Assembly: GCA_963823555.1 (NCBI GenBank)
Contig: CAWGMA010000001.1
Coordinates: 832,001 to 896,000, forward strand
DNA: 64,000 nucleotides
Direction of reading: 5' to 3'
Source of the DNA: Candidatus Eiseniibacteriota bacterium
Lineage (GTDB): Bacteria; Eisenbacteria; RBG-16-71-46; CAVPCR01
This document shows positions 1 through 64,000 of this stretch, one piece after another. Both the position numbers and the translations under genes were made by a program. Position 1 is the stretch's first letter, and every line of letters begins with the position of its first letter. The notes below the pieces were generated by a model. That model made no database searches. It had not been told where the DNA came from and saw only the letters and a program-made list of their open reading frames with translations.

Positions 1-1
1 C

Positions 2-1087
<1,086 letters not shown>

Positions 1088-1126
1088 TCGATATGGTCCG
1101 GGCGCCGGAGTGCCCGCCAAGGAGCA

Positions 1127-2029
1127 GTGATGAGAGGATTGTTGCGTAGCAAGCTGGGGCGCGGGGTGCTCGTGCTCGGGGGGATCGCCGTTCTCACGGC
1201 CGCCTGCGGCAAGAGCGGTCCGCCGCGCTCGCCATCCGAGGTGCTCGTGCTCAGCCGGGCCGCGATGGCCACGGACCCGGCGGCCGACGAATGGCGGCAG
1301 GTGCCGGTGCACACGGCGGCGCTCCTGTTACAGGACATGGTCGAGCCCCGGCTGTTGACCCCCTCCACGGCATCGGTCGACGTACAGGCGATGACCGACG
1401 GCAGCCGGATCGCCTTCCGTCTGGCCTGGATCGACTCGAGCGGTAGCGACCTCCCCGGGGCCAGCCGTTTCTCGGATGCCTGCGCGGTGCAGCTCCCGGT
1501 CACCCTCTCTCCCGATGTGCCGGCCCCGCAGATGGGGGAGACTGGACGCCCGGTCGAGATCAGCTTCTGGCGGGCTTCATGGCAGGCGGTCGTCGATGGG
1601 CGGGCGGATGACATCAAGGCGCTCTATCCTGGCGCCGCCGTCGATCACTATCCATTCCAGGCGCCGACGCTCGAGGCCGGATCCGCGGACCAGGAGGCGA
1701 TGGCGGCGCGCTACGCGCCGGCTCGCACGCTTGGCAACCGGATGGCGGGCCCGCGAGAGCGGGCGGTCGAGGATCTGATCGCCGAGGGACCAGGCACTCT
1801 CCATGAGGCGCCCGAGCTCAGCTCCGACGGTCGCGGCGTGCGCACGCAGACGGGGTGGGCGGTGGTGATCACGCGCCCCCTACCGGCGGAGCTCAGACAG
1901 GCGGAGCGCGGTCAGGTCGCGTTCGCGGTCTGGGAAGGCGGCCACGACGAGGCGGGGGCGCGAAAGATGCGCACCGGATGGGTGCCGCTGGCCATCGAGG
2001 AAGCGGGAGGGAAGGGAGGAGGACATTGA
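1127..2029 (+). CDS. Ethylbenzene-dehydrogenase-type heme b gamma subunit (EB_dh/NxrC-like), predicted lipoprotein
   Basis: Follows the beta subunit; lipobox-like LTAAC; FSDACAVQLP, PQMG, FWRASWQ and VAFAVWEG...RK motifs typical of EbdC-like Met/Lys-ligated heme b subunits. Confidence 0.8.
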   Translation: MMRGLLRSKLGRGVLVLGGIAVLTAACGKSGPPRSPSEVLVLSRAAMATDPAADEWRQVPVHTAALLLQDMVEPRLLTPSTASVDVQAMTDGSRIAFRLAWIDSSGSDLPGASRFSDACAVQLPVTLSPDVPAPQMGETGRPVEISFWRASWQAVVDGRADDIKALYPGAAVDHYPFQAPTLEAGSADQEAMAARYAPARTLGNRMAGPRERAVEDLIAEGPGTLHEAPELSSDGRGVRTQTGWAVVITRPLPAELRQAERGQVAFAVWEGGHDEAGARKMRTGWVPLAIEEAGGKGGGH

Positions 2030-2703
2030 TGCCTCATCCGCCGCCGGAATCGCATTCTCCGGCGCCGAAGCTGATCGAAAGCGCCGAGTGGCGACTGCTG
2101 GGTCTCTTGTTCGAGCGGCCGCGCCCGGCCTGGCGAGAGGAGATCGCCGCACTCGCCCGTGAGGTCGCGAGCGAGGGTCTCAAGGCGGCGGCGCAGGCGG
2201 CCTCGGCGGCGACCGAAGGGGAGTACCTGGCGCTTCTTGGTCCGGGTGGCGCCGTTTCACCGCGGGAGGTCGGCTACCGCGGCATGGAAGATCCGGGACG
2301 GCTCCTTGCCGACATCGGTGCCTTTCATCGTGCCTTTGCCTTTCATCCGATCTCAGAGGATCCCGTCGATCACGTAGCGCAGGAGATCGGGCTAGTCGGC
2401 TACCTGAGCCTGAAGGTGGCCTTCGCCGAGCACGAGGGCAACCCGGAGGCGGCAACGACCACGGCCCGGGCGCGCGACACGTTCATCGCCGCGCACCTCG
2501 GCGTCTTCGCTCATGAGTTCGCCCGCCGTCTCGGAGCGGCGGCGAGCGCACGCAGCGTGGGCTACCTTGCTCTGGCTGCTCGTATTCTCGCCACCCGCGT
2601 GCCGCAGTCTGCGCAAGCTGCGCCCAGAGCTGCCGCCCTGCCCATCTTGACCGCCGATGGCCCCGACGAGATGGGCTGCGGATCCTGCCCCGACCCGGGA
2701 TAG
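2029..2703 (+). CDS. TorD/DmsD/NarJ family molybdoenzyme chaperone
   Basis: ATG overlaps the upstream TGA (TGATG); EDPVDHVAQEIG motif resembles the E(P)xDHxxxE TorD signature; operon context. Confidence 0.8.
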   Translation: MPHPPPESHSPAPKLIESAEWRLLGLLFERPRPAWREEIAALAREVASEGLKAAAQAASAATEGEYLALLGPGGAVSPREVGYRGMEDPGRLLADIGAFHRAFAFHPISEDPVDHVAQEIGLVGYLSLKVAFAEHEGNPEAATTTARARDTFIAAHLGVFAHEFARRLGAAASARSVGYLALAARILATRVPQSAQAAPRAAALPILTADGPDEMGCGSCPDPG

Positions 2704-2780
2704 GGACTGGGACCGGGGCCAGGCCGGCCAATGCGTTCGCCCGCGTGTCCATGCGAGGCGCAGCGCTCCAAGGCCGCCGG

Positions 2781-3890
2781 TCAATCACCATTCCCCATGC
2801 CGGGAGCGCGATCGCGCTCCTCGTCCTCGCTGGGTCGGCGGCGGCCGATCCAGCCCAGGCGCCGGAAGTAGAGGAGCATGCCGGTCGCCGTTCCTACCAT
2901 CAGCACCATCAGGACCGGATAGGCCCAGCGCTGGCGCAGCTCCGGCATGAATTCGAAGTTCATGCCGTAGATGCCGGCCAGGAACGTCAGCGGAATGAAG
3001 ATGCTGGCCATGATGGTCAGAACCTTCATGACCTCGTTCGTCCGGTTGCTGATCGAGGACAGGTAGGTGCCGAGAAGGGAACCTGCCATCTCGCGATAGG
3101 ACTCGAGCAAGTCCCCGATCTGTACGCAGTGGTCATAGCAGTCGCGGAGGTATAGCCGCGCCGTTTCTCCGAAGTAGTCGCTGTCTCCGCGCACCAGCAT
3201 GTTGATGGCATCCCGTTGCGGTCCGACGGCCCGCCGCAAACCCAGGAGCTGGCGCTTGATCCGGTTGATTTCATTGAGCGTGCTCGACTTCGCCTCGAAG
3301 ACGAGCCGGTCCTCGAGAGCCTCGAACTCATCGCCGAGTTTCTCGATGACCGGGTAGTAGCCGTCGATGACGGCGTCGATGAGGGCGTAGGCGAGGTAGT
3401 CGGCCCCGGCGTTGCGGATCGGTCCCTTGCCCTGGTCGATGCGCGTGCGCACCGGGTCGAAGACGTCCCCGTGCCGTTCCTGGAACGTCAGCACATAGCC
3501 CCGGCCGACAAAGATGCTGACCTGTTCGATGTCGAGCCTCTCATCGAGGAGCCGCACCATGCGGGTGATGTAGAGCTGATGATGGTCATAGGTCTCGGTC
3601 TTGGGTCGCTGCGGGGTGTTGACCACGTCCTCGAGAGCAAGGGGATGGATGGAGAAGCGTGCGCCGATGGCCTCGATGACACGCCGGTCCCCGAAACCCT
3701 GGACGTCGATCCAGGTCACACCGGAGGCGTCCGGAGCCGGAGGGGAGATGGACGCCGGGTCGGCAATGTCCTCGCGCTCGAGGGCGGAGCCAGAGAAGAA
3801 GATGCGCTGGATGCGCGGCGCCGGCGAGTCATGGGCGATCATCAAGGTGCCGGGTCGGGCGCCGACCGGTGGATGGCGCTTGCGAAACAC
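2781..3890 (-). CDS. corA: Magnesium/cobalt transporter CorA
   Basis: [22 protein letters not shown] (GMN signature), MPEL; GTG start at 3890 preceded by GGAGGGA. Confidence 0.95.
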
Positions 3891-3953
3891 GATTCCCTCC
3901 TGCACCTCCCGACGCGCAGTGGCACGTGGAACGACGGACACCCCGCCGGCGCG

Positions 3954-5191
<1,238 letters not shown>

Positions 5192-5269
5192 GGGATCTCC
5201 TTTCCTGGGTCGCTGCAGGGCTCGGCTCGTCGGTCCATTCTACATCGAGTGTCGAGACATGGCCTCATG

Positions 5270-8118
<2,849 letters not shown>

Positions 8119-8120
8119 GA

Positions 8121-9293
8121 TCAGTATTCGCCTGGCGACTCGGTGTCGCCTGTCAGGGATGTCGTGGACTCGTTGCCGGTACCGGCGTCCGCCGGAGCCG
8201 CAGCCTCTCTGGCGATGCGCTCGAGCTCGGCGGCGGGGAGCCGATCGATGCCGGCGATCAGCGAACCGAGGGCATCTGCCGCGCTCTCGACATCAGGGGC
8301 TCCGTAGATCCCGACCACGAACGCGCCCTCGGCTCGCGCGCCCGACACGGCGCCGATGTAGCGGTCCTTGACCCATTCGACCCCCAGCTTCGTGCCGGCC
8401 GCGGTCCCGTACTCGAGGAGCCCGGTGGCGAAACGTGCTGCCAGCACCCGGGCGGCAGAGGGATCCGCTGTCGCAATGACGAAGCTCTCGGTCTGCTGGT
8501 CGTCGCCGAGCGCGGAATAGACATTGCTCGCGAACTCGAGCGAATAGCCATTCTCCGGGGTGAATGAAATGCGACCCGGATCGAATCCGAGCTCGCCCAC
8601 GAAGAGCGCGTAGGCCCAGGGCAGCTCCACCGCGGGTAACCCGGAGGCCAGGGTCTGCTTGATATGCTCGAGCTGGGCCGAGTTGCGTGGCGATTCCTCT
8701 GACCCGATCGCGCGCGCATAGTAGCGACCACGCGTCATGAGGAGCGCATTGCGGGCGAGTTGCAGGAGCCCGCCCTCGGCAATCACTGACGGCGCATCGG
8801 CGGAGCGCTCGCCGGCGAAGGCGCCGATCGCGTTCGGTGCGGTCCCGAGGTCGAAGAGCTCGATGTCGACGGTAGCCGTAGGATCCTCGTCGCTGGCGAG
8901 GGACTGGAAATAGAGATGCTCGAAGCCGAGCGCTTTGTAGAAGTCCTCTCGCCCGTCGATCTTCTCGTAGAGATTGGAGCCATCGAAGTGCGAGACGGGG
9001 CCGGCGCTCCACCCCGTTCCCGCGAGTCCCTCCGGGAGCGGACCGCGATCGGCCACGGACGGGTTCGAGGGGAGGAGGGTCGCCGAGACATCGAACAGCG
9101 CCGGGTCGGGGTGGGCGCCCTTCCATGCGATCCAGACGGCAAGCAGGGCGAGGCCGACGACGATCGCGGCGCCGATCCGGACCTCGGCCATGGAATGCCG
9201 GGGTCGGTAATGGCGCCGCCCGTGACGCACGAAGAGACGATCTTCTTTGTTGCGGGTCAGGGTCATCGGGACATGATCGGCCGCGCCACTCAT
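8121..9293 (-). CDS. Exported protein of DUF6599-like family, one N-terminal transmembrane segment
   Basis: Intact 390-aa ORF with NLYEKIDG..FY..LGF..L and DIELFDLG...NAIG motifs; first gene of the DUF362/Fe-S/AKR operon. Confidence 0.65.
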   Translation of the reverse strand: MSGAADHVPMTLTRNKEDRLFVRHGRRHYRPRHSMAEVRIGAAIVVGLALLAVWIAWKGAHPDPALFDVSATLLPSNPSVADRGPLPEGLAGTGWSAGPVSHFDGSNLYEKIDGREDFYKALGFEHLYFQSLASDEDPTATVDIELFDLGTAPNAIGAFAGERSADAPSVIAEGGLLQLARNALLMTRGRYYARAIGSEESPRNSAQLEHIKQTLASGLPAVELPWAYALFVGELGFDPGRISFTPENGYSLEFASNVYSALGDDQQTESFVIATADPSAARVLAARFATGLLEYGTAAGTKLGVEWVKDRYIGAVSGARAEGAFVVGIYGAPDVESAADALGSLIAGIDRLPAAELERIAREAAAPADAGTGNESTTSLTGDTESPGEY

Positions 9294-9491
9294 GGGCGGC
9301 GAAGCCCAGCTCTGGGGGGAGCCGGCGATCCTAGCAGATGAGGCACGCTGCTGTCATCAAGACCAGCGCCCGCGCCTCCACGCATGGCCGGCGAGCCTCA
9401 GAACAGCCGGCGGCTGCGAGCGGGGGGCCCCTGCAGTAGAATCGGCCAGGCGGATGTCCTGAGCGCTGAAGCGGAACCGAGCGGGGAGGCC

Positions 9492-10982
9492 ATGATGCTG
9501 CCCTCACACAAGACCAAGATCGTCTGCACCATCGGACCGGCGTCGGAAGTTCCGGTGATCATGGAACGCATGTTGCGGGCGGGCATGAACGTGGCCCGTC
9601 TCAACTTCTCCCACGGGGAATTGGCCGGCCATCGGGAGATCATCCGGAACCTTCGCGCCGCAGCCCGGAATGTGGGGCGTAGGCTTGCGATCATGGCCGA
9701 CCTGCCGGGGCCCAAGATGCGGATCGGCATCCTGGCCGAGGAGCCCGTCGAGCTCCAGCCGGAGGATGCGATCGTGCTCTCGCGCGAGGAGTTCGTCGGG
9801 TCGGCGGCGAGGGTGTCTGTCTCCTTCACCCGCTTGCCCGAGGTGGTGAAGCCAGGTGACATCCTCTTCCTCAACGACGGACTGATCCAGCTCGAGGTCA
9901 AGGCGGTTCGCGGCTCGGAAGTCGAGTGCGTGGTCCAGGTCGGCGGCGAGCTCCGGTCCCGGAAGGGGCTCAACCTGCCCGGCATCGATCTCGGCATCAG
10001 CGCCTTCACTGACCGGGATCACGAGCTGCTCGCCTTCGCCGCTCGCGAGGGCATCGATGCCATCAGTCAGTCCTTCGTCGAGTCGCGAGCCGATATCGAC
10101 GCCGTGCGCGAGGCCGCGGCCGCGCTCGATTACCACCCGTTCCTGATCGCCAAGATCGAGCGCGCCAATGCGCTGCGCCATCTCGACGGTATCCTCGATG
10201 CGGCGGATGGCATCATGATCGCGCGCGGCGATCTCGGGGTGGAGGTCCCGATCGAGAAGATCGCCCCGATCCAGAAGGACATCATGCGGCGCGCCAACCA
10301 ACGCGCGCGCCCGGTCATCACGGCGACCCAGATGCTCGAATCGATGACCGCGAATCCGCGGCCGACCCGCGCCGAGTCGACCGATGTGGCGAACGCCGTA
10401 CTCGACGGCACCGACTGTGTCATGCTGTCCGGCGAATCAGCGATGGGCCGCTATCCCGTGGACGCCGTCGAGATGCTCGCCCGGATCGCCGCCGCCGCCG
10501 AAGCGGTGCGCCATCCCTTCACCGTGAGCGAGCTCTACGCGGGGATCGAGCTCAAGGGCCGGCTCCGGCCCGAGAACCTGGTGGCGCTCGGAGTCGAGGC
10601 CGCGATCGGCTACTCGGATCCCGCCGCGATCTTCACTCCGACCCTGAGCGGCGCGACGGCCAGGCGGCTCTCGGTCTTCAGGAACCCGGTCTGGATCGTG
10701 GCCGTGAGCGCGCGCGAGGAGACCTGCCAGGGGTTGGCGTTTTCATCAGGCGTTCATCCGGAATACGTCGAGTCCGAGCCGGAGGACTGGAACGCGTTCG
10801 TGCGCCGCTGGGTGCTCGATCATGGGCTCGAGGGAGACATCGCTCTCCTGACCGAAGGGCCGTCGCTCCGGCATCCCGACGCTAACAACCGCATGGAGAT
10901 TGTGTCTCTCGCGCCGGTGCTCGGGTTGGAACAGAACGGGGACAGCGATTCCGGTGTTGTGCGCCGGCCGTGGGCCAAGTAG
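9492..10982 (+). CDS. pyk: Pyruvate kinase
   Basis: KTKIVCTIGPAS, ARLNFSHG, DLPGPKMR, AKIE, MIARGDLGVE, TATQMLESM, DCVMLSGESA; GGGGAGG RBS before ATG 9492. Confidence 0.97.
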   Translation: MMLPSHKTKIVCTIGPASEVPVIMERMLRAGMNVARLNFSHGELAGHREIIRNLRAAARNVGRRLAIMADLPGPKMRIGILAEEPVELQPEDAIVLSREEFVGSAARVSVSFTRLPEVVKPGDILFLNDGLIQLEVKAVRGSEVECVVQVGGELRSRKGLNLPGIDLGISAFTDRDHELLAFAAREGIDAISQSFVESRADIDAVREAAAALDYHPFLIAKIERANALRHLDGILDAADGIMIARGDLGVEVPIEKIAPIQKDIMRRANQRARPVITATQMLESMTANPRPTRAESTDVANAVLDGTDCVMLSGESAMGRYPVDAVEMLARIAAAAEAVRHPFTVSELYAGIELKGRLRPENLVALGVEAAIGYSDPAAIFTPTLSGATARRLSVFRNPVWIVAVSAREETCQGLAFSSGVHPEYVESEPEDWNAFVRRWVLDHGLEGDIALLTEGPSLRHPDANNRMEIVSLAPVLGLEQNGDSDSGVVRRPWAK

Positions 10983-11102
10983 GCTAGTGCAAGATGGCGC
11001 CGGCCCCCGGCCGGCTCTCCAAGGATGCCGCCCCCTCCGGACACCTGCGTCGGGCCCGGCCGGCGGGGAGACGGGTTCCGTCTGCAGACCCGGAGGTCCC
11101 AC

Positions 11103-12350
11103 ATGTCCTTCCTCGCGCAGCGCATTCTCAGCTGTTTGCTTGCCTCTCTCCTTGTGACCATCCTCGGTTGTGGCGACGACAATGAGCCGGCCGGCCCGGG
11201 CGCGGGCAGCGGTTCGATCGCGATCGCCACCACGACCGGCGGCGACGACCTCGACGACAACGGATTCCGAGTTCAAGTCGATACCGGGGCACCCGCTGCG
11301 ATCGGCATCAATGCCTCCGTTATCGTCGCGGACGTGTCGAGAGGGGAACATACAGTCTCGCTCTCGGGACTCTCCGAGAACTGCTGTGTCGTGGGTGACA
11401 ACCCCCGCACCGTGGCGGTGTCGGCCGGTGACACGGTGGAAATCGACTTCGTTGTCGTCTGCGCCACATCAGCGACTGGAGCTCTGGCCCTGGAGAGCAA
11501 TCGTGACGGCGACTTCGAAATCTATGCGATGAACGCCGATGGCACGGGCATGGTCAATCTGACCGACAATTCCGACCTCGAGAAGCACCCCGCATGGTCG
11601 CCTGACGGCCAGCGCATCGCGTTCGTCAGCGATCGCGATGGCGATGACGAGATCTTCGTCATGGATGCGGACGGCGGCAACGTGATTCAGCTCACGAACA
11701 ACTCCGCGGAGGATGTCCATCCAGGGTGGTCCCCCGACGGCCAGCGCATCGCCTTCCAAAGCGATCGTGACGGTGACAGCGAGATCTACGTCATGAACGA
11801 CGACGGTTCGAGCCAGGAGAACCTGACCAACCGTCCGGAAGGGAACGACGACCCCGGCTTGGATCTGTATCCCGACTGGTCTCCGGACGGAACCAAGATC
11901 GCCTTCGTCAGTTCCCGGAGCGGAGTCAGTCTCGACATCTTCGTGATGAACATCGATGGTTCCAATCCCATCAATGTGACCAATAACCCGGCCTCGGATG
12001 AAGCGCCGAACTGGTCACCCGATGGATCCAAGATCGTCTTTGCCAGCGACCGCGGTGGTAACGACGACATCTACGTCCTGGAGCTAAGCAGCCGTATTGC
12101 GACCCGTGTCACCACCCACCCCGCCCTCGACTGGTTCCCGGCCTGGTCCCCCGACGGGTCGCAGATCGTGTTCCGGAGCGACCGCGAAGGGAACCCGGAG
12201 GTGTATCGCATCGATGCCTCCGGTTCTTGTCCGGTCAATCTCACCACGGCCGGTGAGGACGGCGGAGGTGGGGGGGGCGGGGGTGGGGGGGGATCGGCCG
12301 CGAGCACGGACTGCCATCCGGACTGGAAGCCGGCGCGGCCCCGACCCTAG
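11103..12350 (+). CDS. Lipoprotein with an Ig-like N-terminal domain and TolB-like PD40 beta-propeller repeats
   Basis: GGAGG RBS; lipobox ILGC; five PxWSPDGxxIxFxSDRxG repeats plus an interrupted terminal repeat. Confidence 0.85.
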   Translation: MSFLAQRILSCLLASLLVTILGCGDDNEPAGPGAGSGSIAIATTTGGDDLDDNGFRVQVDTGAPAAIGINASVIVADVSRGEHTVSLSGLSENCCVVGDNPRTVAVSAGDTVEIDFVVVCATSATGALALESNRDGDFEIYAMNADGTGMVNLTDNSDLEKHPAWSPDGQRIAFVSDRDGDDEIFVMDADGGNVIQLTNNSAEDVHPGWSPDGQRIAFQSDRDGDSEIYVMNDDGSSQENLTNRPEGNDDPGLDLYPDWSPDGTKIAFVSSRSGVSLDIFVMNIDGSNPINVTNNPASDEAPNWSPDGSKIVFASDRGGNDDIYVLELSSRIATRVTTHPALDWFPAWSPDGSQIVFRSDREGNPEVYRIDASGSCPVNLTTAGEDGGGGGGGGGGGSAASTDCHPDWKPARPRP

Positions 12351-12525
12351 GACCCGGCCCGGCCCCAGCCAGTGAATCGCCGCCCCCGGCGCGCCTGGGG
12401 CGGCGATCTTCTTGCCGCCCCCAGGCGATCCCTGGACCCAGGTATAATGCCGCCTCGGACCGGACGGTCCGTGGGTGCGGGGTCGCTAATGGCGGTGGCT
12501 CGAGAGCTGCCGGCTGTGGGAGGCA

Positions 12526-13296
12526 ATGGAGCAGATGTCATTCCCGAGGACTTGCAGGCGCATCGCCACGTTCACCGCGCTCTTGTCGATCATGGCGTGC
12601 CAGTCGACGACCGCGGCCGATCTCATCGTCGACGGCAACTTCGAGGCCAACCAGAAGAGCGCAGACTTGCGCAAGGACGCGAAGGGCCAGGACTGGTACG
12701 AGAGTCGCAAGGACGGCAAGGAGGGGCACGATCTCCTCATGCTGAGCACCAAGGACATCGCGGGGAACGCCACCAAGAAGGCCATGGTCAAGGGCGACCG
12801 CAAGTTCAACACGTACCTCACGCAGCGCTTTCCCGGCGAGCAGGCCGGCGATTTCACGGTCGAGTTCGACATCTTGGTGCGTGAGATCATGCCCGAGGAG
12901 AATCACTCCGCCTTCTTCTTCAGCGGTACCAGCACCGACAAGAAGAACGGGCCCAACTCGACCGGCAGCGAGCGATTCGTGTTCCTGGGGTTCGAGAACG
13001 CCACCGAGAAGGGGAAGATGAACCTCTTCGCGCGGGAGCGGGCCAAGAGCTGGGAGGAGAAGACGATCGTGGCCAGCGGTCTGGATCTGGGCAAGTGGTA
13101 CACGATCAGTGTCACCGTGCAGCCGAAGAAGGAGCGGTATCAGGCCATGGTCAAGGGCATGGGTGTTGCCAAGGACCTCGAGGCCTTCACCGCCAAGGGC
13201 AAGACGCCGAAGAAGCTCACCCACCTGAGCTTCGCCTCGTGGAATGACGGGGCGGGGACCTTCTACATCGACAACGTGGTGGCGCGCACGCAGTAG
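12526..13296 (+). CDS. Hypothetical secreted/lipoprotein, possible beta-sandwich
   Basis: 256-aa ORF with strong GC3 codon bias, GGGAGG RBS, signal peptide with IMAC, and ..FYIDNV ending. Confidence 0.7.
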   Translation: MEQMSFPRTCRRIATFTALLSIMACQSTTAADLIVDGNFEANQKSADLRKDAKGQDWYESRKDGKEGHDLLMLSTKDIAGNATKKAMVKGDRKFNTYLTQRFPGEQAGDFTVEFDILVREIMPEENHSAFFFSGTSTDKKNGPNSTGSERFVFLGFENATEKGKMNLFARERAKSWEEKTIVASGLDLGKWYTISVTVQPKKERYQAMVKGMGVAKDLEAFTAKGKTPKKLTHLSFASWNDGAGTFYIDNVVARTQ

Positions 13297-13322
13297 CCTC
13301 GCCGTATCCAGTACAAGAAGAG

Positions 13323-13352
13323 GCAAGGACGGGGAGCGATCCCCGTCCTTGC
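13323..13352. terminator. Hairpin between convergent genes (likely bidirectional terminator)
   Basis: Perfect 13-bp stem GCAAGGACGGGGA / TCCCCGTCCTTGC with a GCGA loop; no clear U-tract. Confidence 0.6.
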
Positions 13353-13384
13353 TGTCATGGTTGCGACGCGGTGACCCGGCGCAG

Positions 13385-14263
13385 CTACTTGAGCAGGGTC
13401 ATCCTCTTCGTCACCGCGACCCCGGCTCCTTCGATCCTGTAGAAGTACACGCCCGAGGGTACGGGCGCGCCGGCAAGGTCCGTGCCCTCCCAGGCCACCG
13501 TGTGGTCACCGGCAACGACCTCGCCATCGATCAGGCTCCGCACCAGGGCACCTTTGGCGTCGAAGATCCGTAATGAGACGCGGCTGTCAGCGCTCAGATT
13601 GAAGCGGATCGATGTCATCGGATTGAAGGGGTTCGGCTGGTTCTGTAGCAAGCGAATCCGCTCATGCCCGGCAACCGGCTCGGCGGCAGCCACCGCCACC
13701 ACACCACCGGCCGTCTCGTGGATCGCATAGATGAAGTCGCCGAACGTGGTGCCGTCGTTGTTGGCGGCGTTCCCGGCCACGTAGAACTCGACCTGAGAAT
13801 CCGGGCCTGCGGTCCAGTCGAAGGACCACTCTCGCGGTCCCGCTGTGCCGCGCCGGGTGCCGGCGCTCGTATGCTTCAGATAATCGGGGGCCGGCGCCGG
13901 GTTGTCGCTGATCTGCGTGCTGTCCGGATCCGTGACGATGATCGTGCCGCTCGACTCGTTCTGCGCGTTGATCACGGTGAGCTCGAAGCCCCAGCGCGAC
14001 TGTCCGGGATCACTCAGGCGCACGGTGAGGCTGTAGGTCTGGCCGGCACTGATGGTTGCCGGAACGCCCAGGAGCTCGAGCTGCCCGTTCCCCGCATTGA
14101 GCGGGAAGTCGCCGTGGCAGGCGACACAGGTGAGCTGGTTCGGCGGGTTGCCCGCGTACCCGTCGGGTGGGCCGCCGCTGAAGGCCGCGCCATCCCGGAC
14201 GGCAAGAACCAGCGTGAGCGCCGTGGCCGAGAGCACGATCAGGTGCCTGCGATTCGCATTCAT
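13385..14263 (-). CDS. Secreted Reeler/choice-of-anchor-V-like protein with CxxCH motif and C-terminal FlgD-Ig (T9SS-like) domain
   Basis: Signal peptide; TCVACHG; WGFELT; WSFDWTA; YVAGNAANNDG; C-terminal LLQNQPNPFNP...WEGTD..G..VPSGVYFYRI...KRMTLLK. Confidence 0.8.
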   Translation of the reverse strand: MNANRRHLIVLSATALTLVLAVRDGAAFSGGPPDGYAGNPPNQLTCVACHGDFPLNAGNGQLELLGVPATISAGQTYSLTVRLSDPGQSRWGFELTVINAQNESSGTIIVTDPDSTQISDNPAPAPDYLKHTSAGTRRGTAGPREWSFDWTAGPDSQVEFYVAGNAANNDGTTFGDFIYAIHETAGGVVAVAAAEPVAGHERIRLLQNQPNPFNPMTSIRFNLSADSRVSLRIFDAKGALVRSLIDGEVVAGDHTVAWEGTDLAGAPVPSGVYFYRIEGAGVAVTKRMTLLK

Positions 14264-14281
14264 GTTGCCTCCTGCCGTTTA

Positions 14282-16306
14282 CTACTTGACCAGGACCATG
14301 CGATCGGTGAGCACCTGACCGCCGGCTGACAAGCGATAGATGTAGACGCCAGAGCCCACCAGGTGACCGCGGTCATCTCGTCCATCCCATTCCACGGTGT
14401 GCTCGCTGGCTCCGAGCATGGCGTCGACGAGCGTGCGCACCGTGCGGCCGCTGGGGTCATGGATGGTGAGCTGGACCGGGCCGGTCGCAGGCAGGGTGAA
14501 GCCGATGGTGGTCGAGGGATTGAAGGGGTTCGGCCGCGCGGCGTGGAGCGCGAGCCGCGTCGGCGGGGCGCCGAGCGCCGTGACCGGAGCCAGGTTGAAT
14601 GTCTGGCTGCCGCCGAAGCGATCGACCGCCTCGATCCGGTAGATATAGGTCTCGCCCGGTGTCGCCGTCCGATCGACGAACTCGTAGTCGGCGGTGTCCC
14701 CGGTGCTCGGGATCATCGCGTCATTGAGGCGCGCCGGGTGTTCGCCCTCGACCGTGCGATGGATGTGGAACCCGAGGTTGTCCATCTCGCTGGTCGTACG
14801 CCAGCTGATGACCACCGCGCCGGGCTGCGCAATCGCCTCGGCCGAGGCCATCTCGACCGCAGTGGGGGCGCAGTCCTCGGGGACGAGACGGTGCACGACA
14901 CCGCCGGTTCCGAAGGGTGCCAGTTCGCTCGACCCGCAGACGTAGATCTCGCCCGCCTCGTCCTCGCCGAATCCCTTGAGGAAGAGTCCGTAGGGTACGT
15001 TGCCGGCGCCGATCCGGAATTCCCGGATCTCGTAGCTCCCGGGCTGTAGCGCGACGAGGTAGTAGAGGCGGCCCGAAGGCGTGGTGAACTGGGCTGCGAA
15101 GTCGCCGAAGACGTACTTGCCGCGGAGGGCCGAAGAGCACGAGCCGCGGTAGACGAAGCCCCCGGTGATGCTGATGCCCCCGACCTCATGGCTGTATTCG
15201 ACGATCGGGTCGAGGAGCGGCTCGCCCAGGGGGCCGGTGGTGGCGCAGGTCGCCGGCGGGACGGTGGGGTTGAGGGGGTCGAAGCAATGGAGCCCCTCCC
15301 GGATCACCCAGCCGTAGTTGCCCCCGCGCTCGACGATGTTGACCTCCTCGAAGAGGGCCTGGCCGACATCGGCGACGAAGAGGTCGCCGGTGCCGCCCGG
15401 CCCGTCGTCGAACGAGAACTTGTAGGGATTGCGCAAGCCATAGGCATAGATCTCGTCGAGGCCGGGAACGCCGACGAAGGGATTGTCGGCCGGGATCCGG
15501 TACTCGAGCCCGGGATCCTGTCCATCGACATCGATGCGCAGCATGGCGCCGAGGGCAGTCTCGATGTTCTGGCCATTGCCAATGGGGCCGTGGGACGGCG
15601 GATCGTCTGCCAGTCCGTCACCGGCGCCGCCGCCGTCGCCGAGCGTGAAGTAGAGGAAACCATCGGGGCCGAAGGCCAGCTGACCCGCGTTGTGGTTGAA
15701 TTGAGGTTCATCCACTCGGAACAGGATTCGCTCCGAGCTGGGATCCGCGATGTTGGGGTCGGTGGTCGAGACCGCATACTCGGCCAGGATCTCCTCGTGG
15801 CAGCCACGCGAGGTGCCCACACAGGGCTCGCCTGGACTTCCTTCCCGCGGTGAGCTGTGGCGGACGAAGAAGCGCCCGTTGGTGGCGTAGTCCGGGTGGA
15901 AGGCGAGGCCCAGGAGCCCCCGCTCGTCGAAGAACGTGTTGAGCATCGGGAGCCTGTCTCCGATATCCAGGAACGGCGTGGGCAATAACACGCCCTGGTC
16001 GACGATCCAGACCTTCCCGGATTGCTCCCAGATGAAGAGGCGACCTGATCCATCTCCGGCGTGGGTCACGCCCAGCGGCGCCGTGAGTCCGTCGGCGACG
16101 GTCTCGAGGGCGACCGTGATGTCCCCCTGGGGGATCTGGGCCAGGCCGGCGGTGGCCAGGGACAGGCATAGCAGCGAGCCGAGCACGACGGGCAAGGCGA
16201 TGCGCGCGGCGCGCCGGCGATGCGGATGATCTTCCCCGTTTGATTTCGGGCGCGGAATGCGGTCGAGGACGAGGGCCTGCTTCCGGGACATTGAGCTCTT
16301 CACCAT
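14282..16306 (-). CDS. PQQ-dependent glucose/sorbosone dehydrogenase family protein with an Ig-like and a FlgD-Ig C-terminal domain
   Basis: ERGLLGLAFHP, NHNAGQLAFGPDGFLYFTLGDGG, YAYGLRNP, DVGQ..FEEVN..GGNYGW, SITGGFVYRG; C-terminal PNPFNP..WDGRD..SGVYIYRL. Start position uncertain. Confidence 0.9.
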   Translation of the reverse strand: MVKSSMSRKQALVLDRIPRPKSNGEDHPHRRRAARIALPVVLGSLLCLSLATAGLAQIPQGDITVALETVADGLTAPLGVTHAGDGSGRLFIWEQSGKVWIVDQGVLLPTPFLDIGDRLPMLNTFFDERGLLGLAFHPDYATNGRFFVRHSSPREGSPGEPCVGTSRGCHEEILAEYAVSTTDPNIADPSSERILFRVDEPQFNHNAGQLAFGPDGFLYFTLGDGGGAGDGLADDPPSHGPIGNGQNIETALGAMLRIDVDGQDPGLEYRIPADNPFVGVPGLDEIYAYGLRNPYKFSFDDGPGGTGDLFVADVGQALFEEVNIVERGGNYGWVIREGLHCFDPLNPTVPPATCATTGPLGEPLLDPIVEYSHEVGGISITGGFVYRGSCSSALRGKYVFGDFAAQFTTPSGRLYYLVALQPGSYEIREFRIGAGNVPYGLFLKGFGEDEAGEIYVCGSSELAPFGTGGVVHRLVPEDCAPTAVEMASAEAIAQPGAVVISWRTTSEMDNLGFHIHRTVEGEHPARLNDAMIPSTGDTADYEFVDRTATPGETYIYRIEAVDRFGGSQTFNLAPVTALGAPPTRLALHAARPNPFNPSTTIGFTLPATGPVQLTIHDPSGRTVRTLVDAMLGASEHTVEWDGRDDRGHLVGSGVYIYRLSAGGQVLTDRMVLVK

Positions 16307-16541
16307 GATGGCCTCCGCAGTGGTTCTGCACGCTCCGTGCAGACAGTGATGGGCCGCGATCCCGGTTCTTCCGGTGGGTTACGGCTGACGCCGGGTCCGC
16401 GCCTCACCTGGATTTCGGGGGGCAAGGAGCACGCGGGACAAGGCTCCTGGATCACCGACGGCGCCGGGCGGGAGCTGATACACGCCGGGAACGGGTGGCA
16501 GCCATAGCCTGAGGGCTGGATCTTGACCGGGGCGCGGAGGT

Positions 16542-16570
16542 TTGACGGATCCCGACGCGAAGCGTAGACT
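16542..16570 (+). promoter_or_regulatory. Putative sigma70 promoter for the carboxypeptidase gene
   Basis: TTGACG-N17-TAGACT. Confidence 0.5.
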
Positions 16571-16685
16571 AATTTCGGTCCCCGCCGTCACTTGCCGTGC
16601 CGAGCGGTCCGCACTCGGGCGCCCCGGGGCGGCTTCACCCGCCGGGCCTGCGCCTCTTCACCGTTTGCCAGAAGGAGACTCTCTG

Positions 16686-18614
16686 ATGCGGCGATTCCTC
16701 GATCTCAGCCGCCACGCTGCTGGTCGTCTCGGGCCATTCCTCGTGGTCGGCATCCTGCTCATGGCGGCTGTGATCCCCGCCCAGGCGGCGACCCGGCTCG
16801 TGAGCGTTCCTGCGGATGCCCCGGGCCTCACTGAACTCGGCCTCGAGCTCGATCACGTCACGCGTGAAGGTAGCCGCGTGATGCTCGTGGCGGGCGACTG
16901 GGACCTGGCCCAGCTCGCGGCGGCGGGGATCGACTACGAGGTCGTGATCGCCGACATGGAGGCGTACTACGCCGATCGGCTCCTCGCCGAGCGTTCGCTG
17001 TGGCAGGGAGCGAGCCCCGCGGACACGCCGGGATTCGGTCTCGGCTCGATGGGCGGTTACTACACCTGGAACGAGGTGATCGGAAAGCTCGACGAGATGC
17101 GGACGGACTATCCGACGCTCGTTACCACCAAGCAGAGCCTCGGGATCTCGCATGAGGGTCGCGACGTGTGGATGGTGAAGATATCCGACAACGCCGACCA
17201 GAGTGAAGGAGAGCCGGCGGTTCTCTACACGGCACTCACTCATGCCCGTGAGCCCGAGGGGATGATGCTCCTCGTCTACTACATGTTCCATCTCCTCGAG
17301 AACTACGGGACCGATCCCGAGGCCACGTACCTGGTCAACGAGCGGGAGATGTACTTCGTGCCGGTCATGAATCCCGACGGGTACGTTTACAACCAGACGA
17401 CCGATCCCTCCGGCGGCGGCATGTGGCGGAAGAACCGGCGCGACAACGGCGGTGGCATCTACGGGGTCGATCTGAATCGCAACTACAGCTTCTACTGGGG
17501 CTACGACAACCAGGGCTCGAGCCCCACCCCGAGCTCGAGCACCTACCGTGGGCCGGCGCCGTTCTCCGAGCCCGAGACGTCGGCGATCCGGAACTTCCAC
17601 CAGGGGCCGACGATCACGACTGCCTTTCACTATCACACCTACGGCAACTACGAGATCCATCCCTTCGGTATCGCGCCGACCGCGTTCCCGCCGGAGCCCG
17701 ACTACAGCCTGTATCTCTTCTACGGCAGCGAGATCTCGGCGATGAACGGTTATCTCGTCGGCAACTCGTGGGGCACGGTCCACTACGCGGTGAACGGCGA
17801 CGCCGTCGACTGGAGCTACGGCGAACAGACCGAGAAGAACAAGGTCTTCGCCTTCATCCCCGAGGTGGGAAGCCAGAGCGACGGGTTCTGGCCGCCGTCT
17901 TCGCGCATCGTGCCGCTCGCCGAGGAGAACCGCGGCCCGAATCTCTACTGGGCCTGGATCGCCGGAGCGCGCGGGGTGCTGACCGGGGCCATGGCGGGAC
18001 CGGAGGTGCCGGCCGGAGCCACGTCACCGGTCGTCGTCGACGCCGGCAACTTCGGTCTCGGGTCGGCCGCCAGCGATCTCACGGTGGCTCTCGCGTCGGC
18101 CGACCCCTATGTGACGATCGCTGTGCCGGAGAAGCCGTTCCCGGTGCTCGGGCCGCTCGAAGTCGGCAACAATGCGAGCGACCCGCTCGAGTTCACGGTT
18201 GTCGCCGGGGCGCCGGGCGGCCATGTGATCCCGCTCCAGGTGACACTCAAGCAGGGTGGTGTCGTGCGCGGCCAGACCAACATCCAGGTGACGGTGCAGG
18301 CCTCGGCTGGTGTGGGCGAGAACGGAGCGCCTGGGATCGGCACGCTCGCGGTGCGTGCGACTCCGAACCCGATGGCCGGTGGCACCGAGGTCCGGCTCGC
18401 TCTGCCGGCTGCGGGACGCGTCGAGGTGGCGGTCGTCGATGTCGCGGGCCGCGTGCGCCGGACGCTGGCGGTGGGGGAGATGGCGGGGGGTGAGCACCGG
18501 ATCGCCTTCGATGGGCGCGACGACTCGGGCGCGGGGCTGGCGAGTGGGGTTTACCTGATCCAGGTGCGAGCCGGCGCGGCTCACGCCGAGACGCGGCTCG
18601 TCGTGCTCAGGTGA
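16686..18614 (+). CDS. M14 zinc carboxypeptidase (carboxypeptidase T-like) with C-terminal FlgD-Ig domain
   Basis: HARE zinc motif, PVMNPDG, WRKNR, GVDLNRNY, FSEPET, YHTY; AGGAG RBS; C-terminal PNP..FDGRDDSG..LASGVYL. Confidence 0.92.
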   Translation: MRRFLDLSRHAAGRLGPFLVVGILLMAAVIPAQAATRLVSVPADAPGLTELGLELDHVTREGSRVMLVAGDWDLAQLAAAGIDYEVVIADMEAYYADRLLAERSLWQGASPADTPGFGLGSMGGYYTWNEVIGKLDEMRTDYPTLVTTKQSLGISHEGRDVWMVKISDNADQSEGEPAVLYTALTHAREPEGMMLLVYYMFHLLENYGTDPEATYLVNEREMYFVPVMNPDGYVYNQTTDPSGGGMWRKNRRDNGGGIYGVDLNRNYSFYWGYDNQGSSPTPSSSTYRGPAPFSEPETSAIRNFHQGPTITTAFHYHTYGNYEIHPFGIAPTAFPPEPDYSLYLFYGSEISAMNGYLVGNSWGTVHYAVNGDAVDWSYGEQTEKNKVFAFIPEVGSQSDGFWPPSSRIVPLAEENRGPNLYWAWIAGARGVLTGAMAGPEVPAGATSPVVVDAGNFGLGSAASDLTVALASADPYVTIAVPEKPFPVLGPLEVGNNASDPLEFTVVAGAPGGHVIPLQVTLKQGGVVRGQTNIQVTVQASAGVGENGAPGIGTLAVRATPNPMAGGTEVRLALPAAGRVEVAVVDVAGRVRRTLAVGEMAGGEHRIAFDGRDDSGAGLASGVYLIQVRAGAAHAETRLVVLR

Positions 18615-18637
18615 GCGCTTGAAGTGAGAAGGGGACG

Positions 18638-18685
18638 CGAACCGCGGGGCGCAGCATGCTACTGCGCCCCGCAGTTCGTTTCTCA
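18638..18685 (+). terminator. Rho-independent terminator
   Basis: GCGGGGCGCAG / CTGCGCCCCGC stem extended by CGAAC/GTTCG, followed by a T-rich tail, just after the stop codon. Confidence 0.7.
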
Positions 18686-19099
18686 TTCTCGGGGACGAGC
18701 ATCACGAGTCCGCTCGGAAGCCTGGGGGTCTGGTCCGGAATACCCAGCCGCGACTCCCTGGCTCCATTGATGGGTCCCGCGCAACCCTGAGACGACTTCT
18801 CTCCAACTACGCGCGTCATCAGTGTCGCGGAGGTCATGTCAGCACGGGTTGCGAGCGCGGGGGCGCTGCTGAAGACACGGAGACGGCCAAAGTGCGTACG
18901 CGTATAGGTATTTGACGTACTCCAAGATCGCCTGTGCATGACCATCTCAGCAATTGGTTGGATGCATGCACAGCGCCAATACTCCTTGACTGCGGTCCAT
19001 CATCGCGCACAATAGGTGAGGGCTGGAGCTCCTCCAGCTGCCGGTGGAACCCCTCTCCTCATCTGGCAGCACAGGGATCACGGACATGGAGGTCGCACA

Positions 19100-19567
19100 A
19101 TGAATCGATTGCTCACGTGTCTCGCTGTCTCGCTCGTTGCTCTTCTGTTCATACCATCCATCACCTCGGCGAATTGCACCCAGGGCTTCTGGAAGAATCA
19201 CCCCTATCTGTGGTGTGCTCAGTCGCTGCAGCTCGGCGATGTTGTGTACAACCAGGACGAGCTGCTCAGTATCCTGTGGCTGGAAGTGGAGGGGAACGGC
19301 CTTGTCTCGCTTGCGCACCAGCTCATCGCGGCGAAGCTCAACGTTGCCTGTGGTGCCGACCCGATCGATTGCATTGCTGACGCCGATGCGCTCGTCGGAA
19401 TGCTGGTTGTGCCTCCGGTTGGAACTGGACATCTACCTCCTGAGGTCACATCGCCGCTCATCCAGTGTCTGACTGCCTTCAACGAATCGCCGGGCGGTAA
19501 CACGCTCTGCGATGTCATCCCGATCGACCCGACCAATTGGGGGTCCATCAAGGCGATGTACCGCTAG
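19100..19567 (+). CDS. Small secreted protein (TQGFWKNH-type domain) with C-terminal WGSIKAMYR tail
   Basis: GGAGG RBS; signal peptide; CTQGFWKNHP..LAHQLIAAKLNV motif; ends PIDPTNWGSIKAMYR. Confidence 0.75.
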   Translation: MNRLLTCLAVSLVALLFIPSITSANCTQGFWKNHPYLWCAQSLQLGDVVYNQDELLSILWLEVEGNGLVSLAHQLIAAKLNVACGADPIDCIADADALVGMLVVPPVGTGHLPPEVTSPLIQCLTAFNESPGGNTLCDVIPIDPTNWGSIKAMYR

Positions 19568-19594
19568 AGCGTCGTCCCTCAACTAGCTATCGTT

Positions 19595-19636
19595 CAGTGA
19601 CCCCGGGGGAGCGTTCCGCCGGGGTCGCTGTTTCTT
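19595..19636 (+). terminator. Rho-independent terminator
   Basis: CAGTGACCCCGG / CCGGGGTCGCTG stem followed by TTTCTT. Confidence 0.65.
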
Positions 19637-19818
19637 GTGAGTTGGCGGTTGCTGGGAGGGTGAGGTCCTCATCCGACTTCCTGGAGCCTGGAGAGCTGCG
19701 ACGAGTGAATGCCGCACCTTTCGGCTTGCGCCATCGTGTAATGTCAGAAGCTCCGGAATGAGCCCGCAATGAGTCATTAACAAAGAACAAGATCATCCGA
19801 AGGTGAGGAATCCCATCC

Positions 19819-20409
19819 ATGCACACCTGCTGGAATCGGCCGTCTGGTCCGCGTGCACTTCTCGTTGTGTTCCTTCTGGTCGCGGCGGGAGCCTTCTCCA
19901 CCGCCCACGCCGAGGCTGTCATCTATGAGGCGAGTCTCGACGGGCAGAGCCAGTCTCCACCCAACGCATCCCCCGGAATCGGGAACGGTCTGGTTGAACT
20001 CGACGCCGTGGCGCACACGATGCGCATGAGGGTCACCTTCAGCGGGCTGATGGGCACCACCACTGTCTGTCATATTCATGCGCCGACCGCGGTGCCCGGG
20101 ACAGGGACCGTGGGGGTGGCGACGCCGACCTTTCCCGGGTTCCCAGCCGGCGTTACGGCCGGGATCTATGACCATACATTCGACATGACCCTGCCGACCA
20201 GCTACAGCGCGAGCTTCCTGGCCGCCAACGGTGGGACCGCAGCCGGTGCGGAAGCTGCCCTGTTCCAGGCCATCGCTGATGGCAGGGCATACCTCAACAT
20301 CCACACGAGCGAATTTCCCGGGGGGGAAATCCGCGGCTTCTTCCAGCCCCTTAGCCCGACGCCCACGGACGAGACGACCTGGGGACGATTGAAGTCGCTC
20401 TATGATTGA
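19819..20409 (+). CDS. Secreted CHRD domain protein with C-terminal WGRLKSLYD tail
   Basis: Signal peptide; FSGL..TTVCHIH; GRAYLNIHTSEFPGGEIRGF (CHRD signature); ends TPTDETTWGRLKSLYD. Confidence 0.88.
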   Translation: MHTCWNRPSGPRALLVVFLLVAAGAFSTAHAEAVIYEASLDGQSQSPPNASPGIGNGLVELDAVAHTMRMRVTFSGLMGTTTVCHIHAPTAVPGTGTVGVATPTFPGFPAGVTAGIYDHTFDMTLPTSYSASFLAANGGTAAGAEAALFQAIADGRAYLNIHTSEFPGGEIRGFFQPLSPTPTDETTWGRLKSLYD

Positions 20410-20469
20410 TAGCGTTGAGGAAGCGGGCGCCTGGCGCGCCCGGATCACCTGAGGCCACTGGTCGCGCCA

Positions 20470-20688
20470 CGCGGGATCGACGTACGAGTGGAACAGGCGC
20501 CCGACCTTGCCGGTTTTCCGGCGCGTGATCTCTCTGTACCGGATCAGATTGCTAAAGATGAGCGCGCGGAGAAGGGGACGGGGTTGTGATGCCCCGACGA
20601 TCCAAGGACGCCGTGATGGCCACGGCCGACACGACGGCCCACGCTACGCATGCCACGGCCAGGAACATCAGTCCGTATGGATGCTCAT
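20470..20688 (-). pseudogene. Frameshifted small membrane protein gene (remnant or sequence error)
   Basis: ATG 20688 after a GGGAG..GGGG RBS; frames join as MSIHT/LMFLAVACVAWAVVSAVAITASLDRRGITTP/LLRALIFSNLIRYREITRRKTGKVGRLFHSYV. 3' end not defined. Confidence 0.4.
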
Positions 20689-20796
20689 TGCAGACCCCCT
20701 GCTCCCGTCACGGGATCTCTTGACCGGCACGTGGATGACGTCCCTACGGCGTCCTCATGCCGTCCTGGCGGGAGGCGGATCGCGCGTCCCCCGCGG

Positions 20797-22176
20797 CTAC
20801 TTGATGAGGGCGAGCGGCTCGGTCTCGGTGCCGGTGGGCGAGGTCACACGCAGGTAGTACACGCCGCTTGCGGTGGTCTGGCCGGCGTCGGTGTCGCCGT
20901 TCCATCTGAGGCGATGCTCGCCCGCGGACATTCGGCCGTGATGGAGTGATCGGACGAGGCGCCCGTGCACATCGTAGATCGCAACGCGTAGCGGGACGCT
21001 CGAGTCATTTGTGAGCAGCGAGATGGTGGTCGCCGGGTTGAAGGGATTCGGAAAGACGCCGCGCAGCACCTGGCGCTCGGACGCCGCGACGGGATCGAGC
21101 TGGAGGCCGGCCGTGCCCCGCACGCTCTCGAAGATGTAGAGCCCGGTCTCGACGTCGCTGGCGAGGATCCTTCCGGACGGCAGGAACGGATAGACCCCCC
21201 AGGTGCCACCGTAGGTGGCGGGCGGTGTTCCCGGAGTCGTGTCATAGAAGTAGGACTCCACCGGGTTCTGGGGATCCGAGATGTCGACGACGCGCACGCC
21301 CTCCCAGTAATAGGATATGTAGACGAGCCCCTCCTGGATGAACGCGTTGTGGATGATGCGCGCCTCGGCGCCGGTCGCCGTGTACTCGCCATCGGGAAGG
21401 ACAGCGCCCAGATCGGTGATATCCCAGATCCGCAGGTGCCCGCCTTGGGTTTCATCGGTCGTGACGGCGATGGTTGCGTCTTCGTTCGTCCAGACGTTGT
21501 GGCAGACGGCGTTCGGCCAGGTGACGATGGTCACGGTATCGATGCTGGCAGGGTTGGTCACGTCGAGGATATACAGACCCGACCCGTGGGGAGCGTCGTT
21601 GTAGATCTTGGCGCCGTAGAGGATGCCATCCTTGACATAGCCGTCGTGCAGGTAGCGGTCGCTATAGTCACCGATCTGAGTGGGCGCGAGCGGGTTGGAG
21701 ATGTCCAGGATGGGATTGTTGTTGCCGACCCCGAACAGGTAGGCGCGCTGGGTCGTCTCATCGATATAGAGGTTGTGGGCGGTGGTCCCCCACCGGGTGG
21801 CGTCGAACGCGGCGTAGGGGTTCGATACGTCGATCACCTGCATTCCTCCGGAAGCCTCGCTGACCGAGAACACGTAGTCGCCCAGATGCTTCATGTCCCG
21901 CCAGTTCGACTGCGGGCCGGGGACGAAGGAGGCGACGACCGGAACGGCCGGGTTGGTGACATCGATGATGTAGACCCCGAGCGAGGAGCCGAGGACCGCG
22001 AATTCGCTGCCGTTGGCCGCGAACCCCCAGACATCGCTGTAGCTCCAGTTGAAGGGAGGGTAGTTGCAGTCACACGGATCGAGGGTGCCGAGGAGGTTGA
22101 GCTCCTGGGAGCCGACTGCGGTCGAGGTCACGATCAAGAGAGCGAGCAACGCGCTGCAGGCCGAGAGTCGAATCAT
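20797..22176 (-). CDS. LVIVD-repeat (choice-of-anchor B-like) secreted protein with FlgD-Ig domain
   Basis: YSDVWG, repeated IIDVTNP/VIDVSNP/ILDISNP, HNVW, HNAF, SYYWEG, WGVYPFLPSG; C-terminal FPNPFNP..WNGDTD..SGVYYL. Confidence 0.85.
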   Translation of the reverse strand: MIRLSACSALLALLIVTSTAVGSQELNLLGTLDPCDCNYPPFNWSYSDVWGFAANGSEFAVLGSSLGVYIIDVTNPAVPVVASFVPGPQSNWRDMKHLGDYVFSVSEASGGMQVIDVSNPYAAFDATRWGTTAHNLYIDETTQRAYLFGVGNNNPILDISNPLAPTQIGDYSDRYLHDGYVKDGILYGAKIYNDAPHGSGLYILDVTNPASIDTVTIVTWPNAVCHNVWTNEDATIAVTTDETQGGHLRIWDITDLGAVLPDGEYTATGAEARIIHNAFIQEGLVYISYYWEGVRVVDISDPQNPVESYFYDTTPGTPPATYGGTWGVYPFLPSGRILASDVETGLYIFESVRGTAGLQLDPVAASERQVLRGVFPNPFNPATTISLLTNDSSVPLRVAIYDVHGRLVRSLHHGRMSAGEHRLRWNGDTDAGQTTASGVYYLRVTSPTGTETEPLALIK

Positions 22177-22227
22177 GTTGTCTTCCCTTCGCACAACGGC
22201 AAACCAGGCTGGTCAGAGGCCGGAAGG

Positions 22228-23709
22228 CTAACGCGCCACGACGAGGACACGACTCTCGGTGCGACCGGAGGTGCGGAGTCGTACGAAGTACACTCCATTG
22301 GATACGCGGGCGCCCGACGCATCCTGCAAATCCCAGGTGATCGATCCGCCGCGGATCCCGGCGCCGGAGTCGGCACCGCCGGCGCGAAGCGTGCGCACCA
22401 GCCGTCCCGCCACATCGTAGACCTCGACCCGCGCATCCGTGGTGAGCGGCCGCCCAAGAGCCAGGCGGACCGCGGTCGCCGCGGGATTCGGAGTCGGTCG
22501 GCCGAGGGCTGGCGAGCCGGGGGCCGCGGCGTCACCGCCGGCGGCGTCGCCGATCGCGGCTGCCGCGCAGGTGTCGTACGACGCGCCCATGAGCTGGTTG
22601 CAGGCGTTGTTCTGGGGGCGGGCAGGGGAGAGAGCGGTGAGATTGTAGCCATCCGAGAAGGGTGGGGCGCCCGCGCACTCCTCGGGATCACAGAACAGCG
22701 GATCCTCGAACACGCATGCCGAGTTGTAGTCCGGAATGCCGGTGCCGGCGACACTCGCCGGATCGACGAGGCTGCAGAGGAAGGCCGTGGTCACCATCGA
22801 TCCATCGAGCGTGACATCCGGTACCCCGCAGGTGCCGTTGCCCCAGACGATGCAGCGATCGAGGACCACATCGGCCTGGCCGGCGCAGCTGACGGCGATG
22901 CCCCCGCCGCTCGCGCTGGCGAAGTTCCCGGCGATCGTCGAGCTCGTGAGATAGACGCTGAAGAAGGGACAATCGGCGAAGAGCCCGGCTCCGATCCCCG
23001 CCGAGTTGCCGATGATCGTGCAGCGGTTGACGGCTCCGTCGGGGGTGGCGACCCCGCCGCCCCTGCCCTCCGTCCCGCCGAAGTCGCTCGCCCAGTTGCC
23101 GCGGATCGTGCACTGAAAGAGCGTGGCGTTGTCGACGAACACGCCCCCGCCGAGCCCGGGAACGCCGCCTCCGGAGCCGTTGCCGTCGAACAAGCAGTAC
23201 TGGACCGAGCCTCCGGCCGTGTACATCCCACCGCCGCGTCCATCCGCAGCGATGTTGGCGGTGAAGACGCAGCTCTGCACGAGCGGCGAGCACCCCGCCG
23301 CGATGAGCATTCCGGCGCCGTCCGGCGAGATGTTCGCCGCCGTGGGCCTGAAGTTCTGGATCGTGAAGCCCTCGATGAGTGTCGTCAGCCCCTCGTTGTT
23401 GTGGAGGTGGATGCCGCGCGCATCGGTGAGCTCCCCGTCGATGATCGTGGCCTCGGCCCCCGCTTCGGAGACGAGGCGGATCGCCTTGCCGCCAAAGTCG
23501 ATGTTGCGGTTTCCGGGCCCCGTGTAGAGGCCGGGTGCGACGAGGACCGAGTCGCCCGGTGAGGCGGCGTCAACACCGGCCTGGATCGTGGGCGCGGCGG
23601 AGGGAACGCGGATGGTGGCCGCGGCGGACGGTCCCGGCCCGAAGGCGAGCAGGGAACTGGCCACGATGACCGCGAGAAGACCAGGAATCGGCAGGTGGGG
23701 GATGGGCAT
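22228..23709 (-). CDS. Secreted right-handed beta-helix repeat protein with FlgD-Ig domain
   Basis: TIRVP..PTIQAGVDAA..GDSVLVAPGLYTGPGNRNIDFGGK; repeated FxxN/GGG motifs; DPLFC; C-terminal PNP..WDLQD..GVYFVRL. Confidence 0.85.
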   Translation of the reverse strand: MPIPHLPIPGLLAVIVASSLLAFGPGPSAAATIRVPSAAPTIQAGVDAASPGDSVLVAPGLYTGPGNRNIDFGGKAIRLVSEAGAEATIIDGELTDARGIHLHNNEGLTTLIEGFTIQNFRPTAANISPDGAGMLIAAGCSPLVQSCVFTANIAADGRGGGMYTAGGSVQYCLFDGNGSGGGVPGLGGGVFVDNATLFQCTIRGNWASDFGGTEGRGGGVATPDGAVNRCTIIGNSAGIGAGLFADCPFFSVYLTSSTIAGNFASASGGGIAVSCAGQADVVLDRCIVWGNGTCGVPDVTLDGSMVTTAFLCSLVDPASVAGTGIPDYNSACVFEDPLFCDPEECAGAPPFSDGYNLTALSPARPQNNACNQLMGASYDTCAAAAIGDAAGGDAAAPGSPALGRPTPNPAATAVRLALGRPLTTDARVEVYDVAGRLVRTLRAGGADSGAGIRGGSITWDLQDASGARVSNGVYFVRLRTSGRTESRVLVVAR

Positions 23710-23796
23710 GCAACTACCTCCGGGACGGGAAGTCGAGCCCCAGGCTGGCTCCTTACCGGATCATTCTAGAAGATCGAACCGGGACATGCCAACCCA

Positions 23797-24594
23797 TCAG
23801 GATCCTGGCATCGGCAGGAGCACCTGGGCTTGCAGGCGAAGTTGCCAGTCGGGGCCGACATCGGGTTTGACGACGTTGTAGTAGGCCTGCGACTGCACGT
23901 TGAGCGGCAGCTTGCCCAGGAAGAGCAGCTTGCCTCCTCCCGCCCCGAACGGCACCACCCACCGCTGATCGGACTCGGCCTTCCAGTTCACCGTGATGAT
24001 GGGCGCGCTGTTCACGTACCAGCCGTTGCCGAGCTGGCGGACGATGAAGTACTGGAGGAGACCTCTGTTCACGTCGTCACGATCCGAGTCGCCGGCGAAC
24101 GACCACACGTTGTTGGCCAGGAGCCCCAACGTCCAGGGGCCGTTCTGAGACAGGACGACAGCGGACGGCCCCAGGCTCCACTTCTCCGTGCCGCGGTGTT
24201 CTCCACCAGAGGGGATCTCGAGCACGGGTCCCACACCCCATGTCACCGATCCGCTGGGCGGTACGTAGAACGCTGTGAACACGATGTCAGACAGGCCTGA
24301 AGAGAAGCGGCCACTCTCGGCCGTGATGTCGGGTAGCCACACGACGGGGAAGATGGTGCGGGTCACGATCCGCCCCCCGGCCAGCGGGATGACGGGCTGG
24401 ATGTTCAGCACGTTCCGGGTGCGATCGAACTCGCCGAGTCCGAAGTCATCGTTGAGCTGTAGCGGCACGCTCACGAGGTCAGCGATCGGATTGGCTGCCT
24501 CTTGCGCCAGGTCCTGGGCGGATTGCTGCGCAGGAGAGATCCGCGGCGTCATCAGCAGCAAGAACAGGACGCCGATCACGAACGACCTTGGCAC
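23797..24594 (-). CDS. Putative outer-membrane beta-barrel ('neuromedin U'/MetA-pathway-like family)
   Basis: Signal peptide; LAQEAANPIADLVSVPLQ, LNIQPVIP, GLSDI, KWSLGPS, WVVPFGAGGGK; GTG start after GGAGG. Confidence 0.75.
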   Translation of the reverse strand: MPRSFVIGVLFLLLMTPRISPAQQSAQDLAQEAANPIADLVSVPLQLNDDFGLGEFDRTRNVLNIQPVIPLAGGRIVTRTIFPVVWLPDITAESGRFSSGLSDIVFTAFYVPPSGSVTWGVGPVLEIPSGGEHRGTEKWSLGPSAVVLSQNGPWTLGLLANNVWSFAGDSDRDDVNRGLLQYFIVRQLGNGWYVNSAPIITVNWKAESDQRWVVPFGAGGGKLLFLGKLPLNVQSQAYYNVVKPDVGPDWQLRLQAQVLLPMPGS

Positions 24595-24794
24595 TCTTTC
24601 GCCTCCCTGGCTGAAGTCTCGCATTGCGCGATCGGCCCGATGATCCCAGCTCCTCACGCTCTCCGCACCTCGGCAAGTCCTCACATCTAGCACTCGCTTC
24701 CCCACGGTCAACGCGCCCACGTCCCTGGCAGGTGCCCGGAAGGGCCGCCTGAGCCCTGTTGGCGGCGCGATGCCCAATGGCCACCGCGAGAACA

Positions 24795-24845
24795 TCACTG
24801 CTTGTAGGTGCCCTTGATATCGCCCCAGCGTACGGGCTCCTCCGG
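24795..24845 (-). pseudogene. Orphan 3' gene remnant encoding a WGxIKxxY tail
   Basis: Minus strand reads PEEPVRWGDIKGTYKQ-stop with no credible protein body upstream. Confidence 0.45.
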
Positions 24846-24960
24846 CCTCCTCTCGCCGGCGATCGCGATGCGACGAGCGCTGCACGGGCCGTCCAGGCTC
24901 CGGGGCCGGGAGCGTGGAGAGACTGGGCGAAGCCCCCCCGGCCAGTGCCCCGCCCCCTTC

Positions 24961-25009
24961 TTGACAGACTGCGACGTTTGTCGCATATTATGCGCGACAA
25001 ATGTCGCAG
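24961..25009 (+). promoter_or_regulatory. Sigma70 promoter overlapped by two palindromic BlaI/CopY-type operators
   Basis: TTGACA at 24961; CATATT/TATTAT at 24984-24991; dyads GCGACGTTTGTCGC (24971-24984) and GCGACAAATGTCGC (24994-25007). Confidence 0.75.
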
Positions 25010-25077
25010 AAGCTTCCGTTCAGGGTGGATAGGCCACCGCGGCCCCGCTTCCGGGGCCGCCCGGCCAGGGAGGAACC

Positions 25078-25515
25078 ATGGGCGAGCCGCTGCCCGATCT
25101 CTCTCGATTCGAGCTCGAGGTGCTGCGCCGGGTGTGGACCCGGGGCGAAGCGACGGCGCGCGACATCCACGCCGATCTCCCGTCCCCGCCGAGCTACTCC
25201 ACCGTGCGCAAGATCTTCGAGCGCCTGGAGGAGAAGGGGGCCATCCTCCGTGTCCGCCGGGACGGGAGGGCATGGGTCTATCGCTCGGCGGTCAAGTCCT
25301 CGGCCATGATCCAGAAGGAGATCCGGCGTCTCCTGGACGGCCTCTTCGGTGGTCGGGCGGCCTCGCTCGTCGCCCATCTCGCCGAGATGGATGAACTGAG
25401 CCTCGCCGATATCCGCGAGATCGAGAGTCTCCTCGACACCGAGCGACCGCACGAGAACGCCCCGGATACCGCTCGCGGCGAAGGGCGACCGCAGCGCACA
25501 AGGAGGCCGGCATGA
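25078..25515 (+). CDS. BlaI/MecI/CopY family transcriptional repressor
   Basis: LSRFELEVLRRVW, SYSTVRKIFERLEEKG, LLDGLFGGRAASLVAHL; GGAGG RBS. Confidence 0.92.
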   Translation: MGEPLPDLSRFELEVLRRVWTRGEATARDIHADLPSPPSYSTVRKIFERLEEKGAILRVRRDGRAWVYRSAVKSSAMIQKEIRRLLDGLFGGRAASLVAHLAEMDELSLADIREIESLLDTERPHENAPDTARGEGRPQRTRRPA

Positions 25516-26906
25516 ACTCCCTCGCTGTCTTCCTGCAAGATGTCTGGTTCGCCGTCGGAGTTCACCTCTGGCAGACCGCGATCGTTCTCGTTCCGGTCCT
25601 CGTCCTGGCGCGCTGGTTCGCTCGGGTGCCGGCCCGCGCCCTCGACATCCTGTGGGGGCTCGCGCTCCTCAAGCTGCTCCTTCCGGCCGCTTTCATCGCG
25701 GAACTCATGGCTCTGCCCGCTCACATCGCGCCGCTGCTGTCCAGGCTCGGCCTTGCCACCGTGTCTCCAGCCGATACCTGGATTCGTGTCATCGACCCCT
25801 CGCTCGGGGTCACGGCAACCGCGCGCGATTCGACGCTGCTCGGACCGGCTCTTCTCCTCCTGACCGTGCTCTGGGCGGTGGTGGCGGTGGTGTCGATCCT
25901 ACGATCGGTCAAGGAGCTCGGCCGGCCTGACGCAACCGAGGTGGTTGCCCTGGCCGGACCGCAGCGGATCAAGCTCGAGCGGGCAGCGGCCGCCGCCGGG
26001 GTTCCCATCGAGAGCATCGTGGTCCATGGCAGGGACACGCTGCCCTTCGTCACGGGCCTCCTCAGCCCGCGCCTTCATCTTCCATCTCGCCTGGTCCACG
26101 AGATGACGAACGAGGACCTGGTTGCGGTTCTCCTTCACGAGCACGCTCACGCTCGCCGGCGGGATCCGCTCCGGCGCGCCCTCTACCGCGCTCTCGATGC
26201 GGTGTTGTTCTTCTACCCCGTGTGGTGGTTCTTGCGGGGGAAGCTCGAGGAGAGCGCCGAGCTGGTCTGTGATGACTTCGTGCTGCGGGCTGGGGTCCCG
26301 GCCGAGAGCTACAGCCGCGCCCTGGCCCGCTGCCTCGCCTCGAACCTCGTGGCAGACAGGCCGTCCTTTGCGGCGGCGATGGCGGAAGGCGGATTTCTCA
26401 AGCGCCGTCTCATCTCCTTGACGAGACGGGGGAGGTTCACAGTGATGAGTCGCTCTGGAATCATGCTGCTATCGGCCCTGGTTCTGGTCACGGCTGGATC
26501 CCTGGCGCCCGTCGTGATCACGGGTTGCGGGTCCGAGTCCGATCAGACGGCAGGGACGGAGTCGCCCGTGTCGAGCCCGGCGGCGACCGTGGCCGTGACG
26601 AAGGAAGGCGCCGCAGCGGACATGCAGGAGCTTGATGAGATGCCGAAGCTCATCGAGATGGGGAAGGTCGAGTACCCCGAGTCGGCGCGGAAGGCGGGTG
26701 CCGAGGGGATGGTCTTGATCAAGGCCAAGGTCTCGGCGGAAGGCAAGGTCGCCGAGGCCGAGATCGAATCGGGTGTGGAAGGCTACCCCGAGCTTGGAGA
26801 CTCGGCCCTGAACGCGGTGCGCGAGGCAACCTTCACGCCGGGCATCCTCGACGGGAAGCCTGTCGAGAGCTGGGTCAAGATCCCGGTCAAGTTCGCGCTC
26901 AATTAG
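25512..26906 (+). CDS. BlaR1-like M56 metallopeptidase fused to a C-terminal TonB domain
   Basis: ATGA overlap with the repressor gene; HLWQ, PFVTGLLSP, LLHEHAH (HExxH), FFYPVWW, ELVCD; C-terminal YPESARKAGAEGMV..F.PG..GKPV..IPVKF. Confidence 0.88.
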   Translation: MNSLAVFLQDVWFAVGVHLWQTAIVLVPVLVLARWFARVPARALDILWGLALLKLLLPAAFIAELMALPAHIAPLLSRLGLATVSPADTWIRVIDPSLGVTATARDSTLLGPALLLLTVLWAVVAVVSILRSVKELGRPDATEVVALAGPQRIKLERAAAAAGVPIESIVVHGRDTLPFVTGLLSPRLHLPSRLVHEMTNEDLVAVLLHEHAHARRRDPLRRALYRALDAVLFFYPVWWFLRGKLEESAELVCDDFVLRAGVPAESYSRALARCLASNLVADRPSFAAAMAEGGFLKRRLISLTRRGRFTVMSRSGIMLLSALVLVTAGSLAPVVITGCGSESDQTAGTESPVSSPAATVAVTKEGAAADMQELDEMPKLIEMGKVEYPESARKAGAEGMVLIKAKVSAEGKVAEAEIESGVEGYPELGDSALNAVREATFTPGILDGKPVESWVKIPVKFALN

Positions 26907-26940
26907 TCGGGGCTGCTCGTTGCTGGCGCGCCGCCCCGCG

Positions 26941-28170
26941 CTAGATCGCCGCGGTGACCGCTTCGAGGAGCCGCTCCGCCTCGGCCGCCGTGTTGTAGTG
27001 CACGAAGCTCGCGCGCACCACTCCCTCCTCGGGGGCGAAGCCGAGGGCGTGGCAGAGGTGATAGGCGTACATGTGGCCGTTGCGCACCGCGATGCCGGCG
27101 CGCTGGATGGCGGCGGCGATCTCGCTCGAGCGCCGCCTGGCGCTGACGAAGCTGATCGTGGGAACGCGTGAGCGATCGGTGGTGGGGGGGCCGATGAGGC
27201 GGATGCCAGGGATCTCGCCGAGGCCCCGGATCACGCTTTCTTGAAGTGGGAGCTCGAGGGCGCTCATCGTGGCGAAGGCGTTCTCGATCGTCTTCCGATC
27301 GCGCTCCACTCTTTCCGTCCCGGTCACGAATGCGAGGTAGTCCGCCAGGGCGAGGATCCCGGCGCAGCCCTCGTGCGAGGGCCCGCCCAGCTCGAACTTG
27401 TAGGGAAGCTCCTCCTTGGGAACGAAGAAGTGGTTGGGCCCGGTGAGCTCGGCCACCGCATCCGCTCGGCCGTAGAGCGCCGCCATGTGCGGCCCGTAGA
27501 CCTTGTAGGTCGAGTAGGCGTACCAGTCGACATCCCAGCGATCGACGTCGATCGCCCGGTGCGGGGCATAAGCCACGCCATCGACGACCACGCGCGCGCC
27601 GGCGTCATGGGCGAGCCGGGTGATCGCCGCCACGTCCACGACGTCGCCGAGCAAGTTCGAGACATGGGGGAAGGCGACGAGTGCGGTGCGCGGGGAGAGG
27701 AGCCGCTCGAGCTCGGGAAGCGGGCAGGTGAAGGTCTCGGGATCGACCCGCCAGTGACGGACGACGATACCCAGGCGCTCGAGCCGTGTCCACGGCCCGT
27801 GGTTGGCCTCGTGCGCGGTCTCGGCGAGGATGATCTCCCGACCGGGGCGCAGCACCTCGGCATAGCTGTCGGCCAGCATGCGCAGGAGCGCCGAGGTCGA
27901 CCCGCCGAGGATCACGTGCCCGCGGCCGCCATTCATGAACAAGCGCACGAACTCGTGCGCGTCATGGATGAGCTGGGTGCAGAAATCGGAGAGCGGGTAG
28001 CCGGCACCGACCTGGACGTAGGTCTCGAGCATGTAGTCGCGCATGCGCTCGGCGACCACGCGCGGCACTTGCGATCCCCCGGCGTTCTCGAGGAAGATGA
28101 GCTCCCCGGCCAGGGCGGGGAAGGCCTGGCGCAGGCGATCGACGGTGGCGTTCACGGTGGAGGGGTTCAT
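26941..28170 (-). CDS. Class V aminotransferase / cysteine desulfurase-like protein
   Basis: ENAGGSQ, HEAN..W, SNLLG, VDGVAYAPH, STYKVYGPH (PLP lysine), VRASFVHYNT. Confidence 0.9.
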   Translation of the reverse strand: MNPSTVNATVDRLRQAFPALAGELIFLENAGGSQVPRVVAERMRDYMLETYVQVGAGYPLSDFCTQLIHDAHEFVRLFMNGGRGHVILGGSTSALLRMLADSYAEVLRPGREIILAETAHEANHGPWTRLERLGIVVRHWRVDPETFTCPLPELERLLSPRTALVAFPHVSNLLGDVVDVAAITRLAHDAGARVVVDGVAYAPHRAIDVDRWDVDWYAYSTYKVYGPHMAALYGRADAVAELTGPNHFFVPKEELPYKFELGGPSHEGCAGILALADYLAFVTGTERVERDRKTIENAFATMSALELPLQESVIRGLGEIPGIRLIGPPTTDRSRVPTISFVSARRRSSEIAAAIQRAGIAVRNGHMYAYHLCHALGFAPEEGVVRASFVHYNTAAEAERLLEAVTAAI

Positions 28171-28240
28171 GGCAGGGAAGATAGCCGGTGCGGGTGACTG
28201 GGCTCAAGCGATTGCCGAGATCTCGTGGGGCCGCATCGCG

Positions 28241-29248
28241 ATGGCCGCGCTGATGGCGGGTTTCCTTCTCGCGCTCTTCCTCGCGGCCGCAGCCTGGGCC
28301 GGTGCCCCTCAGCTCCCCGATCCCATCACCGTCCACGTCTTCTACGACCACGACATCCACTTCGCTCCTGCCGACTCGAGCCGATACGACACGGGGGCCG
28401 TGACCGCAACGCATGGCGGTCGCGTCATCACCCGCATGGTCGAGCTGCCGCGCTGCGAGTATCCAGTGCGGATCACCGCCACCGTGGCCGTGCGGCCCAT
28501 CGCCAAGGACGAAACCGATGTCCACGATCGCTGGGACCGCGCCGGGAACGTGCGTCTCCGGGTTCCCGGTCGGTCCGATGTGGAGATCGTCAAGTTCATC
28601 ACCGCATACGGGGGCGCGACCGAGTATCAGCTCGACGTCACCGAGCTCGGGCCGCTTCTCACCGGCCGCGCCACCTTTCACGGATTCATCGATACCTGGG
28701 TGAGTCCGGCCTGGAAGATGGACTTCAGCCTCTGCTTCGCCCCGCTCGCGGACAGCCTGATCACCGGTTGGGTGGAGCCGGTCTTCTACGAGGAATCGCT
28801 CACCGCCGAGCGGCTGAGGGGGGATGGTGTGCTGAGTACCGTCGAGATTCCGCCCTCCGGCGGCCGCGTGGTCCTCCGCTACCTCGCCTCCGGGCACTGC
28901 ACGGACGGCCGCGGCGCCGACGAGTTCGAGACCAGGGACCACGTGATCACCGTCGACGGCCGCGAGGTGGCGCGGCTAAGGCCCTGGCGCGCGGACTGCA
29001 AGCAGTTTCGCGCCGTGAACCCGTATTGCCGGCGCTGGTCGGATGGTAGCTGGTCGGCCGACTACAGCCGGAGCGGGTGGTGCCCGGGAGATCAAGTCCT
29101 CCCCGAGGAGGTCGATCTGAGCTCGTTCCTTGAACCGGGCCGGCATACGCTGGGCGTGAACGTTCGCGGCGTGCGGCCCAAGGGCGAGGACGGGCACTTC
29201 GGTTACTGGCGCGTGTCGGCGGCGCTCGTCGGCTACTCCAGGCCATAG
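28241..29248 (+). CDS. Peptide-N-glycosidase F-related secreted protein
   Basis: Signal peptide; DRWDRAGNV, EIVKFITAYG, SGH..DEF, PWRADC...NP, YSRSGWCPG. Start position uncertain. Confidence 0.8.
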   Translation: MAALMAGFLLALFLAAAAWAGAPQLPDPITVHVFYDHDIHFAPADSSRYDTGAVTATHGGRVITRMVELPRCEYPVRITATVAVRPIAKDETDVHDRWDRAGNVRLRVPGRSDVEIVKFITAYGGATEYQLDVTELGPLLTGRATFHGFIDTWVSPAWKMDFSLCFAPLADSLITGWVEPVFYEESLTAERLRGDGVLSTVEIPPSGGRVVLRYLASGHCTDGRGADEFETRDHVITVDGREVARLRPWRADCKQFRAVNPYCRRWSDGSWSADYSRSGWCPGDQVLPEEVDLSSFLEPGRHTLGVNVRGVRPKGEDGHFGYWRVSAALVGYSRP

Positions 29249-29455
29249 CGGCCTCTCCGCCTCTTGACGAGCACGAGCCGCGCACGAGCCCGTTCGAGGT
29301 GAACCCGCGATCCCGGTTGCTGCTATTGTCCTCGCGGAGACGAGTCTGGCCCCGAGGCTCGGGAGCGCCGGCCGTGCCGGCGCGAGTCAGGCCCCGCTCC
29401 GCCCGGCGGGCGGATCCGAGGCCGAGTTCCGGTCCAGGATGGACTGGCCAAGGGG

Positions 29456-31960
29456 ATGGAACCCATGCGCTTGCCGCGTCTCATCGTTCTCGTTGTCGCG
29501 GGTCTGATTCTGGTCGTCGGGGCCGGATTCCTCCTCCTGCGTGTCATCTTTCCCCCCCAGCGGATACGGGCCGAGGTCGTCAAGCGGGCCGAGGCTGCGA
29601 CCGGCTATGACCTCGCCCTCGAGGACGCCGGCCTCCACCTCTCCCTGCGCGGGATCGAGGTGCGTCTCGAAGGCGTTTCGGTGCGCCATCCGGCGCGTGC
29701 CACCGAGGATCCGGTGCTCCGTCTCGAGCGTCTCGATCTCGGGGTCGAGCTGTTTCCGCTGCTGGCGCGCGAGCTCAAGGTCACGCGGCTTTCGCTCACG
29801 AAACCGCGGGTCTTCCTCTACAAGGATGCGCGCGGCGTCTTGAACGCCAAGGTCGAGCGGCCGGTGTCCCAGGCCGGCCAGGCGCCGGCGGGCGAGAAGA
29901 CAGCCGGCCTTCTCGTCGCCGTGCCGGCAGCACACATCGAGGATGGCACTCTCCTCTACATCGATGAGGCGACGCGAACGCAGTATGCCGTCGAAGGCCT
30001 GACCGGCGATCTCAAAGCCCGGGTCGACGCGGACACCGTGCGGCTCGGCGCTGACCTGGCGATCGGCGGCGTGCGCGCCGACATGAGATCCGGCGGGGGA
30101 GCAGCCTATGGACCGCTTCCGCTCGCTCTCAAGGCCGAACTCGCGCACGCTCCCGGAACCGGCGTCACCCTCGTGCGTGGCGCCGAACTCGGTCTGGCCG
30201 CCATCCAGCTCCGGGTCGATGGCCGGATCGACTCGCCGCCCCCCGCCCCTGGCGCCAAGGCCGAGCCGGTGCTCGATCTCAGCCTCGTATCCGGTGAGTT
30301 CGAGCCGGAGAAGGTGCTCTCGCTGGTCGGTCAGACCCTGCCGCAGGGCCTCCGAGTCGCCGGCAAGGCCAAGCTCTCGGCCACGGTTCGCGGGCCGGCC
30401 AAGACCGCCGACATGGCGGGCTCGCTGACGCTATCGGGCGTCGACGTGACTCCCCCGGACCGCTCCGGACCGCTCCTGACCGGAGTTGCCGGCGAGATCG
30501 GCTTCACGCGCACCACCCTCGCGGCGCGGAACATGCGTGGGGCCCTGGCCGGCACTCCATTCCAGATGTCGGCCACGGTCGAGAACTTCGCCAAGCCCGA
30601 GGTCACCGGAGATTTCTCCTTCACCGCCAAGCTCACCGATCTCGCCGCGCTCGCGACTCTGCCGCCGGGGATGGCGATCGAGAGCGGCACGCTCGCCGCC
30701 GATCTCGATTTCGCCACGCGCGCGCCCGACTTCGTGCGTTCACTCTCGCTCCGCGGCACCGCGCGCGGCGAGAACATCGCCGGCAAGCTGCCGGCGGTCG
30801 CGGTTCCGCTCGGCGATCTCGATTTCGATGCTCGCCTCTCCGGGCGCCAGGGCACGATCGAGCCCTTCCGGATGACGCTCGGCCGTTCCGACCTGAGCGG
30901 CCGGCTCGCGCTCTCGAGCCTCGATCCGCCGCGCCTGGACTTCGCTTTGAACGGAAAGCGAATCGACCTCGATGAGCTCATGGGCCCGCAGCAGGAACGA
31001 GAGCCAGCCACCACCACAGCCGCAGAGAAGGACGAGAAACCGTTCGCGGTTCCCATGCGCGGCACGGTCCGGGCCGATGAGCTCATCTACAAGGGGCTCG
31101 TCGCGCGCAATGCGAGCTTCATCGTCGCGCTCGACGAGGGCGGGCTCCGCCTGGACCAGATGCACGCCGCTCTTCTTGGCGGCACCGTGGACGGCAACGT
31201 CGTGGTCAACCTCGCCGATCCGGACTCGGTGCGCTACACCTCGGATCTCCAGGTGAAGGGCGTTGAGGCCAACGAGATCCTCACCGCCACCACACCGATC
31301 AAGAACCTGATTCACGGCAAGCTCGATGGGACGCTCGACCTGGCCGGGGTCAAGGCCGGAGATTCGACACCGCTAGCGCTCCTCGACGGGCTCGGGAATG
31401 CCACGGTGAGCGAGGGCTACTTCGCCGCGGACGGCCCCCTCGGCATGATCGCGAGCCAGATGGGACTCCTGGCCGACGGCCAGAGCCAGATCGACTTCCA
31501 GCGTCTGGTCGCGGCGTTCCAGGTGGACCACGGTCGCGTCAAGTTCCGGGATACCAAGATCGGATCGGCCCGCTCGGGCGAGTTCAATGTGAGCGGATCC
31601 CTGGGGCTCGACGGGACTCTCGACTACGCGGTGGCCGCCCTTTTGCCCAAGCGCTACCTGCCGCCCGATGTGACGCGCCGCCCGGAGCTGGTCGCGCTCG
31701 TCACCGATGGCTCAGGGCGTGTGCCGGTGGATTTCCGGATCACGGGGACCGTCCGCGATCCCCAGGTGACGGTCGACCTCGAGAAGATCCAGAAGCGGGT
31801 GGTCGCGGGTGCCGAGAAGCGGGTCGAGGCAGAGGTGCAGAAGGAAGTCACCAAGCAGTTCGACAAGGCGGTCAAGGAAGCTGCAAAGGGGCTCGAAGGG
31901 CTCTTCGGGAAGAAGAAGCCGGCCGCCAGCGACAGCGGAAAGGCGGCGCCCCCGCGGTGA
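29456..31960 (+). CDS. AsmA family protein
   Basis: N-terminal TM helix, LFPLL..ELKV, long beta-rich body, C-terminal GSLGLDGTLDY..VPVDFRITGTVRDPQV. Confidence 0.85.
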   Translation: MEPMRLPRLIVLVVAGLILVVGAGFLLLRVIFPPQRIRAEVVKRAEAATGYDLALEDAGLHLSLRGIEVRLEGVSVRHPARATEDPVLRLERLDLGVELFPLLARELKVTRLSLTKPRVFLYKDARGVLNAKVERPVSQAGQAPAGEKTAGLLVAVPAAHIEDGTLLYIDEATRTQYAVEGLTGDLKARVDADTVRLGADLAIGGVRADMRSGGGAAYGPLPLALKAELAHAPGTGVTLVRGAELGLAAIQLRVDGRIDSPPPAPGAKAEPVLDLSLVSGEFEPEKVLSLVGQTLPQGLRVAGKAKLSATVRGPAKTADMAGSLTLSGVDVTPPDRSGPLLTGVAGEIGFTRTTLAARNMRGALAGTPFQMSATVENFAKPEVTGDFSFTAKLTDLAALATLPPGMAIESGTLAADLDFATRAPDFVRSLSLRGTARGENIAGKLPAVAVPLGDLDFDARLSGRQGTIEPFRMTLGRSDLSGRLALSSLDPPRLDFALNGKRIDLDELMGPQQEREPATTTAAEKDEKPFAVPMRGTVRADELIYKGLVARNASFIVALDEGGLRLDQMHAALLGGTVDGNVVVNLADPDSVRYTSDLQVKGVEANEILTATTPIKNLIHGKLDGTLDLAGVKAGDSTPLALLDGLGNATVSEGYFAADGPLGMIASQMGLLADGQSQIDFQRLVAAFQVDHGRVKFRDTKIGSARSGEFNVSGSLGLDGTLDYAVAALLPKRYLPPDVTRRPELVALVTDGSGRVPVDFRITGTVRDPQVTVDLEKIQKRVVAGAEKRVEAEVQKEVTKQFDKAVKEAAKGLEGLFGKKKPAASDSGKAAPPR

Positions 31961-32005
31961 GCAGGAACCACCTCCCGCCAGCGCGCCGCCGTGTCGGAGG
32001 TTCGA

Positions 32006-32638
32006 TCAGAACGGATCGCCGCGGCCCAGGATGAGGGCGTCGATCTGCCGGATCGTCCACCGCCCGGTGAGGGGCGCCTCGGCGTTCGTGGCATCGAACG
32101 TGATGGCAAGACCGAGTACGAACTCCCCGTGCTGGAAGACCGGCAGAAGGCCGTTCTCCGCGGTGGCCTCGATGGTCCCGGCCAGGGCCCGCGTGGTACC
32201 GGCGAGTTCCACCCGGGCATCATGCGTGGGCGCCGACTGGTAGATGGTGGGGTTGATGCTCGTGGTATCGCTCGGTGCAAGATAGAGGGCCACGAGCGCG
32301 AAGCCCAGGCCGCTCGTCGGGGTGCCCTCGAACTCGACGACGTAGTGGATCTCGACGCGCTCCATGTCGACCCGCTCGGCGATGCCGCTGCCGAGCGTGA
32401 CCATCTGTGGCTCGATCGTGGTGGGGGGGAGCCTGAGCCCCTCGGGCACCAGATAATCATCGCTCCGTTCGGACTCGGAGACAAAGGAAAGCACGTCGAC
32501 AGTCATGGCCACGTCGTTGCCACCGCAGCCGCCGAGGGTCAGGAGCATCCATGCGGCTGCGATCATGGTCAGGATCCGCCAGGCGGGGGCCCCTGGCTTC
32601 GATGCCGAAGCTCCGGCTCCGTAGCGTGCCCGCATCAT
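32006..32638 (-). CDS. Hypothetical lipoprotein
   Basis: Lipobox LGGC; AGGAGG upstream; co-oriented with 32667-34067. Confidence 0.55.
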   Translation of the reverse strand: MMRARYGAGASASKPGAPAWRILTMIAAAWMLLTLGGCGGNDVAMTVDVLSFVSESERSDDYLVPEGLRLPPTTIEPQMVTLGSGIAERVDMERVEIHYVVEFEGTPTSGLGFALVALYLAPSDTTSINPTIYQSAPTHDARVELAGTTRALAGTIEATAENGLLPVFQHGEFVLGLAITFDATNAEAPLTGRWTIRQIDALILGRGDPF

Positions 32639-32666
32639 CAGAATCGAATCCTCCTTGTTCTCCGCA

Positions 32667-34067
32667 TCAATGGATGGCCAGCGAGAGCCCCAGCATGAGA
32701 GCGCGATCGCCGACCAGGTTGGCGCCCCGGGTGTGCAGGGCGGTGTCGATGCCGATCCGCCCCAGGCGCACCCCCCCGCCGCCGCTCCCTTGCAAGCGTC
32801 CTGCCGTGTCGATCAACGCCCCGCCGCGCACCGCATAGCGACCGAAACGGGTCTCAGCGCCCAGGTGGCTCGTGACCCCGTCGATGCCGCGGCGAAGGTC
32901 GGCGGCCACGGTGGTCCGGTCGCCACCCCAGTGCCGGGCCACATTGAACGTGAGTTGCGGGGTGAGGTGGCTGGTGTAGGACTCATCGCGTGCCACGGCG
33001 AGCGTGCGTAGATCGCCGTTGTCATCGACGACCACCTGATCGAGATTGGTTCGCCAGCGAATCCAGCTGGCGAGATCCGTCGCCCCCAGACCGACCTCCC
33101 ACGCCTGTCCGTGGAGGGCGACGAGGCCCAGGTCGAACGCGATCCCCTGCCCGGCCGATCCTCCCGCTCCGGCGACGGAGCTCCGGATCATTCCCGAGAC
33201 GTTGAACTGGGTCGGGTCATCGGGATCGAGGAGTGGTTCCTGGGGGATCACCGTGCCCTCGAGCTCGTTGGCGAAGTAGGCGAAGCCGAGCAGAAAGCGG
33301 GCACCGACGCCGCCGTAGAGACGAAGACCGGGCGGATCTGGATAGGGGAGATCGGGATCGACCACGACCTGCGGTCCGGCAAGCTGTCGAGCCAAGGTGA
33401 CGCCGAACGCGAGGCCGGCCAGGGACTCGCTGTCCTGTTCGAGGCTGTACACGCCGCTGGCGACCACGGGCTCCGCCAGACGTAGGGCGCGGGTCAGATC
33501 CGGAGAGAGCTCGAGGCGCGATTGCGAGATCACGAGCGGCGTCAGGGCGAAGTCGACGGCCGCGATGCGTGTCGAGACCAGATCGGCGGAGAAACGGCCA
33601 CCTGCCGTGACCGGCTCGGTAGGCACGAGATTCCTGGCCGTGCCGAAGTCGAGAATGATCTCGTCCTCGGCCAGCCGCACCGTGATGTCGGCATCCTCGC
33701 CGCTCGGCGGCGAGATGAGCCGGAGATCATCGGGCGGGTTCATGATCAGGCGGTCGGCGATGGCGAGGGCCGAGAAATTGGGGTCGCTCGCATCGAAGAC
33801 GGGCGGATGAGCTGCCAGCTGGGCCAGGCCGAGGGGCAGCGGGATCAACCGCGGGCGATCGGGTAGCGCAGGGACGGCGCGGAAGGCGACATTGGTTCCA
33901 CCACCACCACCCTCGCGCACGAGCACGACATCGCCCATGGCCGAACGTCGGGCGGTCTCGAAGGCGGCATGCGCCTGCGGCACGGCGCACGCCAGCGCGA
34001 AGAGCGCGAACATGGCGAGCGATGGGCAGAGCTTGGCGCTCCTTGAGAGCCGATCGACCACAGCCAA
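32667..34067 (-). CDS. Hypothetical outer-membrane beta-barrel-like protein
   Basis: Signal peptide (..AHA); amphipathic strands such as GQGIAFDLGL, WEVGLGATDL, HLGAE. Start position uncertain. Confidence 0.55.
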   Translation of the reverse strand: MAVVDRLSRSAKLCPSLAMFALFALACAVPQAHAAFETARRSAMGDVVLVREGGGGGTNVAFRAVPALPDRPRLIPLPLGLAQLAAHPPVFDASDPNFSALAIADRLIMNPPDDLRLISPPSGEDADITVRLAEDEIILDFGTARNLVPTEPVTAGGRFSADLVSTRIAAVDFALTPLVISQSRLELSPDLTRALRLAEPVVASGVYSLEQDSESLAGLAFGVTLARQLAGPQVVVDPDLPYPDPPGLRLYGGVGARFLLGFAYFANELEGTVIPQEPLLDPDDPTQFNVSGMIRSSVAGAGGSAGQGIAFDLGLVALHGQAWEVGLGATDLASWIRWRTNLDQVVVDDNGDLRTLAVARDESYTSHLTPQLTFNVARHWGGDRTTVAADLRRGIDGVTSHLGAETRFGRYAVRGGALIDTAGRLQGSGGGGVRLGRIGIDTALHTRGANLVGDRALMLGLSLAIH

Positions 34068-34342
34068 CCCTCCGAGATCCTGCCGATGAGAAGCGTGATG
34101 AGCGGCGGGCGTCGGTGGCCGGCTGTCACCACCTGCAACCGGTTACCGCCCGCACCGAATGCGGCAAGAGCTGTGCCACGGATGGCGGAGAGGCCGGCGG
34201 GCAACTGTCGTTCCCACAGCGGTCTCGGGGTGGCCAGGGGCACCGAGCGGGGGGGGGAGAGCCTGGCCGTTGCATACGGCAACGGGGCCATGCATGCGGC
34301 ACGCTCTCCTCGGCCCCTGGAAAGCAGCGGTGGGGGTGGGGA

Positions 34343-34371
34343 TTGACCGACAGGGGCTTGCTTCCTATACT
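34343..34371 (+). promoter_or_regulatory. Putative sigma70 promoter
   Basis: TTGACC-N17-TATACT upstream of the PTS IIA gene. Confidence 0.6.
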
Positions 34372-34386
34372 CCGGGCCCCATCACA

Positions 34387-34893
34387 ATGGAGGCGTCGCT
34401 CTTGGGTGAGGAGAAGACCGCACCGATGCCGGCTGCCGGACTTGCTTCCTATTGTCACGAGAGTCTCTTTGTCCCTGAACTCAAGACCCGGGGCAAGGAT
34501 GAAGCTCTGGTCGAGATGGTGGACCATCTCGTGGCGAGCGGGCGGGTGAAGGCCCGCGAGGTGATCCTCAACACGGTTCGTGAGCGCGAGCGCATCTGGC
34601 CCACGGCCATCGGCCGTGGGGTGGCCGTGCCTCATGGTCGCTCGCTCGTCGTCCCCGAGCTCTCCATCCTGTTCGCTCGTTCTCGCCCCGGGATCGATTT
34701 CGGCGCCGAGGATGGTGAGCCCGTCAAGCTCATCTTCCTCATCCTGGCGCCCTACCAGGACAAGGAAAACCGCTACCTTCCGGCCCTGGGCAAGATCGTG
34801 GAGCTGGTGGCCAGCGAGTCCACCCGCCGCCGGTTGCTCGAGCTCAAGACCTTCGATGAGTTCCTGAGCGTGGTCGGGGGAGGAGCCTCATGA
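34387..34893 (+). CDS. PTS system IIA component (PtsN/fructose-mannitol type)
   Basis: RERIWPTAIGRGVAVPHGR (phospho-His), GIDFGAEDGEPVKLIFLILAP; start may be 34426. Confidence 0.88.
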   Translation: MEASLLGEEKTAPMPAAGLASYCHESLFVPELKTRGKDEALVEMVDHLVASGRVKAREVILNTVRERERIWPTAIGRGVAVPHGRSLVVPELSILFARSRPGIDFGAEDGEPVKLIFLILAPYQDKENRYLPALGKIVELVASESTRRRLLELKTFDEFLSVVGGGAS

Positions 34894-35240
34894 ACGGTCA
34901 GCTGATGCTGCTCATCGCGCTCCAGGATGTCGATGAGATGCTCGGCGAGGCTCGCGATCCCGAAAAGCTGCAGGCGATGAAGAAGCTCGGCTTCGAGGTG
35001 AAGAACATCGACGCCCTGGTGAACTCGCGCAGGAAGCTCGCCGACCAGATCAGCAAGCGCAACCTCACGCTCTACGAGCGGGTCCGGATCCGTTATGGAC
35101 GCGCCGTGGTTCCGGTTGAAGGGCAGATCTGTCTCGGCTGCTTCATGAATCTGCCGACCAAGAACATCGGGACGGACTCGGCCCAGTCCGACCGCATCGA
35201 GACCTGCGAGAACTGCGGTCGCATCCTCTACTGGTTGTGA
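34890..35240 (+). CDS. Short C4-type zinc ribbon (DUF164-like) protein
   Basis: LIALQDVD, YERVR, CLGCFMNLP, CENCGRILYW; ATGA overlap with the IIA gene. Confidence 0.82.
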   Translation: MNGQLMLLIALQDVDEMLGEARDPEKLQAMKKLGFEVKNIDALVNSRRKLADQISKRNLTLYERVRIRYGRAVVPVEGQICLGCFMNLPTKNIGTDSAQSDRIETCENCGRILYWL

Positions 35241-35329
35241 TGCGATCGTTGCGCTCATCCAGCGTGAGAAGCACGGCGGCCCGAGTCGGAGATCCCGGCT
35301 CGGGCCGCACGCATGTTCGATGGAAGTGA

Positions 35330-36631
35330 CTACCGCATGTGGGAGATGATCGCGTCGCCGAAGGCGCTGGTCGGGACCTCGCGCGCACCTTCCATGAGTC
35401 GAGCGAAATCGTAGGTCACCGAGCGGCTGGCAATCGCGCCATCCATGCCGCGGATGACGAGATCCGCAGCCTCGGTCCAGCCGAGGTAACGCAGCATCAT
35501 CTCGCCGGAGAGGATGACTGAACCGGGGTTCACCTTGTCGAGGTTGGCGTACTTGGGAGCCGTGCCGTGCGTGGCCTCGAACACGGCGTGGCCGGTGTCG
35601 TAGTTGATGTTGCCGCCGGGGGCGATGCCGATACCTCCAACCTGCGCCGCCAGGGCGTCCGACAGATAGTCGCCATTCAGGTTGAGTGTGGCGATGACGT
35701 CGAACTCATCGGGTCGGGTGAGCACCTGCTGCAGGGTGATGTCGGCGATGGCGTCCTTGACCACGATCTTCCCGGCCTCGCGCGCCGCCTTGTCCTCGGC
35801 GGCAGCGGCATCGGCCCCGCGCTCCGCCTTGACCCGGTCGGACCGCTGCCAGCTCCAGGTATCGGCGGGAAACTCGCGGTCGGCGAGATCGTAGCCCCAG
35901 CCACGGAAGCCGCCCTCGGTGAACTTCATGATGTTGCCCTTGTGGACGAACGTCACGCTCTTCCGCTTGTTCTGGATCGCGTAGCGGATGGCGGCGCGCA
36001 CCAACCGCTCCGTGCCCTCCCTGGACACCGGCTTGATCCCGATCGCCGTCGTCTCCGGGAAGCGGATCTTCTTGTAGAGCGCGGGGAAGGTCTCGCGCAT
36101 GAAGGCGAGGACCTTCTTCACATCCTCCGACTCGCTCTCGAACTCGATCCCGGCATAGATATCCTCGGTGTTCTCGCGGAAGATCACCATGTCCACCTTC
36201 TCCGGATGGAGCACCGGGGACGGGATTCCCTTGAACCAGCGCACCGGGCGCAGGCAGACATAGAGATCCAGCATCTGGCGGAGGGCGACATTGAGCGACC
36301 GGATGCCGCCCCCGACCGGAGTCGTGAGCGGGCCCTTGATGCCGACCAGGAACTCCCGGAACGCCTCCACGGTCTCGTCGGGCAACCAGGTCGAGGACTT
36401 GTCGAATGACTTCTGGCCGGCGTAGACCTCCATCCACTGGATCTGACGCCGGCTGCCATAGGCGCGCTCCACGGCCGCGTTGATGACGCGGACGCTGGCC
36501 CGCCAGATGTCGGGCCCGGTGCCGTCACCCTCGATGAAGGGGATGATCGGCTTGTCGGGTACCTGGAGCTTCTTGTCTTGGATCAGGATCTTGTCGCCGG
36601 ACTTCGGTACGTTGAGCGTGTTTGTTTCCAT
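35330..36631 (-). CDS. icd: Isocitrate dehydrogenase (NADP-dependent type)
   Basis: [69 protein letters not shown]. Confidence 0.97.
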
Positions 36632-36730
36632 CGTCGTCCCTCCGTGGGCGACGATTCTAGGCGATGGCGCTCTGGGCGGCAACGGGGAGTGGTGGACCTC
36701 GGGAATCCGGCCGCGGCGGCGGCCGCCGCC

Positions 36731-37627
36731 TCACGCGGCTCGGCGCTCCGCCTCCCGGATCTCCGCGTCGAGCACCGCCAGGGGCACGAGATCGGCGACG
36801 AGGTTCAGGAGGGGAACCTGGCGCCCGTCACCCAGGGGACCGCGCACAGCCACGTATCCCCGGCCTCGATCCACGTCGTTGTACAGGCCCGGCGCCTCGT
36901 GGGCGAACAGCATCCGCGCTCGTTCGATCGCCAGGCGGAGCAGCGGGGCGGGGCCGGCCAGCACGAACCGCGAGTAACTCATATCGCCGGCATGACCGAG
37001 CGCGATCGGGACCGGGATGTCACCCTCGACGGCGGCTCCGGCCAGCGCCTGGCGCAGGCAGGTGGCGGCCACGCGCAGGGCCTCGGCCGAGCGCAGATCT
37101 CCGTACTTCTGCCGGTGAATGAGGGCTGATTCCGGCTCGAACTCGATCACGGCGACCATGGCGGGCACCCGTGCCCGCTCGAACTCCCGGGCGCGGTGGA
37201 GCACGCTCGAGAGATCGGGCAGCTTCGTGATCGGGTTCCGCTCTTCCCCGCGCAGGCGCGACTCGACCAGTCCAGACACGGTGGCGATGAGGGCATTCGG
37301 GTCGAAGGGTTTCGTCAGATACTCGTCGGCGCCCGCATCGAGGCCCCAGTGGCGATCAGCGTCAGTGCTCCGCGCGGTGAGGAGGATGAGCGGGAGGGTC
37401 TTGCTCTCGTCGCGGGTCCGTAGCTCGCGGCAGACCTCGAAGCCGTTCCGGCCGGGCATGCCGACATCCAGCACGACCGCATCGGCGGGGTCGTCGGCGA
37501 GCGCGCGCAGGGCCTCCTCGCCATCTGCGACCGCGGTGACCCGGTACCCGGCGGCGCGAAAGGTCTCGGCGATCACGAGATTGAGACTCGGATCGTCGTC
37601 GGCGATGAGGACATGAGTCTTGACCAT
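36731..37627 (-). CDS. Response regulator with degenerate GGDEF-like output domain
   Basis: VLIADDD, VLDVGMP (phospho-Asp), LTKPF; NPITKLP, KYG and LGHAGD are remnants of the diguanylate cyclase fold. Confidence 0.8.
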   Translation of the reverse strand: MVKTHVLIADDDPSLNLVIAETFRAAGYRVTAVADGEEALRALADDPADAVVLDVGMPGRNGFEVCRELRTRDESKTLPLILLTARSTDADRHWGLDAGADEYLTKPFDPNALIATVSGLVESRLRGEERNPITKLPDLSSVLHRAREFERARVPAMVAVIEFEPESALIHRQKYGDLRSAEALRVAATCLRQALAGAAVEGDIPVPIALGHAGDMSYSRFVLAGPAPLLRLAIERARMLFAHEAPGLYNDVDRGRGYVAVRGPLGDGRQVPLLNLVADLVPLAVLDAEIREAERRAA

Positions 37628-37670
37628 CTTCTCTCCCGCGCCGGCCAGATCCCCGCCGGCGCTCGATATC

Positions 37671-40232
<2,562 letters not shown>

Positions 40233-40508
40233 CCCGCCTCCGCGGCCAGGCCGGGCACCCCAGGCGACGCCGATCGGCGAGCGCCAAAATGCGCCGACAC
40301 GTTGCATCCTGCACGGTCCGCAGGCGGCCGCATTCCCGTCGGCCGCTCCGCGGACGTGCTAACGTATGCCGGCGATGGAAGCTACGACGGCGCGCCGGCG
40401 CTCGCCGGGGGCACGCGTCGTGACAGGGCGAGAAACGTGCCAGAGCGCCTGCCCGCCCCGGGACGGGCTCGGGCGTTTTCCGGGGTGTTGAGAGGGAGGC
40501 CAGGCGCC

Positions 40509-41597
40509 TTGGGCATCGGGAAGGTCTGCGAGCATGGGCTCAAGCGATGCAGCGTCGCTCTGGTCCGGAGCTTCCTCGGTCCGGCGCTGCGCCCGGCAGC
40601 GGACTGCCGGCTCGAATCTCTGGAGCGTGTGCTCGTCGTGCGCCAGGATCGCCGGCTCGGGAACCTGGTGCTCATCACTCCGCTGCTCCAGGGCCTTCGC
40701 CGCGTGGCGCCGCATGCCGAGATCACCGTGGTGGCCCCGCATCGCTTCGCCCCGGTGCTGGACGGCCATCCGGCTGTCGATCGCATCATCGCGATCGATC
40801 ACCGGCGGTTCTTCTCCCATCCTTGGGACATTGCGTCATGGAGCAGCGAACTGCGGATGGTGAGGCCACAGCTCGCCATTGATGCATCACCGCATCATGC
40901 CACCAGCTTCCTGAACGGGGCGATCACCCGGCTCTCGGGGGCGGAGGTCCGCCTCGGCTTTGATCGGCCGGACGCCGATGCCTTTCTCACTGAACTCGTC
41001 CCGATCCCGGCCGGAGCCGCCGTCCTGCACGAATCGATGTCCTTGCACGACCTGCTGCGTGCACTCCAGCCGGACCTGCCCCCCGCGCCCCGGCCGATGG
41101 TCGTGGCCCCGGCCGGATCGGCTGCGGTCGCCGCCCGCACCTATCAGCGAATGGGGATTCCTGCGGGCAGCACGATCGTGGGGCTCCACCCCGGAGGACG
41201 GAGGCAGAAGCGCTGGGCGATCGAACGTTTCGCTGCCGTTGCCAGCGAGCTCGCCCGGCGGGGGCTCGAGGTCGTTGTCTTCTCCGGTCCCGCCGAAAGA
41301 CCGCTCCTGCCGCTGATGCCTCCGCCCGGGCCTCATCTCATCTACGCTCCGCCGACAGACGTGCGCGGACTCGCCACCTTTCTGAGCGGGCTCTCGGTCT
41401 TCGTCTCGGGTGACATGGGACCGATGCACCTGGCCTCGGCCCTTGGCATTCCATGCGTGACCGTGTTCCGGATCGGGGACGTGGCGCGCTACCGGCCCCT
41501 CGGGCCCCGGGACCGGGTGCTGGATGGCTCGTTGAGAGAGATCACTCCCGCTGACGTGATCGCCGCGGTGGAAGAGGTCGGCGCGCCTGCTACTTGA
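40509..41597 (+). CDS. Glycosyltransferase family 9 (heptosyltransferase-like)
   Basis: RLGNLVLITP, GLHPGG..KRW..ERF, SGDMGPMHLA; TTG start after GGGAGG. Confidence 0.88.
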   Translation: MGIGKVCEHGLKRCSVALVRSFLGPALRPAADCRLESLERVLVVRQDRRLGNLVLITPLLQGLRRVAPHAEITVVAPHRFAPVLDGHPAVDRIIAIDHRRFFSHPWDIASWSSELRMVRPQLAIDASPHHATSFLNGAITRLSGAEVRLGFDRPDADAFLTELVPIPAGAAVLHESMSLHDLLRALQPDLPPAPRPMVVAPAGSAAVAARTYQRMGIPAGSTIVGLHPGGRRQKRWAIERFAAVASELARRGLEVVVFSGPAERPLLPLMPPPGPHLIYAPPTDVRGLATFLSGLSVFVSGDMGPMHLASALGIPCVTVFRIGDVARYRPLGPRDRVLDGSLREITPADVIAAVEEVGAPAT

Positions 41598-43344
41598 TCT
41601 GGGTGACCGAGATTCCCCAGAGATGAGGCTGGTCAGGTGGCCAGGCGTTCCAGTCGCCGAAAGCGTGCGAATCGTCGGTGACGTAATGGAGCTCGTAGGC
41701 TCCGGGGTCGAGCTCGATCTCCTCGGTGGCGCGGCGGTTCTTCTCATCGCCGCCGGCAGGGGTCGTTCGCTCGTAGCGCATGCGCCAGACATATTCGCCG
41801 GTGCCATCGTCGGTGCGCTCGAGCCAGCCATAGTCGAACATCTGGCCGTGCAGGCCTTCGCCGACCGCGATGATGCGCACGCGGGTCTTCTTCTTGATCG
41901 TGAATTTTTCGACGGCGTCGCTCGAGTCCCGGATCTGAATGAGCTGACCCAGGATCAGTGGATCTTGCTCCGAGTTGTATCGCTCGACGGACTTGGCTTC
42001 GAAGCTGTCCCCGGCGCCCCAGACCTGGATGCCCCAGCCTTCCGGATCCCGGGGGGGAGTGGCGTTCCACGATCCGAAGGCGTGAGAGCCGTCGGTGATG
42101 TTGTAGACGAGGTAGTCACCCACAGGGAGGGATAGCTCGGCCCGAGCCTCGCGGTTCTTGCTCGCTCCTCCAGCCGGCTCGGTCTCGCCGTAGCTCATCG
42201 ACCACAGCAGGCGGTGGGTGCGAGCCTCCTCGATCCAGCCGCGGTCGACAAATCGTTTGTCGGCGGCTTCCCCGATGGCGTAGATGCGCACCGTGATCGG
42301 ACGCTTCACGCGCAGGCCACCCATGGCGAACTCGTCATTGCGTTGCCGCGATAGATCGACGATGCGGTTCCTCATGATCGGGTCCTCGACGCCTGCGGTG
42401 AAGTGAGCGCGGGCTCCGCGGAAGTCGAAGATGGCTGCACCCCAGAAGTCAGGATCGAGCGGGGGATTCATGTTCCAGTCGCCGGGGCCGTGCGAGTCGT
42501 CACTCGAGTAGCAGAGGATATAGACCCCCGGCTCGAGCGCCACCGTATCGCGGAACATGCGGTTCTTCTCGGCGCCGCCGGCATAGCGCGTGTTGTCCTC
42601 GGTCATCTTCCACACGATGTCCCGATCGCTCCCGCGCTCAATCCAGGCCCCATCGGCGAGCGTCCGGTTCATCTTGTCGTACTCGCCGATCGCATAGACC
42701 ACCACACTGGACGCGGCATCGAGGCGGAAGGGGAGGCGCTGCGACTCGCTTCGCTTCACTTCCCCGGTGCGAAGCAGGGGGCTGAAGCTCGGTCGATGCC
42801 GGTCGCCGGCGGATATCGCGTTCTTGTCCTTGTCCTCGACGGTCAGCGTGAGCCGCCAGTCATCGGGGCGGGGAGCGGCAATCTGGCGCACCGAGGTCTT
42901 CTTGCCCACGTTGAGGCCGAACCAGGTTGAGATCTTGACCCGGCGAGCGTCACCGACCGTGGTGAAATAGACCTCGTACGACCCGGGTTCGAGCTGGACC
43001 GTCCCCTCCTGCTTGACGCGAACCGTGCCTTCCTTGCTGTTCGGCTTGGCATCCTTCTTGGCCTTGTCGGCCTCGAGGATCCAGACCGCCTTTCGCGTTT
43101 CCGAATCGACAATCCACGGATAGGCGATGAGTTCGTTCTCGCGGGCTCCGATCGTGGCCACGGCCTTGATCTGGAGGGCCACCGGTCGCTCGACCTTGAG
43201 GTATCCCACCCTGAGCTTGCCAGGCTCCATGTCCCGCCAGTCGAGTAGCTCGGTCTTGGCCCAGCAGAGGGCGGGAATCGCCAGGACGATGGCCGCCATG
43301 ACCGGGACGGTGAGTGGTCGGGTCTTCATCTTCATTGTGCCCAT
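41590..43344 (-). CDS. Secreted hypothetical protein with four tandem ~135-aa repeats
   Basis: Signal peptide; repeats containing A(I/V)GE..D.(G/A)W(I/L)E..WxM...AGG..KNR..L.PG.Y...D(D/G)SH...WN..PP..P..WG; the first repeat is degenerate. Confidence 0.75.
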   Translation of the reverse strand: MGTMKMKTRPLTVPVMAAIVLAIPALCWAKTELLDWRDMEPGKLRVGYLKVERPVALQIKAVATIGARENELIAYPWIVDSETRKAVWILEADKAKKDAKPNSKEGTVRVKQEGTVQLEPGSYEVYFTTVGDARRVKISTWFGLNVGKKTSVRQIAAPRPDDWRLTLTVEDKDKNAISAGDRHRPSFSPLLRTGEVKRSESQRLPFRLDAASSVVVYAIGEYDKMNRTLADGAWIERGSDRDIVWKMTEDNTRYAGGAEKNRMFRDTVALEPGVYILCYSSDDSHGPGDWNMNPPLDPDFWGAAIFDFRGARAHFTAGVEDPIMRNRIVDLSRQRNDEFAMGGLRVKRPITVRIYAIGEAADKRFVDRGWIEEARTHRLLWSMSYGETEPAGGASKNREARAELSLPVGDYLVYNITDGSHAFGSWNATPPRDPEGWGIQVWGAGDSFEAKSVERYNSEQDPLILGQLIQIRDSSDAVEKFTIKKKTRVRIIAVGEGLHGQMFDYGWLERTDDGTGEYVWRMRYERTTPAGGDEKNRRATEEIELDPGAYELHYVTDDSHAFGDWNAWPPDQPHLWGISVTQIK

Positions 43345-43495
43345 GGCCTTGGCTCCGGTGAATGCCCGGGGTGCTCCCGGTGGACCGGGTCGCCGAAACG
43401 GCCTCTTCAAACCTGAGAATACGACGTAACCGGTTGCCGCCGGGTTTCCTGCCAAGATGCCCCGCCGGGCGGCCGGAGGGAGGATCGGGTCGCGC

Positions 43496-44629
43496 TCACT
43501 GCCGGCGGCTGCCCTGGTGCGAGCGGGTCACGAGCGGCACGGCAGGCGTGATCCATCCGCCATGAGCATGGGCCCGCGTCACGGCGTCCATGATGGCCTG
43601 GGCCCTGAGGCCGGCCCTGAGATCGGGATCCCCCGGCTGAGGTTTGCCGTCGATGGCGCGTACCAGGGCATCGGCGACCTGGACAAATGGGGCCAGCCGG
43701 CCATCCGGATACTCCCGCGGGAGGCTCAGTTCCTCCGGGATTTCGGCTTCCTCGAGGGTGGGATCGCCGGCGCGGCCGGCGAGGAGGAGCGCCCCATGAA
43801 TGTAATCGGACGGGGATTCCTGGCGGAGCTCCAGCGTGCCGTCATCGCCGTAGGCGGTGATGCGATGTCCGGCCCGGTGCCAGCCCACAGCGCAGACCTC
43901 GACTGCGGCCACGACTCCACTCTTGAAGCGCAGATGCGCGCCGAACGTGTCGTCCGCCGTGACCGGAGCCGTGCTTCGCGAATCGGGCAGCGCGCGCGTG
44001 CGTAGCCCGGTGGCGAGGAAGCCTGTGGCCTCACTGATCTCGCCCAGGAACCACTCCAGGTAGTCGAAGACATGGGACCCGAGCGCGCCGAGGATGCCGC
44101 CTCCGGTCTCCTGCTGACTTGCCCAGCCGAAGCGGCGGCCTTCGGGGTCGGCGAGGATGTCGACGAGCCAGGACACCGACACGTAACGCGGACGCCCGAT
44201 GAACCCCTGCGCTAGCTCCCGCTGCATCAGCATCCAGGCTGGAACGAACCGAAATTCGAAATCGATGATCCCCGGGACCTTGGCGGCTTCGGCCTGGGTC
44301 GTGATCTTCTGCGCTGATTCGAGCGTGTGGGCGAGTGGTTTCTCGATGAGGATGGGTTTGCCCCGGGCGATCGCGGCCAGCGCCATCGCCTCGTGCTGGT
44401 GCGGTGGCGTGGCGATGGTCACGATGTCGACGTCCGGATGGGCGATGAGCTCGCGATAATCACCCGTCGAGAAGGGGATATCGAACGCCTCGGCCACCTC
44501 GGCCGCCCGCTCGGCGTGCTGTGCGGCCACCGCAACGACCTTGGTGCGGCGGTGCTCCTGGAATCCGGGTATGTGGATCTTCTGTCCGAAGCCGATTCCG
44601 ATGACGCCGACGCCGAGCTTTTCGGCCAC
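43496..44629 (-). CDS. Gfo/Idh/MocA family oxidoreductase
   Basis: GVIGIGFG, IATPPHQH, EKP, GGGILGALGSHVFD; AGGAGG RBS before GTG. Confidence 0.92.
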   Translation of the reverse strand: MAEKLGVGVIGIGFGQKIHIPGFQEHRRTKVVAVAAQHAERAAEVAEAFDIPFSTGDYRELIAHPDVDIVTIATPPHQHEAMALAAIARGKPILIEKPLAHTLESAQKITTQAEAAKVPGIIDFEFRFVPAWMLMQRELAQGFIGRPRYVSVSWLVDILADPEGRRFGWASQQETGGGILGALGSHVFDYLEWFLGEISEATGFLATGLRTRALPDSRSTAPVTADDTFGAHLRFKSGVVAAVEVCAVGWHRAGHRITAYGDDGTLELRQESPSDYIHGALLLAGRAGDPTLEEAEIPEELSLPREYPDGRLAPFVQVADALVRAIDGKPQPGDPDLRAGLRAQAIMDAVTRAHAHGGWITPAVPLVTRSHQGSRRQ

Positions 44630-44816
44630 GGAACCTCCTTGCCCGCTATGGGCGGGCCGATCGGGGCGACCGGCCGGTTGCTCGCGGGATTATGGCTGGG
44701 CGGGCCACAGCTCTCAAGGCGCTATCCCCCTCATGGACGTGGGTCCCGCGAAGCCCGCCGAGTCGCTTCCTCCTTCCAGCCGTCACCCGTCTGAACGGCG
44801 GAACGCTATGCCATCG

Positions 44817-46322
44817 CTACCTTTGCATCATGGCCAGGGCGCGTAGCTCCGACTCGCTGAGGCCGAGGAGCGGGTCGCCGGGCCTGGCCTTGGCTCCCGG
44901 CTCGGCCAGATCGGCTGCGCTTTCCTCGAGCTTTCGGATCACCTCCCGCGCCGCCGCCACCGTTTCCTCGTCCGCCGACTCGGGATGAGCCAGGAGATCC
45001 ACGGCATCGGCCAGAGCGAGTCCGGGCACGGGGCCGTGCTCGAGCTTGGCAAGGAGGCGGCGCTCGGCCGCGGCGGCGCCGCTGGTTTCCCCGGGATGTT
45101 CCCGCTGGTCGATCAGGTGGCGAGCCCCTGCCATCTCGACCTGCGTCATGCGCGCGGCCATGGTCTCGAGGACGAAGCGGCGGCGGGTCTCGGTTCGCGA
45201 GATCCCTTCGGCTCGAATGCGGTCGAAGAGCGGAAGGGCGGCGTTGAGTCGCAACGCGGCGGCGAGTGCCGTGAAGCTCGAATCCGCCGGGGCATCGGGA
45301 GCCCGGCCCGCCCGTCGTTCGAGATCCTGGAAGAGATGCGTGGCGGCTCGGCGCAGGTCGCTCCTGTGGTGATAGACGAGGAGGGAACCCTCCTCGACGA
45401 GCACGATCGAACCGGGATCCCAGTCCATGCCTTCGTGGGTCGGGGTGAGGGTGTTGTCATCGAGGATGACGCGACGGGCGCTGACTTCGGTGTCTCCCAG
45501 GCGCACGGCGAACGGACCTTCGTGATGCACCATCACTGCCAGCTCGAGGTCGCTCGAACCAGGGCGCCCCGGAACCGGGCGCTGGCCGAAGTAGAGCTTC
45601 TGCGCCCGCAGCGCCTCGCTCGTCAGGCCGAACCCCCTGGCGAGCTCCAGCGCGTCGGCTCCCGGTCGCATCGGCTCGACGCCGCCGGCTGCCAGCCGCT
45701 GGGCTCCGAGCAGGGAGTCCGTAGCAGCCTGAAAGCGAGTGAGTGTCGTGGCCATGGCAAGTAGCCGCTCCGCGTCGCCGGAGAGAGCGCCGAATCCCTG
45801 AGCACGGGAGAGCACGCTGCGTGCCTCACGGAACCACCCGGCACGGGCATAGGCGCGTCCGAGTCGCTCGAGGCGGCGCTTCTTCTCGCCGCTCTCGATG
45901 AGGGCGCGGGCCGCCAGATCCATCTCGTGGCTCCATGCCTGCTCGCCGAGGTCGGGGATCTCCGCGCTTCCCTGCTCGGGAATGAGCAGGGCCCGTGTGG
46001 ACCAGCGGGCCTGGGCCTCATCGTAGCGGCCGGTCTCGACAAGGGCCAGGCGCTCAGCCAGGAAGTCGCCATCGGGAGCGGTGAGAAGCGCATCCTCGGA
46101 AAGGAGAGTCGAAGGGCCGGGGGCCTTCGTGCAGGAGAAGAGACATCCTGCGAGGGCGAGGACAGCTCCGGCCCGCGCCACCCGGGAAAGGGCGCAGCGT
46201 GGACTCTGGAGCTCCCGGCCGGGGCTCAGAGCTCGTTCGTGCGTTCTATGGTGTCGCATGGTCTCCGGCATAAGGGTGTTCGGGCGCACAACCCCGGCAT
46301 CTTGACCGCGGCGGCGAGGCAA
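44817..46322 (-). CDS. Hypothetical protein, probable lipoprotein with TPR-like helices
   Basis: Long ORF with hydrophobic segment and LFSC lipobox; LGRAYARAGWFREA is TPR-like. Start position uncertain. Confidence 0.55.
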   Translation of the reverse strand: MPRRRGQDAGVVRPNTLMPETMRHHRTHERALSPGRELQSPRCALSRVARAGAVLALAGCLFSCTKAPGPSTLLSEDALLTAPDGDFLAERLALVETGRYDEAQARWSTRALLIPEQGSAEIPDLGEQAWSHEMDLAARALIESGEKKRRLERLGRAYARAGWFREARSVLSRAQGFGALSGDAERLLAMATTLTRFQAATDSLLGAQRLAAGGVEPMRPGADALELARGFGLTSEALRAQKLYFGQRPVPGRPGSSDLELAVMVHHEGPFAVRLGDTEVSARRVILDDNTLTPTHEGMDWDPGSIVLVEEGSLLVYHHRSDLRRAATHLFQDLERRAGRAPDAPADSSFTALAAALRLNAALPLFDRIRAEGISRTETRRRFVLETMAARMTQVEMAGARHLIDQREHPGETSGAAAAERRLLAKLEHGPVPGLALADAVDLLAHPESADEETVAAAREVIRKLEESAADLAEPGAKARPGDPLLGLSESELRALAMMQR

Positions 46323-46381
46323 GGCAACCCCTCCCCGGACGCCCCCCCCGAGCCCCCGGGCTCCGCTAGAATGCTCCCGGC

Positions 46382-47575
46382 ATGCCCAAGATGAGGATCC
46401 TGGAGATCATCGATGTGCGCTGGTGGAACGCCTGCGCCTACTACGGAGTGAGTCTGGCTCAGGGACTGGCCCGAGCGGGCGACGACGTGGTCGTCGCGGC
46501 GAGCCCCGGGAGCCCGCCGGCTGCCGTGGCCGGAACCCTTGGCCTCCGCACCTGGACGGACGTACGCTTTGCCGATCCCAACCCGCTCAAGACAGCCGTC
46601 GATTTCCCGGCTCTCGTCCGTGGCATTCGTGATTTCGACATCATCGATGCCCACCGGGCTGAAGGTCATGCTCTGGGCGCGCTTGCGAGCGGGCTCGCGA
46701 ACGGGCCGCCGGTGGTGCGCACACGAGGGGACATTCGAGCCCCGCGCCGGAATCCGCTCAGCAACTTCGTGCACCGGAAGCTGACGGCCGCCGTGATCGT
46801 GCCGGGCACGTTCATGCAGCGCAGGCTGATCCTCGAAACCGGGCTGGACGCGGACAGGGTGGTGGTCATTCCGGCCGGAATCGACCTCGATCATTACTCG
46901 ATCCAAATGCCGGAAGCAATTGCTGAAGAAAGTGTTAAGGATGTTCCAGAGTGGCGCCATCCGCGCCATCGCAACGCCTTTCGGCAGTCCCTCGGCATCC
47001 CGGAGGCTGCTCCCCTGATCGGAATGGTGGCGCGGTTCTCCCCGGTCAAGGGGCATCGGGTCATGCTCGCAGCACTGGCAAGACTCGGGAGCGCCGGGCC
47101 ACGGCCCCACCTCGTCCTGGCAGGGCAAGATGCCGAGCTCAGCGCCCCGGGTCTTGCTGCTGAGGCGAGTGCCCTCGGTATCAGGGATCGCGTGCACTGG
47201 CTCGGGTATCAGGAAGATGTGCGACCCTTGCTCGCGGCGCTCGATATCGTCGCCGTTCCGTCGCTCGGGTCGGAGGCGATCTCGCGGGTGGTGCTCGAGG
47301 CCATGGCGATGTCCGTTCCGGTCATCGCCTCGAGCGTCGGTGTGATTCCCGAGCTCCTGCTGGAAGGCGAGACCGGGCTCCTTGTTCCCCCCGGTGATGC
47401 CGCCGCCCTGGCCGGGGCGCTGGGTACCCTCCTCGCGGATCCGGGGCGGGCCCGGGCGATGGGCGCGCGGGCGCGGGCCCGCGCCGAGGACGAGTACGGG
47501 CTCGAGCGCTGGGTCGAGCGCACGCGCGCTGTCTACCGGCATGTCATCGAGAGCCGAGGTGAGCGGTCAACTTGA
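46382..47575 (+). CDS. Glycosyltransferase family 4
   Basis: VIPAGID, ARFSPVKGH, PSLGSEAISRVVLEAMA, GETGLLVPPGD. Confidence 0.9.
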   Translation: MPKMRILEIIDVRWWNACAYYGVSLAQGLARAGDDVVVAASPGSPPAAVAGTLGLRTWTDVRFADPNPLKTAVDFPALVRGIRDFDIIDAHRAEGHALGALASGLANGPPVVRTRGDIRAPRRNPLSNFVHRKLTAAVIVPGTFMQRRLILETGLDADRVVVIPAGIDLDHYSIQMPEAIAEESVKDVPEWRHPRHRNAFRQSLGIPEAAPLIGMVARFSPVKGHRVMLAALARLGSAGPRPHLVLAGQDAELSAPGLAAEASALGIRDRVHWLGYQEDVRPLLAALDIVAVPSLGSEAISRVVLEAMAMSVPVIASSVGVIPELLLEGETGLLVPPGDAAALAGALGTLLADPGRARAMGARARARAEDEYGLERWVERTRAVYRHVIESRGERST

Positions 47576-47633
47576 CATCGCAGGGCAGCCAAGTTACCGC
47601 TTGTTGTTCGAGTACTTGGCGTGATGGAGAACC

Positions 47634-48317
47634 GTGGTGAACGATAGGGACGAGATGGAGATGCGCGAGAAGCGAGAACCCGGAAGCAGCGCCGCGGCGT
47701 TCCCCGGGCGGGAGCCCGGTGCAGGGGAGCAAGCTGCCGAGGAGGAGGTGGCGTACGAGCCCTCCCCGGATCCCATGGTTGCCCTTGAGACCGATCTGGC
47801 CGAGGCGCGAGCCGAGGCCGAGCGCTGCCGAGAATCGTGGTATCGGGCCGCTGCCGATCTGGAGAACGTCCGCAAGCGCACCGCGCGCGAGCTCGAGGAG
47901 GGTGGTTACAGAGCGCGAGCCGAAGTGCTCCTCGAGGTGCTGGGTGTTCTCGACGATCTGGACCGCGCGCTTGCGGCGAGCGGCAGCGAAGAAGGGGCGG
48001 AGGCCGATGGCGATGGCAAGATGCCGGAGCCGGCGGACGCCGTTGCCCGAGGCGCGGGTACACCGGGAGAGGATCCGATCGTCACCGGGCTGCGTCTGAT
48101 CCGGGCGCGGATCGAGGATCTCCTGCGCCGCCAGGGCGTCGTCGAGATTCCGGCTGCTGGCGAGATATTCGATCCGCAGGTGCACGATGCCGTGATGCAG
48201 GTGGAATCGGCCGAGGTGCCCGGAGGGCATGTGGCCCAGGTGCTGGAGCGTGGATATCTCCTGGGAGATCGAGTTCTGCGCCCGGTGCGGGTCGTGGTCG
48301 CCATGGAGCGTTCATGA
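47634..48317 (+). CDS. grpE: Nucleotide exchange factor GrpE
   Basis: RAAADLENVRKR, VLDDLDRAL, FDPQVHDAV, GYLLGDRVLRPVRVVVA. Start position uncertain. Confidence 0.93.
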   Translation: MVNDRDEMEMREKREPGSSAAAFPGREPGAGEQAAEEEVAYEPSPDPMVALETDLAEARAEAERCRESWYRAAADLENVRKRTARELEEGGYRARAEVLLEVLGVLDDLDRALAASGSEEGAEADGDGKMPEPADAVARGAGTPGEDPIVTGLRLIRARIEDLLRRQGVVEIPAAGEIFDPQVHDAVMQVESAEVPGGHVAQVLERGYLLGDRVLRPVRVVVAMERS

Positions 48318-49453
48318 CCCAGCGCGATTACTATGAAGTTCTCGGTGTCGCCCGCAACGCGACCGTCGATGAGGTGAAGCGCGCCTATCGCAAACAAGCG
48401 CTCGAGAATCATCCGGATCGGAACCCCGGGGACGCGGGAGCCGAGGAGCGATTCAAGGCGGCGACCGAGGCCTACGAGGTGCTCAGCAATCCCGACTCGC
48501 GCGCCCGCTACGACCGGTTCGGTCACGCCGGAGTCCGTGGCGGGGGCCAGGCCGTGGATTTCGATCTCTCTGAGGCGCTGCGCACGTTCATGCGAGACTT
48601 CGGCGCTTTTGGTGGTTTCGATTTCTTCGGTGGTGGAGGGCGCCGTGGCGACGATCGCCACGGCAGCGACCTCCAGGTACGCATGGAGCTCGAGCTCGAC
48701 GAGATCGCACAGGGAGCCAAGAAGCAGATCAAGCTCAGGAAGCTGGTTTCCTGCGAGGAATGTAGCGGGTCGGGGGCCAAGTCCGGGAGCCGGCTCGAGA
48801 ACTGCACCACATGCGGCGGGCGGGGCGAGGTCCGACAGGTCTCGCGCTCGTTCTTCGGGCAGTTCATCAACGTCTCGATCTGCCCCAATTGCGAGGGATC
48901 GGGGCAGATCATGCATGATCCTTGCCCGCGTTGTCGCGGTGAGGGGCGGGAGCCGGGAGAGGCCACGATCTCGGTCAACGTGCCCCCGGGAATCGCGGCC
49001 GGCAACTACATCCAGCTTCGTGGGCTGGGCGAAGCCGGCCGGCGCGGCGGTGAGGCGGGTGACGTGATCGTTGTGATCGAGGAGAAGGAGCATCCCCTCT
49101 TCAAGCGGCGAGGGACCGATCTCTTGCTCGAGATTCCGATCACCTACAGCCAGGCCACGCTCGGCGGCGAGGAGGAGATACCAACTCTCGATGGCTTGGT
49201 GTCGCTCGACATCCCCCGCGGCATTCAATCCGGAAAGATCCTGCGCCTCAAGGGCCGGGGACTGCCAGGTCTCCGCGGTGGTCGCCGCGGGGACATCCTG
49301 GTGCGCGTGCAGGTGTGGATTCCGGAGAAGCTGAGCGCGGAGGAAGAGAAGCTCCTGGCCAAGTTGCGCAAGGTGGAATCGAAGCCACCCGCCCCCGGCG
49401 AAAAGCGCGAGTCCAGCTGGTTCGGGCGGATACGCGATGCCTGGAGCGGATAG
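48314..49453 (+). CDS. dnaJ: Chaperone DnaJ
   Basis: DYYEVLGV, HPD, G/F region, four CxxCxGxG motifs. Confidence 0.97.
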   Translation: MTQRDYYEVLGVARNATVDEVKRAYRKQALENHPDRNPGDAGAEERFKAATEAYEVLSNPDSRARYDRFGHAGVRGGGQAVDFDLSEALRTFMRDFGAFGGFDFFGGGGRRGDDRHGSDLQVRMELELDEIAQGAKKQIKLRKLVSCEECSGSGAKSGSRLENCTTCGGRGEVRQVSRSFFGQFINVSICPNCEGSGQIMHDPCPRCRGEGREPGEATISVNVPPGIAAGNYIQLRGLGEAGRRGGEAGDVIVVIEEKEHPLFKRRGTDLLLEIPITYSQATLGGEEEIPTLDGLVSLDIPRGIQSGKILRLKGRGLPGLRGGRRGDILVRVQVWIPEKLSAEEEKLLAKLRKVESKPPAPGEKRESSWFGRIRDAWSG

Positions 49454-50249
49454 GGATCTGGAAGCAGGAGACCTGGCCCATGCCCCCGGTCAGCGGAGGT
49501 ACTGGGCCGAGGAGGTCGATCGCGAGCGCGGGCGCGTCTTCCTGGACCGAGAGGAGGCCCATCACGTTCTCGGCGTGATGCGTCACCGGGCCGGCGATCG
49601 CGTGTGGGTGATCGATGGTCGCGGTGGTTTGTATCTCGTCACCATCGAGGACAGGGAGGTCGGCGGCGACCGTCTCACCGCGCGTATCTGCGAAGAGCTG
49701 TCAACTGCCACCGAACCGCCAGCACCGTGGCTCGTGCAGGCTAGAATCCGGCCCACCCGCATGGAACCGCTTCTCGATGGAGCCGTGCAGGTCGGCGTGC
49801 GCGGCGTGCTGCTGTTCGATGCCGTGCGTTCACCCGTGCACGATACGCTGAGCGCCGCTCGCCGCGAGCGGTTGTGTCGCGTCATGCGTCAGGCCACGCT
49901 ACAGTCCCTCGGTCACCACATTCCCGAGCTTCGTGGCCCCATCGCCAGCACTGAGCTACCGGGAGCCCTGGCCGGCTTTCGCATCTGGGTCGCGCACGGA
50001 CCGGTAGCGCGGGATGGGTCGGGGGGGGCGGACCCTGCCTCCTGGCCCGATCTGCCGGGTGGTGAGCGCGGGCACGCCCTGGTCATCGGCCCGGAGGGCG
50101 GCCTGACGGAGGACGAGGTGGGGGCCCTTCTGGGAGCTGGCGCCACGCTCCTCGATCTGGGGCCGAGGCGCCTGCGGGCCGAGACGGCCGCGGTCGTCGG
50201 GCTGGCCCTCCTCGGCGCTCGCCTGCGGGCGGCATCTCCCCCCGGATAG
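49437..50249 (+). CDS. rsmE: 16S rRNA m3U1498 methyltransferase RsmE
   Basis: EAHHVLGVMR, IGPEGG, LGPRRLRAETA; located after dnaJ. Confidence 0.9.
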   Translation: MPGADRDLEAGDLAHAPGQRRYWAEEVDRERGRVFLDREEAHHVLGVMRHRAGDRVWVIDGRGGLYLVTIEDREVGGDRLTARICEELSTATEPPAPWLVQARIRPTRMEPLLDGAVQVGVRGVLLFDAVRSPVHDTLSAARRERLCRVMRQATLQSLGHHIPELRGPIASTELPGALAGFRIWVAHGPVARDGSGGADPASWPDLPGGERGHALVIGPEGGLTEDEVGALLGAGATLLDLGPRRLRAETAAVVGLALLGARLRAASPPG

Positions 50250-50311
50250 CCGGTCACCTGGGCCGGTGCGGAGTCCCGAAGGCGGGGTGATCCAGGCTCT
50301 GGGTGGCCAGA

Positions 50312-50341
50312 TTGACTTTCGATCCAAGCGCTAGCTATAAT
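50312..50341 (+). promoter_or_regulatory. Sigma70 promoter of the rpsU operon
   Basis: TTGACT-N18-TATAAT. Confidence 0.7.
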
Positions 50342-50535
50342 CGCTGCTTGGGCTATCCGCAGCGGCGTCGGTTCGGCTTTCACCAGGTGCCACTCGGGCA
50401 AGTCCTACCATGCTGTCTTGCGGTCATCCGACCGCATCTCGTCACAGACTGCTGCCTCTCGCGCAGCAGCATCCCTTTTTGCAGACAAATCCCGTGAGCT
50501 TTTTGGCTAGTGGATCGTCGAGGAGGTCGGTCTTC

Positions 50536-50733
50536 ATGCTGGGCGTGAGGGTAAAGGACAACGAGTCGTTCGAGAGTGCGCTCCGGCGCTTCAAGAAGAA
50601 GTGCGAGAAGGCCGGTATCCTCTCGGACCTCCGCAAGCACCAGCACTTCGAAAAGCCCTCGGAGAGGAAGAAGCGCAAGGCGAATGCCGCTCGGCGTAAG
50701 GCCATGAGCCGCATGCTTCTCGACCGCGACTGA
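50536..50733 (+). CDS. rpsU: 30S ribosomal protein S21
   Basis: [54 protein letters not shown]. Confidence 0.97.
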
Positions 50734-50848
50734 GTCTTCGCGCAAGCCCAAGGGGCCGGTGACAACCTCCGCGCCCCTTCCGGGATGACCAGCGGCCGGG
50801 CTCACCCTACCCCTCGGACGTGCTGAAACGGGTGGGGCGAGGCCTTCA

Positions 50849-51427
50849 TTGGCGAGGGCGTTCTTGAACCTGGCCGACCTCGTGTTTGCCGCCATCCTGC
50901 TCGGTATCGCCGGCATCGGCTTCAGCCGGGGGCTGGTCGGGATCGCCCTCTATTCCCTGGCTGTCGTTCTGAGCCTCGTCGCGGGCGTCGCCGTCACGCT
51001 GGCTTCGGCGGCGACTCCTGTTCCCGATGCTTGGCTCCTGGTCCTCGTGCCGGTGGCCTTCTTTCTCACCTTTGGTATCGTCTTGGCCTTGCTGCGCTCC
51101 CTCGCCTCGAAGGTGACTCGCCTCTGGCACAAATTGCCGATCGCGCCCGCCGACCATCTCCTGGGGGCGGTGCTCGCCGCCGTGATCGGCGTGCTCATGT
51201 TGAGCCTCGTGGTTCTGGCCATGCTCAGACTACCGTTGCCCAATGCCGCCTCGCGTGCGGTAGCGCAGGGTCGCGCGGCACCCCTCTTGCTCACCGCCGG
51301 CGCTCAGGGAATGGAGATTCTGGCCCGGCCGCTGCCGGTGCTCGCTCCGCTGGCCGAGCGACTGGCCTCGGCCCGCGATGAAGTCCTGGGCGGCGAGGCA
51401 ACCCAGCCCCGGGTCAACGAGATTTGA
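50849..51427 (+). CDS. cvpA: CvpA family membrane protein
   Basis: D....LL....GFSRGL, DHLLGAVL, multi-TM; upstream of mutS2. Confidence 0.8.
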   Translation: MARAFLNLADLVFAAILLGIAGIGFSRGLVGIALYSLAVVLSLVAGVAVTLASAATPVPDAWLLVLVPVAFFLTFGIVLALLRSLASKVTRLWHKLPIAPADHLLGAVLAAVIGVLMLSLVVLAMLRLPLPNAASRAVAQGRAAPLLLTAGAQGMEILARPLPVLAPLAERLASARDEVLGGEATQPRVNEI

Positions 51428-53862
51428 TGCCCGATACCCAGGTGTCGACGGGGATCCCGTCACACACGCTCACCGTTCTCGAGTTCGGGAAGATCCTCCC
51501 CGAGATCGCCTGCCGGGCCGATTCTGTTCTCGGCCGCGAAAACGCCGAGGGGGTGGCTCCCGCGTGCGATCTGTCCCATGCGCACGAGCTCCTGGCCGTG
51601 CTCGGGGAGTGGCTCCGGCTCGAGAGTGGGGATCCCGCACCGCCGTCTCTCGCGCTTCCAGATGTCCGCGATTCCCTCCGGCGGGCGGAGGCGTCCGGAT
51701 CAGTGCTCGACGCGCAGGAGCTCCTGGACCTGGCGCGCGTCGCTGAGGCTTCGCGGCTCACTCATGCCATGTTCGATGCGCGGGCCGCGGATGCTCCAGC
51801 TCTGGCTTCCACCCACGCCCCGCGGCTCGGGCGCTTTGTCGGCTTCGAGCAGGCGGTCGAGCGCGCCATCGATGAGCGCGCCGAAGTCCGCGATGAGGCC
51901 AGCCCCGCGCTCAAGAAGCTCCGTCGCCGTATCGAGTCGACGCGGGCCGCGATCAGCGAGCGGCTGGAGCGCTGGGCAGGTCGCATCGGCGCCGAGTCCT
52001 TCGTCACTCAGAGAGGCGGTCGTTACACGGTGGCCGTCCCGATCGAATGGCTCAATCGCGTGCGTGGCGTCGTTCACGATCGGTCCGCTTCCGGAGCCAC
52101 CGTCTTCCTCGAGCCGTTCGAGGTTGTCGAGATGGGAAACCGACTGCGAGAGGATGAGGAGGCCGAGCGAGCCGAGGTGCGCCGCATCCTGGGCGAGCTC
52201 ACCGCCCAGGCCGGGGAGATCGCGCCGGCGCTGCTCGATTCGGCGACCGTGCTCGGCGAGCTCGATCTGTTGCGAGCCAAGGCTCGACTCTGCCGAGACT
52301 GGGACTGCGTGTTGCCCGAGCTCCAGATGAGCGGCCCCATCCATCTCAGGAGCGGACGGCATCCCCTGGTCGCCCGGGCTCGGGAGGCTCGCGGAGAGGA
52401 GGTCATCCCCCTCACGCTGGATCTGGGAGACGGGCCGCGCATTCTCGTCATCACCGGCCCCAACATGGGGGGGAAGACGGTGGCATTGAAGACGCTCGGT
52501 CTCCTCACGCTCATGGCCATGGCTGGGCTGGGGGTGCCGGCGGCCGAGGGCACGGGCCTCGGGTTCTTTCCGACCATCGTCGCCGACATCGGCGATGAGC
52601 AGTCGATCGAGGAAGATCTCTCGACGTTCGCGTCACATGTGCGAAATCTCCGCGATGCGGTTGAAACCGCAGGAGCCGGAAGTCTCGTCTTGCTCGATGA
52701 GCTGGGAGCGGGAACCGACCCTGCCGAGGGGGCGGCGCTCGGCCAGGCTGTGCTCGAGGTGCTGTCGGCATCGGGGGCCATTGCCGTCGTCACCACACAT
52801 CATGGATCACTCAAGGGCATGGCCATGTCCAATCCGGCCATCTCCAATGCTTCCATGGCCTTCGAGCCCGAAACTCATACTCCGCTTTATCGACTGGTGC
52901 CCGGGGTGCCAGGACGCAGCCTGGGAATCGAGGTGGCAGAGCGGTTGGGGTTCCCGGGGCCTGTTCTCGCCCGGGCGCGCGATCTCGTGCCGGAGGGCGA
53001 GCACCACCTTGGGGAGCTCATCGCCGACGTGGAGCGGCGCCGGCAAGCCCTGGAAGAGGAACGTGGGGAGATGGTCCAGGCGCGCTCAGCCCTGGTGGGA
53101 CTTCTGGGGAAGTACCGATCGCGGCTCGAGGAAATTCGCCACGCCCGGGATCGCATCCTCTCCCACGCCGAGGAGCGCGCCGGGCAGATCCTCGCTGAAG
53201 CCGAGGACCTGGTGCGGGCCGCTCGCCGGGCGCTCCGGCTGGCAGGTTCCCGCGGCGTGGAGGCGCGTGGCTCGAGCCCGTCAGGCGAGGCGGTCGCCCC
53301 GGGTGCACCAGGACTGGGCCGGGAGATCGAGTCGCTCGCCGAGCAGTTGCGGCAGGTCCATGCGGCGCCCCGGCCCGAGCCGGATCGAGAAGGTCAAGTC
53401 CCGAGCGTGAGTGCGGGGGCGATGCTCTTCGCTCCCGAGCTGGGTTCCGTGGTCGAGGTGCTCCAGCCACCGGATGCCAGCGGGCGCGTTCTGGTGCGGC
53501 GGGGGGCGATCAAGCTCGAGATTTCCGTTGATCGGTTGCGCCCGGCGACAGCCCGGGATGTGGAAGCAGCCCGACCGGTTCCCCATAGCCCGCTGGCGCA
53601 TGTCGAAGTCGATGCCCCAAGCGGGATGGAAATCGATCTGCGTGGTCTCACCGGCGACGAGGCCGTGGCAGCCGTCGAGCGCTTTCTCGAACAGGCGACG
53701 GTGCACGGGCTGCCCATGATCCGCATCATTCATGGCAAGGGCACCGGAGTCCTGAGGGCGCGCATCCAGGATCTGTTGCGTTCGCATCCCCGGGTGGCTT
53801 CGTTCCGGCTGGGGGAGAGTGGCGAGGGCGGGGCCGGAGTGACCGTGGCCGAGATGGGGTGA
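51427..53862 (+). CDS. mutS2: Endonuclease MutS2
   Basis: LEFGKI, SASGATVFLEP, TGPNMGGKT, DIGDEQSI, DELGAGTDP, Smr domain IDLRG..IIHGKGTG. Confidence 0.96.
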   Translation: MPDTQVSTGIPSHTLTVLEFGKILPEIACRADSVLGRENAEGVAPACDLSHAHELLAVLGEWLRLESGDPAPPSLALPDVRDSLRRAEASGSVLDAQELLDLARVAEASRLTHAMFDARAADAPALASTHAPRLGRFVGFEQAVERAIDERAEVRDEASPALKKLRRRIESTRAAISERLERWAGRIGAESFVTQRGGRYTVAVPIEWLNRVRGVVHDRSASGATVFLEPFEVVEMGNRLREDEEAERAEVRRILGELTAQAGEIAPALLDSATVLGELDLLRAKARLCRDWDCVLPELQMSGPIHLRSGRHPLVARAREARGEEVIPLTLDLGDGPRILVITGPNMGGKTVALKTLGLLTLMAMAGLGVPAAEGTGLGFFPTIVADIGDEQSIEEDLSTFASHVRNLRDAVETAGAGSLVLLDELGAGTDPAEGAALGQAVLEVLSASGAIAVVTTHHGSLKGMAMSNPAISNASMAFEPETHTPLYRLVPGVPGRSLGIEVAERLGFPGPVLARARDLVPEGEHHLGELIADVERRRQALEEERGEMVQARSALVGLLGKYRSRLEEIRHARDRILSHAEERAGQILAEAEDLVRAARRALRLAGSRGVEARGSSPSGEAVAPGAPGLGREIESLAEQLRQVHAAPRPEPDREGQVPSVSAGAMLFAPELGSVVEVLQPPDASGRVLVRRGAIKLEISVDRLRPATARDVEAARPVPHSPLAHVEVDAPSGMEIDLRGLTGDEAVAAVERFLEQATVHGLPMIRIIHGKGTGVLRARIQDLLRSHPRVASFRLGESGEGGAGVTVAEMG

Positions 53863-53974
53863 AGACGTCGCGAGTGCCGGCCTGGATACGGCGCCCGAGG
53901 CGAGCTGGACCTCACGGTGGATATGCCGGGTTCAGTAGCGAGGAGCAGGGGTAGGGTAGCGAGAACACGAGAGC

Positions 53975-55837
53975 ATGCGTCTTCCGGACGAGTTGATAGA
54001 TGAGGTACGCGCGGCCACCAACGTCGTGGAGGTGATCGGCGAATACGTGCCTTTGACCGCGGCCGGGCGCAACTACAAGGGGCTCTGCCCCTTTCACGAG
54101 GAGAAGACCCCCTCGTTCATCGTGAGTCCGGACCGCCAGACCTACCATTGCTTCGGGTGCTCAGCCGGCGGCAATGTCTTCAGTTTCCTCATGAAGCATC
54201 AGGGCCTCGAGTTCCGCGAGGCCGTGGAGCTCCTGGCAGGCCGAGCCGGCATCTCGCTGCCGCGCCGTTCCGAGCCGCGCGGGGCCCTGGACGAGTCGGG
54301 CGCCGGGCGCCTGCTGGCCGCGCTCGAAGAGGCGACGAAGTTCTTCGAGCGCAACCTGTGGGAACGCGAGGCGGGGAGTCGGGCTCGGGCCTACCTCGAG
54401 GAACGCGGCATCGACGAGAGCGTGGCCCGGGCCTTTCGCCTCGGGTATGCGCTCCCAGGATACGACAGCATGCGGCGTCGACTGGGGGACGCCCACGGGC
54501 TCAAGACGCTCATCGCCTCTGGACTGCTCGTCGACCGCGGCGAGGACCGCAACTACGACCGGTTTCGCGATCGGCTCATCTTCCCCATCATCGGACCGGG
54601 AGGGCATCCGGTTGGGTTCGGGGCTCGCAGCCTGGACGGTTCGGAGCCCAAGTACCTGAACAGCCCGGAAACCGCGGTCTACCACAAGCGTGAGGTGCTC
54701 TACGGCCTCCATGCCGCCCGCAGCACCCTGGCCCGGCAGGGGGTGGCCTGGATCGTGGAAGGCTACATGGACGTCCTGACCCTCCATCAGGCCGGGTTCG
54801 GAGCCGCCCTTGCGGTCTCCGGCACCGCCCTGAGCGACCGCCACGCCCGCCTCCTGGGCCGTCATGCCCGGCAGGCCCTCCTCCTCTTCGACGGGGATGA
54901 TGCGGGGCGGGCGGCTGTCCTCCGCTCCCTGCCGCCTCTTCTGGGCGAGGGCCTCGAGGTCCGGGTGGCCATGATCCCTGGCGGGGATGACCCCGATAGC
55001 CTCCTGCGGAAAGGGGGCCGAGAGGCCCTCGAGGGGGTGGTCGCTCGGGCCACATCTGTGGTACAATTTGTTGTTACCCTTTGCTACACGGCACACTCCA
55101 AAGAAGAGGCGAGGGCGGAAGCGCTGCGCCAGCTCGTCAACCTTGGGTCTTTTGTCCCTGAGGGAGCGGCGCTGCGCTTGTTTTCCGAAGATGCGGCACG
55201 TCTCCTCGGCTTTGCCGAACCATCGCTGGGGCGTGAGATCGCCATAGCTCGGGCGGCGCGGGCAAGGCAGGCTGGGGCCACGAGCTGGGCGCGCAGCCAG
55301 GCAGGGCAGGATCTTGGACCAGGGACCAGCACGGGGGATGGGGCACCTCACCGGCGGTCGGGGGGGCAGCGACTCACCGGCCCGCCGCGCATCGGAACCA
55401 TCGGGGCTACCAGGACTTCCGGGAGCGGGGCAGAGAGGCTGCTCCTGGCTCTGGCCCTGGGCCGGCCTGAACTGGTGCGCCAGATCCGCAATGAACTCAC
55501 GAGCGACGATTTCTCCGGACCCGATCTCAAACGCGTGGCCGAACTCCTCCTGGCCCGCGAAGCGCAGAATCAATCGATCCGTCCGGCCGACCTGGTGGGT
55601 CCCGATGTCGATGCGACCCTGGCGAATCTCGTGACCGAGCTGGCGGTCGATCCCGCGGCCGGCGACGAGAACGCCGCGGCGGCGGCCGGTGAGCTGATCG
55701 CACGGCTCAAGGCGCGTCGCCGCCATCGGGAGATCACCCGGCTGCGCGAGCTGATTCGCGAGCACGAGGCGGCCGGCCGCCAAGAGGAGATCGGACCGCT
55801 GCTCGAACGAGTGCAAGTCCTCATCCAATCCGAGTGA
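53975..55837 (+). CDS. dnaG: DNA primase
   Basis: CPFHEEKTPSF..CFGC, DRFRDRLIFP, PKYLNSPET, VEGYMDV, FDGDDAG, DPD. Confidence 0.97.
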   Translation: MRLPDELIDEVRAATNVVEVIGEYVPLTAAGRNYKGLCPFHEEKTPSFIVSPDRQTYHCFGCSAGGNVFSFLMKHQGLEFREAVELLAGRAGISLPRRSEPRGALDESGAGRLLAALEEATKFFERNLWEREAGSRARAYLEERGIDESVARAFRLGYALPGYDSMRRRLGDAHGLKTLIASGLLVDRGEDRNYDRFRDRLIFPIIGPGGHPVGFGARSLDGSEPKYLNSPETAVYHKREVLYGLHAARSTLARQGVAWIVEGYMDVLTLHQAGFGAALAVSGTALSDRHARLLGRHARQALLLFDGDDAGRAAVLRSLPPLLGEGLEVRVAMIPGGDDPDSLLRKGGREALEGVVARATSVVQFVVTLCYTAHSKEEARAEALRQLVNLGSFVPEGAALRLFSEDAARLLGFAEPSLGREIAIARAARARQAGATSWARSQAGQDLGPGTSTGDGAPHRRSGGQRLTGPPRIGTIGATRTSGSGAERLLLALALGRPELVRQIRNELTSDDFSGPDLKRVAELLLAREAQNQSIRPADLVGPDVDATLANLVTELAVDPAAGDENAAAAAGELIARLKARRRHREITRLRELIREHEAAGRQEEIGPLLERVQVLIQSE

Positions 55838-55960
55838 AGGCGGTGCTCGAGCTAGATCATTCAGCCCCATGCCAGTCCTGCGCCTGGCGGGGTCGTGGCG
55901 TCAGGTGGCAGGTTCGATTGGGCGATCGTGTTCCTCGGCAAGCGAGGGCGGAGGGCGACC

Positions 55961-57717
55961 ATGAGTAAGAGATCCAAGGGCAGGGTTGTTCTCGAGGATC
56001 TGCGTCAAGCGGCCTTGAAACAGGGCTTCATGACCATCGATCAGATCGAGAACGCGATGGATCTCGAGACCAATATCGACCTCATGGATGAGGTCTACAT
56101 CATGCTCGGGAAGATGAAGATCGAGGTCTTCGACTCCGAGAAGGACGCGCAGGAGAAGATCCGCAAGGTCCAGAAGCAGGAGGAGAAGAAGACCGAAGCC
56201 CGAGCCGTCGCCAGCCAGGTCCTCAGGTACGACGACCCGGTGCGGATGTACCTGCGTGAGATGGGTCGCGTGCCATTGCTCGACCGCGAGGGCGAGGTCG
56301 AGATCGCCAAGCGCATCGAGAACGGTGGTCGCAAGATCCGCATGGCGGTCTTCCAGTCGCCAACTTGCCTGAAGGATCTTCTTGTTCTCGCCGAGCGCAT
56401 CGAGCAGGAAAAGGTGAAGCTCGAGGATGTCGTGCAGCTCGATTTCGGGGGCTGGAGCTCGGGGAGCTCCGCCCGCAAGGACCGGGCGCGCGTGATCGCC
56501 GTCATCCACAAGGCAGTGGAGGTCCAGGCTGAGCTCTCCCGACTGCGTCAGGCGTTGAGCCGGAAGGTGTCGCAGAAGCGCCAGCGGGAGCTCGAGGAAG
56601 CGGCCACCAAGCTCGAGACCAAGATCGCCCTGGATATCGCCGGGGTCCCTTTCAATCCCAAGCTGATCGACAAGCTGGCGGCCAAGGCCAAGCTGGCGTG
56701 GGAGCGCATGCGGGAGGCGGAGAATGATATCGCCGACATCGAGCGCCGCGTGGGCATGTCCTCGGAGGACATCACCACCCTGGCCAAGCGGGCAGGGCGG
56801 GGCGCGCCGGACCTGCGGAAGGTCAAGCGCGAGACGGGCCTCGGCAAGGAAGAGCTGGGTGACGCACTCAAGAATCTGACGCTCGCCAAGAAGCGCGTGA
56901 AGAGGATCGAGGTCGAAGACCAGCTCACGCGGGATCAGCAGCGGGCCATTGTCCGCATGATCCTCGAGGGTGAGCGCGAGGTGGACAAGGCCAAGCGCGA
57001 GATGATCGAGGCCAACGTCCGGCTCGTGATCTCGATCGCCAAGCGCTACACGAACCGCGGGCTCGAGTTCCTCGACCTGATCCAGGAAGGCAACTCCGGT
57101 CTGATGCGGGCGGTCGACAAGTTCGACTACACCAAGGGCTACAAGTTCTCGACCTACGCCACGTGGTGGATCCGCCAGGCGATCACGCGCGCCATCGCCG
57201 ATCAGGCGCGCACGATCCGGGTCCCGGTGCACATGATCGAAGCCATCAACAAGGTGGTGCGCACCTCGCGTCGCCTGGTGCAGGAGCTGGGTCGCGAGCC
57301 GATCCCGGAGGAGATCGCCGAGCCAAGCTCGACATGCCGGTCGACAAGATCAAGAGCGTGCTCAAGGCGGCCCAGGAGCCGATCTCGCTCGATCGTCCGA
57401 TCGGTGAGGACGACGACTCGAACCTCGGGGACTTCGTCGAGGACACGAGCGTGATCTCACCGGCGCACTCCGCGGCCTTCGCCATGCTCAAGGACGAGGT
57501 ATCGGATGTCTTGAAGACCCTGACTCCGCGCGAGGCCAAGGTCATCAGGCTGCGGTTCGGCCTCACCGAGGACGGTTGCCCGCGCACGCTCGAGGAGGTC
57601 GGCGCCTCGTTCAATGTGACCCGCGAGCGCATCCGGCAGATCGAGGCCAAGGCGCTGCGCAAGCTCCGGCACCCGACCCGGCGCCGGCGCCTGAAGGGTT
57701 TCGTCGAGTTCGTCTAG
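55961..57717 (+). CDS. rpoD: RNA polymerase primary sigma factor RpoD; apparent frameshift near 57322
   Basis: [48 protein letters not shown]-like RVPVHM; after EEIAE the protein continues in another frame ([36 protein letters not shown]). Confidence 0.93.
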
Positions 57718-57768
57718 ATGCGGCATCGGGTTCCGGCGGTGGGCCGCGACCAGGCGCCGGTCCGGGGC

Positions 57769-57798
57769 TTGCGGGTGCCGCGGCTTTGGTGCTACTTT
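57769..57798 (+). promoter_or_regulatory. Putative tRNA promoter
   Basis: TTGCGG-N18-TACTTT with extended -10 TG. Confidence 0.4.
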
Positions 57799-57813
57799 CC
57801 TCGTCTGGTTTGT

Positions 57814-57886
<73 letters not shown>

Positions 57887-57951
57887 CGGTGTGGGGCGAC
57901 GGGCCAGGGACCACGCAGAACAGGGCATTCATTTTGGTCCGTGCAGAAGAA

Positions 57952-58027
57952 GGGCGGGTAGCTCAGCTGGCAGAGCACCAGGATCACAACCTGGGGGTCA
58001 CAGGTTCGAGCCCTGTCCCGCCCACCA
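57952..58027 (+). tRNA. tRNA-Val (CAC)
   Basis: GGGCGGG/CCCGCCC acceptor stem, CCAGG-ATCACAA-CCTGG anticodon arm, TTCGAGC T-loop, ACCA end. Confidence 0.88.
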
Positions 58028-58155
58028 TGTTGAGCCGGCACCGGAAAGGCGGTGCGGCCTGGCCCCGCTCCGGCCCCGATCGGGGGTGGGGAGCGAGCGT
58101 GGAGATGACCTCGCTTCCCGTCGGGTGGAGCCGGCGCTCGCCGGACCCGAGACCA

Positions 58156-58191
58156 GGGAGCATGCCGTTACGGCATGCTCCCTTTTCATTT
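58156..58191 (+). terminator. Rho-independent terminator after the tRNAs
   Basis: Perfect 12-bp stem GGGAGCATGCCG / CGGCATGCTCCC followed by TTTTCATTT. Confidence 0.8.
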
Positions 58192-58213
58192 GGGGGAGGG
58201 TGGTGACGCAACC

Positions 58214-58936
58214 ATGAAAGCCGCCATGGTAGAAGTCCTGATCGTTCTGGCTCGCATCGACGGTGAGTGGCGCCAGATTCACGACCGTCTGGATGCGATT
58301 CCAACGCGGATCGCCCGCATCGATACCGAAGCGGCTCGCCTCAAGTCAGAGCAGGAGCGAGCTCAGCGGGAACTGGACGAGGCCATGAAGAAACGGCGCC
58401 AGCGCGAGCAGGACGCGCTCGCCCTGGACGCGCAGATCGCAAGCGACGCCGGGAAGCTGGCAAGCATCCGCAACAACGTCGAGTACCAGGCCATGCTCAA
58501 GCAGATCGCCGAGGGCAAGAACAAGAAGACCGCACTGGAGAACGATGCCCTCGAGCTCATGGAACGTGAAGAGGCTCTTGGCCGCAAGCTCAGAGAGGAT
58601 CGAAAGCACGTCGACCAGGAGCTTGCCGAGCTGACCCAGGATCGCGCCGCCCTCGACGCGGAGCGGAAGCAGAACGAGGCCGAACTGGCCGCCAAGACCG
58701 AGGAGCGGTCGCAGCTGCTTGCCGGACTCGATCCCGAACTGAGATCCCGCTACCAGCGGCTGGCTCGGGCCAAGGGCGGACTGGCCGTGGTGCCCGTGGT
58801 GAATGGAGCCTGTGGCGGTTGTTTCACCGCTCTACCGCCGCAACGAGTCAACGAAGCCCGACTGGCGGAGCGTCTCGTCTTCTGCGACGGCTGCAGTCGC
58901 ATCCTCATCTGGGACGAGGAGCGCGGCTCCCTTTGA
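58214..58936 (+). CDS. Coiled-coil C4-type zinc ribbon protein (DUF164 family)
   Basis: Long coiled coil, NNVEYQAM, YQRL, CGGCFTALPPQ, CDGCSRIL. Confidence 0.9.
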   Translation: MKAAMVEVLIVLARIDGEWRQIHDRLDAIPTRIARIDTEAARLKSEQERAQRELDEAMKKRRQREQDALALDAQIASDAGKLASIRNNVEYQAMLKQIAEGKNKKTALENDALELMEREEALGRKLREDRKHVDQELAELTQDRAALDAERKQNEAELAAKTEERSQLLAGLDPELRSRYQRLARAKGGLAVVPVVNGACGGCFTALPPQRVNEARLAERLVFCDGCSRILIWDEERGSL

Positions 58937-59346
58937 GCCGACGAGAGCCCGATCTCGTGATCCACGTCGACGGGGCCGCCCGCGGCAATCCCGGGCCGGC
59001 CGGCGCCGGCGTCCTCGTCACGACGCCTTCCGGTGATGTGGTGGAGGAAGTGACCGCCTACATCGGCAATGCCACCAACAATGTGGCCGAGTACCGGGCC
59101 TTGATCCTGGGTCTCGCCGCCGCTGCCCGGCTCGGGGCCACGTCGGTCACCGTCCATATGGACTCCGAGCTCGTGGTGAGGCAGATGCTGGGGCAATATC
59201 AGGTCAAGAACCCCACCTTGAAGGTCCTCCATGCCGAGGCCAGCGAGCTCCGCAGCCGATTCACCCGGTTCTCGATCCAGCACGTGCCCCGGGCCGCCAA
59301 CGCGGAGGCCGATCGGCTGGCCAATGAAGCGATCGACGGGGCATAG
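58933..59346 (+). CDS. rnhA: Ribonuclease HI family protein
   Basis: HVDGAARGNPGPAGAG, TNNVAEY, DSELVVRQM, HVPRAAN..AD..AN. Confidence 0.9.
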   Translation: MSRREPDLVIHVDGAARGNPGPAGAGVLVTTPSGDVVEEVTAYIGNATNNVAEYRALILGLAAAARLGATSVTVHMDSELVVRQMLGQYQVKNPTLKVLHAEASELRSRFTRFSIQHVPRAANAEADRLANEAIDGA

Positions 59347-59451
59347 GGAACCCGGCACAATAGGAAGGGGAGAATCGGCGAGGTAGGCGCAAGGCCCCAG
59401 GACCGGGGCCCGCTGGCCGATGATCCTAATGAATGGGTGATGGATGAGGCC

Positions 59452-59821
59452 GGAGTCGGTGAGGCGACCGCGGGCCGCCGAGAGGCGGCTCGAGGAAAGT
59501 CCGGGCTCCACAGGGCAGGGTGCTGGGTAACCCCCAGCGGGAGCGATCCTAGGGAAAGTGCCACAGAGAATAGACCGCCTAAGTCCCGCCTCGGCGGGGC
59601 CGGCAAGGGTGAAACGGTGAGGTAAGAGCTCACCAGTGCTGGCGGTGACGCCGGCAGCTCGGTAAACCCCACCCGGAGCAAGGCCAAATAGGGGAGGAGA
59701 GGCGGCCCGCCTCGTCATGACTCCCGGGTAGGCTGCTCGAGGCGTCCGGGAACGGACGTCCCAGATGAATGGTCGCCAGGCCCCTCGGGGCCGGCACAGA
59801 ACCCGGCTTACCACTGGCTCC
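59452..59821 (+). ncRNA. rnpB: RNase P RNA (type A)
   Basis: GAGGAAAGTCCGGGC, GGAAAGTGCCACAGA, GGGTGAAACGGTGAGGTAAGAGC, GGTAAACCCC, ACAGAACCCGGCTTA; complementary termini (P1). Confidence 0.97.
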
Positions 59822-59826
59822 GGCCT

Positions 59827-59860
59827 CGTTCGCGCCGGCGGCGGCTCGCCGGCGCGAACG
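59827..59860 (+). other. Strong hairpin downstream of rnpB without U-tract
   Basis: 14-bp stem CGTTCGCGCCGGCG / CGCCGGCGCGAACG. Confidence 0.55.
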
Positions 59861-59922
59861 ACGCGCTGGGCGCGGGGATCGTCGCTCGAGAGGAACTCAC
59901 AACCAACGGATCCGGTCTCGCC

Positions 59923-62163
59923 ATGGCAGATTACCTCCCGCGGTCCAATCGCAATCCCGACATCTTGTTCGCCGGGCTCCTCACCCAGGCCAAGACCGTG
60001 CGCTCGGGATTCGATGTCGACCGTGTGCGCCGGGCCTACGATTTCTCCAAGAGCGCGCACGGCTATCAGCTCCGACGCTCGGGGGACCCCTACATCACCC
60101 ACTGTGTCGAGGTCGGCCTCATTCTCGTCGAGCTCCTCGAATCTCGGATCGACGAGACGCTGATCATGGCCGCGCTGCTCCACGATGTGGTCGAGGACAC
60201 GACCATCGACCTGGCCGAGGTGGAGCAACGCTTCGGTCCGGCGGTGGCGCGACTGGTCGATGCGCTCACCAAGATCTCCGGCCTGTCGATGGTCGACCGC
60301 CTTCACGAGCAGGCCAACACCTTCCGCAAGATGCTCCTCTCGATGGCAAAGGACATCCGCGTTGTGCTGATCAAGCTCGCCGATCGCCTGCACAACATGC
60401 GCACTCTCGAGCACCTGAAGCGGGAGCGGGCGCGTGAGATCGCGACCGAGACCCTGGACATCTACGCTCCGCTCGCGCACCGGATGGGAATCGCCACCAT
60501 CAAGTGGGAGCTCGAGGATCTTGCGTTCAAGCACCTCAATCCCGACCTCTACCGCGAGATCTCGCGCAAGGTCGAGATGCGGCGAGGCGAGCGTGAACGC
60601 TATCTCGAGGAGGTGCGGGCCGAGATCCATCGCCGCCTCGTGCAGATGGGAATCAAAGCCGAGGTCATTGGGCGGCCCAAGCACTTCTATTCGATCGCCA
60701 AGAAGATGCAGGATCAGGGGCGCCCCTTCGAGGACATCTATGATCTGCTCGGCGTGCGCATCATCAGTACCAGCACGGATGACTGCTACAAGGCTCTGGG
60801 AGCGGTACACAATCTCTACAATCCGATCCACGATCGCTTCACCGACTACATAGCAACGCCCAAGAGCAACATGTACCAGTCGCTGCACACGACCGTCGTG
60901 GGGCCGCGCAATAACCTGATCGAGGTGCAGATTCGCAGCCGGGAGATGCATCGGCTGGCCGAGCTCGGGGTGGCGGCTCACTACTCCTACAAGGAGGGTG
61001 GGGAGGTGGAGGCGGCCGCCGGCGCCGCCTGGGCGGCCATCATGCGTCAGACCGAGCAGTGGTCGGAGGACGCGGCGACGCCCGATGAGTTCCTCGAGTA
61101 CGTGAAGATCGGCTTCTATCAGGATGAAGTGTTCGTCTTCACCCCCAAGGGCGACCTGATCCACTTGCCGCAGGGCTCGACACCGGTCGACTTCGCCTAC
61201 CACATCCACACCCAGGTTGGAGAGCACACGGTCGGAGCCCGCGTCAACGGCCGGATCGTGCCGCTGCGTCACCAGCTCACCTCCGGCGATCACGTCGAGA
61301 TCATCACCTCACAGCAGGGTCAGCCCAGCGCCGACTGGCTTGCGTTCGTGGCGACTTCCCGCGCCCGATCGAAGATCCGCCGCTGGGTCAAGGCGCAGCG
61401 GCACGACCAGTCGCTGGCCCTTGGACGGGAGATGCTGGACAAGGAGGTGCGGCGACTGCGGCTCAAGATGCTCGATCCGGAGCCCCTGGCCGATGTCGGC
61501 CAGTCACTGGGTTACGAAGGTGTGGAGAGCCTGATGGTGGCTCTCGGCAACGGCGAGGTGAGCCTGAAGCAGGTCATCGCCAAGGCCTTCCCGGATCTGG
61601 CCGAGCCCCAGGAGCGGCCGCGGCGGACCTTCTCGCTGGAGGGCCTGCGCCAGCTTGCCAGCCGTCCGGCGCGGGGCGTATCGATCCAGGGCCTCGACAA
61701 CCTGATGATCACCTTCGCCAAGTGCTGCATGCCGGTTCCCGGAGATCGCATCACCGGCATCGTCACCCGCGGCCGAGGTGTCACCGTGCATCGCGTGGAT
61801 TGCCCGAACGCCTTCGATGGGCGGGTCGAGCCGGAGCGGCGCATCCGCGTCGACTGGGATGCCGACCGCGACCAGGCCTTCCTCGTCAAATTGCTCGTCA
61901 ACGGCGTCGAGCGCCGCGGGCTCCTGGCTGATGTTGCCAAGGCGATCTCCGCCGCCGATACCAATATCCGTCGCTCCGAGGTGGATTCCGACGGAGCGCT
62001 GGCGCGCGGCACCTTCTATGTGGAGGTGCGGAATCTCCGCCATCTGGAGCGGGTGATCCGCGCCGTGCGGGAGGCCAAGGGCGTGACCGGCGTCGAACGG
62101 CATCAGGTCTTCGGCGATGCGCGGATCGATGATCTCGCGCAGCCCGAGGAAGAGGTCGGCTAG
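59923..62163 (+). CDS. relA: Bifunctional (p)ppGpp synthetase/hydrolase
   Basis: RRSGDPYITH, HDVVED (intact HD), KLADRLHNMRTL, RPKH, YQSLHT, EVQIR, TGS and ACT domains. Confidence 0.96.
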   Translation: MADYLPRSNRNPDILFAGLLTQAKTVRSGFDVDRVRRAYDFSKSAHGYQLRRSGDPYITHCVEVGLILVELLESRIDETLIMAALLHDVVEDTTIDLAEVEQRFGPAVARLVDALTKISGLSMVDRLHEQANTFRKMLLSMAKDIRVVLIKLADRLHNMRTLEHLKRERAREIATETLDIYAPLAHRMGIATIKWELEDLAFKHLNPDLYREISRKVEMRRGERERYLEEVRAEIHRRLVQMGIKAEVIGRPKHFYSIAKKMQDQGRPFEDIYDLLGVRIISTSTDDCYKALGAVHNLYNPIHDRFTDYIATPKSNMYQSLHTTVVGPRNNLIEVQIRSREMHRLAELGVAAHYSYKEGGEVEAAAGAAWAAIMRQTEQWSEDAATPDEFLEYVKIGFYQDEVFVFTPKGDLIHLPQGSTPVDFAYHIHTQVGEHTVGARVNGRIVPLRHQLTSGDHVEIITSQQGQPSADWLAFVATSRARSKIRRWVKAQRHDQSLALGREMLDKEVRRLRLKMLDPEPLADVGQSLGYEGVESLMVALGNGEVSLKQVIAKAFPDLAEPQERPRRTFSLEGLRQLASRPARGVSIQGLDNLMITFAKCCMPVPGDRITGIVTRGRGVTVHRVDCPNAFDGRVEPERRIRVDWDADRDQAFLVKLLVNGVERRGLLADVAKAISAADTNIRRSEVDSDGALARGTFYVEVRNLRHLERVIRAVREAKGVTGVERHQVFGDARIDDLAQPEEEVG

Positions 62164-62169
62164 ACCATC

Positions 62170-62667
62170 ATGCGGGCGGTGGTGCAACGGGTGAGCCAGG
62201 CTCGAGTGCGGGTTGACGGCGCCGAGGTCGGCCGCATCGGTCCCGGGTTGCTCGTTCTCCTTGGCATCGGGCACGGCGACGGTGCCGCCGAGGGGGAATG
62301 GATGGTGCGGAAGCTCTCCGAGCTGCGCATCTTCCCCGATGCCGAGGGGCGCATGAATCGCTCGATCGAGGAGAGCGCCGGCGGCGTCCTGCTCATTTCC
62401 CAGTTCACCCTCTACGGAGATGCTCGCAAGGGCAGGCGGCCGAGCTATACGGATGCCGCTCCCCCCGCGGAGGCCGAGCCTCTCATCGCTCGGGTAGCCG
62501 ACGGGCTGCGCGCCCGGGGACTCGAAGTGGCCACCGGAGTGTTCGGCGCCATGATGGATGTCGAGCTCGTCAACCAGGGCCCCGTGACCATTCTCCTCGA
62601 TACCGCCGCAGCGGCGCCCAGCCCGCGCGCGAACCGGAGCGAGGGTCACGCCGCGGGGTCCTCATGA
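62170..62667 (+). CDS. dtd: D-aminoacyl-tRNA deacylase
   Basis: MRAVVQRV, SQFTL, GRRPS, FGAMMDVELVNQGPVT. Confidence 0.96.
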   Translation: MRAVVQRVSQARVRVDGAEVGRIGPGLLVLLGIGHGDGAAEGEWMVRKLSELRIFPDAEGRMNRSIEESAGGVLLISQFTLYGDARKGRRPSYTDAAPPAEAEPLIARVADGLRARGLEVATGVFGAMMDVELVNQGPVTILLDTAAAAPSPRANRSEGHAAGSS

Positions 62668-63353
62668 TGTCCCGCCGTCACGCGGGGCAGCTCTTGCTCG
62701 CCGGGGACCGCCCGCTGATCCTCGCCTCGCGCTCGCCGCGTCGGGTGGAGATCCTGCGCCGACTTGGCGTGCCCGTGAGCGTGAAGCCCGCTGATGTCGA
62801 AGAGAAGTTCGAGCCCGGTGTGCCGCCGCGGGAAGCAGCGATGCGCGCCGCAGCGCACAAGGCGGTCGCTGTGGCCCGCAAGCTGCGTGGGGGGCTCGTC
62901 CTGGGCGCGGATACGATCGTCATCCTCGACGGCGATATCCTGGGGAAACCGGCCGATGCGCGGCAGGCGGCGGCGATGCTCAGGCGGCTGGCGGGCCGCA
63001 CCCATGTCGTGACCACCGGGCTCGCGCTCATCGACGTGGATCACGGCGTGCGCTGCCTGTCGTGGGAGGACACGAAGGTGCACATGCGAAAGGCGAACTC
63101 CGCCGAGATCGCCGCCTATGTGGCCACGGGAGAGCCGCTCGACAAGGCCGGGGCCTACGGGATCCAGGGTCACGGCGCGCTCTTTGTCGATCGGATCGAG
63201 GGGTGCTACTTCAATGTGGTGGGCCTGCCGGTGGCGCGGCTCCGGAGCATGCTGGTCGATGTGCTCGGCGACCCGTTCATCGCCGGAACCCGGGCCGGCC
63301 GGCAGCCGGCGCCGAAGCGCGGGGCGCGATCGCGCCCGGAGAGCAAGCGATGA
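62664..63353 (+). CDS. maf: Maf family nucleotide pyrophosphatase
   Basis: LILASRSPRR, GADTIV, GKP, DKAGAYGIQG, NVVGLP. Confidence 0.95.
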   Translation: MMSRRHAGQLLLAGDRPLILASRSPRRVEILRRLGVPVSVKPADVEEKFEPGVPPREAAMRAAAHKAVAVARKLRGGLVLGADTIVILDGDILGKPADARQAAAMLRRLAGRTHVVTTGLALIDVDHGVRCLSWEDTKVHMRKANSAEIAAYVATGEPLDKAGAYGIQGHGALFVDRIEGCYFNVVGLPVARLRSMLVDVLGDPFIAGTRAGRQPAPKRGARSRPESKR

Positions 63354-64000
63354 TCGAGACCGTGAGCTATGCGGAGGGGAGATTCCGCTTCATCGACCAG
63401 ACCCGCCTTCCCGAGGCGGAGATCCATATCGAGACCACCGATTGGCGCGAAGTCGCTGCCGCGATCCGTACCCTGGCCATCCGTGGCGCCCCGGCGATCG
63501 GGGTGGCCGCGGCGATGGCGGTCGCGCTCGCCGCGCGGGCCGCCGCCGGTTCGGAAGCGAAGCGAGCTCTGCATGCTATCGAGGCTGCGATCGCCGGACT
63601 CCGGAGCACGCGGCCGACGGCTGTCAATCTGTTCTGGGCGCTCGATCGCATGCAGTCGGCGCTGGAACGCGCCGGTGTCGAGCTGCATGGCGACGCGCTC
63701 GCCCAGAGGCTCGAGGCCGAGGCCCTGGCCATTCACGCCGAGGATCTGGCTCAGTCGCGCTCGATCGGCGATCACGGTGCCGCTCTCGTGCCCGAGGGCG
63801 CCCGCATCCTCACGCATTGCAACGCGGGCGGGTTGGCCACGGGAGGTTTGGGCACGGCGCTCGCCGTCATCTATGCCGCTCATGATCAGGGCAAGCGGGT
63901 CAGCGTTCTCGTCGATGAGACCCGACCTCTGCTCCAGGGCGCGCGCCTCACCGCCTGGGAGCTTCACCGCTCCGGCATTCCGGTCACCTTGATCACCGAT
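63350..64000 (+). CDS. mtnA: S-methyl-5-thioribose-1-phosphate isomerase; 3'-partial
   Basis: Read directly from DNA (absent from the ORF track): MIETV..IDQTRLP, IRGAPAIGVAAA, RPTAVNL, LTHCNAGGLAT, DETRPLLQGARLTAWEL. Confidence 0.93.
   Translation, partial: MIETVSYAEGRFRFIDQTRLPEAEIHIETTDWREVAAAIRTLAIRGAPAIGVAAAMAVALAARAAAGSEAKRALHAIEAAIAGLRSTRPTAVNLFWALDRMQSALERAGVELHGDALAQRLEAEALAIHAEDLAQSRSIGDHGAALVPEGARILTHCNAGGLATGGLGTALAVIYAAHDQGKRVSVLVDETRPLLQGARLTAWELHRSGIPVTLITD

Follow-up and report, generated by a model that had tools for sequence, protein, structure and literature searches.

A short C-terminal tail on small signal-peptide proteins as a likely targeting signal for undescribed sorting machinery

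The window examined here, a 64-kb stretch of DNA, encodes two signal-peptide proteins that end in the same short TWG tail: (i) a 155-aa protein of no known family and without a Pfam or NCBIfam match (19100..19567, plus strand), whose tail, stop codon included, spans 19520..19567, and (ii) a 196-aa CHRD-domain protein (19819..20409, plus strand; PF07452 at residues 37-174, E 8.3e-20), which closes with the second copy at 20359..20409, again counting the stop codon. The two passengers are unrelated, as the original prediction held. The third copy that it listed is found at 24795..24845 on the minus strand. Against the genome's own tail profile, copies 1, 2 and 3 score 40.6, 36.7 and 21.9, respectively. 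Because this weak tail-like peptide closes a 63-aa ORF that has no signal peptide and is absent from the called genes of the genome, and because R replaces the T/S ahead of W and the score is low, copy 3 probably represents a chance match or a remnant rather than a cargo. None of the three window ORFs matches a C-terminal domain (CTD) of the type IX system (T9SS) in Pfam or NCBIfam.

The genome as a whole holds 109 C-terminal tails, with the consensus V-E-x-x-[TS]-W-G-x-[IV]-K-x-x-[YF]. In a whole-genome regex scan, 74 of the 3,452 called genes end in the tail, compared to 0.01 expected from 200 shuffles, and 92 of the 97 matches among 150,655 six-frame segments lie no more than eight residues from a stop. 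Signal-peptide-like N-termini, called by a crude hydrophobicity rule, are found in 81 of 108 tailed proteins and 208 of 264 CTD proteins versus 1,100 of 3,123 other genes. The abundance, C-terminal position and signal-peptide enrichment that had been expected of a sorting signal are, thus, borne out in this genome. The tail also lies outside characterised families, as no Pfam or NCBIfam model covers it; an ESM Atlas query with the tail gave no usable match, and literature searches, from which most subscription papers were missing, returned nothing about the tail itself or about sorting of the T9SS kind in these phyla. The tail profile matches 2,080 protein clusters. Tailed proteins are mostly small and have a signal peptide; the longest in the genome is 492 aa, and none of 108 exceeds 500 aa versus 184 of 264 CTD proteins, with 3 of 70 and 1 of 150 above this size elsewhere. 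Lipoproteins and one c-type cytochrome are included in the cargo. Family f18 and genome G016 were rejected as tail-negative controls, since they retain genuine tails (3-6) or a W-S form of the motif.

The tail has no transmembrane helix. A short helix is predicted for the cargo tail (AlphaFold2 pLDDT about 50), and a column profile of 90 tails has 9-10 mixed residues after the W, followed by the stop. The PEP-CTERM and PEPxxWA-CTERM signals of the exosortase system are likewise short portable tails on small passengers such as CHRD, and their V-P-E-P-[SA]-T-W is resembled by V-E-P-[SA]-T-W of the tail; the tail differs from PEP-CTERM in lacking both the transmembrane helix and the basic cluster. 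Exosortase PF09721 has no match at E 1 in this genome (92.5% complete), while the positive control was found. A PEP-CTERM/exosortase origin is, thus, rejected, in agreement with the earlier view that the tail is not an exosortase anchor.

On paralogous passengers, the tail occupies the slot of the T9SS CTD, and it never stands alongside a CTD in this genome: none of the 264 CTD proteins has it, in front of the CTD or elsewhere. CTD-bearing paralogs are found for 37 of 106 tailed passengers, including 22 with homology up to both junctions (7 clusters), and the passengers on which tail and CTD are exchanged include beta-helix and PKD proteins. The CTD models TIGR04183 and PF18962 have no match in a scan of 48 of the 109 tailed proteins. 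Similarly to the type A CTD (TIGR04183/PF18962; here FlgD_ig-like PF13860), the tail is C-terminal on unrelated Sec-exported passengers, swaps with the CTD on paralogs in the same genomes and has a similar small-residue/V-I junction. By contrast to the CTD, including the 40-55-aa CTDs of Prevotella intermedia, the tail is a predicted helix of 15-20 residues that lacks motifs B, D and E; it is borne by cargo of under about 500 aa, occurs also internally and in tandem, and follows a barrel operon rather than SprA.

This conserved operon lies outside the window, at G000 C2:173417-176930, and is present once in the genome; its three genes encode a predicted outer-membrane barrel of about 30 strands, a crude count from the alignment pattern, and the lipoproteins LPA and LPB. 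The barrel and two lipoproteins occur together at 47 of 51 barrel loci, the remaining four being cut by sequence ends. The C-terminus of LPA is the tail motif in register, as noted for 100 of 106 LPA homologs, and hhalign relates the tail to the LPA end (E 4e-5, probability 70); counting against this kinship, the LPA motif is a degenerate one here and in several further genomes, with 7 of the 27 rows under the 99th background percentile. LPB is a paralog of LPA (probability 99.4), and the tail motif is absent from the LPB of the operon. Members of the LPA/LPB family also make up 10 of 11 proteins with several tails within the 150 best tail hits, which favours the operon as reader. The AlphaFold2 model of LPA (pLDDT 94.8) has an NTF2-like fold, a cystatin/NTF2 alpha-beta cone (3rob_A, Z 15.6, rmsd 1.9 over 121 residues), with which Foldseek agrees. 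Helix 167-174 of LPA (pLDDT 97) is predicted to be ordered on the protein's own NTF2 domain, whereas the cargo tail is predicted to be free; the packing of the helix is a prediction read from pLDDT alone. The barrel and LPA have no significant match among PDB sequences. With the barrel, the ESM Atlas returned only unnamed clusters, and those resembling it carry Bacteroidota and Acidobacteriota labels, which counts against the operon as reader, albeit in a comparison of the barrel alone.

Tail and operon are co-distributed. In a sample of 40 genomes of the Zixibacteria phylum, the barrel is present in all 12 genomes that have tailed cargo and in none of the 28 that lack it, the latter being set by a DNA pattern that variant tails would escape; SprA is present in all 40, including the 28 without cargo. 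LPA is absent from the four cargo-negative genomes tested (4/4), with a positive control. The cargo-positive Zixibacteria form three separate groups on the SprA tree, with 3 changes, although the rooting of this tree differs between two analyses. The comparison is limited to one cargo family and 3-4 independent changes, for a crude chance of 1 in 35. Beyond this sample, 43 of 46 genomes that bear tails have the barrel. Four tail-bearing assemblies of unstated completeness (G158, G177, G191 and G168) give no barrel match, which counts against the association. Rex, which adjoins the Zixibacteria cargo gene, was dropped as a candidate supported by synteny only.

The tail probably directs its passengers to sorting machinery that has yet to be described. 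It appears to address a pathway, as originally suggested, and the best candidate for its reader is the barrel-lipoprotein operon, not the T9SS itself. Small Sec-exported proteins would bear a portable helix of 15-20 residues that docks them on a conserved complex of the wide barrel, LPA and LPB, as predicted from the operon, and this complex may hand the cargo to or across the outer membrane, parallel to the T9SS. We give this reading, in which binding and export are both inferred, a probability of roughly 45%. The cargo helices may bind an equivalent, vacant site on LPB or push out the helix of LPA itself, and the width of the barrel may set the cargo size ceiling of about 500 residues. LptD-LptE, in which the lipoprotein LptE sits in a wide plug-less outer-membrane barrel, offers a likeness, as the operon also encodes a wide barrel with lipoprotein partners, and LPA/LPB may be placed at or inside the barrel, much as LptE is in LptD. 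The operon differs in its two NTF2-fold lipoproteins and in a barrel for which neither Pfam nor NCBIfam gives an LptD match at E 1 and PDB sequences give none; 28 of the 40 genomes sampled from one phylum gave no match to this barrel, which is unlike a core LPS exporter. No separate LptD was detected among six barrel candidates scanned in the genome. More tentative is the fuller picture of an outer-membrane secretion system, so far undescribed, of several uncultured FCB-related phyla in which a barrel of about 30 strands is gated by two NTF2-fold lipoproteins through helix complementation, the cargo supplying the helix that LPB lacks, and small folded substrates pass beside a motor-less T9SS. 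If true, the proposal would assign a role to a widely conserved envelope operon that so far has no name, and would open a way to 2-3% of the proteins in whole uncultured phyla. The pair of receptor and signal that it puts forward is testable and has small, soluble parts, and the proposal suggests that a sorting signal may originate as a copy of the machine's own structural helix; a tag of 15-20 residues is also a possible tool for display or secretion.

An alternative is that the tail is a minimal fourth type of T9SS signal, in which the helix is recognised by SprA or a PorV-family barrel, cleavage at T/AV is left to a PorU-type sortase and the operon merely co-travels. This genome encodes SprA (451 bits, cut-off 200), PorU (475, cut-off 420) and seven PorV/PorQ-family barrels; the motor gene GldM was not found, and GldN has no match, the GldN control also being without signal. 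The exchange of tail and CTD on paralogs favours such a signal, as does a junction motif found in 133 of 223 CTD linkers (background 19%) and at the start of 65 of 109 tails, which is close to the PT/GI cleavage consensus given in PMC11969387 and counts against the operon as reader. So does the presence of SprA alongside the tail in the tail-rich genomes tested (149/153; 38/40). Cleavage of T9SS signals is reported in PMC4804311 to be sequence-independent. By contrast, the CTDs described in PMC11285876 and PMC11969387, including those of 40-55 residues, are beta-sheet domains with motifs B, D and E, whereas the tail is a predicted helix; Pro directly follows the would-be cut (+1) in 46 of 109 tails, and SprA persists in 28 of 28 genomes without cargo. 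A PorV2-like stand-alone barrel (G000 C1:1490698-1491834) is the best conserved of the stand-alone PorV paralogs and occurs as one copy in 44 of 47 genomes; it was rejected as reader, its clade spanning four genomes without the tail pattern. A fourth T9SS signal is, thus, considered unlikely.

Also improbable is a docking tag without export, by which the tail would tether small binding proteins, in the periplasm or at the membrane, to the barrel complex or to LPB-type lipoproteins. The model for such a tag is dockerin, a short helical module on many unrelated proteins with a common receptor, cohesin; the tail is likewise a short helical module on many unrelated proteins with a common candidate receptor, but sequence and fold likeness are absent and the candidate receptor is NTF2-like. 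In lipoproteins of the LPA/LPB family, the motif is also internal, N-terminal or in up to four tandem copies; thus, a free C-terminus is not required, consistent with docking. The lipoproteins and c-type cytochrome among the cargo, and the tails that 30 of 64 LPB-family homologs carry themselves, point the same way. Against docking, the tail takes the place of a secretion signal on paralogs, beta-helix and PKD proteins included; 100 different proteins are beyond stable holding by a single-copy complex, and the candidate receptor operon includes a wide barrel.

A helix of a generic kind, amphipathic and basic, that acts by membrane insertion or LPS binding and needs no protein receptor would fit the W, I/V and Y/F on a single face, the mean net charge of +1.7 and the mean hydrophobic moment of 0.35, but is very unlikely, as it would not predict the co-distribution with the operon, nor the invariance of W and K, and near-invariance of T, G and I, across 82 aligned tails of several phyla, nor that nine tail residues stay invariant in one cargo family while domain identity drops to 30%.

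The original prediction of three copies of one terminal tail in the window is confirmed for the peptides themselves, all of which are located where claimed (19520-19567, 20359-20409 and, on the minus strand, 24795-24845), while their placement on unrelated secreted proteins holds for two. Copies 1 and 2 end real signal-peptide proteins (by Pfam and NCBIfam scans, the first without a known family, the second a CHRD protein), whereas copy 3 ends a 63-aa ORF without a signal peptide. The tail profile score of copy 3 is weak (21.9 vs 40.6 and 36.7), and it is probably a remnant or chance match. In the genome searched (4.62 Mb, 92.5% complete), the motif is abundant and C-terminal, as anticipated: a regex scan of 150,655 six-frame segments gives 97 matches, 92 of them within 8 residues of a stop. 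Of 3,452 genes called by a crude in-house gene caller, 74 end in the motif, against 0.01 expected. A profile search finds 109 segments (including a few fragments or contig-end repeats) with the consensus [TV]-[PA]-V-E-[PSE]-[SAT]-[TS]-W-G-x-[IV]-K-x-x-[YF]-R.

The expected enrichment for signal peptides is borne out: signal-peptide-like starts, scored by a crude rule, are present in 81/108 tailed segments, 208/264 proteins with the C-terminal domain (CTD) signal for type IX secretion (T9SS) and 1,100/3,123 others. The 106 tailed passengers form 64 clusters. Among the 48 of the 109 tailed proteins scanned, 31 match nothing in Pfam at E 0.01, the remainder are beta-helix, PKD, CHRD, propeller and carbohydrate-binding-like proteins and one c-type cytochrome (L014:14922-15683, minus strand), and no model covers the tail itself. 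Tailed proteins are short (median 239 aa, maximum 492 aa), whereas 184/264 CTD proteins of the same genome exceed 500 aa, a length passed by 3/70 and 1/150 tailed proteins in other sets. No protein in the genome carries both endings. CTD-bearing paralogs exist for 37 tailed passengers, 22 of which, spread over 7 clusters, are homologous up to both junctions, and across the genome tailed genes lie in clusters with CTD genes.

SprA and PorU of the T9SS are encoded in the genome, both above curated cut-offs, together with seven PorV/PorQ-family barrels; the motor genes gldM and gldN were looked for in the genome and not found. On contig 1, the genes after porU-porV encode two weakly DUF5683-like proteins, an NHL propeller, a 1,151-aa protein weakly matching SprA and an Omp85 barrel (L003:5104-19020). 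SprA is present in 149/153 and 38/40 genomes. A linker-like stretch precedes 65/109 tails and 133/223 CTDs (background 19%), and the stretch before the tail also resembles the PT/GI cleavage consensus as outlined in PMC11969387, with Pro right after the would-be cut in 46/109 tails. The tail is CTD-like in position and is not a CTD member: CTDs described in four sources (PMC11285876, PMC10202324, PMC11969387, PMC4804311) are beta-sheet domains, whereas the tail's predicted structure is a free helix (pLDDT ~50). A minimal T9SS signal is an improbable reading.

Eleven of the top 150 tail matches bear two or more copies of the motif, at the N-terminus, behind each domain or in tandem arrays of as many as four, and ten of these proteins are members of a single lipoprotein family. 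In this genome, the family's tail-less member sits in a contig 2 operon encoding a 663-aa barrel and the lipoproteins LPA (182 aa) and LPB (219 aa), all three lacking above-cut-off matches in Pfam and NCBIfam. The trio is intact at 47/51 barrel loci, preceded by housekeeping genes that we take to be rsmA and tatD. The barrel, for which a crude alignment pattern suggests ~30 strands, is single-copy and was found in 43/46 genomes that bear tails and lie beyond the Zixibacteria sample. LPA and LPB are paralogous. In 100/106 LPA homologs the protein ends in [ST]-W-[GA]-x-[LF]-[KR]-x-x-x-R, 59 homologs have Y at the cargo position, and the LPA end matches the tail by profile (E 4e-5). LPA is modelled as an NTF2-like cone with its C-terminal helix at pLDDT 97, a value suggesting that the helix packs on its own domain; the helix is predicted to be free on cargo and ordered on LPA. 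Operon-type LPB ends before the helix. A cargo-type tail is carried by 30/64 LPB-family homologs, which look like free-standing paralogs from their different N-terminus; three LPB-type genes lie in tandem at L009:8714-11864 (minus strand), two encoding two-domain lipoproteins with a tail motif after each domain.

Most of 153 genomes are rich in the tail DNA pattern; even a low-count family and one outlier genome retain small numbers of tails or a W-S variant. A species-genome scan yields at least 125 stretches, and the 125 listed comprise 62 unlabelled, 40 Eiseniibacteriota, 8 Latescibacterota, 5 Krumholzibacteriota and 10 other. Against 1.84 billion clusters, the tail profile has 2,080 matches, and in 148 of the best 150 the motif lies no more than 8 residues from the end. 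No description of the tail was found in the literature searched.

The Zixibacteria sample comprises 41 genomes from the phylum of a Zixiibacteriota-titled record, or 40 without the centre genome (G168). Tail pattern counts are near background across the 41, and 12 genomes encode one conserved ~135-aa secreted protein that has a weak transthyretin-like match and a tail in which nine residues are invariant; its gene lies right after rex in 11/12 loci (L180-L191). With G168 left out, the barrel is present in 12/12 cargo-positive and 0/28 other genomes, and SprA in 40/40. LPA is absent in 4/4 cargo-negative genomes searched, as is the cargo domain in 5/5, save for one genome with weak matches to large proteins. 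SprA trees place the positives in three groups, interspersed with four groups of negatives (3 changes, crude chance 1 in 35), in a test where kin are not independent and one cargo family drives the result. Counting against co-distribution, G168 has one tailed gene, and three other assemblies (G158, G177 and G191) have 10-26 pattern matches, all without a barrel match. Homology of the tail to the LPA helix and this concordant loss were both put to the test in this analysis.

The preferred reading, with a probability of roughly 0.45, is that Sec-exported cargo docks by its helix on LPB/LPA at the barrel and then moves outward. Cargo would leave the cytoplasm by Sec export, its helix would bind the vacant LPB site or displace LPA's own helix at the barrel, and the cargo would then be passed outward. 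Docking without export is as improbable as the T9SS reading. A lipid-binding helix is very improbable.

A stand-alone PorV2-like barrel (L006:6702-7835, minus strand) is single-copy across several phyla; many of its members carry an acidic DxNGNG loop as an insertion, and a C25 peptidase homolog adjoins it in 4/32 loci; Peptidase_C25 has 21 genome matches, six in tandem (contig 1:489988-519129 and elsewhere). Five neighbours of tailed genes (window 13385-18614 and 20797-23709) end in FlgD_ig/T9SS-type CTDs: a GSDH propeller, an M14 peptidase, a choice-of-anchor B protein, a beta-helix and one unnamed. Weak copy 3 overlaps the upstream open frame of a probable secreted or outer-membrane protein (window 23797-24885, minus strand) that matches nothing in Pfam at E 0.1. 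At window 25078-26906 (plus strand), what looks like a BlaI-type repressor gene is followed by a presumed BlaR1/M56-type membrane protein fused to what we take to be a TonB C-terminal domain.
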